Source: Octopus vulgaris
Taxonomy: Eukaryota
Direction of reading: 5' to 3'
Assembly: GCA_951406725.2 (NCBI GenBank)
Contig: OX597820.1
Location: forward strand, 125,426,001-125,490,000
DNA length: 64,000 nt
Below the pieces are notes generated by a model. The model was not told where the DNA came from and did not search any database. It saw only the letters and a list, made by a program, of their open reading frames with translations. Shown piece by piece: positions 1 to 64,000 of the stretch (within the stretch, counting starts at the first letter, position 1; every line of letters starts with the position of its first letter). A program made the position numbers and the translations under genes.

Positions 1-595
1 AATTAAGAAACATCATTGGTATTACTACTTTGACTGAGATGCACATGGGTAAGTATAAGTATGTGAAATCACACGCCTAGAGTAACTTTTTAATCTAGAC
101 GTAACAGTCGGAATCTGACGCACCCTACCAACGTGAACATTTTCACACATGCGTAGAAAGTATTTTGCACACGCGGCATTAGATTTCGAAGGAAAAATAA
201 AGTCGGGCAGTTTTTAATGCACCTCCTATTGTAATTCACCAGAAAGTAGGGTTCTTAAAAGTGAAATAATATATCAGTTGACCAAATTGATATTAAAAAC
301 ATAAAACCCTGACGAATGATGCTTTAAATATATGAAACAAAACCACGAAAATGAAACATAAATGATAAAAATAAAATTAGATACAATGGATTATATATAT
401 ATATTTTAAAGTCTTTCCGTTCTTGGTTATTTACAGTCCCGATTATTTCTTTCTCAATTTCAATGAAGAAGATTTCTACATGGGCTGCAATAAAAAAGTG
501 CAAACGCAAAAATACAAATACACACGCATACACACAAACATACACGCACACACAAAATTCACTCAGCACGTATATTTGTATATATGTATATATAT

Positions 596-661
<66 letters not shown>

Positions 662-1600
662 CTATAAATGCATACACATATATGCATTTGTGTATGCTTA
701 TGCATATCCGTACACATACATATGTATTTCTATGTGTGCGTGTGTCTGTGAGTGTGTATACAAATTACGTACTTTATAAATACAGGAACATAAGTCATTA
801 GGTATTAACAGCAATAATGAAGATAAGGAGAAGAGAAATAGAAAAATACGTGCAATATGTCATGATGAAGGGGAGAATGGTGATGAATATAATGAGAATA
901 ATGATAATTTATGAATACACAGACACACACATACATAATAGATATATATATATATACATACATGCGTACGTATATGTATATATGAGCGTGAGCGTGTGGG
1001 TCTGTATGTATAGCATTACATTATACTACAAGTACGTATGTATGCATTTATGTATTTGCATTTATATTTTATAAGAAATATAAAAATGCCACGAACCATG
1101 AAGAAATGTGATGGTAATCAAAGAGTAATCTAATATCTTCCGTTCAAGATCACAGTGTTTGATATACTTCATAATATTTTCGTTCAGATTTATATAATCA
1201 TACGTTATATCCCCTTTAGCTTAATGTTGATTGCAATATTTGGGGTTAAAATTTGTAATGCCAAATATAATTGGATACACTTAAACTGCTGTACTCTCTA
1301 TATTATTATTTGATTGAAAGGAGTTAATCCATTCCAAAACTGCAAGCCTAATTTAACGACCTTTATTAAAAGGGTTATTGATTGCTGTTTCTCGTTTTTT
1401 TTTTCCAAATGCGTTTCAAAAGTATTTAGATCATGCCATTATGTTCATAATTACGTAAGATTCAATACATAGAATAAGAAACTATGCTAATCATGAGTTT
1501 AACTATCGCTGCATTAAATTGTTTTATAAATATATAAGAGGAATAAATGGCATTTATATAATCTTAGATATATATATTGTTATATATGTATGTATGTATG

Positions 1601-1689
<89 letters not shown>

Positions 1690-1714
1690 GTATGTATGTA
1701 TGTATATATATAGT

Positions 1715-2695
<981 letters not shown>

Positions 2696-2849
2696 AATTT
2701 TGTGTTTATCCGTGGTTTGTTTCTATCTCTGTTCATATTTAGTGCATAACCGATGTTTGAAGACGCTGGAACCATTGATAGGTAAATGTCGAGCACTCAT
2801 TCATGTCCGTCAACATTATCGTGTGTGTGTCTATGTGTGAGTGAGTTTA

Positions 2850-3045
2850 TGTGTCGTTTTGACCGCGTTTTCATCACGCCGCTTGGCATACGTTGCTATT
2901 GTGTTTACGTCCCCGTAGCTTTTGGGTTCATTACTAGAGCCCGATAATATAAGGACCAGGTATGAAAAAAATACCAAGTTATGTGGCCGACTAAAAGATC
3001 TTTAATGCGGTACCCCACCATGGCTGCAGTCTATCGTCTGTAACA
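2850..3045 (+). mobile_element. Degenerate 3' part of tRNA-SINE family A
   Basis: gtgtttacgtccccgtagc…ccaccatggctgcagtc is a diverged reverse complement of the 3' half of the SINE at 14572-15004. Confidence 0.6.
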
Positions 3046-3639
3046 TGTATAATGTTAGATACAAATGTGTGCGCATGTATGTGCGTGCGTGTGTCTATAG
3101 AAGAAAGAAGAAAAAAAAGAAACAAAGAAGGAAAGAAAATAGAGAGAGAAAGAAAGATAGAGAATCTCTAAGGATTTCAGATATTTTAAGAACTGCGTAC
3201 ACACTGCTGAAAAAGCATGTAAATCCGGCTTGCTGAAATGATGTGGTCGGTGTCTGTACAAGTGTATACATATCCCTATTGCTAGCTACATGCAAAGCTA
3301 GACATGTAGTTAGGTTGCCACGTAGATAGATATCCAGAAACAACTTGATTTTATCATAATTTGTGCCGTTTCACTTGTCCTATATCAGTAACATGATTTG
3401 TAGCATTTCACTAGCTTTGTCAATGAGTCAAGAGCTAAGTTTTGCCAAAAGATAATTTAATATGGGTGTTTCAAACAGCCATTTTATATTCTATTTCGCA
3501 TTTAGTAGACATATAAATGTTAGTTGTAGCCACTCTATTGAATATTAAGGCAGGTATACACACACGGTCACACAAACACAAATTCACACACACACGCATG
3601 TGTATATACACGTATGGAGGAATATACATAAGGTCATAG

Positions 3640-4270
3640 GCCTATGTATGAACTCAGTATCTGTTAGAGTGCAAGTTTCTTGTATATATAGTAGCCTCAA
3701 AAAGAAGCATCACTAATATCAGTAATATCAATGCCAACACAGGGACACACACTAAATTTCATGTCAGAACTTGCGTGTCCAAATTTAAAATTCCCCTGAA
3801 CAACCACAGATTTTCTTTCAGGGTCCCGGAGAGACGAAACACAACGACACCCGCAGCATAGGTATGGCGCCTAAAGAACGACCATACGCCTTTTAAAATC
3901 AGGTGCAAATTACTGGAAACTTGTGGACCCTCTCGCAATGGGACGAGACTATGTAAATTGTGTATGGCAGAAAGATATATAATCCTTATGAACTCACATG
4001 AGCCTGGAGGCTACCGGAACTCAAGGACTGAAGGTGATAGAGTTGTCCACATTTTCGGAAAATTTACTCCAAAATTGGAAGACCTAGCTATCAAGCGATG
4101 GAAGACCACTCAACTGATTATAAGTTTTAGGAGGAATATTTTGGGGGACTATCACCGGTGTTCTTGTGGTTAGAAAAATAATTCTTTGCAGAGAAAATAT
4201 AGCGTTTAGAGAAACTGAGGAGATATCTAGTTCCCGCTAGATATGTAACCAAGGGCTTCTTCTAAACTGT
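3640..4270 (+). mobile_element. PLE 3' relic: GIY-YIG endonuclease plus hammerhead-like tail
   Basis: Frame from 3754 reads KFHVRTCVSKFKIPLNNHRFSFRVPERRNTTTPAA*VWRLKNDHTPFKIRCKLLETCGPSRNGTRLCKLCMAERYIIL, fitting the PLE endonuclease pattern FK.R.NNH..SF….W.LK….C.LC..E. Hammerhead-like fold at 4204-4267. Confidence 0.75.
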
Positions 4271-4275
4271 TACGT

Positions 4276-4922
<647 letters not shown>

Positions 4923-5230
4923 AGCCACCTAACGCAGTTTCCGTTTCAGTATTGGATTGATTCTAGGATGTACAAAACTTATGAATGTAAGTTACGAAAG
5001 TATATACAAACTTACGAATATACGCATTGACAACGAAAAGGGATATTGAATGTGTGAAACGATCCTCTGAAGCTTTCGGACATACTACCACTAAACGTCT
5101 TTCTGTCTTGACGGACATATCGACAAGATAGATAAACAGATTGGAGGTTGTGTTTGTTTAGGTGTATATATATATAAATTGCTCCAGTCCACTCAGCTGG
5201 GACCCATTTAGTCGTAAACGATGAAGTGCT

Positions 5231-5317
<87 letters not shown>

Positions 5318-5361
5318 ATACATATCCATATATATATATATATATACATACACACACATAC

Positions 5362-5426
<65 letters not shown>

Positions 5427-5429
5427 CCT

Positions 5430-5861
5430 GAAGGCAGGGATGGACCTACGACCCGCACACCCAGAGAATCAATGGACGTTCTTCGCCCTGTCTTCGGTGA
5501 AATTCCTTGGACTTCTCGGTCCCCTGATTCTTCATGTGTGATTACTCCTCGTGGGGAAATCTCAAGGCACGTGTATACGCGCCTAAGCCACGTATATTGG
5601 ACGATTTGAAGGAAGTTCTTCGATTGGAAGTCCCATACATCGACAGAGCAATGCTGGAGAGAGTGGGGGCGTACTTCTAAGAACGCCTTCAGAAATGCAT
5701 CAATAAAAACGGACACCACATGATGGATGTTGTTTTCCACAGTTAATTTTGACAAATGCTAATTCAATACGAATAAGTTGATGTTAAGAAAATTTGTTTG
5801 CAACTAAAATTAATGATTTTGTGATTTTCTCAAAAAAGACCGTCCTCTCTGCCCCACCCTG
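5430..5861 (+). mobile_element. 3' fragment of a Tc1/mariner-superfamily transposon (WPPRSPDL-type transposase)
   Basis: [31 protein letters not shown], then after a frameshift [13 protein letters not shown]…ERLQKCINKNGHHMMDVVFHS*. Terminus ccccaccctg is the reverse complement of a CAGGGTG-type TIR. Confidence 0.75.
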
Positions 5862-5927
<66 letters not shown>

Positions 5928-5929
5928 CA

Positions 5930-5967
<38 letters not shown>

Positions 5968-6009
5968 CTTATATGTATATATCTATATATCTATATACGT
6001 CCCACCCTT

Positions 6010-6068
<59 letters not shown>

Positions 6069-8187
6069 ATATATATATGCATGTGTGCATGAATTGAATA
6101 GTACTAAACGAAGAACAGAATAACGCAACGGCAAACACATAAATCGGGAGGTAGCAAGAAAAATGTTTAACCATAGGTTTTGTTTTTATTAAATACCACC
6201 TTAAGTGCATTCTGTAATATTCCGTTTGACGTTAATGTAATCATGAAAAAAAACAATGCGCAACTGCATTTGTCTTGATGTTAATTGACGTTGTTTGGCT
6301 GAAACATCACAATGGGAATATCTAATTGGATTTTGAAATACTGTTACACATCACAAGAAAATTATTTGCTCAAAGACGCTGGCCAATGAATTTAATGCGT
6401 TCCATAATTGCAAACATTATTTGAAGACCTCAATTAAAAGGGTTATTGATTTCATTTCATTTTTCGCTACCGTTTAAAGTATGAATGTGCTGCCATTATA
6501 TTTAGAGTACTGCATGTTTCAGATTTAATGTATAGAAAACATGCTTATCGTAATTGCGAATATCATTTTCAGTTGAACTGTAAATTCGAATTTAAGGAAT
6601 TACATTTTCCGTAATATTTATAACCAATAAATTCTTGAGGGCAAAAGCTAATACATGACCAAAAACGAAAAATACCTTCCGTTAGTCGGAATATTCTGCA
6701 GATTTTGTTGTTTATATATTGTTCGTGCAGAATCTCTTTAGATAGAAACTTTATTATCAACAAATTATCCTTATGTATAAAATGATATTCTGGCAGTGAA
6801 GCTCGATGTCAAAATGTGCATCAAACGTGGTGAAATTAGGTTTCTGCTCAATATGTTGTTTTAAAATTTACGACTGCTTGTTATCTATTTGTAAATCTAT
6901 TCGCAGATGGTCTGCTTCCACATATCTGTTAATCTTTATGTGTACATAACTGGACAAGCAAACAGTTATGTGTAATATATAATTGAAAACAAGGAGACAC
7001 AAATGTATTGGCTTAGAAGCACACGTACAATGTTGGCAAATATATAGATACGTGACTGTTTAGCTGATTTTATATCAATTACAAATGAAAGAGCCGTGTT
7101 TCTAAACTAGAAACTTACAATTTCACAGGTGGTGAGTTATAACGCTAGGATATCCGCGCAGATACATAAATACGAGCGCATAAACATAGATTTATATACA
7201 CACACTTCAGTATCATGGTTACGGACAATTAACTGCTTAGAGAACGGAAAAATTTAGAAATATTCCATAAGCTTTTAGTAATCAGCTTATTTTCCCCAAT
7301 TGACCTGGAAGAATTAACAGAAGATATTTTACCTCACAAGCTTCACTACTTTAGATATTTCCTTTCAACTTTCAAAAAGTGTGATCGATTTACCTTTCAT
7401 TTATATTAGAGCTTTTGAATATAAGAGTGATAAATAATTATGTATTGGGTCGCTTTAAGTCCGTCTTCAGTTTTTACGTATTTTCTACTCCAATATCTAA
7501 CAGAAGAATATCGACTCAGTCAAAGTTATTCTTGCAAACGATTTAAACAATATCTTACACTTTCTTTCTTTTGTTTGTTTTCGTTTCAATTCAAACGAAT
7601 GGTAAATTGTCATGAATGGATAACATGCCACATGGAAAAAAAGTCAGATACAATTGAAGAAACAAGTAGAACATTAGTTAGCAGTTGTGTATCGTCTATA
7701 CATTTCTATACGGTTTTCTTCTCCAGTTCATCGAATTTCACTGCTTTTGGTAGAACTAGATTAAATGTATTCTACCACTGTAATTTGGTTTTAGTTAATT
7801 TATTACGGTATATGTTACTTTATAGAGTAAGACATGTTTCTTCTTTATAAACATAGGAAAAACGTAGATACACGTATGTATAACAAAAAGCATATATATT
7901 TGTGTAAGCAGATGTAACTATGTATGTGTGTGTGTGTGTTTGTTTTGGATATTCATATTTCATTTCTCAAGTTTCCACTATAAATGTTTGTTAAAAAATA
8001 ATCATTTGTATTTAAACGATTCTAAAGTCTGGGTTCAATAAAAACATTTTACTTCATGTGCATAATTTACCTGTGCTTGCATTTCTTTCGTTGAATATTC
8101 ACTACTTACTATTACAATTTTCTTATACCATGTTTGATAAATATCAACCTGCTCACTATGCAAGTGTATGACATTAGATATCTATTT

Positions 8188-8418
8188 TATGCATTTTATT
8201 ACCTTCGAAACGCGGAGTAGCCGAAACAGGGGCAACTGAAGAAGGGGAATATTCCTTGTGTTGTATGTCTGGTACTCTGTTTTTACGTTGTTTAAAAAAA
8301 AGTCAATTTCCATGTTTTTGTTTTTATGCTTTCGTTACTCATTGTGTTCAGCGTTTTTTATATGCATGTATATATACATATAGATGTAGGTATGTACATG
8401 TATGTATGTATATATACG

Positions 8419-8420
<2 letters not shown>
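8188..8420 (+). mobile_element. Short interspersed repeat family H (PLE/retrozyme-like), copy spanning an apparent end-to-start junction
   Basis: 8229-8420 is near-identical to the reverse complement of roughly 53820-54012; a related partial copy lies at 44183-44425. Confidence 0.7.
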
Positions 8421-8482
<62 letters not shown>

Positions 8483-8637
8483 TATATATATATATATGTA
8501 TGTATGTATATATTTAAACGATATTCTAGAGAGATTGTTAATCGAAGTATATTCGAATCGATATCTCAAACAATGTTTGGGTGTCAATAAAACCATTACG
8601 CATAATGGTTTTATTAATGAAAATAATTAGGGAAAAT

Positions 8638-9090
8638 AAGAGCAAAAAGTTGGTACGACCACAAACCTGAAGTCATCGTCGAAAATAGAAATGCAAAGAT
8701 CCTATGGGATTTTATGATTCAGTACGACCAACAAATAGAGAATAGGAAGACGGACACAGTTTAATTGAGAAAGAAAACAATCGATACTGGATCATCGATA
8801 TAGCATGCCCAGCTGACGAGTTATGCGATAAGGAAGAAAGAAAATTTGAGAGATATGACAGGTTAGCTTGGGAAGTTAAGCAGTTGTGTACGATAAATAC
8901 GTGGAATAAATAGGGGCTGCAATAAAGGTGGAGCACTTTCAGAAAACAGCACTGCTTGGAACCGCTCGAACACTCCGGAAGTTACTCGAAAAATACGGGG
9001 TGTTACCTTAGTTCTCTAGTAGCGAACAGCTGACACTGTAATACATCTCCAGCGTTAGGAGCTGCGCAAAGACAATGTTAATAATAAGGA
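8638..9090 (+). mobile_element. R4/Dong-type non-LTR retrotransposon, 3' end fragment (restriction-like endonuclease)
   Basis: SWYDHKPEVIVENRNAKILWDF…YWIIDIACPADE…YDRLAWEVKQL…QKTALLGTARTLRKLL, followed by a short UTR and taataat. Confidence 0.75.
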
Positions 9091-9091
9091 A

Positions 9092-10908
9092 CATAATGCG
9101 GACAAGGCATGATCTAGGAAAAGTTGCGCAATGGTTAAATGGAAACTGGATATGGTAAAAAGACCGACCGAGAAAGCCTAGAGAGAAAATATAAAGTACG
9201 GAAGAACGGGTTTGATGCAGTAAAAGAGGATCATGGAAAAAGCCAGGACATCAGAAGATTTATGAACAGAAATAAACAGTTCGAAGGAACAGATTGTTCA
9301 AAAATATCCCGAAGGAATTCTTTTGAACGATTGAATAAGACAATAGCGAAAACGTTGGTTCTGATGCAAATCAAGGCAAGGTGTTTTGGAGAGGATTATG
9401 ATGAAACAATGTCGTGCATAACAGGATGCAATGTAGATATGAACAATCAAGTGAGAATTACCATGAGGAAAGAAACAAAGGAATATTGTCATAAACACGG
9501 GAGATGTGAAAGTGGGTAAACTGGAAAGCTACCGGACCAGATAGGATTCAGGACTTCTCGCTGAAGAGATGCTACGCGGTGCATGAAAGTTTAGTAGCCC
9601 AATTAAATGAGCTTGTCAAGAAAGGTACAGTCCACGCGTGGATGGTGACCGGGAGGACAACACTTGTTATGAAAGATAGAAAATGGAATATTATGGGAGA
9701 CTACTGTCCCATAGCATGCCGGAATATAATCTGGAAGCTACTCACTGGAATATGTGCGGCAATGACATATCGTTTCATGGCACAGGAAGAAATACTATCA
9801 ATGGAACAAAAAAATGTAGTAAGATTTCTGAGGGGACCAAGGATCACCTGGTCATTGATAAAACTGCTTTGAGGCATTGTAAAAAGCATCATACAAACAT
9901 GTCTAAGGCTTGGGTTGACTTTAAAAAGGTATATGAAATGATGCGTCATTCTTGGATAGCTCAACGCTTGCAGATGTTTGGTGGTGCTGACAACATCACA
10001 AGTATTCTGATGCATAGTATGAAAGAGTGGAAAACCAAATTGTACTCAAGTAATGCATTCCGTGGAGAAGTTAATATTAAAGGTGACTCACTGTTTGCAA
10101 TTGCACTAATACCCATTAAAATGACACTTAGGAATGTTAAGGTGGGTTACCGCTGTGGTAAGAAAGGCCCAACATTGAATCATCTGTTTATGGATAACCT
10201 GAAATTGTTTGGTAAATCTGAAAAACAGATAGTTTCCTTAACCCAAGCACTCTAGAAGTGTGGTAGGAACATCTGTATGGAATTTGGGATTAGCAAATTC
10301 TCAGTACTTAATATGTACTGAGGGATGAAGGTAGCTTGCAGAAGATTGCGGTTACCATCAGGAGAGACACGAATGCATGGACAGTTTGACAGGAATATCA
10401 AGACAATAAGGATAATACAGCATGATGGGAATAGCTTGAGCGTGTTGATTTGAAGCATAACACCGAAAGCCTGATCATTGCTGCACAAAACCAGGCTCTT
10501 GCTACTAATTCAGTGAAGTATAACATCAACAAAACTTCTGACACCCATAAATGCAAACTCTGTGGGAAGAGTGTGGAAAATGTGAATCACTTATTAAGTG
10601 GATGTGAGAGCCTGGCACAAAATGAATACAAGCCCCACTACGATAATGTGTATGGAATGCGAAAGGATAATGTAAAAGTGAAACCGGTGGTGATTTGAGC
10701 GTTCAGCTCAATCGCATTGAAGCTTCAAGATTTCTTAAGGCAACTGGAAATCCCATGCAAGATTGATATCTTGCAAAAAGCAGTCGTATTGGACACAGCG
10801 CACATCTTAAGGGAATTATTATCTGTCTGGTGTCCTTGTGACTCGACAGATTACTAAAGACTCCGGCGCACTTTTACCTACACTGCGTTACGAAGTAATA
10901 ATAATAAC

Positions 10909-10964
<56 letters not shown>

Positions 10965-10968
10965 TAAC

Positions 10969-11031
<63 letters not shown>
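9092..11031 (+). mobile_element. R4/Dong-type LINE, decayed and internally deleted, with a (TAA)n tail or target
   Basis: RT motifs WKATGPD, GRTTLVMK, YCPIAC…WKLLTGI, GTKDHLVIDK, AWVDFKKVY…HSWI, HLFMDNLKLFG; CCHC knuckle CKLCGKSVENVNHLLSGC; LQKAVVLDTAHILR; frameshifts; runs into (TAA)n. Confidence 0.88.
10896..11031. repeat. (TAA)n microsatellite
   Basis: Direct reading. Confidence 0.97.
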
Positions 11032-11032
<1 letters not shown>

Positions 11033-11339
11033 TGAAGATATTTCACTATCTCACCTCCCCAAGCTTTCAGTCATACTGTAACATCTCTTATCCTTCACTC
11101 GCTACACTTGGTGTGTCTTGCCAATTGATTGCAACAAACATGCAGGATAAAAGTAAATTGATAATAACAACAACAACAACAACAATATTGTCAGCCACAA
11201 TAACATCAGCAACAACAAAAAGAATTAAACCGTACGCAGCTACGATATCAATTCTCAACACAGGTACTACAACTAAAAATTCTGAAGAAGTCCATATTCA
11301 CTGTTGTATCAAGTCATTAACTCTTGCAAAAACGATCAA

Positions 11340-11950
11340 TAAGTGCAAGCGGTCCATCACATAGTGAAACAATTCCGAGATGACTTAAAAAAGGACTTCG
11401 GTTTGGCAAATACATCAAGAATGCAGTTGTCGAGGGAAATCTATCAAAACACATGCAACATCGCACAAGATAATTACGGTGAAATAAAATAATTAGATCC
11501 CGGTGCAGTTATAAATATCTAGGTGCATGTGAAGGAGATAGAAGTCAGCATCCACTAATGAGAAAAAGGGTTAAACAATGAATGCTAATCGTAGAGCTAA
11601 AGCAATTCTGAAAACTGAGATGAACGCCAAAATCGAAATTTGGGAGGTGATCTAGCTAACCATGGCTGTGATTACATAAAGTCTTATGTTGTTAGCTGTA
11701 CATCCTTGTGACCAACATCGTTGATGTCACAATCCGAAACAAGACAGCTATACATCATATACATCATTCAACTGTAATCATAAATCAGACATACTTCCCG
11801 ACAAAATAAATAAATCGTGGGATAATGCAATTTCAAAATTTACTAAACATTATAATCGTGGAACATTCTGCCTCACTGCAAGAAGCAAGCGAATGTATCT
11901 TAAAGCTAGTTCGGAAACAGGAAGATAACAAAGTTTTTACTTAGGGACAA
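11340..11950 (+). mobile_element. Older R4/Dong-type RT/thumb fragment
   Basis: HIVKQFRDDL…DFGL, YKYLGACEGD…RRAKAILKTEMNAK, heavily disrupted. Confidence 0.55.
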
Positions 11951-12064
11951 AATATGCAATAAATATAGCTTCGAGCAATGCCGCCATATTCGCTTTTTAG
12001 TAAAGCATCAGAACAAATTAAATAAATGTAAATATTGATAAAACTGGCTTAAAGAGCAAACGAA

Positions 12065-12098
<34 letters not shown>

Positions 12099-12153
12099 AC
12101 GCATACATTAATATATGTACTACCCTTCGATATTAAAGTAAAAGCTGAGAAGA

Positions 12154-12209
<56 letters not shown>

Positions 12210-12531
12210 CTAAGTAAGAGAAGGGAGAGAGAGAATTTCGATTATCCCAACGTGAGGTGTAATTCACAGAACATATGCATAAAATAATACAAGGAAAATG
12301 CTCACAGTTTCACAGTTTTAATATAATCTAACCGAAAGTGTATTGTGATTGTCGATCGGCTTCGCTTTCGCTAATCATGACAATTCTATTATTGTACTTT
12401 CGTATTTCCTGAAGAAGCTTTTATTCCATGTTCTTATATGAGAATATGTGGATGAATCAATAAGTAGAAAAATCTAAGGGAAGTAATTGGTGATAGATAT
12501 TAATCGGGTCAGGTGAGGTAATTGTTCATTT

Positions 12532-13290
12532 TCGGGGTGGGATAAATAAACACAAAAAATTATAAGCTAATGCAGTGAGGTTAAATAGGTACAGAGATGG
12601 ATATGTGATTATGTATTAAAATATACACTGAGACCAAAGGTGGTTATGTGTTCATATGTAGGGTATTCTGTATTTTTCGATAAATAAATTTATAAGTTTC
12701 TTTGTACTAGTAGATGGGGAAAACAGTCAAATTTGGTTGCGGATTCGCTGCACATCTCTCTATGTGTTCACTCAAAAGTATCTGTCAATATTTTGGGAAA
12801 CGGAGCTGTTTATTATGTAGTGTAGTTCTTCGTCAAAGTGCCATACTTGCCTGTCCAGAAACTGAAAAAGTTATAACTTAAATTAAATTCTGGGATGCAC
12901 AAGTTAAGCCGGGTCTTAATTATGAACTTTTCTCCTGGTTTGAATTGAAATTCCGAGCCTTCCAGTCGGTTTGGTCATGTTCCACACTCTGGAAGTACAC
13001 ATTTTTTACCGTTGGATTCATGGTTGTAGTGTAAAGCCTCCCGTTTTTAAGGAGTCTTTTCGGCGATTTGGGTTGCTTTTTACATTTGATGAATTTATGT
13101 GTTTTCAGAATGTTTTTCATTTTTGGATCACTAGTGAGCTAGTATTTTGTATAATACTGTTTTATGCCCCAGTATCTAGGGATGTGAGTTGATATATACA
13201 GTTGTACTTTGAGATGAGATGTGGTGTTTCATTTCGATTTCCTTTGTGTTTTAACGCCTATTTTCTTGGCACGTTTATTTCCATCATATA
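12532..13290 (-). mobile_element. PLE linker/GIY-YIG relic (minus copy)
   Basis: ORF 12920-13120 (…KCKKQPKSPKRLLKN…); reverse complement aligns with 13395-13963. Confidence 0.75.
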
Positions 13291-13394
13291 TAGAAGATAG
13301 AATCTTACAATTACTGTTGTTCTGAGATCTTGCAGACGAGGCCCGGAGTATTTCCATCAGAGACTATTGAGCAACTTCTTCAAATATTTTCGTT

Positions 13395-13963
13395 GATTTG
13401 GCGAAAAACAATCCACATCGCTGAAAAGACTCCTGACAAATGCGAAGCTTAACAAAATGACTACGAAACCAATGGTTAAGAAATGTGGATGTCCAGTGTG
13501 TGGAACAGGTTCCAACATGCTGGAAGGCTCGGAATTTCAATTCAAGCAAAGAGAGATGCTCAAAATTAAGACTAACTTCACATACGCATCTCAGAATTTA
13601 ATTTAATTTATAAATTGTTCAGGTTGTGGATATAACTATGTAAGTCATACAGGTATGGCACTTAGACGGAGAACAACACTACATAAGGAACAGCTCCGTT
13701 TCTCACATTAAGGACAGGTACCTTTGAGTGAACATATAAAGCGATGTGCTAGGCATCTCTAACCAAATTTCAGTTTCTCCATGTACCAGTGCAATGAAAC
13801 AGTTTATGTACAAGAACATTTAAATAAAGAAACTTTATTTATAAAAAAATACAGAACTCATAACCAACTTCGGTCTCTATATATATTTTAATTCATAATC
13901 TTATATCCATCACTGTACATATTTTAGCTTATGATTTTTTTTCCGTGTTTATTTATCCCATCC
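13395..13963 (+). mobile_element. PLE Zn-knuckle plus GIY-YIG relic (plus copy)
   Basis: KQSTSLKRLLTNAKL…VKKCGCPVCGT…ASQNLI*FINCSGCGYNYVSHTGMALRRRTTLHKEQLR…PLSEHIKRCA, matching the PLE pattern N.IY.I.C..C…YIG.T…R…H. Confidence 0.8.
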
Positions 13964-14571
13964 CGCTTGTATATCTGTCACTTCCAAGGTTCCGCTCTCT
14001 ATGAAACATATGTAGCCCTGATATTATCTACCCTGATATTAAAACACTAAGGGAAACGAAATGAAACACCACATCTCATTTCCTTAGCTATTGTATACAC
14101 ACATACACACACACGCACACATAGGCACACATACACACACATACACACGCATGGATATAGTGATTGACTTCTTCGTTATTTCAAAACAGAAAATAATTTT
14201 ACACTTCTCTTTAAAATAGAATTAATTTCTACAGGGTTGCAAGAAGTGTGATTTTACTAAAAGTGAAAATGCATTCGCTACTTTACATAATTTCTATACA
14301 TAACACATATATAAAGATATGTAATTCTATAAACAGGTCTACGTTAGCCCGACTTTCAGGGAATGCTCATTCTATAAACGTTTAGCGTAAAAGCCTCCAA
14401 ATCCACAAGTGTTCATGGTTTAGAGATAAAATATGAAGTAAGAAACTAAATTAAATACGAACAAGAATCGAGGCACTTCTCTTACTAGATGCTCACGAAC
14501 TCACAAACGCGACAAGCAAAAAGCAGATTCCAATAACTATATAATTGATGTATTCGTGTTACTTACTTTTT

Positions 14572-14795
14572 GCTTACTCTTTACTCTTTTACTTGTTTCA
14601 GTCATTTGACTGCGGCCATGCTGGAGCACCACATTTAGTCGGGCAAATCGACCCCGGGACTTATTCTTTGTAAGCCCAGTACTTATTCTATGTGTCTCTA
14701 TTTGCCGAACCGCTAAGTGACAGGGACGTTAACACACAAGCATCGGTTGTCAAGCGATGGTGGGGGGGGGGACAAACACAGACACACAAACATAT

Positions 14796-14832
<37 letters not shown>

Positions 14833-15004
14833 CATATATACGACAGGCTTCTTTCAGTTTCCGTCTACCAAATCCACTCACAAGGCATTGGTCGGCCCGA
14901 GGCTATAGCAGAAGACACTTGCCCAAGATGCCAGGCAGTGGGACTGAACCCGGAACCATGTGGTTGGTAAGCAAGCTACTTACTACACAGCCACTCCTGC
15001 GCCT
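14572..15004 (-). mobile_element. tRNA-derived SINE family A (octopus type), full length
   Basis: Minus-strand head aggcgcaggagtggctgtgtagt (A box)…ggttcagtccc (B box), internal TA/CA tract, repeated aagagtaa tail; very similar to 30405-30788. Confidence 0.9.
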
Positions 15005-16689
15005 GTATAAGTATTTACATATACAAACTCAGATTATCATTAGTTATCATATAATTCTGGTATAATTTACCCAGTCTCAATAGTATAAACATAAAACAAA
15101 AAACAATATTTAGATTTTTTACCTAATTCATTTTCATCTCTATATAATGGAATGGTATCAAGCGTGTATAAGTATTAAATGAGACACACCATCTATCAAA
15201 CTATTATTTGTTGGCACGAACAGGGGAGAAAATTCTTCTCAGTTGAATTCTAGCAATATCAGCCAGATGGAAGGTAAAGTAATATGTTACATTGTCTAAA
15301 TGAAGTAAGTTCCATTAGATAGCGTAGTTTTGGAAGAAAAGAAGTAGCAAAAGGTGAAATGAAGAGGTCCTTCCTAACAAAACCTTCATGATCAAGGCCA
15401 AACGTAGGCTAAATGAGAACAATATAGTAAAAACAAGTTTTAAAATCAATTATGTGTTTATTTTTGTTTATATGTCTGCAGTGCAAATTGCCCAACGTTG
15501 TTCAATATTATAGAACTATTTGAAACATGATTATAAATCTCTTAATCCAAAGGATACCAGATATTTAGCTGTTCGCTTGTGTCTTCCGTAATGTTGAAAT
15601 ATTTGATTGTGATGCAGCTTAAATTTCCGTTCTTTGGTTTCGCAGCAAAGGCTTATTATTGTATTTATTGTTCATACTAAATTTTCCGAAAGACGCGGAA
15701 CACGCTTTCCATGATGTTTATTAATCTACACCAGGCTCCGGATAAATATATTATCTCTAATATAATATGCATAAGGGTTAAATTTCGAATGTGTCATAGT
15801 TCACTGTTCCGATTTTTATCAAGTTCATTAATAGTTTTGATAAGATTCTTATTCAAGAAGATGTTGCTAGAGTTTCTGAAGCGTATTAAGAGTTTTAACG
15901 AATTTTGATAATTCTTGGCATCATTAATCATTCCCGTTTTTTTTAATAAGCTATATTAATTCTTCTACTAAACTTTCTACGTCTTTAATTATTATACATA
16001 AATGTCACTCAAATTTAATTTCCGCCTTATCTGTCGGGTTAGCACATACTTCATATTTAAATGTTTTTTAATAAATTTTGTTTATATTTTTGTTTCAATT
16101 CTATAAGTATTTATATTCCTTTATTTCCCCATTTATTTAATCTATTTAGTCTCTCATTCAACTTTACTGTTATTGATCATAGCCTATGTAATTATGACTG
16201 TTTGTATGTGTGTATTTTTTTTAGTTTTGACATTCTTATTTTCTACTCTTATGTTCAGTTTCTCCTTTTCCAATTCATTTCCTTCGTCCCTCTTTTTCTT
16301 TACGTCTGACCACGTTCTCCTAAACACAGAGTCCTTTTTTTACTTCAAACTTTCTCGATGAAAACTATGTCAAAAGATTTAACACTGTTTACCTGCGCTG
16401 GAGTAAAACACCCGCTTTTGATCTCTTCCGCTGTTGCTAAAGTGATCAAGATATATCTGATCTTACCTATTCATAATTCTTTCTCCGGTAAAAGACGTTG
16501 CCGTGACCTTACCCTTTATCTCTTTGCATATGCTACTTTCTATATATTTGTATAGCCTTATTCATATATATATATATAATAATATATTCGATTCCCTTTG
16601 CTAGACTGCTAGATTACGAGGATATAAACACACCATCACCGATTATCAGGTGGTGTTTGGGGAGACATACAAACACACAGACTTAAGAC

Positions 16690-16880
16690 ACACACGCATT
16701 CACACATATACGACGGCCCTTTTCTCAGTTTCTCTCAGCCAAATCGATTCAAAAGTCTTTGGTCAGCCCGAGGTTATAGTAGAGGAAACTTTTCCAAGGT
16801 CCCACAAAATGGAGCTGAACCAAGAAGAAAGCATATGTTTGGAAAACAAAGTTTTTACCATACAGATTCGTATGCACCTA
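16690..16880 (-). mobile_element. Degenerate SINE family A head
   Basis: cgacggcccttttctcagtttc…ggtcagcccgaggttatagtagagga resembles 14840-14950. Confidence 0.6.
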
Positions 16881-17624
16881 AGTGAATTTGTAAACAATAT
16901 ATATTTAATAACCAAATTCATTCACCATATTTGTAAAACTACAACTGTTAATCAAATCCCTGTAGTTCAGTCGACAAGAAACAAATTTATCTGGTGTGTT
17001 TCATATTTACTAATACATATAATCACATATATTTATATTTTAATTGCCTCTGTTAAGGACTTTTTATATGAAAATCAAAGTCAGATGTTATTTTCATAAG
17101 GTTATCTACATAATGTTACGAGGCTGTCTTAGTTAACGCCTGTTGGACTTTCTGTTCTTAGCTTTCTGAACACCAGCAGATTATATGTGTATAAATAATT
17201 TTTCATACGTAATAACTAATAAAAAATTTAATGGATAAACTTTTGCATTAGCAGCAGATGTACCTCATTTTGCATTTTATCACACACGTTAAACAAAAAC
17301 ATAATGATCATAGTTATTTCATTTATTTTTCTTATTTCTGTTAAAACCCTCCTATCTCTGTATACCATTATACGAATCATTTCCTGTCTCTAATAAAGTT
17401 TTGGTTTTCTTAAAATGCGATATAAGGTTTGAAACATTAGCTCTTTATGAGGTGAAAACTATGATCCCTGATCAATATAACTGATAAAAACCTAGTCATT
17501 CACATTTCTCTTCAGGTGCTTGATGCACTCTTGTTGATGTCCGTAGGTTATATTCGGGCAGCGATATATAATGCAAATTTAATAAACTTATATTCTGTTG
17601 TCTTGACTCATTATATATACATAT

Positions 17625-17709
<85 letters not shown>

Positions 17710-18846
17710 TATATAAATATGTATATCTATCTATCTATCTATCTATCTATATATATATATATATATATACTTGTGTGTATATATATATATACTTGTGTAT
17801 ATACGTTTGCGTGCGTGCGTATGAGCGTGCATGTCTGTGTATGTTAAAGTAAATATATATGTGCCTATAGAGATAAAACGGGAGTGACATAAATTGCATC
17901 GTAACATTAGCTACATACGAGTTGCAAGAAAGGTGGCAAATCCAAACAACAGTTATGCATGTTAATGGGCTTTTATGTAAATTAGAGGTTAGGGTTCCGA
18001 ACAAGACTTTTGCTTGAAAAGAAATTATATTGATATATGAAGAGATATAGTAATTCCATTAACATAAAAGCTATTGATATGATAACAAATATTTTGCCGT
18101 GGGTGTGGAATATAAAGATTTTGACGTGGTTTTCCCAGATGAAAATAGCTCTGAAAGAGCAGATTAAATGAAGAGAGAGAACTGGAAAGTAGCGACAGTA
18201 AAGAGAAAAGTGAAAGAAAGTAAAATATAAAGAGTAACCTGTAATAAATAACGGAGTAGATTATGGAAAGCAACAGTCTGGGGTCAATGGAGATAGAAAG
18301 CAGAGAATGGGTGAAAGCGAAAGAAAGCAAGGCAAAGAAATAAGTGGACTGGTGAACAAAAAACATATGCCGTATATAGTAAACAGAAAAATCACGAGTG
18401 ATAAACAGGAGATTAATGATATCTGACAGATGTAGAATGTATAAATTAGTTGAAATTAATTGTATTTATAGATAAGAATAATAATGTTATGATGAAAAAT
18501 ATCACAAAGTTGCTCTAGCGATTCCTAAGGGTAGTGTGTGATGTGTGCTATTATTTAAAAGAGTGAACTTCCCCAGATTCTCTTGCTTTTTTTGTATATA
18601 GATATGAAATATGGTTCATTCTGTACAATCTTACTGCACAAAATATTACTAGTTAATAATGCGACTATGTTCCTATACAGATAACATAAACATACATATA
18701 TGCATACATAAATACATACCTGCATATATATCTACATATATGTACATAGATGTGAGTGTACGTATCTTCTTTCCTGAGCGTCCAATAATACTTTATTTGT
18801 TCCACGTCCTCGCGTTGCTGTTTTTTTTGTGTTTTCTTGTTTGGAT

Positions 18847-18916
<70 letters not shown>

Positions 18917-19146
18917 TAAGAAAGTTGGTTTGTGAAAGCACGTGGTTGAATATATAGAAAATAGTAAAAAGTGAAAAAACTACATAACGACGTAAGAAAT
19001 TTGAAAAGCTAAACGCGAAACCGGTCTTTCTTCTAAACTATGTCATTGTAGGAAAAAAAATTATAATAATCTTCAGACATATTGACTTAAATATATATTC
19101 TTTAACCTTTTAAAACAAGCCTTTTGTAGTTTTTTCACTTTTTACT

Positions 19147-19374
<228 letters not shown>

Positions 19375-19749
19375 TATATATGTATCAATATATGTGAATG
19401 CATATATGTATACACAAGGACATTTATATATAATTACAGGCACACAGATACGCAGGTACACACACACGGACAAACAGACACACACACAGACACACACACA
19501 AACACACAGTTACACATATATTCCACTCCTTATTTTAATGCATTTTGAAGTACTAAATCTTAACACTAAAGTTACTTACGTTTGTCTATCGAACCCTATC
19601 ATAATGTCCACATTTTCTGTACCTGTACAGTAATTTGATTGCCGTTTATACTAACCCTGACTTGTAGCTATTTCGTGAAACAAATTATTCCAATAATTGT
19701 TTGAAGAGGTCAATTATATTTCAGTGGACATGTACTCGCTGATCTTTGC

Positions 19750-22100
19750 GGGTTAATGTCTCAAACCATTATTTTCCCTCTAAAAGAGAAATTACCAGTT
19801 TAGCTGGCATTCTATTGATTTCGACTTTTCAGAGTTGAACGTCAACGTGTGATGAGAAGACAAGTATCGTTGTGTTAAGTTTCATATCAGTCTAAGTATT
19901 AGTCATGATCATGTGGTTTCAATCTAACTCTTTGTAAAGAGTATGGGCTATGTTGTTCTTCCAGTTATAACTGAGAGACACTTTTGAAGTTCATTGACAG
20001 GAGTATCTTTTGTGATAATGGGATAGATCAGTTTCCTTTTTGACTATTAGCGCAGACCGTTGTCATGTTTGCTGTTTCACGAGAAGGTACATTTAGCATT
20101 ACGAACTCCTGGTAAGTACGCATTGTACCTGTTAAAGATACTCCATATGATATTGAAGGTGATCTTTCGTTGGTAACGGAGTCCTAAAGAGAAGTAGAAC
20201 AAGGAGTTAGAATTCTTCCTCTATCCCTAAACTTTAGGAAGTTAATTTGTAGCAGAAGTTTTCCCTCGAAATCTTCGGTATGCATGTACGCTGATTAGAA
20301 ACGCCGGCAGATTGTCTGAGTAAGGAACCATAAAACAGCCATAAAACTGGAATCATCCCAGTATGCAGTTGGTGGGATAATGCAGGAACATGTTATGAGG
20401 TGAGGTGGAGACTGGTTGCGTAATGGTTTCTTTTGTTTTGTTTATTGTTGGAAATAATATTACCTAAAAATTAATAAGTAAGTATGGCTTCTTAGGAAAT
20501 ACTATTTCATACACAGTGAAGAGAAAATAATGAGATGATGATTTTCTCTTGAATAATATTTGGTACCGTAATAAAAGTGCTACAGCAGATACAGGTTTAA
20601 TTATTAGATCTTCGAAGAGATTGGACAGCTCTTTTTTGAGTGAGTATGTCAAGAATTGTTTGTGAATTTGCTGTTCTATCCCATTTTTATATGCAATGCT
20701 TTAGTGCCGGCTGCAACAATAAGATATCAGAACTGGTATTGCCATGGTCCTTTGATGAGCTCCTTTGGCTATTTTAGAGATATACTGTTGAATGCTAAAG
20801 AAATATGAGAACATAAAAGAACGATATGCCTAAGATTTAGGTGACTGCGATCAGTCATAAAACAAATACAACATAATGTCTTCAAGAAATTTAATTCCTG
20901 ATATTTAATTGCAATTTATCAATGACCAATATGGGACAAGTTGGAATGTGTTCAAACTTTGTTTTCTAGACTTATATTGTTTCTTATGATACGCTATCTA
21001 TTGTTTACTATCAGTAAAAAATAGAGCATTCTAATTCGAAGAAATTCACCTATTGTATAGATTCTCATTTTCTTTGTTACATGTGATGTTTGTACCATGA
21101 TGTTGTCCAAGGAAAGTCAATTTTTATGAATACATCAAATGTTCTCCAAGACTCTCCCCATAGCAATACTATGAAATGTGCCTTTGTAGTGACCATATGG
21201 TCTTATAGTGGCAAAGTTTATTAAGTTTAAGAATGTTTGGTGTGATCTGATATTAATATTCTTTGAATATATAATAAAGGTAGAGCGTAGTAATCATAAT
21301 CAGTATCTTAAGAAATTGTATGTTGTACAGAGAAGATTTCGTCGACATAAGCTACCATTAAGTGAACGGAGAGGGAACATAAATTCCAAGAATAAAAGAT
21401 AAGAGGAACACATATATATATATATATTGGAAATATTCATAAAAAGCTGTGGAAAACAATTATTTTAATGACAAAATTATTTGAAAGATTTTAACATAAC
21501 CGTAACAAATGATTTGCTTTCGCTGTTGTTATTAAGAATTACTGGGAAGTAATATTGAAAACCGTCAAAGAGACGGACACTGTCCTTAGAATTAATACGT
21601 TGGTCATCGTTACACCATCACCATGTTGTTCTTTGTAAAGAGTATTCTAATTAAAAACATTCGAGATAGATACCCAGTCTATGGCTAACTTTCTTCAATT
21701 GTTCACTGAGAAACTGCAAGGGGGATGTTTATCCACATCGGATTCAATCTGACTATACCATTAGAATCAGAGTCACTCGTTATTATTAAATAACATAAAA
21801 TAGCAGATTTTTGATTCTACAGAAGCTGTACTATCGGTTTCTAAGTAGAAAAGGGGACTCTAGATGATTCATAAGAGGATCTTAAAGAACAACTTTTCTC
21901 ATATGAGAGTCGATTCAAAAGTAACCACAGTCTGAGAGCTGGTAGAGAAACAAAGTCTGTCCCTCTTCGGAAAGTGGCAACTGATTTCGATGGCGACCAT
22001 TATTTTCAGAATATTAGTGGTGATAATACGGATAGATCCTTGAAAAGATTTGGGAATGAAAACTTTGGATGCAAATTCTTAAAAGACGACAAAGAACTTT
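19750..22100 (-). mobile_element. Highly decayed PLE (RT plus endonuclease remnants)
   Basis: Colinear remnants across frameshifts: NIPLAVS/KLA, MVAYVD..SSLYNI (cf. MVSFDV.SLYTNI), YKGTFHSIAMG (cf. YKQ..G.AMG), AYHKK (cf. VYRK), KELIK, VPYS, FNIIWSI…NAYLPG. Each match is weak on its own. Confidence 0.4.
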
Positions 22101-22589
22101 CTTCTGTATGAGATGCATTTTGCTTCAACAATTCAACATAGACTTTTCGAATTCAGATGAATAAACTGAATTATAATAACAAGGATTGTATTGTGGTAAC
22201 ATATCTACTGATAAACACATGAGTTTAAGTAACGAAAGGGCAATATTATTAACGAATACGTTTTATAGCTTTTATCCCAATGTCTAGTCACGGGCGTTGT
22301 TAAGCGCAGGTAAAAGAAAATAACGCTGTTTGCATAATTCAGTTAACAAATATTACACCCTCCGTTTTCCTTTAGACTCGCTTGTTTATCGTATCTTGAC
22401 TTCTGATTAAGGATTACTATTCATAGAATAGTTTAGCACCAAACTCATCCATACTAAACACTTAATATACCGGTATTCAATACCAGTATTGTATCATTAC
22501 TTTGAGAGATATAATTTTGAATTCAATAAGGTATGTAGCGTGTGTTATTAAAGTAATGAAAGCAGATTTAAATTTCGGGCGAATGGTAA

Positions 22590-22748
22590 CGCGATTACAT
22601 CGACCTTAGTTCTCATCTTATTTTATCGAATCCAAAAGGACGAAAGGCAAAGTCGTCCTCACCTGAACGAAAACTCAGATCGTAAACATGGACGAAATAC
22701 CGCTAAGCATTTTGTCTGTCATGCTAAGGATTCTGCTAACTCGCCGCC
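22590..22748 (-). mobile_element. tRNA-SINE family B
   Basis: Reverse complement begins ggcggcgagttagcagaatccttagcatg, homologous to 33889-34104. Confidence 0.75.
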
Positions 22749-23966
22749 TTAAATTAGTGAAAAATATTAGTTAGAAATATACGAAAAAATAAAAAACTTG
22801 TTCGTATATGATCATTGTTTTGCGAAAATAATTCACTGCCTCAAAATGTATTAATTAAAAAATATTCTTATTTAACTACTATAAATAAATCTTCAGCACA
22901 TTTGATAAAGTACTAAAAATATCACCGATTAAGAACATAGTTCAGTCAGGCGTCATTAGAACCTCTAATTTGTTCATACTGTATTTTCTAACAATGTAAA
23001 ACAAAAAAGTTGGCTTTAATAAAGTAATATCAGACCTAATTATTTGACAGCAAATATTAATATAGAGATACGACGAGAGAAATATCTATTCAAACGCTTA
23101 TGTCCAATATTAGATTAACAAAATATTACAGGGAATGTACGAAAGACAAAATGAGACTATTTATTTGATAGGAGAATACGTAAAAATAAATGTAAGATCG
23201 CTTGCTGCAGACAGCCGTGTAAATATATGAAACTTACTAAAATTCCAAAATGGCCGAGAGCGTTACGAATGCGGAATAAACGAAGTTCCGATGTAAGAAG
23301 AAAATATTTAATATGACTGCGGTGATTTAAAATTTCTAAATAGTATTCCATAAATATTATAAATAACTTTCCAATAAAGAAGACAGATAAATATTTCGGT
23401 AACAAAATAGATGTCTATTCATACACAAAATTGCATACGTAAAGGTCACAAGGCTCATGCATACATGAATCGTCGCACATATGTGTATCAAAGCAAATAC
23501 GTAGATGCATGGGTGTATGTGTGTGTGTATATATGTATGTACGTATACGTTCGAAAACTCACCTATACACAAACATATACACATAAACTTTATTTCTTAG
23601 TTTATTTTATATTCATGGACTCACTTTGTTTTGTTTGAACAGAAGGCCATAACTCTCATGATTTAAGATGTCTATAAAAATACATATTTGTCATGTTCGT
23701 TTGTATTTTTGAATGTCATTTCAGACTTAAAACTTTATATATATATTTGTTTGTCTAAAGTCTATTAAAGTAATTTATTTCATCTTGGATGGTAGAAACT
23801 TCCAAATTTATTCGTTATATTTTATACTTTCCTTCATATTTTAATTCTCCACAGAAATATTCTCTATTTATGGAAAATAATAACGTCATTAATCTAAACC
23901 AGGGATCAAAATCGACATCTACTTCACATAACATAGCATGCCATCTGATATATATACATAGGCATG

Positions 23967-24032
<66 letters not shown>

Positions 24033-24037
24033 AACAT

Positions 24038-24093
<56 letters not shown>

Positions 24094-24197
24094 GCATATG
24101 TATATACACATATATACATATATGTGTGTGTGTATCTGAATATGTGTATGCATACATACTTGTTCTCTAACCATTCGTTGATAGCTTTCACATTATA

Positions 24198-25482
24198 TCA
24201 GGTCATCCCATAAGTTCTGTCCGAATTTTGTATAAAGAAAACTAGTGATCAAATGTTATATTTAATTGAAATTTAATCATGAAATTACTTTACCTGATTA
24301 TCTAAGACTTCCTTCCATCTATTTACAAGATTTTTAATCTCATTAATGTAAAACCATTTTGGTTTTAAAACGAAGAACTCTGAAATGTCAGTTTCAACCT
24401 CCTCCTGGTTTGCGAAAGTTATGTCCCCCAGATGATTATGTAAACTACGATCCAAATGGTAGTCTGAAGGAGGAAGGTCGGGAGAATAATGTGGATGAGA
24501 AATTTTTTCCCACCCAAGCTCTTCGATCTTCTATGATGTGATCTTTGTAGTGTGGGGTCGCGCATTGTCCTGATGAAACAACACTCATTTTCGATTCATT
24601 TAACCGAGTCTTTTTTCTTCAAACCTTGGTTCAAACGCTCTAATTGCTGACAGTAGACTTGAGCATTGATTGTTGAATTAGGTGGTAAAAATTCAAAGTG
24701 AAATACTCTCTAGCAATCCCACCACATAGAGAAAAGGAACTTTTTCCATGAAGTTCCCTTCTCGGATGTGGTTGAGTTATTTCCCTTTTACCAAGCAACT
24801 GTTTACGACGTTTAACATTTCGATAGAGGATCCATTTTCCGTCACCAGTCACAAGTCTATCCAAAAAGAGTGAAATGAATTCGCGAGAATGGAGAGAAGA
24901 GAAGATATCAACTAGGGACATGCGGTTGCTCTCAGACAATTCATGAGGCACCCATTTTCCAAGTTTAGGAAACTTTCCAAGATGTTGAAGATGACGATGA
25001 ACAGTTGTATGGTTTGAACGACGCTTTATTGCCAATTCTTCAACTGATAATGCAGGATATTCTTCAAGCAATGTCTCAAAGAGCTTATAATTAAACTCAA
25101 CTGGACGTCCTGTTCGATCTTCATCTTCCTGGCTGAAATCTCCACTTCTGAATTTTGCAAACAATCTTCTGCAAGTTCTTTCATACAAGCATTATTTCCC
25201 ATAAACTGAGTGTATGTTTAGAGTCGCTTCGGCTGCAGAGGTTCCTTTTTTGTACTCATAAAGCATTATGTGCCTCAAATGCTCTTTGGATACTTCCATG
25301 TTAGAAAGGGTTTTAATCAAAGAAATTTTAATTCTATCTTTCTGTAAAATAATATTTAATTAGTTTAAATGTACACAAATGCATAAAATAAGTTTTAATT
25401 CCATTAGACATTCTAAAATACTATTAAATGCCATTCAATTTATAAAATGATAAAATCGGACAGAACTTATGGGATGACCTGA
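24198..25482 (-). mobile_element. Full-length mariner (DD34D) element with disrupted transposase
   Basis: Perfect 27-bp TIRs tcaggtcatcccataagttctgtccga, TA at 24196-97 and 25483-84. Transposase from 25299: MEVSKEHLRHIMLYEYKKG…, WVPHEL, LVTGDGKW, FHQDNARPH, HPHYSPDLPPSDY; in-frame stop and frameshifts. Confidence 0.95.
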
Positions 25483-26406
25483 TAACTCCTCAGTCAAAAT
25501 TCTGATTCTCCGTATATGTAATCTCTTACTTAGACGTAGCATATGGAGTTTATAACTCCATTGATTAAAGATTGAAACTCGATATAGCAATTAATATAAC
25601 CCCTCCCGCTAGAATTAGCACTACTTCATTAATTTATTATTAATTCTTAATTTGATATTTGTTTTCCTCTTCCTAATTTTATCTCTCTTTTATTGTTTAT
25701 TATTCGTTGAATTATTATAACCAATCGTAAATTTTGACAATTTTTTGGTATTATTTAAAAATGAGATTTTTTTTGACACTCCTTAAATACTAGATTTTTA
25801 ATATTCATTTTAACATATCGGCATCCACTTTCCTGGTTACCTTTAATAATATTTGTATGATTATGTAGTTCTAGTATTCCTTTAGTAAATCATACTTAAG
25901 GCGCGCTCTCTCGTGATTTGATTTAATATAACCTTTGAGTTGAAATGTTTAGTCTATGACTTAAACTACGAAATAATTATTTATAATTTAAAATGTTATA
26001 ACCCAGGAAATTTACACTCTATTAATTATTATAATATGTATCAAGCCGTTTCCTAAATCAATTCCTTTCATATCTGGTGATAAAAATATATCTTTTTATC
26101 TTTACTACAAGTGGTTTTTTTGGGGGTTTTTTTCGCGCCTCCCCTGAATACAAAATATATCCATCTAAGATCTATTATTTTTTTATCATTATGTATTTTT
26201 ATTGTACACTTTACAAATATTTGTAAAACATATTTTTCACTTTTAGCTTTATTTATATTAAATTCTTGTTTTTTTTATCTCGATCTTTTTAAAATCAAGA
26301 TCTTGTTATAGTTTTTTATACCTTTATAATTTCATAATTTTTCAAAATTTTTATATTATTTTATATCTTTATAACAAAAATCTTGTGCTAACCTTATCTA
26401 TACATA

Positions 26407-27770
26407 CAGTGGGGAGAAATAAATATTCGTACAGAATAAATTTATGATTTTCTATGCCACAAAATACTGTTAAAATATGTTTTTTTACTAGAACTTTCCC
26501 GTTTGTTCCAATAATCTTATCAGTTGTCATTTTTAAGTGTCAAAACGCTAGCTTCTTCATTCAGGACAGTGGAAAGCAGGTAAAAGTTACAGGAAAATAT
26601 CAGAGATCCTTTATATTCCATTTTCTACCATATCTTCATTCATTCAAAGATATAAAAAAATTCGGGAACTATTGAAAACAGAAGAAGATCCAGTGCACCA
26701 TGCAAGATTTCTCCTAGATCTTTAAGAAAAATGAAGTGAAGAATAAAAAAAAAACGCAATGATCACCAGAAAGGAGTTGCAAGAATTTTTGTTAGCTTCA
26801 GGGACTAGTGTTACGCTACGAACAATCAGCAATGAACTTCATAGACATGAACTGAAGTCATGCTCTCCCAGAAAAACTCCGCTGTTGACTAAAAGGCATA
26901 GAGATGCCCGTTTAATATTTGTTTATGAACATAAAGATAAACCTGATACATTCTGGGAAAACTGTTCTATGGACAGACGAGTCGAAAATTGAATTGTTTG
27001 GAAGAAATTCGTGTAGCCATGTTTGGAAGAAAGATGTTACTACCTATTCGCCGAAAAAGACAATTCCTACCATAAAGTTTGGAGGTGGCAACATTATGGT
27101 GTGGGGGTGTTTCTCTGCAAATGGTACTGGCAATTTACATGTGATAGATTGTAGAATGAATGCAGAGATGTACCAAAATATTTTGAACAATAATTTATGG
27201 GACTCTGTAGAAAAGCTCCAGCTTTGTGAAGGGTGGGTTTTACAACAGGATAACGGCCCTAAGCACACAGCGATGTCTACCAAGAAATGGATTGTCGATC
27301 ACAATATAAAACTTATTAGAATGGCCAAGCCAGTCACCTGACTTGAACCCCATTGAAAATTTGCGGTGTTATTTGAAAATTAAAATTCGTTCAAGAGCCC
27401 CAATGTGAATTCCAGATTTGAAGAAAATTTGTCAAGAAGAATGGGAAAAAATTCCTAAAGAAACATGCGAGTCATTGATTAAGAACTACAAGAAGAGATT
27501 GGTTGAAGTGGAACTGAATAATGGTTATGCTACGAAGTATTAAATCAGAGTTATCAGTTATTTATGTTCTGTACGAATACTTTTTTCACCCCTAAATATT
27601 TATGATTGTATATAAATTCCTTAGTAACTATAATTTATTAGTTTCTTTTGCATACTCTTAGCTTATGCATGTGTATGCAAATATAGTATTGGTATATCCC
27701 ATTTATGTTCATTAGAAATGAGATAAATAAAGAATTTTGATACTTACGAATATTTATTTCCCCCCCACTG
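26407..27770 (+). mobile_element. Tc1-like (DD34E) element with disrupted transposase
   Basis: TA|cagtgggg…aaataaatattcgta TIRs with TA at both ends; [59 protein letters not shown] (stop at 27543); frameshifts. Confidence 0.95.
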
Positions 27771-28012
27771 TATATACAGTTTTTATATATTTCTATATTT
27801 TTCTATATTTTTCTTTTAATTTTATATTCTTTATTTTTTATTTTTATAGTCTTTATACTTTTATATATCTGATTTGTTTACAATATATATATATATATTA
27901 TATATATTTTTCTATATTTTTCTTTTTAATTTTATATTCTTTATGGTTTTTTTCATTTTTATAGTCTTTATACTTTTATATATCTGATATTGTTTACAAT
28001 CTTCGTTCAGCT

Positions 28013-28063
<51 letters not shown>

Positions 28064-28226
28064 TCCTTTATATATTTCTTTAAATATTACATATATCTGC
28101 AGTATATTTTTATATACCCTATCGTATATTTTACGTTTATATCTTTATATTTTAAAACCATTATATCCCTTATTAGCTTATATGCCTAAATTCTAAATTT
28201 TTATATACAAGGCATACATTTGTGTA

Positions 28227-28521
28227 GGCACATGGCCTAGTGGTTAGAGCAGCGAACTCACAGTCGAGGGATCGCGGGTTCGAATCTCAGACCGGGTGTT
28301 GTGTGTGTTTATGTTCGAAGCACCTAAGCTCCACGCGGCTCCAGCAGAAGGTATTGGCGAGCTTTTGCTGACTCTTTCGCCACAACTTTCACTTCTTCCT
28401 GCATCTTGCAGCTCACCTTCGGCGAACCGGCGTCACGTCCAAGTGTGGACCTATACACCAAGGACACCGGGAAACCAGCCTTTATGAGCCAGGCATGGCT
28501 TGAGAACGAACAAAACAACAA
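28227..28521 (+). mobile_element. tRNA-derived SINE family C
   Basis: A box tggcctagtgg, B box ggttcgaatc, short caa-rich tail; homologous to 56088-56392 (-). Confidence 0.9.
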
Positions 28522-28601
28522 TACACAGGGTTATATAATTTTTAAACAACTTCAGTTATCGGGCCATCGAAAAAAATGCATATATGTATATATATACATA
28601 C

Positions 28602-28656
<55 letters not shown>

Positions 28657-28666
28657 TATATGTATG

Positions 28667-28724
<58 letters not shown>

Positions 28725-28838
28725 CATACATATATGTGTCTATGTATGTATGTATTTATAAACACACACACAAATATATGTATACATCACAACGATATTT
28801 TAACTAAACTTTGCGTATTATATTTATCAAAATATATA

Positions 28839-28903
<65 letters not shown>

Positions 28904-30355
28904 AGGACAAAAGGTTGCAACTTTATAGAAGCAATATATGATTAATTGCAGTTTTTGTGGTGTATACTAAATTTATGCATCGTTATTTAAAATATATCTT
29001 TGTGTTTATCCTATAGGGAAGAATTAATAACTTTTACAACTTCACAGCACCAACTCCCTTTCCTCGGTAAAGAGTTGAATTCAATCAGTATCGATATTGG
29101 TGCTTTTGCCACTCTTATAAATGCCGGAATTGGAGTAATTGATAGATCATATTTCTATGCAAAAACACGAAGATGATATACGCTATCGTTAATACAATGA
29201 ATTATTAATACATCAGTATATTCATATACTCTTGTATACGTGTGCTTCTGTGTATGTGTGTTTTGCGTGTAAATGTATAACTGTTTTATGATACGGCAGG
29301 AATGACTGTATCAATATACACACTACAATATATATAAAGGACTGTATATATAGAACATATATAAAATATTGTGCTGAGCTTCTCTTTACTGGTTCTGATC
29401 TTCCACTGTAGTTATGTGGGACATTGCCTTATTCATACACTGTATATATTTCATATTTTTGTATGTATAATTTATATCGAATAAGTAAGTTACCATATAT
29501 GCCTCAATACAGAAACATGCTCACACGTATATAGGCATATATACATATATATATATTCACACACCTATATATGACTACATACATACATGTGCGTACACGC
29601 ACAAATATGGTCAATAATAAAAACAAATGGACACTCATATCATACAATATAATATACGGCCCATGTCATTTGTGCCTTCTTTTAAATAACGAAAACTTAG
29701 TAAACAAGCATGGTGAGAAAATCTCTAGGCGTTATCACCACGTCAAATTTGCATTTTCCAGATAAAACACTATAGAATAATAATAATTCAATGAAATCTC
29801 TCCCTCTTCTCTCCCTCCTAACCATGTGTGTGTACGTGTATGCGTGTGTATGTGTGTGTACGCATGTGTGTGTGTATATGGATGTATATATGAACGACAC
29901 TATATATGTACGTATGGAGCGATCTTTAAATGTCAGCTAAGTACATGTGTAACCAACCATAAAGAATAAATCAACAGTACAAAGAAATAAATGCCAACCC
30001 CTTTAAAACGGCAACCACATTAACAATCGCCATCCCACTACATCTACACTGTCAAGCAGTTTTCCAGCAACAACACACCTTGACAATAGGAGTGGCAACT
30101 AATATATCCAGACCGCGACACAGAGGGGAGATGCTCTTCAAGCCGACAATTTGAACTTATGGAAGCAATATCGCCTAAGGATATACTACTAGATATCACA
30201 TGCTCACACACTCACACACTCACACACTCACACACTCACACACACATCTATATTTGTAAATGGTTTCAATCGTTGGCACAAGGCCAGCAATTTCATAAAG
30301 ATGGAGAAAATGTTGCTTATATATATATATATATATAAAACACATACACACACGA

Positions 30356-30402
<47 letters not shown>

Positions 30403-30404
30403 TA

Positions 30405-30788
30405 TACTCTTTTGCTCTTTTACTTGTTTCAGTCATTTGACTGCGGCCATGCTGGAGCACGGCCTTTAGTCGAGCAAATCGACCCCGGGACTTATTCTTT
30501 GTAAGCCCAGTACTTATTCTATCGGTCTCTTATACCGAACCGCTATGTGACGGGGACGTAAACACACCAGCATCGGTTGTCAAGCAATGCTAGGAGGACA
30601 AACACACACACATATACATATATATATGTACATATATACGACATGCTTCTTTCAGTTTCCGTCTACCACAAGGCATTAGTCGGCCCGGGGCTATAGCAGA
30701 AGACACTTGCCCAAGATGCCACGCAGTATGACTGAACCCGGAACCACGTGGCTGGTTAGCAAGCTACTTACCACACAGCCACTCCTGC
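30405..30788 (-). mobile_element. tRNA-derived SINE family A
   Basis: Very similar to 14572-15004. Confidence 0.9.
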
Positions 30789-30846
30789 AGCTGACTTGGC
30801 AGATAAACATACAAACGTGTGTTTGTATTTATATATATATGTGTGT

Positions 30847-30906
<60 letters not shown>

Positions 30907-31056
30907 ACAAAGGAGCCTTCTGTCCTATACATTTCTGTCAAATTCCACTTATATTTTGTTACTCAAACAATTCTTACTGCAGAGGTAGAATATGAGGAAA
31001 TTTCAAACATAAAATGAGAAGCGCACTTTCTTTTTCGCTGTGGATATACTTTGAGT

Positions 31057-31094
<38 letters not shown>

Positions 31095-32140
31095 CATCAT
31101 CATTTAACGTCCGCTTTCCATGCTAGCATGGGTTGGACGGTTCAACTGGGGTCTGGGGAGCCCGAAAGCTGCACCAGTCCAGTCAGATCTGGCAGTGTTT
31201 CTACAGCTGGATGCCCTTCCTAACGCCAACCACTCCGAGAGTGTAGTGAGTGATTTTATGTGCCACCGACACAGGTGCCAGACGAGGCTGGCAAACGGCC
31301 ACGCTCGGATGGTGTTTTTTATGTGCCACCGACACAGGTGCCAGACGAGGCTGGCAGACGGCCACGCTCGGATGGTGTTTTTATGTGCCACCGACACAGG
31401 TGCCATATGAGGCTGGCAAACGGCCACGATCGGATGGTGCTTGTTACGTGCCCACAGCACGGAGGCCAGTCGATGCGGTACTGGCTACGGCCACGTTCGG
31501 ATGGTTTTCTTGTGTGCCACGTGCCACCAGCACTGGTACCACAAAGATACAAATTCCATTGATGTTCATCTATTTTGATTTGTTTTGATTTTCACTTGCC
31601 TCAACAGGTCAAAGATACAAATTCCATTGATGTTCATCTATTTTGATTTGTTTTGATTTGATTTTCACTTGCCTCAACAGGTCTTCACAAGTGTCACAAG
31701 AAGGAAGGAAGGTATGTACAGGTGGACTGACTACGTCCCAGGTATGGCCCACGGGTTATGACCTGACTAGTCTTGCCGGGTCTTCGGATGGTGTTTTTAT
31801 GTGCCACCATGTTCCCACAGCACGGAGGCGAGTCGATGCGGTACTGGCTACGGCCACGTTTGGATGGTTTTCATGTGTGCCACAGGCACTGGTACCACAA
31901 AGATACAAATTCCATTGATGTTCATCTATTTTGATTGATTTTCACTTGCCTCAGCAGGTCTTCACAAGTGTCACAAGAAGGAAGGTATGCACAGGTGGAT
32001 CGACCACGTCCCAGGTAGGGGCCACGGGATATGGCCTGACTAGTCCTGCCGGGTCCTCTCATGCACAGCACACTTCCATAGGACTCGGTCTTCAGTCATT
32101 TCCTTGGTGAGACCTAAAGTTCGAAGGTCGTGCTTCACCA
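31095..32140 (-). mobile_element. RTE-type LINE 3' end with tandemly amplified 3' UTR and (ATG)n tail
   Basis: Minus strand ends ORF with KHDLRTLGLTKEMTEDRVLWKCAVHERTR; 3' motif aggaagggcatccagctgtagaaac…catgctagcatggaaagcggacgttaaatgatgatg; three 62-63 bp units at 31255-31440 plus larger duplications. Confidence 0.75.
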
Positions 32141-32141
32141 C

Positions 32142-32173
<32 letters not shown>

Positions 32174-33100
32174 AATTATTGTATACAGTACTCAGGTGCA
32201 CCACGACTTGTCAGACAGTGCATATAAAGCACATGCAGTAACGTACAAATGTCTGGAAATTGAACAATGCGTGAGTCAGACACATGCTTGTGTGTGTATG
32301 GAGAGGAGAGAATCAGGTGTAGTGTTGGCGAATCTCAGAAAACATGGATGTTTTGAAGGATACAGTGCTCCGACAACTAACAACTGATGCCGGCAGTTTG
32401 TTCCATGCTTCAGCAACTCTCAGCGGGAAAAAAGATTCCTAAAGTCATGGAAGCTGTGCTGTTTTCTGACTTTGTAAATATGTCCACGGGTGTTAGATGG
32501 GTGGAGTTTGAAAAGGTGCTCAGAGTTATTGTTTGTGCGATGGTTGATAATTTATGGGTGTCTGCCAAGTCAGCTGCCAGTCGTCGGAGTTTCAATGTGT
32601 CCATGGCCTGGGAAGTAAGGCGCTCATAATATGGCAAATGCCTGATGGAGGGTATTCTTTTGGTTGCACGTCGCTAAACGGCTTCCAGACGATTGATATC
32701 CTGGGCAAGATAGGGGTTCCAGCCCGGTGATGCAAATTCCAGGTGAAGTCTTACCATAGCTGTATAAAGCCGCAGATAGATAGTCGGAGAGCGGCTCACA
32801 AAGGAATTGGTGAGTGATGCCAAGACACCCTCAGCCTTCTTGACAATTTTAGCGATGTGTTTTGTCCAACGCAAATCACTGTCGACAATAACACCCAGGT
32901 CACGTTCACATGGAGACTTTTTGAGACTAGTGTTGTGGAGGGAGTAGGTAGACGCTGGGTTTCTCCTCCCAAAATGCATGGTGGTACATTTGTCCACAGC
33001 CAGCTTGAGTTGCCAGTCCATGATCCACTGCTGCATTGTGTCCAGGTCTGCTTGCAATAGAGATCTATAGTGTACAGGATCTGACCTCTCTATTTCGAAC
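32142..33100 (-). mobile_element. 5'-truncated CR1-type LINE with (ATT)n tail
   Basis: DLDTMQQWIMDWQLKLAVDKC, RDLGVIVDSDL, LYTAMVRLHLEFASPGWNPY, RLEAV*RRATK, YYERL…LRRLAADL; tail at 32142-32171. Confidence 0.88.
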
Positions 33101-33374
33101 ACAGAGTTTGAGAAAACAGTTTACCATTATATTCTCTTAATTTTTAAGATGACAAAATAGTTATAAAATTATATATATCGACAATACATCGAGTGAAGAT
33201 GTTTAACCAATGCCTTATGATATAAACTGACTTTAATGGTCGAAGAATAAATTTATAAACAATCTCTAACGTTTTCAGCTATATATGAGTTAATGGTCAC
33301 CTATTGTATCATAGTTATTTGGAAAAGTAATCATGCTTTAACTTTCAAATAATCACTACCTATCTTTATGACGT

Positions 33375-33430
33375 CTCAGCCTCGGCTTGACCAGAGAGGA
33401 TTTAGTTGACGGAAACTGAAAGAAGCCTGT

Positions 33431-33475
<45 letters not shown>

Positions 33476-33740
33476 ATGCATGTGTGTGTGTATGTATGTA
33501 TATTATACATGTATGTATATATGTGTGTGTGCCTTTATATGTCTGTTTTCCACCACCACGACCGCTTAGAAACCAGTGTTGATGTATTTACATTTACGTA
33601 ACTTAGCGATTCAGTGAAAGAGCCCGGTGGTACAAGTATCAAGCTTCAAGAAATTAAGTCCTGAGGTCTAATTGTCTGACAAAAGCCTTCTCCAGGTTGG
33701 GGCCCCAGCATGGGAGTAGTCAAAGGACTAAAACAATTAA
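33375..33740 (+). mobile_element. Degenerate SINE family A
   Basis: ggaaactgaaagaagcctgtcg, microsatellite, ccgcttagaaaccagtgttg, ccccagcatgg. Confidence 0.65.
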
Positions 33741-33888
33741 AATGAAAAAAAAAGAGCAGGTTGTACGTTATGTTGATGAAATACTTCGGTAAAACTAAAT
33801 ATCAACAAATGAATTCAGCCATAAATTAGTAAAGCTTTCACTCTTCAGCGAAAGAGTTTTGTGTTTGGCATTATTTTCGATCATTGAG

Positions 33889-34104
33889 GGCGGTGAGTTG
33901 GCAGAATCGTTAGCCCACTGGACGAAATGATTATCGGTATTTTGCCTGTCGCTGCGTTCTGAATTCAAATTCCGCCGAGGTCGACTGCACCTTTTATCCT
34001 TTCGGCTCGATAAATTAAGTACCGATGCAGCACTGGAGTCTATATAATCGACTAAACCCCTTCCCCAAAATATAGGTCTTGTGCCTATAGTAGAAAAGAT
34101 TATT
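33889..34104 (+). mobile_element. tRNA-SINE family B, first of a tandem pair
   Basis: A box tggcagaatcg, B box attcaaatt, ends ttgtgcctatagtagaaaagattatt. Confidence 0.85.
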
Positions 34105-34117
34105 TCCAAGTATTGGA

Positions 34118-34337
34118 GGTGGCGAACTGGTAGAATAGTTAGCACGTTGGGCAAACTGTTTAGCAGCCTTTCGTCCGTTTTTATCTTCTGAGTTCAAATT
34201 CCACCGAGGTAATAAACTTTGTTATTCATCTTTTCGGGGTCGATGAAATAAGTAACAGTTACGCACTGGGGTCAATATAATCGACTAGGCTCCTCCCCGC
34301 AATTTCAGACCTTGTGCTTATAGTAAAAAGGATTATT
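34118..34337 (+). mobile_element. tRNA-SINE family B, second of a tandem pair
   Basis: Colinear with 33889-34104; B box gagttcaaattcc; ends ttgtgcttatagtaaaaaggattatt. Confidence 0.85.
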
Positions 34338-34599
34338 TTTAAGTTTTGGATTGTATTATTTTTCCTTATAATTATCCTTATATATGAGCGTTGACAGATT
34401 GACCCCAAATGTGCATTGAAGTCGAATCCATTCAACAAGTTATTTTGCATTCAGTTAATTATTCCATGCAAAATATATTCAGCAATCTGTCATCTAAAAC
34501 ATTCAACATACATTATGAAGCATTTCTGCTTCGGCAAGCGCATTCTATTATAGTCCCGTTTGTGTGTGTGTGTGTATATATATATATATACACACACAC

Positions 34600-34634
<35 letters not shown>

Positions 34635-34657
34635 AATATAGGGCTTATAAAATAAAT

Positions 34658-34704
<47 letters not shown>

Positions 34705-37205
34705 GTATAATTTCTCTATACCCCACCCCTCAACGCTGAAAGATTTTTTAAGTCACTACCATTTAACATGTAATAAATTATCTTCCTTTCAAATAATTTT
34801 GATTACATTTCAAACACATAATTTCTGTGGAATATTTACAATCGAATTAATTAATAGTAAAACGTGTTTTCTATGCTCGTTTTCAGAACTATTAACCATA
34901 AAAAAAACTGGTTGTAGCTACTCTTCAATGACGCCAACTATAAGAAGAGAATGTAATTTTGCCTTATAACAATTAACAGAACATCCTTAATTCAAACTAT
35001 GTTCAAAATTTTCCGAGCATTCCGGTATCTTAAATAAACTGCTGAGATTCTGTGACAAAGCGCTGCACTCCACTGGGACTAAGTCCATTGTTATTGTTTC
35101 AAAAAGAAAGACTGACAGAAAATCTAAAACTTTATTGTATATCCTTTCTCACTGGGCTCTGTAAATTAAAATAAATTCTCTCTACACAGAAGAATTATTA
35201 ATCCCAGAGGAACGGCTCATATATTACTTAAACAATTAACAAAAAATATTTCAGTAGTTAGACCTCTGTGGAGGGTTTAATATTTGCGAAGAGAAATATT
35301 GAATAAGTGAGAGCAAACAGAGGTCTCATATTTATCCAGCAATAAAGTTATTAATGTTTTCTCTCAAATAATAGTCTGATCATTATCAATAGTTTATGTA
35401 CCCAAGAGAAACAACATATTTTTTATATTGGAATAATATTTTCCCCGGCCTTTCTTCATAGTATTAATCAATTTTGCTGCTTGACTCCCGATAACAATTA
35501 AAATTTTTCTTTTTACAATATGAATGCCAAAAATTTCCAGTAATCTTACAATTTTTTTTTTTTATATATTGTAAGAAGAAACGTAGTTTCTTTTTATTAA
35601 AAGTGCACGTAATTGTAAAGAGAAGCAACTTTCATTTTTGAAATTAATATTTTAAGACGGCAAGTTCGATAAGTTTACACAAACACGAACGAATTTAAAT
35701 ATATTTCTCATATTTATTTGTCAAATAGAATAATATTAACATTGTCGTTTTTGATGGCCGCGTATCCTCACAAGATTTTATTTACATGCATTTAAAAATG
35801 TGTTTCCAGTTTCCTTCAGTTACGTGTACATTTGGTTCATATTTCCATTGTTTTGTTTTCCTTTCCTGCCTTTCATTGAATTTTTTAAAAATTTCAGAAA
35901 CATATTTACGTATTTTCCTATAGAAAGAATAAGAAATATCTGAATAGTATTTACATATAATACTGAGTTTCTGGAGATGTTACTGTATAAATATTTGAAT
36001 GTTTTTTTTAATACTGAGAATTAAATAATCCTGCTGGGCATGCTTAGAGAGAAGCTTTATACAGAATAAAATTAATGTAGACACATTTAAGGCCGTCGTC
36101 CAGATCGTAAAACTTATGAAGGCCTGAAAGAATGTTAAATTATAACAGCTGTCACTCAATTTTATATAAAAGCACTTAATTAATCGGAGGATATTCGAAA
36201 ACATTTAAGCCAATTTAAATTACTAATTGAATTTTTTAATTCAAAATAAATTACTATCATAATTTTCTACAAATATCATATAAAATAAAGTGGTTTATAT
36301 TTGACATCCTAATTCGTGGATGCGCCCAAAATATTCCTCCAGTGATTAGTAGACACATTTAAATACAAATCACGGCAGCACAATTATTAAACACTTTATG
36401 TAAAAGTGGATCAATATAATTTGCTTACCTTTTAGGTAAACCAATTATATTGATCTACTTAAACAGTATTTAAATATTTCCATTGAGAATAAATGTGAGG
36501 ATCGATAAGTCGCCGCATAAAATTCTTATAATTAACCAGCTGTATTTTATTCAAATCCAGACGGATTCAACATTAGCGTTCATGCGTGGAATATCGATTA
36601 ACAAATAGCTCATAGATTCTGTTGTTCATGTAATCAAAGGAGTATTTACGAGGAACTTATTACTTTTCATTCGTTACCAATTTGTATTTCATCCTTATTC
36701 ATATCTTTGTTTCTTCATATGTTTGTTAATTTGCACCTTCGCGTTACATGACAGTACTTCTACAGCTACAAATTCAGAGTCAGTGTCCCTTTTCTCTTCC
36801 AACTGACACAAGTTATATCTCTATATATTTTATGTTACAGTCATGTAACCAAGCAAGTGTGCATGAATGCGTGTAATCTTTCAAGAGGTTACGAAACGGG
36901 TAATTGAACTGCTTGTACTATCAGTCTTCTCCTTCTGTCTCTCTCCCACACACACACACATACACACATACATTCTCACTTTCCCTCCCTCCTCTCTCCC
37001 ACTCTCTTTCTATCTCTCGCTTTCTCTCTCTATCTCTATCTCTATCCCTCTTCAGTTCGGTCTCTCAACCACATTCACGCAAGACTAAGAAGGACGTGGA
37101 AAACATGAGATTAATTCCCTTTTGATATTACTGAAACTTATCGTTCTGTTAAAGAAGCCTGCGTATGATTTAAATACAACTAAATCCATTCTTTTTTGTT
37201 TTCAG

Positions 37206-37376
37206 ATAATAGAACTTAAAAGAGACCCTAAAGGAGATGAACGTGCAAGAATGAGAGCAACTTTTAAAAAACCTTCATCCAAACAAATTAGTATTGAGCC
37301 ACCAAATACAGAATTGCACCAAAAGCTGACTTTAGTGAGTGATGAAAACATGAGATACAAACAAATACTGGAACAG
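37206..37376 (+). CDS. GABBR2: Internal coding exon of a GABA-B receptor subunit 2-like class C GPCR (segment after TM7, start of coiled coil)
   Basis: Pyrimidine-rich acceptor ttcttttttgttttcag, donor CAG|gtaggc, 171 nt, phase 0/0, open frame [57 protein letters not shown]. Resembles the invertebrate GABA-B-R2 segment following ...VFVPK (recalled as LVELKRNPQG..RVRATL). Recognised from memory, not searched. Confidence 0.85.
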
Positions 37377-37464
37377 GTAGGCAACAGGTATCACTTTACC
37401 TGATTTCCCTGCGTATCTTTGTGAACGGATTAGCAGATATCTACACATCAACATTTACATATGA

Positions 37465-37694
<230 letters not shown>

Positions 37695-37698
37695 TATC

Positions 37699-37734
<36 letters not shown>

Positions 37735-37746
37735 CTATCTATCTAG

Positions 37747-37799
<53 letters not shown>

Positions 37800-39079
37800 A
37801 TATAGCTAGCTAGCTATCTCTGAAGAGATGGGGAGAATGGTAAATATTGATATTTCTCCGATTACATGACATTTATAGGCTGCAATGCTGGTGAAATATC
37901 GAAATCTACTAATCTTGCCCACTTCGTAGTAGAATGTCTCGCTTAATGTAGGACACTAGGGCGGCGTGTAGGGCGCACTCTCAATGGAAATTGACGTTTA
38001 AACAAAACCCATATATTATGTATGACTAATAAAGTTCACATTACTAGTGCTGAATTTATTTCGTAATTTAATTTTCACTCACATGTACTACGACGCAGCA
38101 TATTAGCAAATAGATTTCACCGTTTTTGTATGTAAGTGTATTACCAGAGATTTAATTCGTTTCGAGGATTTCCAAGTGCATGGCATTGAAAAGCTGCAGT
38201 CGTGGCGAAATATCAGTATTTACTGTTCTCGATCACTCCGTGGAGTTGTCTCGCCCGTCTACGACACCCTGTATTTTATATTTTGTTAAGGTTATTTCTA
38301 CAGATATTCTATAGAACTTATAGCCAGCACTAATTTTTGTTATAACGCTTAGCATCGAGATGTCAGATGTAAAGAGACAATGTTATCGAAGACAAAATTG
38401 GATAATGAGTGTATCTACCATATTTCGAGAGCTGTTGCCCCTCTTCCGCAGTCATCTAACCCATTATTGCCTCTCAACTCATGATGTTTACACAATGTAA
38501 GAACACTACTGACGCAAAGGAACGTGGTACTGACTTATAAAACATTTAGTATACCTTATAGTGCATTGTTTGCATAACGAAGTACCACGTACCTACAAAT
38601 CTTTACAGTTCACATATAGGCTCCAGGAATACGTCTAATATGTTATTTAGTATATCCAATAAAGTAACACCGCTGTATTCGGTCGCTCTATAAGCAATGT
38701 GTTCGGAGGCAATAGTGGGTTAGACGAGTGCTGAAGACGGGGCAACAACACCCTTGAAGTATGGCATATACATTCATTACCCGCATTTGTCTTCGATTAC
38801 ATTGTCTGTTTACATCTGATATCTCCATACCAAATTTTGTAGCTAATATATATATATATACACAAACACTCACAAACACAAACACTTACACATATATGTA
38901 TACATACATAAATATATATATACGCACACAAATGTACACACACACAGATATGTATGCATATATATGTGCATACATATTTACGTACATATATATCTACAAA
39001 CATATATACATGCACACATGCATACATAAATGCATACATGCATGCATTCAAACATAAATACATATATACATATATGGAA

Positions 39080-41260
39080 AAGCACCTGGAAGAGACTTGA
39101 TTGTCGGATATTGGTACAAGAAGCTAACCTTCTACCGAAATATCTTATCAATCTGTACCCGCAATATTTCAATGGGAACAGTAGCATGCCACATTGTTTT
39201 GCTCTGGCAGGGACAAAATTGATCTCCAAATACAGAGCCACCCAGATGACAAAATCTACCGGTCAATTGAATGGCGACACTTAATATATAAGATATACAG
39301 TATGCTTAAACCTCTTCCTCCAAGCTCAATGAAACCAATTACATCATCAGAGCAGAACAAGCAGCTGGGAAGAAGTGGGTGTGGGGGATGTACCGAGCAG
39401 TTGTTGATAAAAGAAAACTGTTATTTCAGAGGTACCAAAACAAAGAAGAACCTAGTTTCAATGTGGCTAGACTACAAGAAAGCCTTTGACTCTGTTCCCC
39501 ATTCATGGATGCTAGAAGCCCTTCAACCTGCTAAAGTTCCAGTGAGAATTGACAAAGCCGTAACTGACTTTGCTTCATCGTGGGCCACCATCTTGAAATT
39601 AAACACAAAGAGTGACTGTATTATTACTGACAGAATACAGTAATGCACAGGCATATTCCAAGGGGGCAGCCTCTCTGTGATGCTCTTTATACTTTCCGTA
39701 AACCTCTCGTCATTCATATTATGGAAATCTGAAGGATATCTCACTGATTTACCAGCAAACTGAAATACCAAAACTACACACTTTTTCTTTGTGGATGACT
39801 AGAAACTTTATGCAAAGAATATGCCTGTGATGAAAATGAGCCTTATCCTAATTGAAACATGGTTAAAGGATGTAGGGTTGGAGTTTTGCCAGGATAAATG
39901 TTGTTGTATGGTTGTGAAAAGGGGGAAAACTATAGACCAGACTAGCTACATCTCCGTGAATGCTCTGACTGTTTCCTCTTTATCTGACGAGGAATATTAC
40001 AGGTATCTAGGAGTGGATGAAAACATATCTTGCAATGGCCCCTGTAACAAAACGCCTGTCAGTAAAGAATATTTCAACAGAATAAAGAAAGTTTGGGCCT
40101 CAGAACTCTCTGCATTCAATAAAACAGTGGCCCACAATGTGTTTGCAGTGCCAGTACTCATACCAACATTTGGGCTGCTTGATTGGACGCTTAATGAGAT
40201 CCGAGACATTGATGTGAAAACCTCCAAAATACTAGCAAGCACACATAATTTCCATATAAACAGTGACGTATACCGCCTCTATCTGAAACGAAAACAGAGT
40301 GGCAGAAGTTCAACATCGATCCAAAATGCCTTTGAATGTCGTATAAAATCCCTTCGGTAACATCTTTTGATCACCAAGTATCGAAGTCCTTCTCTTGACC
40401 AAGTTTGCATACATGAGGCTGATATCATAAAACTTGGAAGGCAGCTCCTTGAGCAACATTCTTAATCTGATGGCCTAGAATAGATGCCCAAAGAAGTCGA
40501 ACGGCTCTACTGCAACCTATCATAAGATGAAAGGATGAGCCTATATGAGCAGAGACTATGCATGGATATGTTAGTAGAAGACACCATGATGACAGAAACA
40601 TTGATCACGAAAGCAGTCTATCATGGACCAATAGCCGGATTACTACCTTCCACTTTGAAGGGTATGCGCTTGCAAACTAGGAACAGGAAATATAAACTAA
40701 GTGCCTGATGGATAAAACAGATAGAGATGCAGAAAATTTGGGATAGAGAAGAGAAACTGTGTAGTGTACAGTTATGGAAATTAGCTGCCAGCGGATGTTA
40801 AACATAAAGCTAAAAATCAGTGAAAAAGACAATACATGTGCTGAACTATTGAGAAATTTGCAATTATTCTATCCAGATCAAAAGTTCATGTCTATACTTG
40901 TAATTATTGTGGCCCTGTGATATGTAACACACTGAATAAATATCAATCTCAAGAAATTAGGCTTCTCAAAACCAGAAAGAAAGAATTCGAAGCCTACAGA
41001 TTCAATCAGTCACCGGAACTGTTAAAATCTTTTAAAATTTCCAGAAGTTTAGCATATATAGATATGCAGATACATGCATGAGATACATATATCAAGCAAA
41101 ACATACAAATCTGCACATATACTTGCACGCATGCATACATACATACATACAAAAATACCCTATTGTTGATTTTAAAATTCCAGTGCAGGTATCTTGGATC
41201 TAGGTTAGAAACCGGCGCTTTCTCTATTGGCAAGAAATCTTAAAATAAAACTGAACAATG
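39080..41260 (+). mobile_element. R4/Dong-type LINE, 5'-truncated and decayed, with 3' UTR
   Basis: GCGGCTEQLLI, MWLDYKKAFDSVPHSWMLEAL, GIFQGGSLS, FFVDD*KLYA, YRYLG, HNVFAVPVL, RLYLKRKQSGRS, SVTGTVKI; many stops. Confidence 0.88.
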
Positions 41261-42954
41261 ACATACATACATACAAGCAAACAGACAGACATACATGCAT
41301 ACATACGTGTGTATCATTAAATATATTTTACTTCTGGGTTAGACGATTTTGCATTACTGAACGTCCAAAATTTAGGTCCTATTTTTTCTCTCAATTTTTG
41401 CACCATGAAATCAAATAGATATTGTCAATTATTATATATGTTCTAATGTGTGTAATATATAACTATAAATGCTTAAATGTAACAATTTATTGCGGTTGAA
41501 TGTGAATTAGCTTTAGTAGGATAAGGACCCGAATAACCGATATCGAAATGTTGGATAGTGTTTTTTCTCCAATCTCCAGAATTCAATTAGAGATTAGTTA
41601 CGAAAGTGTTGTCAAAAAATATTTGTTTGGCATCAATACATATAGAGATTGCTTCAATATTTTTTTTTATATCTTATTTCTTTTAAACTTACTTCTTTAT
41701 GCACTGTAATAACGTTTTATATTGTATAAGCATTCATTTCAATTCCATTAAATACTTACCTATTCCTTTGATAAAATAATATTGTTCTAATAATGTTTTG
41801 TTTACTTTTCCTCGGTTTTATTCTGTTATTTTGATGCATTCTTCGTTTTTGTTCGTTTCCCTTATAACACACACAGTGCAGCCGAAAGAAAACCCGTATA
41901 GACCATGACATTTACTAGAACTAATCAGAAAACAATGCTCTTAAAGTGTCTTTAAAAAAACCTTGTTCTAGTTATAAAATAACTCGCGTATTTTGACATT
42001 TATAGCTTGATACCAACCATAACTTTTTAATCTTCCTGCACTATATTCGATGACGCTCAGACTATAATCCTCAAATATAAAGAATATAATCATCAAAAGT
42101 TTATTCAAAAAATAAAATCTCTATTGTTTACATCATGGCAAACATTACACAACCTTTATATTTTTCAAAGCACGTGAAGCTTTAGCAATGGAATAAAATA
42201 CATATGAGGATGGAAATGTTTAACGAAAAGCAGTTGTTTTGAATATATATTGAAAGTATTTACATATAATACGCCCATAACCTTTGGTTAAATTTATCAT
42301 TTATATACAATGTCTATGGATCTTTGTTGAGAAAGTGAAGTTTAACTATAACACGTTGAAATCGAATGTGGAATATCACATAAATTACTATTTTCAATAT
42401 GCCCATCGATTATTTCAAAGAATCACATTTATTTTCGAACTCAAAATACATGGTAGCGAAAGTCCATACCTTAAAATACTATTTTTCAGTGAATCAAATA
42501 CATTCGGGCACATAAAATTAAACTTGTAGCTTTCCTTATTCCCCTAATAATTACATGTTTTTCTTTGCAATGCTTATATCACTTTTTGAATGTGGTTGTA
42601 TTTACTATCTGACAAAATAGAAACAATTATCCATAGTATAATTGTGTTATGCGAAGGTTTGTTTAGCACTCATGTATTTTGTGTTTCATCCAATATCAGT
42701 TCTTTGGATAGGAAATCACAGTGCGCATTTTTGGGGCCCTTGCAAACTCTTAGGAAACTTGAGAACCTCGAACAAAAACACAATCGAGGAATTAAGTTTT
42801 TTTTCTCTATATCCGTTTATTTAGAAATATATCTTGTCAGAATTTCAAAGTAGACTACCGAACAGTGAGTAAACGATTGACATCTGGTTTACATCTGCTT
42901 GACATAAAATTATTGCAAATTTGGTTATCTCTCTTGTTTTCTTCTCCTTCTCTA

Positions 42955-43271
42955 CAACACGTAGCTATTATACGTAATACAAATATTGACAACACATTCG
43001 TCTCAAATAAGTAAAGGATAGGTTTAATATGACATTCTTACGTAAAATTTAAAAATAGTGGACGATAGCAAATGGCGTACATTTGAGTCTTGATCTATTC
43101 GTGGAACTTTAAAATATACAAAACAATAATAGTAACAACAATTCCATCATCGAACCAGTATTTCTCTCAGTAGAACTACGAAAGTTTTTCGTCATATCAC
43201 TTTCCCCTATCCTCCTCAATGTACACCTGAGCAACGTCTCTTTCCAACAACCGCATTTTTCAAATGCTCTG
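42955..43271. repeat. Left arm of a 317-bp inverted repeat, flanked by the 11-bp direct repeat cttctctacaa
   Basis: Reverse complement of 45649-45965 with 10 substitutions and no indels (manual count); direct repeat at 42947-42957 and 43272-43282. Confidence 0.95.
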
Positions 43272-43500
43272 CTTCTCTACAAACGTATCTGGTTTAAACG
43301 TTATCTACTCAAAAGACAACTACCAAACGGTTTCATTTTCAGTTTCATTAATGGGGGAATAAATTATTCTTTCGACAAGGCAACACCTTGCTGTATTTAG
43401 AAGATTTGTAGTTTTTTTATGATGAGCTTATCTTTACTATCGCAGCTGATCGACTGCTTTTCTTTTCTACTTTTTGAAGCATTACCACATGAATGTTGTG

Positions 43501-43581
<81 letters not shown>

Positions 43582-43688
43582 ATTCATTTATAATCGATTA
43601 AATTTGTTCATTATGTTTTTCATTCTACAAAGAAACTGCTAAATTAGCCCTGGTTACAGAGGTGTTATATAGGACACACACACACACA

Positions 43689-43730
<42 letters not shown>

Positions 43731-43738
43731 GACACACG

Positions 43739-43777
<39 letters not shown>

Positions 43778-44146
43778 TGTGTTTCAACCCCTTTCCGTCT
43801 TTTCGTAAGTCTTCCCAAGTTCCATAACATATATAAATTTGCTACTGACATACGTTCTCTTCTACCTATTTATAAAAACTATATCTAATTATCTTTAATT
43901 CAAGCAGACTACACTTTCCTTTATGTTTCTTTATATTTCTCCTTTCATTATATTATCAATCATCTTATAATTCGCCAACTTCCCATGTATGAATAATGGA
44001 ATAGTTTCTGGAAGTATATTTCAGAGTAACTTGAGATTTGCGAAATTCACATTGTTGATATTAAGATGTTCATACACATAAGATAATATAAAGACAAGTT
44101 TTACTTAGAGTAACGTATGAGTTTTAAATATAGGTTTTGTTGTGTG

Positions 44147-44182
<36 letters not shown>

Positions 44183-44186
<4 letters not shown>

Positions 44187-44420
44187 TCCGTTTCCTTGTT
44201 GTGTTCTACGTTTATTTGTGGTGTCCTGTGCTCCTATATATATATGTATGCATGTATATATACATGTAGTTGTAAGTATGTACATATATGTATGTATATA
44301 TACATGTAGATGTAAGTATGTATATATATATATATGTATGTATATATGCATTTATTTTATTTATATATTATATTACTATATGACCGAACACACGCGTTAT
44401 TTCTCTATTTCTCTTCTCCA

Positions 44421-44425
<5 letters not shown>
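44183..44425 (+). mobile_element. Partial copy of repeat family H
   Basis: aagtccgtttcc…ggtgtcctgt…tatatgaccgaac matches the reverse complement of roughly 53760-53950. Confidence 0.65.
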
Positions 44426-44452
<27 letters not shown>

Positions 44453-45524
44453 CGAGGGGTACCCAAAAGTAACCATGAACGTTCTCTGTGTGACAATCCC
44501 GTTGTTTAGGCCTTCGCCTCCGGATGCCGCTTGCTACGACGTTCAGGCATCTGTCTGCCGACCGGCGTCATCCATTGTTTTCGTACTGCATCGTTGTGTC
44601 TTTGTTTTGCACTGCTCCTTCCCTGTTTGCTGACTTTTGTGGTGGCAGCGTGCTTTCGTGAAATTCAGTTTTCTGCTGAAGAGAAAAAGGCAGCCGAGAC
44701 AGTTGTTACGCTTCAAACAGCTTACCAGGACGCTGCCATGAGCAACACACAAGTTTATGAGAAGTTTCAACGCTTTAGGAATGGGGACTTCCTACATGAT
44801 GACCAACTTCGTTCAGTCAACTTCCCGAACGAATGAAAACATCATGAAAAGCAATGAACTGATTTGGGAGAACCGTCATTGAACAAGGGACGAACTTGTT
44901 GATATGGCTGATGTGACCCGGAGCCCCTGCCAATAAATTTTGAGCGAGGAATTGCAAATGATAAGAGTTGCAGCAAAACTTGTGTCCTGCCTGCTCACAG
45001 AAGATCAAAAGTAGTCACAATTGAATGCGTGTCGTGAATCGAAAGAAAAATTTGTTCCTCCTGGTCAAATTGTTAACTAATCATTTTCCTTGGCAGTTGT
45101 GAAGCACTTGCGAGACACGTTGAGATGAATAATCCCCGACCTGTAGCAAAATGGGAAGTGGTGGTTTTATCGCTAGAATGCGCCTGCGCACCTTGTGTAT
45201 GAATCAGTTTATGATCAAAATGGCATAACACCGCTTACTCACCCGATCTTGCTTCCTGCGACTTTTTTTGGTTTTTTTCTCGAATGCAAAATGTCCTTAG
45301 AGGAAAACGTTTTGCAGATGTGGACGAGAAGAAGAAAAAAACGGAGGCGTTAAAATCCATCACTTTGCAAAAGATCCAGAACTACTCCGAGAAATGGAAA
45401 ACGCGTCTGAACCGATACATTGCTACAAATGGAGAATACTTTGAAGGTGGTAAACGTATAAACGTGTAAAAGTAATTGAATAAAATATATTGCGAAATTC
45501 CGGTTTCTTCTGGATACCCGCTCG
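44453..45524 (+). mobile_element. Decayed, internally deleted mariner (irritans-like)
   Basis: Degenerate TIRs cgaggggtacccaaaagtaacc / ggtttcttctggatacccgctcg; KAAETVVTLQTAYQDAAMSNTQVYE, RVAAKLVSCLLTEDQK, PDLASCDFF, KWKTRLNRYIATNGEYFEG. Confidence 0.85.
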
Positions 45525-45648
45525 GATATATTAAAGAGATTTGTCATGTAAAGCCGAAACAACGACAGAAGACACAAAGTAGATTGCAGAAGGATAAGAA
45601 ACGAAGAAAATTTCCAGTTCCCTCTTCTAGTTATGTATTCCCCGTTTT

Positions 45649-45965
45649 CAGAGCATTTGAAAAATGCGGTTATTGGAAAGAGACGTTGCTCAGGTGTACA
45701 TTGGGGAGGATGGGGGAAAGTGATATGACGAAAAACTTTCGTAGTTCTACTGAGAGAAATACTGGTTCTATGATGGAATTGTTGTTACTGTTATTGTTTA
45801 GTATATTTTAAAATTTCACGAATAGATCAAGACTCAAATGTACGCCATTTGCTATCGTCCACTATTTTAAAATTTTACGTAAGAAAGTCATATTAAACCT
45901 ATCCTTTACTTATTTGAGACGAATGTGTTGTCAATATTTGTATTACGTATAATAGCTACGTGTTG
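45649..45965. repeat. Right arm (probable donor) of the 317-bp inverted repeat
   Basis: Reverse complement of 42955-43271. Confidence 0.95.
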
Positions 45966-46729
45966 AACCTTTCTATCTCGATGTGTCTGACTCTCACAAA
46001 TTGAGTGAAGCTTAGTTTACTGACACAGGAAGCGAACGAATAGAATACTTCAACGCTTAAATGATGTTTCAAGTAAATTTAGTTTCGAAAACCTATGATA
46101 TTGGCATGGCATTATGGAAAGCTGTCGTTGTCATATCTTCAACAGAAACGGATTTATGCGGGTAGGAATATGATTTCCCAATGGTTCTAAAATGAAAGCA
46201 TATTTACTGATAAACACGACAGAATATTACGAGGACATGCACGCGTTTTCATATATGCATATTTTAGTGTGTGTGTATGTGTGTGCGTATGAGTGTGTGT
46301 GAATTTGTATCTGCGCGCATGTGTGAGTATGTGATTTAGTGTTGATATACTTTATGGGAGAAACTTAATATTCTTCTCATATTTTTAACCCCTCGCAGTG
46401 ATCAAAGGGTAGTAATGAGCTTCAACATTTAGTATTTTAAAGAATAATTATTGATTTTGTAGAAAACTGGAATTACGTTGTAATCATTTGAAGTTTCAAT
46501 CCTTAAATCAAACGTGTTTTCTTCTCTTTCCTATTACCTGTTATGTTTTTTTTTTTATATTCGAATGAGAAGTCAATATAATTAAGGTATTTCTAATATC
46601 TTACTCTGACATTTGATGCTCTGGTTATCAATATTGCCTACTTATCTACAGAGAAAATTTATCTAAACATACAGGTACTTACACACACACACGATAAGAT
46701 TATAATTAGTAACGTTGGGTTCGAATTTT

Positions 46730-47450
46730 TAGTAAAAGGACAGAAATTTTGAGGGTGGGCGTAAATTTGTTACATAGACATCAGTATTGAACTGGTACTT
46801 ATTTTACCGACCTCGACAGGATAAATGGCAAAGTCGACCTTGGCAGAATATAAAATTAATAACGTTACTAAATAATTACTATATAAAAGGTATTGAGTGA
46901 TATTTCAATTGAAAGTTAAATTGATATATTTATGACGTTACACGAAAGATTTGTGTTTAAAGTGATTGCTTACTAACCGCACGGTTGTGGGTTCAATACC
47001 ACCAAGTGGCATCTTCAGCAAGTATTTTCTACTATGATTCCAAACTAACAAAGTCTCGGGAGTGGATTTAATAGACCAAGACTAAGTGAATACGCATTGT
47101 ATAAATATGAGTGCCTAGGTGTGTGTGTGTGATGCATGCATGCATATATGTTTGCGTTTATACGTACATATGTATATGTATTCATATATATATTTGCATT
47201 TATATATACATATGTGTATGAGTCTAAGATCATGTCTCTTGTCCTACCATCGCGTGATACTTTTAAATCATTGTCAGTGTAATAAAAGAGCCTGATTCAT
47301 TTCCAATAGTCTGTGAGACATACCAGCCTTGAGTAAATGTGAGTTTGCTTGAAAATAGCTCGGCTTTCGTGACAGGAAGGGACCCCATCCATAAACAATT
47401 CTACGCAACAAATTCTGTTGAACCAATGCAAATATGCAGAATAAGGTATA
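46730..47450. mobile_element. Cluster of degenerate SINE fragments: family B (-), family A head (+), RTE-like tail (+)
   Basis: ggcaaagtcgaccttggcagaat (B, minus); ggttgtgggttcaatacc (A head); gacaggaagggacccc…gaaccaatgca (RTE-like 3' motif). Confidence 0.5.
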
Positions 47451-48094
47451 TGTTGCTGCTACTTCTACTAATCATATGTATATATATATATATATATATA
47501 TACAGAGAGAGTGAGAGAGAGAGAGAGAGAGAGAGGTATAGCAGCAGACGTACATACATTGATACATATACACACACATAAATACATGCGCGTGAATATA
47601 TGTATATACACACAACATTTTGGATGTTAATATTCGAGCCATAAATTTTGCCTGCGCCATGTAAATATCAAGCAAGCTGTGGTAGTCTTTTGCTCAAAAT
47701 CATAGCATATTGTCGGGAAAAAATACTATACATTAGATAATGTAAAATGTATCTATTAAATTACAAATATTATCAGAAAGATACTATCAAAGATGTACAG
47801 CTGTATATTTTTTCATTTACATTAATGGAAAGGAAGTCTTTCCATTAAAGCTTATACACATAAAATTACAAAAGAATAATGTAAAACATTTATGGAATTC
47901 TATTTCCATAAGTGTCATGAGTAAAACCGAACACACAACAAATATGATGTAATGAAAAATTAATAGAGACATGCTGACACAGAAATATATGCATAGAAAT
48001 GCACACACATATACACATATACATATTCGATTATTTGCATGCAAGTCTGTGGGCGTGTAAATATATACACACGCATATATACGCAATTTGATTT

Positions 48095-48690
<596 letters not shown>

Positions 48691-49651
48691 CTTGTATTTG
48701 TATATATCCGTATATATGTATGTGTATGTATATCCATGTATATTCCTGTATCAATACACGCACACACACATGCATACGTTTATGTATATATACATCGTTA
48801 TGGATACAAACTGTGCAATGTCACTTTCTGCATACATAGCGAATATAATTAAACGAAAATGTTTATTTATATTAAATCAGTGCTGGTCACAAATCTTTGT
48901 CAGTTTCTTGGCTATTACATAAATATACTTAAATATATATCCCACATAAAGGGCGCTCACTATTTTGTAATATATTCGGCGTCAGAATTTTTTATGTATT
49001 GAAATTGGAAATTCTAATTTCTGTTAAAAACGGTAAAGCTTCTCTTTAAATTCTGGTTAAATTTTAGAATATAAATCAACGTATTGTAACAGATATTGTC
49101 TTTCTTCCAAAGAAGATTTCATTTCCATATGTTCCAAGTTCAAACGTTTATTATTCTTATTTTACTAAGATACATGACATTAGTATCTCTTTCATTTTTT
49201 TGTTCCGGAATTTTCGACAATACTGGAAATAAACGTTACCTGGTGTTTGAAGAAATAAACACATTAATTAAATGTATATGTATCTACTGCAATAAATCTG
49301 AAAAACTTCTATTTTTGAAGCAGGTTATGCTACAATTGAAGGGAATAACTTTTACTGTGTGTAATGCTACATGTTCAAAGTATTCATACAGCCTTTCAGG
49401 AACGGAATATTCCCTATCCCGGCCAAAGTCTGAAGATGCTACCCGCATAACGTAACAAAAAATGTAGATATAAGTGCTGCATTTACCATATATATATATT
49501 CAAAACCTCATGAATTCTATATCTCACTTAGAAATTAATATACGCACTTGGTGCAACATTAGATTAAAGTAAGTGGACGTATGATACATGTGAAACGGAA
49601 ATACTCTCGAGCACAGAATAAATGTTTCTAAACCATATACGTTGTTACATA

Positions 49652-50807
49652 TAAGTTCATTGAGAATGAAATGACCAATTTTCTTATGGACCAAGTTTCA
49701 CGGTCGTTAACGCTAATGTTTTATCCGGATAATTCCTCATTTATTCATTCGAAATATAATTCATGGTCTCTGGTTATATTGTGAGTTTTCTCTTGTAAAT
49801 CAACTAATGGATAGATAAAATATTCGTGTTTATGAATATGAGTTTTGTCGTTGAACCAATGCATCCTAGACAGGTCGAAACACTAATGAGGTGTTTGGCG
49901 AAGTTGTGGCGAATGAGCGCACTGTACGTCGATGGTTTGAGAAGTTTCGGTCTGTTGACTTTACTCTAGAACATCAGCCCTGAGACCACGGTGGAGAAAT
50001 GATGTGCTGTAAATTGTAGTGGAAGCGGATACATCGCAAATTAAGCGAGAGTTAGCAACAAGGTTTGATGTCCCAATTCTATCTGAAACAAATCGGCAAC
50101 GTAAAGAAGCTGGACAAGCTGATACCACACGAAATGAACGAATGTTTACTGTCATGGCATAAAAGCAAACCATTTTTGCATCGTATGATGAAAAATGGAT
50201 TCTTTTCAACTATAGCAAGCTTTCTTCACGGTGGCTGAATGGAGAAATAGTGCCAAAATACAATCCAAAAAAGAATATTCACCAAAAAGTACGAATGGAG
50301 TCTGTTTAGGGGTCCAGCGCTAGTGTCATCCACTACAGATTCAGGAGACCTGGTAAGTCAATTACAGCAGATGTATGCATCAACAAAATGGATGAAACTA
50401 TGAGTGAACTTGCAATTAAACAACCGAGTTTGATCAACAGAGACAGCTCAATTCTCTTGCAAGACTGCTCGACCAAATGTGGCACAAAGAACGCTTCTCA
50501 AGTTATAGGAACTGAACTTGGAAGTACTCTGTAATCCACCATATTCACCAGACGTTGCACCAACTGGCTATCATGTTTCCCAGACATTAGACAACATTTT
50601 GGAAGGAAAAAAAACTTCAAATCAGAAGAATATGCAAAAATAGCTTTTCGTGATTTCATCACTTCTTGCTCTCCAGAATTCTTCGCTGCCGGCGTAAATA
50701 AGCTACCGATAAAATGGCAAAATTGAGTTGATAATTTAGGTGCATACTTTGATTAACTGCAATGCTTTTACAATTCAAAATTGGAGATTTTATTCTTAAT
50801 GACCTGA
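49652..50807 (+). mobile_element. Decayed mariner (cecropia-like)
   Basis: Imperfect TIRs taagttcattgagaatgaaatgaccaatttt / aaaattggagattttattcttaatgacctga with TA flanks; NEVFGEVVANERTVRRWFEKFRS, YDEKWI, PPYSPDVAPT, KWQN*VDNLGAYFD*. Confidence 0.88.
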
Positions 50808-51453
50808 TATTACAAATGCCCATTTTAACATTTATCATTATTACAAAGATTATCAATACTTTCGCTATATTATCGGAGGGAAGAGTTCTTTGTGTTTGAA
50901 GAATTTGTTACATTCGTAATTTGTAAAGACAACATATTTGACTCTTTAATTGAACCATTATCAAACTTAAAATATCAACGCAGATTCTTGACAACTTTGA
51001 CATATCGCTTCATATATTTCCTTATCAGAAAGATAATGCTGAACTCCTGACGTAAAATCAAAGTAAGTCATATATATGTAACCAGAGAAACGATTTCTAT
51101 CCGGAAACTGCTAATATGATAAAGTACTTTGTCCGTGTTTGTGAAATGCTTTTAAAACGCTGAGTTTAAGTATGCTTTGCATACATGGTATACGAACAGG
51201 GTGAATAATAACTGACGTATATGAAATTGAAAATATTTTATGAGTTACTTTTATTGTCTCCAGTCATTTAGATTTTGTCCGTTGTAGTGCAATAGTTTCA
51301 ATAACTCGTCTGCCTGGTGCACATATCCATGACTTTATAAACTTAAACTTCATAATTAAATAATAGAGTAGGCATTTTTGTTCAGTTTGTTAATATGCCC
51401 AATATTTCTGAGTATGTGTGGATTTTTGGCACATGCTTACATACACATACATA

Positions 51454-51549
<96 letters not shown>

Positions 51550-51564
51550 ATATATATATTTATG

Positions 51565-51720
51565 TCATAGCTGTGTAGTAAGAAGCTTGCTTTCCCAGCA
51601 CATTGTTCCGAGGTCACACCCACTGCCTTAAAACTTGGGCAAGTGTCTTCTGCGATAGACTAAGCCGACCAACGCCATATAAGCGAATATGGCAGAGGGA
51701 AACTGAAAGAGGCCATTTGT
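51565..51720 (+). mobile_element. Degenerate SINE family A head
   Basis: tagctgtgtagtaagaagcttgc…ttgggcaagtgtcttc…ggaaactgaaaga. Confidence 0.7.
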
Positions 51721-51899
51721 GTATTAACATATATGTATGTGTGTGTGCATGTATGTATGTGTATGGATATGTGTGTATAAAGTTAGATGTACAACAATTA
51801 CTAGTAATTTGAGATCTCCACACTCCACGTAGATTTTCCTCAACTTTTGATCTTAGTAAACATTATACAATAAAATACACCCTCGAAAAACTGTTGAGG

Positions 51900-52330
51900 T
51901 TCAAACTCCAATTACAAATGCACATTGATACAAGAATCCAAGACGTGTAGGGAACAAAGGCATGTAGGGAACAAATAATCTGAACTGTGTCTTGTGTTGA
52001 TCATGCCTATTCACACACACTCACAAACGCAATCGCGCCGAGTTGGGCATGTCGTCACAATGAGTGACAAAAGAATACGCAAAGTCCTCATGTACAGCCA
52101 GCTTGATAATGAGCTCAGGAATGTTGGTCAACCATGGCTCAGATATAAGGACTAGCAGAAGTGTAACCTCTCAGCAGTGAAGGAGGCACACAACACCTTT
52201 GAGTTAACAAACTTGGAGCGAACAAAATGGATATCGTTGTGTCAAAATGATGCAAGAAACCTTGTTGCAACTAGTATTAACTGGCTAAAGGGTGCATGGC
52301 AAAAGAGAATAGCAAATATACAACCCACAC
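51900..52330 (+). mobile_element. RTE (BovB-like) LINE C-terminal fragment
   Basis: QSRRVGHVVTMSDKRIRKVLMYSQL…NVGQPWLRYKD*QKCNL…ERTKW (cf. QLRWAGHV.RM.D.R.PK.L.YGEL…GRP.LRYKD). Confidence 0.7.
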
Positions 52331-52975
52331 TGAATTGTAACCCGCACCTACTTGTAGCATTTGTAGGCTTCTATTTATATACACGCACATATACTTACAT
52401 ACATACATGCATACATACATGCATACATACATACATACATACATGCATATGTACATATATATATATAAATCTATGATTGCATTTATGTATAATGCATATC
52501 TGGTGATTTGTTCATAATTTCCATAATTTCACACATGTTGTATGGAAAGATATGCCCCACCAGTCAATACGGTGGTAGATGCCTTCCTAAGGCACACTGT
52601 TATAGGATCGAATATTGGTTCCATATTGACAGGAAAATTACGTGAGAAGAAAACAAAAGTTTGCTTGACTGACTTCGATGTAAATTGACGGGAAATATGA
52701 ACTAAATCCAAAATGTTGTGAATATGTTGTCTTTCAAATAATATTCTGAAAATATTAAGTGATAAAATAGCAGTCACTTTGTAGTATAGATTAAATCCAT
52801 TTTTCAGTATTCTTTCGTGTTTTGATGTCGATAGTGACCAATATGATTATCGCTAACTACTGGACATAGAAATATACATTTATGTCTTTCCAAAATAATG
52901 TAGAGCTGTTTATTTTTTTCTTGTTAGTAACCAATCAGCCTTAACAATTTCTTCCATGTTCTTTTCTCTTCTTAG

Positions 52976-53114
52976 AAAAACAAAGAAATCCAAGAACTGA
53001 TGGAACAATTAGGAGATGAAGCGAGTTTATATGAAACATCAATGAAAACACCAGTACATAAAATGGTAGAATCATTAAAAACTACTGATACATCTCCTAG
53101 CAAGTACTCAAGAA
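52976..53114 (+). CDS. GABBR2: Next coding exon of the GABBR2-like gene (end of coiled coil plus Ser/Thr-rich tail)
   Basis: Acceptor ttcttttctcttcttag, donor gtaagt, 139 nt, phase 0/1: KNKEIQELMEQLGDEASLYETSMKTPVHKMVESLKTTDTSPSKYSR. Joins the previous exon in frame (…YKQILEQ|KNKEIQELMEQLG), matching the recalled GABA-B2 pattern …KALMEKENELQALIRKLG. Confidence 0.82.
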
Positions 53115-53729
53115 GTAAGTGCTATAGACTATTCATTTCCAATTATTCTTATTATAATGAATACATACACACAGAAACTAAAATATCTTTATTTTCAACC
53201 GTTCTATCAATTGCAAATAGAAACTACTTGACTTTGTTAAACAAATAATATATCAATTTTAAATGTTAGTTCAAACGATTATCACCTCGATTACGATCAG
53301 TTTATGATTCACTTGGTCTAACGCCTTTAATATCTAAAGTAACCAAGACTGTATTAGTTCTATTCGTCAATTAACTGCATATTAAGGTATTTTGTAACCG
53401 TAGATTCTGAAGCTAAGTCCATTTGTTGCCTTAGATAATGATATCTTCTGATTTAATCGTAGTAAAAATGTAAGCACACGCCACATATTACGGTAGTGAC
53501 GGTAGCTCCTCAAGAAGAACATACGCTGACATAAACCTTGCAGTCGAAATAGTACCACTGATCTTAAAATGCTTGTCACTGTATCCGGCTATGTTGCCCC
53601 TCAATTAGCCAACAAAAGAGGGGCTAAATACTATAGAGGTGTTTGGGACTTCAATCCATTGACGTAGAGATATCTCACCAGTATTTCAGTTTGGGGCTCA
53701 ATATGAGACGTCTACCATTTTACAAAATG

Positions 53730-54014
53730 ATGCAATTATACCCATCATAAAACTTACTTGGAAGTGGATGCGTGGCGTTCGATCATATAATAACAAAATA
53801 ATAAATAAAACATATGCATATATACATACATATATGTACATACCTACATCTATATGTATATATACATGCATATGTAGGTACAGGACACCCAAAAAAACGT
53901 CGAACACAATGAGAAACGAAAACATAAAAACAAGACCATGGAAACGGACTTTTTAAAAAAAAAAGAGTACAAGACATACAACACAAGGAATATTCCCCTT
54001 CTTTAGTTGCCCGG
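53730..54014 (-). mobile_element. Repeat family H, longest copy
   Basis: Reverse complement starts gggcaactaaagaaggggaatattccttgtgttgtatgtc, as at 8230. Confidence 0.75.
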
Positions 54015-54090
<76 letters not shown>

Positions 54091-54582
54091 TGTATGTGTG
54101 TGTGAGTGTGTGTGTGTATGTGCGTGTGTTTATACATACATATAAACATGTATATATGTGCATTTATATGCATGTACAAGAATATAAATCCAAATTGAGG
54201 GGGTAGAACAGGCAAATTGCATGCTACAAATGCTTCTTAGCCGAATGTCATGATGTAATCATAATTTTATGAGCTATTGTCAACGTAGACATACATATAT
54301 AAATATATATATATATATATAGATAGATATATATATATATATATATGCACACACATATATGTACATGCATATATTGTTATTTGTTAATGTTATTGTGAAG
54401 TAAACAATTTACACACACACACATACATATATATATAAAGAGAGAGAAAGAGGGGGGGAGAGAAAGACAGAGACAGATTTAAATTCGACAATGTGTGTTT
54501 AGAATTGATTTATTTCATAGTACAAATAAACGCGCATGCACATATGTGTATGTATGTGTATATATGACGTACATGTATGTAG

Positions 54583-54626
<44 letters not shown>

Positions 54627-54688
54627 CATATATATACATACATAGACACACATATACACTAAACAGAACTCACACATACATACATATA

Positions 54689-54731
<43 letters not shown>

Positions 54732-55844
54732 AAGAGCCAAATAGATCATAATCATTAATAGCAGAAAACTGGTAAAATTATAAACACTTACAATCACTGC
54801 CATTTCAAGTACGTAAACGATATATAATTGATATGATCAAATTGAATTTTGATTGAAATCTGTTTTCTCGATCGTGATTAGGAGACTGTTTCTCAGCAAA
54901 TACATTTTTGAAAGCAAATGCGGTTATTCAATGAACACTGGTAGTAATAAAATCAAGTTGCTATTATTATGAAAAATATTGCTGTAGTGATATTATTTGT
55001 ATCATATGAAGATATAAATCTTGATAGAGTTGTAAAGCTTATTATTTTTATATTACCGTGTGCGAAATGAAGATTTACTTCCACGTTATTTCAGTATCCC
55101 TGCCAGAGTTTAACCTTGTAGTTTCATTACTAAATGTCTGAATGGCGTTGTCTTGTTTATAATTGACAATATAATATTCTTTATATGGATCCGAAAGTAA
55201 AATCAGTCTCGAATAAGCATTCATTAGTTGATTTCATAACTAGGAATGGCAGTTCAATAAAATCATGCCTTTTAGGATAGTATCTGTGTGATAGTGTAAT
55301 TCGTTCTTAATGTCTAGTCTTAGTTCAACTAAAATCGATGAAATTAAACCTTCAAATTGTTTCGAAAACTTACCTTCCTTTTTTTTCTGTCTGTTCAGAT
55401 CTATTTATTTAGCAGTACGTTATGATAGCTAAATGTTCTTAAGAACAGAAAATATAATTTGAAGGAGATTTAACTGCTATTCATAATATGTTGAACTAGC
55501 TTTAGAGGACCGTCCAGTTGACTCACGATGTGATGTATTCTTAAAAAGATCTATATGGACTATTTCTCCATGTTGCACAATCAAACATTCCCCTTCCGTC
55601 GAAAGCGTTTCGGTGTATGAAGATCGAAATCTATTATTGAATGATGTGTACACATGCTTGTGTGTGCATGTACAGACAGTGTGTGTGCATATATGTGTGC
55701 GTGTGTATGTGTTTGTGTAAAGCAAAAACTTAAAACAGCATTGTCGATCAAATGGAATATCTTAGAAGTACTTTATTTTAATGTATTTCAATATCAGTTT
55801 GAAATTGTGTAGAAGACCACCAACTTCACATTAGGGTGTAGTTT

Positions 55845-56035
55845 GATTACATAGACACCAGTTTTAAACTGGTATTTATTTTATCAGCCCCCAGTGGAAG
55901 ACTCGTGCTTATTTCATTGACCCTGAAATAACAAAAGACAAAGTTGACCCCAGCAGAATTTGAACTTAGGACGTAAAGTCGGAAAAAATGCCGCAAAGAA
56001 CTTTTTCCGGCATGGTAGTTATTATACCTGTTCAC
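55845..56035 (-). mobile_element. Degenerate SINE family B
   Basis: caaagttgaccccagcagaatttgaacttaggacgta is the reverse complement of the family B B-box region. Confidence 0.65.
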
Positions 56036-56087
56036 CTCATTAATATATTTTACTATTGATAGTATTTTTACTGTACATTCTGAAATC

Positions 56088-56392
56088 TGTTGTTTATTTG
56101 TTCCTTCTCGAGCCATGCCTGGCTCATAAGGGCCGTTTTCCTGGTTTCCTTGGCATATAGGTTCCACACGTGGACGGGACGCCGGTCCGTCGCAGGTGAG
56201 CTGCAATATGCAGGAGGAAAGAGGGAGAGAAAGTTGTGGCGAAAGAGTCAGCAGAAGTTCGCCATTACCTTCTGCCTGAGCTGCGTGGAACTTAGGTGTT
56301 TCGCTCATAAACACACTCAAATCACGGTCTGAGATTCGAACCCGCGATCTCTCAACCGCGAGTCCGCTGCTCTAACCACTAGGCCATGTGCC
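56088..56392 (-). mobile_element. tRNA-derived SINE family C with probable TSD
   Basis: Homologous to 28227-28521; tctgaaa flanks both ends (near 56079 and at 56393). Confidence 0.9.
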
Positions 56393-58259
56393 TCTGAAAC
56401 CTAGCATTGCTTGACAGTATACTTTTCTTTGACTATGGAAATATATACATCTCTAACTCTATGTGTATGTATGTACGTGTGTTTATGTATGTATATATGT
56501 ATGTACGTTTGTATATATTTATGAATGATTGTATGTATGTATGTATGTAGTATACATGAATGCATATGTGTATGTATGGTTTTATACACTTGATAGAATA
56601 CTTTATCTCAAATAGATGAATCAGTGTGCAAAAACAATAGAACAAGATATGTATTGAACCTAAAGCATACACTATTTTTCAATTGGTATTTTAATGGAGT
56701 GCTTGAGTCTGACACAAAAAGCCTTTACAAATACAAATTCGCCCATCATATGTAAGTAATTGTATTTAAGTAGTACGTGCTTGTGAAATTATGTAGCTTA
56801 TGAATAACAAATATAAACCAAACAGGCATACAGAATTTTGAGATGGCATCAGTAAAAGAAAACTAATATATTTATTAGAAAATAGAAATGTTCTGACGTA
56901 CCTATGGCCTTTAATGAATGTTCATATCTCAAAGTGTTTTTTGAAACTTCCCCATTTACAAGTCTGCATTAATATAATATGAAATACTATTATGTGGAGT
57001 TTGTAGACCAATTTCATCTTCACAGAGAACAACCATTCTACATCAACTCCCCAATACCTCCTGGAGACAGTTAATTAAGATCTGGGAATTTCATACAGAC
57101 ACTAGTCGAAAGATATGAATCTAAACAAGACTTAATTAAAGTAATAATTTCCCAAACGTTAATTGATTTTCTGTCTCTAGTAAAGTTCTCATTATCTCCT
57201 AATTACAGATTCTAAAGAAGCGTGTGCACAAGGGAAATTGAGTTAGAGAAAGAAGTATTGAACTATCGAATATAGTTTTCGTTCTAGCAGAATATAAACG
57301 GAACAAAAGGAAACAAGAAAAAAACATTAGTAAGCATTTCGATCAGGAACCTTGTCAGATAACCTTATATTCAGTGAATGTCGTAAAATTATACAAACGG
57401 AATCAAAGGTAATTTCAAAAAATTGGAGCATCAAATAAAGGTTAACTTCAAAGCTATCACGATAAGGACAGAATTTAAAAGAATAATTATCATCTCAAAA
57501 TTCAATGTTAATTAAGTTTTGAGTTTACAAGATGATTAATAATTAAAGTCTATTACATTGATTTCTTACGTAAGTTCAACGCAAGTGTTCTCAAAAGAGA
57601 TATACTGTAAATTGATACGACCACTATATTAAATCTATTCTTTCGAGCGTTAGGCTTGTAATAGCTCTGTCGTCAGCCTCAACTCCCAACCAACCATATT
57701 TTTGGAAAGGAATCATATGAGGAGCGATTAGTACAATGTTGTCAATCGCAGTTTGGTTGACAATCTACAATGCTAACATATTTACTATGATTGTTAAATA
57801 TCGTGACAGAAGTGAATTATAGTTTTCTTAGTAAATTAAAACTAGAAACTAATGCAGCTAAGGTTCGATATGTTTCAGTCAATATTTAAACTCTTAACTC
57901 TTTCAAAGTTTAACTGATGATGGTGGATTATATATTATAAGGTAATCTATATTGATTAAAATTATATATTATGAGGTAATCGTTTATGAATTTTTGTTGC
58001 CAGATTCCTGATGTGAAAACGTATGTCGAAACAGGTATTCTTATATTTTCGGATGATCATTTTTTTTATTTTGCCAAATAAACACACGGACTATATATTC
58101 GTTCCCCTTTCGTTTATTACTGTTCTTATTGTCCGGATACCTTTCATCATACATCTATGATCACGTCCTCGTGTATGCTTGGTTGAAGAACAAATGTATG
58201 TTTATTTGGAAAAAACCTGATCATCCCGTAATATAACTATATGTGTGTGTATAAATGTA

Positions 58260-58321
<62 letters not shown>

Positions 58322-58780
58322 CATACATACACATACATATATATATATATGCACATACATACACATATGTATATATACATATATATATATATGCATGGAT
58401 GGATGTATATATGCATGTATGCGTGTGTGTGTATGTATATATGTATGTATATATTGTAATAATTTGTAATTGTAAGAGCCAATGATCTAGGTGTAGAAAT
58501 TCTGTAAGCTCCGATCACCCGTAGTAGGTGTAAAAAACAATTTTCAGGAACAATAATAATCTATTGGATAGAGGGTTGTAGGATTTTCGTATATCGAAGT
58601 TCGATAAGGTGCTCAAAGCCTTTTAATAGGTCACCGTTAGCATATAGGTTTACTATGAATGCGAATAAAAATCCAAATTGAAAGAATGGAGGAGATATAA
58701 TACACATACACGTATATGTAGTATACGTTTAATAATACACAAGTATACGTACAAGCATACACACATGCATACATACATAC

Positions 58781-58854
<74 letters not shown>

Positions 58855-59349
58855 AGGTAATGTTGTTCGCCGATATAAAAGTATGTAATATATGATTATT
58901 CTTCGAAAAAACGCCTAATTCACTAGATGCATTTGTTTTGCTTTGGAATAAAATAGCTTTTGTCGATGTTTAAGATGAAGTGGACCAATTTCCAAACCGC
59001 CAGTTTCTGATGAGCAATTGATTAATAATGTGGAAACATTTCAGTTGGATGTCTGTTCAAAAATTTCGATAGAAAATCAGTAAATATATATAAAGTCAGT
59101 AAATGAATAGTTATTTTTAATGATTCATACACCTGACTTAATTTCAGGCCTAGCTGAATTTTCTTTCCACAATTTAAGTAACAGAAAAATGTTATGACCT
59201 AAGGAAACTTATTAATTTTGCTATTATGTCACTATGAATATTCATAAAAAATAGATGTAAGAAAACTTACTTCAAAAATTCGGTAACGAAAACTACTTTG
59301 TTACCGTTGTATAAATTTGTTAGAGTCAATAATATTATCTCCATTTACA

Positions 59350-59408
<59 letters not shown>

Positions 59409-60285
59409 TATGGAAATGTAGTAGTTGCTAATGTTGGAAATATTAGCAGAAAAATCAACTATTAGCAAATGGGGGGCAATGAGATGATTAAGAAAGCATC
59501 TGAAGGAAATGTTTAATTAAAATCTAAAATAATTAAACGCCTGGAAGCTAACACAATTGCATTAGAAAATGCGGAACAAGAACTAGATTATGCTTATAAA
59601 GTAAAACAACTTTACGTATGTCTTCAGGATTTAAATGAAAAACATAAAAAAATATGTTCCCTAGGAAAATAACAATCTTCTGTAACGTAAACAACGGTTA
59701 AGCACTTTGAAATAATTGTTTACACATCAGGTATCAGTAGTTAATGGATTCTGCAGTAATGTATCCGATATGTATCTGTGAGAGATTTCAATTTTGGAAA
59801 GACCGGCTAAAAAGTTTTGGAAGAAGGTGGCTAATGACATTGTTGTAAAAAATTAAATGATATCAATTCGAAGTTCACTCATTAATTTTATTCCAATTAA
59901 AGAATGGTTGTGTTTCTATGAATCAAAATAGTTTCCAAAAGTACGTTTGTGCCCCAGTATAATATGAATATTTTAATATATACGAGTAACATTGTTTCGA
60001 TTATATTTACACTCTATGCTATATTAAATAATGATCCATTAGGCACAGGTTACAGAGCACACAAGTGCGTTTACGTTCTACAATGACTTTATGTATTTTC
60101 GATGCATTTTGAGAATCACACACACCCAGTCATGCACACTACACACGCGCATGCGCCCACACATAAACAAGCACACATAGACACACATCTCCATCAGCAT
60201 GTACACGACTATATGGTTTCTACTTAGTTCCATAAAAGTCTCATGACTGCCAAATATCGCCATGCTGGCAGGTTTTATATATTTT

Positions 60286-60442
60286 GGCTGAACCCGGAGA
60301 CATGTTGTTGAGAAGTTTGCTTCCCAACAACATGGTTCCAGGTTCTTGCCAGTATGGGATAACATCGGCAATGGCTACTAAAGACTCAGGTCAGCCAAAC
60401 ACTTGTGAGTGGATTTAGTTGATGGTAACTGTGAAGTCTGTC

Positions 60443-60445
<3 letters not shown>
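60286..60445 (+). mobile_element. SINE family A head with an inverted head duplication
   Basis: cttcccaacaacatggttccaggttc…cttgtgagtggatttagttgatggtaactg, preceded by its own reverse complement. Confidence 0.65.
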
Positions 60446-60484
<39 letters not shown>

Positions 60485-61049
60485 GAAACTAATAAGTTTT
60501 TAAAAATCTGTGATAAGACCGTGCATCATCATTAATGAACTTTGAAAACTGTTTACAACCTATATCTGCCTCTAATGGAATTATCTCCAATATTTCATGA
60601 GTATAACCTCACCCACTAAGATGTTAGGAGAACTCATATGTATTTTAGCTGATGAGTACGGGACACTTTTATCTGTTGCAAATTTTGCAACTTGTAATAA
60701 AGCCTGTCTTTGTTTGAAACAATTGTACTAAAAACTAATCCATTCTTGTTGCTTCTTTCTCGTATATATATATATATGTATGTATGTATATATATATATA
60801 TATATTCCCAAAACACCACACACACACAACGTACATGCACATGTACGCACACACACCCACACACCCCCACACCCCCACAAGCACAAACACACATGCCCGT
60901 GCACACACACCAGGGACAATACTCATACAGATACGCACACTCCTATAAACACCTAGCTGAGAAGCACAGATACACGCACGTAAGCGCACACACGCACATA
61001 ATCACGCGCATGTACCTTACGCCCACACAACTCCACCCCACTCACACGC

Positions 61050-61211
61050 ATACATTCACACACACACACATACATACGTACACACACATAATGCATACAT
61101 AGATTCATTCATACATACATACACACACATACATACATACATACATTCATACATACATACACACAGACATGCATACACACACATACATACATACACATAC
61201 ACATACACACA

Positions 61212-61245
<34 letters not shown>

Positions 61246-62314
61246 TACATATACATACATACATACATACATACACACACATACATATACATACATACAT
61301 ACACACACATACCCACACACACACGCACGCACACATACATACATACATACACATACATACACACACACATACATACATACATACATACATACATACATAC
61401 ACACACGTACACACATACATGCATACATACATACATACACACATACATACACACATACACACACATACAAACATACATACACACAATACATAAACACACA
61501 CATACACATACATACATACACACACATACACACATACACTACACATACATATACATACATACACATACACACACATACACACATACACGTATACCCACAT
61601 ACATACATACATACACACACATACACACATACACACGCACATACATACACACACACGCACTTACATATATACATACACACACACATACATACACACACAT
61701 ACACACATACATACACACATACATACACACACATACATACATACATACACACATACTTACATACACACACGCATACATACATATACATACACACACACAC
61801 ACACATATACACACATACACACATACATACATAAACACACGCATACATACACACATACATACATAGACACATATATACATACACACACATACATATACAT
61901 ACACACATACAGACACACACATGCACACATACACGCATGCACACATACATACATACACATACATACACACACATACACATACACACACATACATACACAG
62001 ACACATACATATACACACATACGTACACACACGCACATACACACACACATACATATACATACATACAGACAGACACACACATGCACACATACACGCATGC
62101 ACACATACATACATACACATACATACTCACACACACATACACACACATACATAATATACACACATACACATTCACACATACATACATACATACATAGATA
62201 CATACATACGCAAATATACATATACATACATACACACACGCATGCACACACACATACACACACACGCACGCACACATACATACATACACACACATACATA
62301 CACACACACGAACA

Positions 62315-62346
<32 letters not shown>

Positions 62347-63700
62347 ACACATACATACACACACATACATACATACATACACACACATACTCACACACAC
62401 ATACATACATACATAAGCACATACATACACACACATATACACACACACACACATACACACACATATATATACATACATACACACATACGTACATACATAC
62501 ACACATACACACACACACTTACACACATACACACACACATACATACATACGTACGTACATACATACACACACATACATATATAAACACACATACATACAT
62601 ACATACACACATACACACAGATACACACATGCATACATACACGCATAAATACACACATACACACACACATACACCCACACATACACACATACATACATAC
62701 ACACACGCATACATATACATACATACATATACACACATACACACATACACACATACATACATACACACATACATACACACATACATACATACATAGATAC
62801 ATACACACACACGCACATACATATGCATACATACATACACACATGCACACATACACGCAGGCACACATACATACATACACATACACTTACAAACACACAC
62901 ATATACACACATACACTCACACACATACATACATACACACACATACATACAAACATACATACACACATACACACACATACACACATACATACATACACAC
63001 ACGCATACATATACACACATACTTACACATACACACATACACACATACAAACACACACACACATACGCACACACATTCTTACATATATACATACATACAC
63101 ATACATACACATACATATACATACATACACATACATACACACATACACGCATGCACACATACATACACATACACACACATACATACACACACACTTACAC
63201 ACATACATACATACATACACGCATATAAACATATAAGCACATATATAAGCCTCCACATTGTACACACACGCACACATATATACATACATTCACTCGCTCG
63301 CACGTACACACATACGCACACACACATTTACATATATATATACTATACACGCACACACACATACACACGTACAAACACACACAAACTCACATACACACCG
63401 ACAGATATACATACACAATATACACCTATCCGCGCACACACTCATACACATAAACACACACAGACGCACACATACACGCACACACATACCCGTACATTCA
63501 TATACACTCACACAAATGAACCCACACATACATCCCTATACACACACACGCACGTACAAGCACACACGCACACATACACTAGGTTAAGCACAGTTACTCG
63601 CCACACACCCAAACTCTACGCATAGACACACGAACACACACATGCACACACACACACTACAAACAACACACACACATGATACATATACTTACACGCACAC
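61050..63700. repeat. About 2.6-kb complex (CA)/(CATA) simple-sequence tract
   Basis: Top strand almost entirely C/A/T, built from CA and CATA units; a ~60-bp block recurs near 61905 and 62069. Confidence 0.97.
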
Positions 63701-64000
63701 ACATATACCCCTTTGTTTTTTGACCTGGTTTTGACCTGGCTGGATACAAACAAGCTAGCTGTCATAAAGGAGTGCCTTTTTGACAGCTAACTTGCCATGC
63801 TTATTATTCACCATACATACACACACACACACACGCACGCACGCACAAACACACTTGTCATCCTTGCACACACACACACACACGCACCCACACACATACC
63901 TTGTCTTTGAAACTCTCTTGTTTTTAAAAATCATGATTCGTCTACCTCTCAACTTCTGTTCTTTCAACATGTGATCTCTTGAGCACCACCAGCAAAAATA

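Follow-up and report, generated by a model that had tools for sequence, protein, structure and literature searches.

An inverted 317-base local copy with an 11-nt target duplication in a likely GABA-B receptor intron of Octopus vulgaris, most likely made by DNA break repair

How did an intronic sequence come to stand in two inverted copies, only one of which is bracketed by a short direct repeat? The question is raised by a 64,000-nt stretch of Octopus vulgaris DNA (contig OX597820.1; hereafter the window), the features of which are collected in Table 1. On realignment, 42955-43271 and the reverse complement of 45649-45965 agreed in 307 of 317 bases without gaps, and the two arms were separated by 2377 nt. 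The left arm, and not the right one, is bracketed by an exact 11-mer, cttctctacaa, which starts at 42947 and 43272 and is found nowhere else in the window. Random 317-nt segments were bracketed by an exact 11-mer (±5 nt) in 10 of 20,000 trials. The final 3 nt of the left 11-mer (caa, 42955-42957) are common to the donor end, a match expected by chance in about 2% of cases per junction (per-base match chance 0.279). Neither a poly(A) tail nor terminal inverted repeats (TIRs) were visible on inspection of the left-arm insert. An earlier note had described the arms, the one-sided bracket, the pairing of caa with the donor end and the lack of tail and TIRs, and all of this was reproduced here. Under the 11-nt reading, the right junction of the left arm is blunt and shows no exact microhomology. 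Alternatively, a 15-nt duplication with a single mismatch (42943-42957 against 43268-43282, 14/15) would give a 3-nt match at the second junction as well.

Table 1. Features at and around the inverted copy (positions in the window)
Feature	Position	Strand	Basis or remark
GABA-B receptor 2-like exon	37206..37376	+	match to GABA-B receptor subunit 2, PDB 9jqx_B, E 3.5e-4
Old dispersed repeat, left half	42747..42946		70-83% identity to other copies; split by insertion
Target duplication, left copy (11 nt)	42947..42957	+	last 3 nt match donor end; one copy in paralogues of the interrupted repeat
Inserted inverted copy, acceptor arm	42958..43271	-	317 nt including the shared 3 nt; two genome copies
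Target duplication, right copy (11 nt)	43272..43282	+	blunt joint; not so in the 15-nt reading (one mismatch)
Same old repeat, right half	43283..43490		ends at (TA)n tract
Decayed mariner relic between arms	44453..45527	+	HTH_48; 67-76% identity to sampled copies
Second old repeat	45526..45727		copies L003 and L018 cross 45649
Template of putative fold-back inverted copy (organisms B, D)	45526..45743		contigs and junction reading; copy itself not in window
Donor (native) arm	45649..45965	+	arm alignment; old repeat crossing its edge
Likely next exon	52976..53114	+	called from AG...GT splice signals and reading frame alone; itself without a family match

The arms likely sit in a 15.6-kb intron of a + strand gene for a GABA-B receptor subunit 2-like protein, as judged from the exon match and the splice signals. 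GABBR2 had been proposed as the host gene before, and the + strand exon upstream of the arms agrees with this proposal. A 7tm_3 exon on the + strand lies 11 kb before the window, and the arms are 5.6 kb away from the nearest identified exon. Relics of reverse transcriptases are also present in the window.

The direction of copying could be read from copy number and from the surrounding repeats. BLAST against the 2.8-Gb genome gave two full-length matches to the arm, which hence does not belong to a multi-copy transposable element (TE); the sole further match was 79 nt long at 77%. This search passes over very common words, and a 24-nt pattern from the arm, sought genome-wide with up to 2 mismatches, was found once in forward and once in reverse orientation (control, 0). 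The flanks of the left arm are the two halves of one old dispersed repeat, which are adjacent without the insert at 24 of 40 scored candidate loci (hand count). Seven of eight aligned paralogues of the interrupted repeat span the insertion site. At the donor, two distant copies of another old repeat, L003 and L018, run across the left edge at 45649. Since the left arm interrupts an old repeat and an old repeat crosses the edge of the right arm, the left arm is the insert, in line with the locally templated inverted insertion suspected earlier. The 11-mer motif is doubled in none of the aligned paralogues and occurs once, at 10/11 identity, in two of them, which argues that it was doubled at insertion. 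The pyrimidine tract of the paralogues, which are 70-80% alike, is 5-32 nt longer than a one-copy model predicts, so that length alone is indecisive. The mariner relic is old enough, from its divergence to sampled copies, to predate the duplication, and the gap between the arms was therefore similar when the copy was made. Altogether, the repeat comparison supports a new left arm, a native right arm and a true target duplication.

Other individuals and organisms were compared by short-read contigs from 5 of 24 listed runs, 4 of which addressed the acceptor site. In organism C, one 941-nt contig covers 42600-43418 through both junctions, ungapped and with 26 differences (about 3% divergence from the window). 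Since this contig crosses both junctions, the insertion is real and older than that split. Run X2, which carries the same organism label and comes from another study, gave contigs at both junctions, and X4 (organism B) gave one at the left junction only. All of these reach 27-30 nt into the arm and thus stay below our rule of 31 nt for bridging a junction. The insertion therefore appears in independent sequencing runs. An empty acceptor allele was seen in none of the four short-read runs (organism C filled, organism B with the left junction, organism D without cover). The acceptor arm of organism C shows 10 differences to the acceptor of the window and 13 to the donor, and the arms of the window differ from each other at 10 sites; divergence between arms thus equals divergence between orthologues. 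As far as these sequences tell, the counts agree with copying at around the organism C split and neutral drift thereafter. Run X8, which we guess to be RNA, yielded two short contigs without listed differences, one of which extends over the right acceptor junction. X2 also held a collapsed 317-nt contig with donor letters at 9 sites, which raised gene conversion between the arms. We do not claim it: the 9 sites fall into about 3 assembly bubbles and the read depth fits bubble removal.

We consider it most likely that the left arm is a one-off inverted copy of 317 bases, templated by DNA 2.4 kb away during repair of a staggered break in the germline. Nicks in the two strands, offset by about 11 nt, would leave 3' overhangs, one of which would engage nearby DNA in inverted orientation and be extended by about 314 nt. 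After its release, the new strand would be joined to the opposite end; the 3-nt match would have served for priming or for re-joining, and fill-in of both overhangs would double the 11-mer. SDSA-type synthesis, polymerase theta or another activity would be candidates, and the arms would have drifted like neutral DNA afterwards. Small duplications do arise experimentally in cells from breaks with 3' overhangs, as reported in the available part of PMC8355091. Against break repair count the junction without exact microhomology and the fact that the empty site is known from paralogues only.

The kind of event would not be new. Pace, Sen, Batzer and Feschotte (2009; PMC2671141, cited here and below from the part available to us) described 824 human inserts in TEs that reach 619 bp in length (mean 162 bp) and have a single donor no more than 5 kb away (mean gap 1.2 kb), and likewise inferred SDSA-type synthesis. 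Among 39 inspected cases, 6 had a target-site duplication (TSD) of 4-21 nt, 3 were of the type with microhomology and TSD ('MH+TSD') and none had poly(A); a TSD is thus a minority outcome in this class (PMC2671141). The octopus locus shows an interrupted repeat, one other copy, a donor 2377 nt off and no tail, together with 3-nt microhomology and an 11-nt TSD at the junctions. It resembles the 'MH+TSD' cases, in which an insert of at least 50 bp splits an old repeat, has one donor within 5 kb and lacks a tail, and in which microhomology is 2-9 nt and the TSD 4-21 nt long (PMC2671141). From its sequence features we would therefore assign it to the proximal repair-mediated duplications of the microhomology-and-TSD type. 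Two differences concern the survey of Pace et al., which by that text covers vertebrates only, whereas ours is an invertebrate genome, and which takes the empty site from orthologues and not, as here, from paralogues (PMC2671141). The DNA-repair alternative of the earlier note is thus the better of its two readings, and it belongs to a class already published (PMC2671141). A literature search on repair-mediated duplication, judged by titles, returned no mollusc study.

To see the event in context, a sample of 1.864 Mb from seven chromosomes was searched for pairs of at least 50 nt and at least 85% identity, 50-5000 nt apart and without an equally close relative in the sample. Fifty-eight pairs passed; 3 TIR-like and 4 tandem-like pairs were dropped and 51 kept, the index case included. 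Orientation was balanced (27 direct, 24 inverted; p=0.78), and in 50 of the 51 pairs the copies were less than 3 kb apart (0.23 expected by random placement). The mean gap of 1171 nt (1.17 kb) and mean length of 184 nt are close to the 1.2 kb and 162 bp of Pace et al.; the available part of that paper gives no orientation counts (PMC2671141). Six hand-picked pairs, checked genome-wide, were 3 true local copies, 2 young TEs and 1 ambiguous case. Local two-copy duplications with a distance cut-off near 3 kb thus appear to be frequent here. Taking half of the 27 per Mb as real gives a density of about 14 per Mb, a loose figure; for human, 0.62 per Mb of TE DNA is reported by a stricter method. 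The earlier note had called for a scan for local copies flanked by a TSD. TSD-like flanks were present in 3 of 51 pairs with the index case and in 2 of 50 without it (p=0.017 against the null), one of these two being ambiguous. Donor and acceptor could not be told apart by interrupted repeats, which gave 0 hits for all 58 pairs, index case too, so that this method has no power here. We also found 48 palindromes in 1.26 Mb; as repair events they were left uncounted, those examined (at least 84%) mostly having TA-rich flanks and several having ends in common, in the manner of MITEs.

The other explanations have to be weighed against break repair. An assembly artefact has next to no probability. 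All compared data are short-read contigs, which leaves some room for it, but the arms differ at 10 sites, the organism C contig spans both junctions, and contigs from X2 reach both of them (with 27-30 nt inside the arm). A transposon origin of the arms, as two separate copies or as the TIRs of a single 3-kb element, is very improbable. Long-TIR elements are common in this genome and 2 of the 6 checked survey pairs were young TEs. However, the arm has only two copies genome-wide, the duplication flanks one arm and not the whole 3-kb unit, the old host repeat goes on between the arms and the edge of the donor lies within another old repeat; as far as these searches reach, a TE, TIR or MITE origin was rejected on these grounds. 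A four-point template switch during replication (FoSTeS/MMBIR-like) would do without a staggered break, and we regard it as unlikely. The nascent strand would leave at 42957, copy the opposite strand from 45965 to 45649 and return 11 nt early, at 42947, before its point of departure. This predicts exactly the observed geometry. In the available text of Walker et al. (2021, PMC7954356), point 4 precedes point 1 in many events, leaving direct and inverted repeats, and both switch papers (PMC7954356, PMC5453318, as far as available) likewise yield a reverse-complement fragment within a direct repeat. Human inverted duplications from long reads are, in the portion of PMC12350158 at hand, the commonest inversion class other than mobile-element insertions (MEI), with a median of 284 bp and junctions with microhomology, mostly of 1-15 bp, and are read as replicative. 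They are polymorphic, and their TSDs and donor distances are not stated in that portion, whereas the octopus event is common to several organisms (PMC12350158). Against a switch stands the fact that the first short-range set from human and chimp, to judge from the available part of PMC5453318, contained no return-first events. The published models are also short-range, whereas the jump here is about 3 kb and the copy 314 nt (PMC7954356, PMC5453318, same parts), and survey pairs are direct as often as inverted (27 vs 24). By sequence alone, its product is the same as that of break repair.

A TSD is also a mark of target-primed reverse transcription, and the earlier note had proposed that LINE or Penelope machinery, acting in cis at a nick in the target, reverse-transcribed the nascent sense pre-mRNA of the host gene. 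We rate this as unlikely as well. The 11-nt TSD is of retroposition size, reverse-transcriptase relics lie in the window, and priming from the left end by the 3-nt match would make the template the sense strand of the + strand gene. The 3-nt match fits sense-strand priming or re-joining after antisense priming, is compatible with priming by either end and is therefore no pointer to RNA; the proposed priming of the left 3' end on the sense strand was not confirmed, nor was a pre-mRNA template, the insert having no tail or other mark of retroposition besides the TSD. Inspection of both junctions found no retroelement sequence and no poly(A), and the TTTT/A target and the poly(A) signal with tail are absent from both. 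Here lies the difference from class 1 TSIPs, which are LINE-1-mediated and likewise carry a TSD (at least 5 bp) around copied non-TE DNA, but come from distant source sites and have tail and signal, whereas the octopus donor is local (PMC5110952, from the part available). RNA can patch breaks in human cells according to the same part of PMC5110952; a tail was nevertheless found in 0 of the 39 human proximal cases (PMC2671141, same part as above). Local templated insertions that accompany L1 form fusions with it and typically lie within 15 bp (bioRxiv 2024.08.27.596794). The 10 arm mismatches bear no editing imprint (2 C/T against 3 T/C), which is weak evidence because, prior to copying, the donor would have had no partner to pair with. 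Break repair templated by DNA therefore remains our preferred reading.

Another observation concerned the donor end of the locus. Two runs from different studies, X4 (organism B) and X9 (organism D), contain a contig that reads from 45678 down to 45526 and then from 45532 onward, and another that joins 45743 to the mariner end. We infer from these contigs an extra inverted copy of about 212 nt beside its template in organisms B and D. Its centre would be a self-complementary ATATAT and its bracket a direct repeat of 6-7 nt. The fold-back arms differ from each other, so that a library hairpin is unlikely, and the copy fits snap-back of DNA. At 45565 and 45611, the single copy of the window matches one fold-back arm and organism C the other; loss of the palindrome in the lineage of the window is one reading of these letters. 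The same donor region would thus have been used twice, for the left-arm insert and for the fold-back copy in related organisms.

The arms are predicted to pair in the pre-mRNA, with a computed duplex of -525.8 kcal/mol. The earlier note saw here a TE-independent way to long intronic dsRNA; as a source of it, the event is minor. Of 35 inverted pairs (at least 100 nt, within 5 kb) in 1.86 Mb, which also held 17 palindromic hits, no more than 11 were private to the sample and not TIR-like. No extra conservation of the arms was found (10 of 317 between arms; 10 and 13 differences for the organism C acceptor). Selection on pairing was not upheld: besides this lack of conservation, the 4 wobble against 2 A-C transitions are uninformative. 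The event shows no sign of function.

In conclusion, a genome-wide set of local duplications with gene annotation would make the question of a DNA or RNA template directly testable. It is quite unlikely that nascent pre-mRNA, copied in cis by LINE or Penelope reverse transcriptase, is the engine of tens of thousands of local duplications. If it were, the inverted half of the copies would supply ADAR with long private intronic dsRNA, and two insertions from one donor would make the receptor intron a hotspot. Taken singly, the event is ordinary and of value as a clearly polarised invertebrate case of a class known from vertebrates. The side results, common local duplications and a second inverted copy in related organisms, are worth slightly more.

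Local two-copy duplications, both direct and inverted, were common in the 1.864 Mb that we surveyed in the genome holding the window (G000; chromosomes C1, C2, C3, C5, C7, C10, C12 and C16), and they showed a sharp cut-off near 3 kb, with 50 of the 51 pairs below it. About half of the survey pairs that were checked were true local copies.

Other arrangements were also observed elsewhere in this genome. At locus L150 (G000:C2:90084720-90087726), an inverted copy of 700 nt lay 1.2 kb from its partner. Its start was repeated immediately afterwards in a direct copy of 423 nt, so that the two formed a palindrome. The copies were 94-99% identical, and either serial switching or a young transposable element could account for them. 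Another palindrome, of 2.4 kb and 98% identity, contained nested internal repeats and adjoined (TA)n (L113-L114, G000:C10:40119159-40122114). Loci L189-L190 (G000:C12:70079565-70080466) belonged to a young repeat family with at least 40 loci of 95-99% identity, in which a unit of about 360 nt occurred in varied tandem and inverted arrays, often together with a 60-nt end piece; the family is possibly of the Penelope type. On C5, three 7tm_3 exon matches with equal scores were spaced by about 24 kb (G000:C5:121026245, 121050094 and 121074018), explained either by a tandem triplication of recent origin or by a repeat in the assembly.

Transposon relics and old repeats in the window
Feature	Window positions	Remarks
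Mariner relic, decayed	44453-45527	TA target and TIRs still recognisable
Non-LTR retroelement fragments, broken	9139-10695, 39185-40705, 32413-33120	RVT_1 matches weak, two of the three
Further frames resembling remnants of mariner/Tc1 transposase (putative)	24288-25191, 26747-27338, 50056-50723	
Old inverted pair	12533-13080 and 13404-13965	70% identity across ~550 nt

At the donor arm, short-read contigs of the related organisms B and D (runs X4 and X9) pointed to a further inverted copy, roughly 212 nt long, with window positions 45526-45743 as its template. As reconstructed from these contigs, it would form a perfect fold-back centred on ATATAT, accompanied by a 6-7 nt direct repeat and by the loss of 12 nt at the mariner end. 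The window does not carry this second copy, yet it has letters in common with one of the B/D arms.

A direct local copy of 51 nt at L128 (G000:C16:30063555-30063718) lay between copies of a 14-nt repeat with one mismatch, making this locus a second candidate for the subtype with a target-site duplication.
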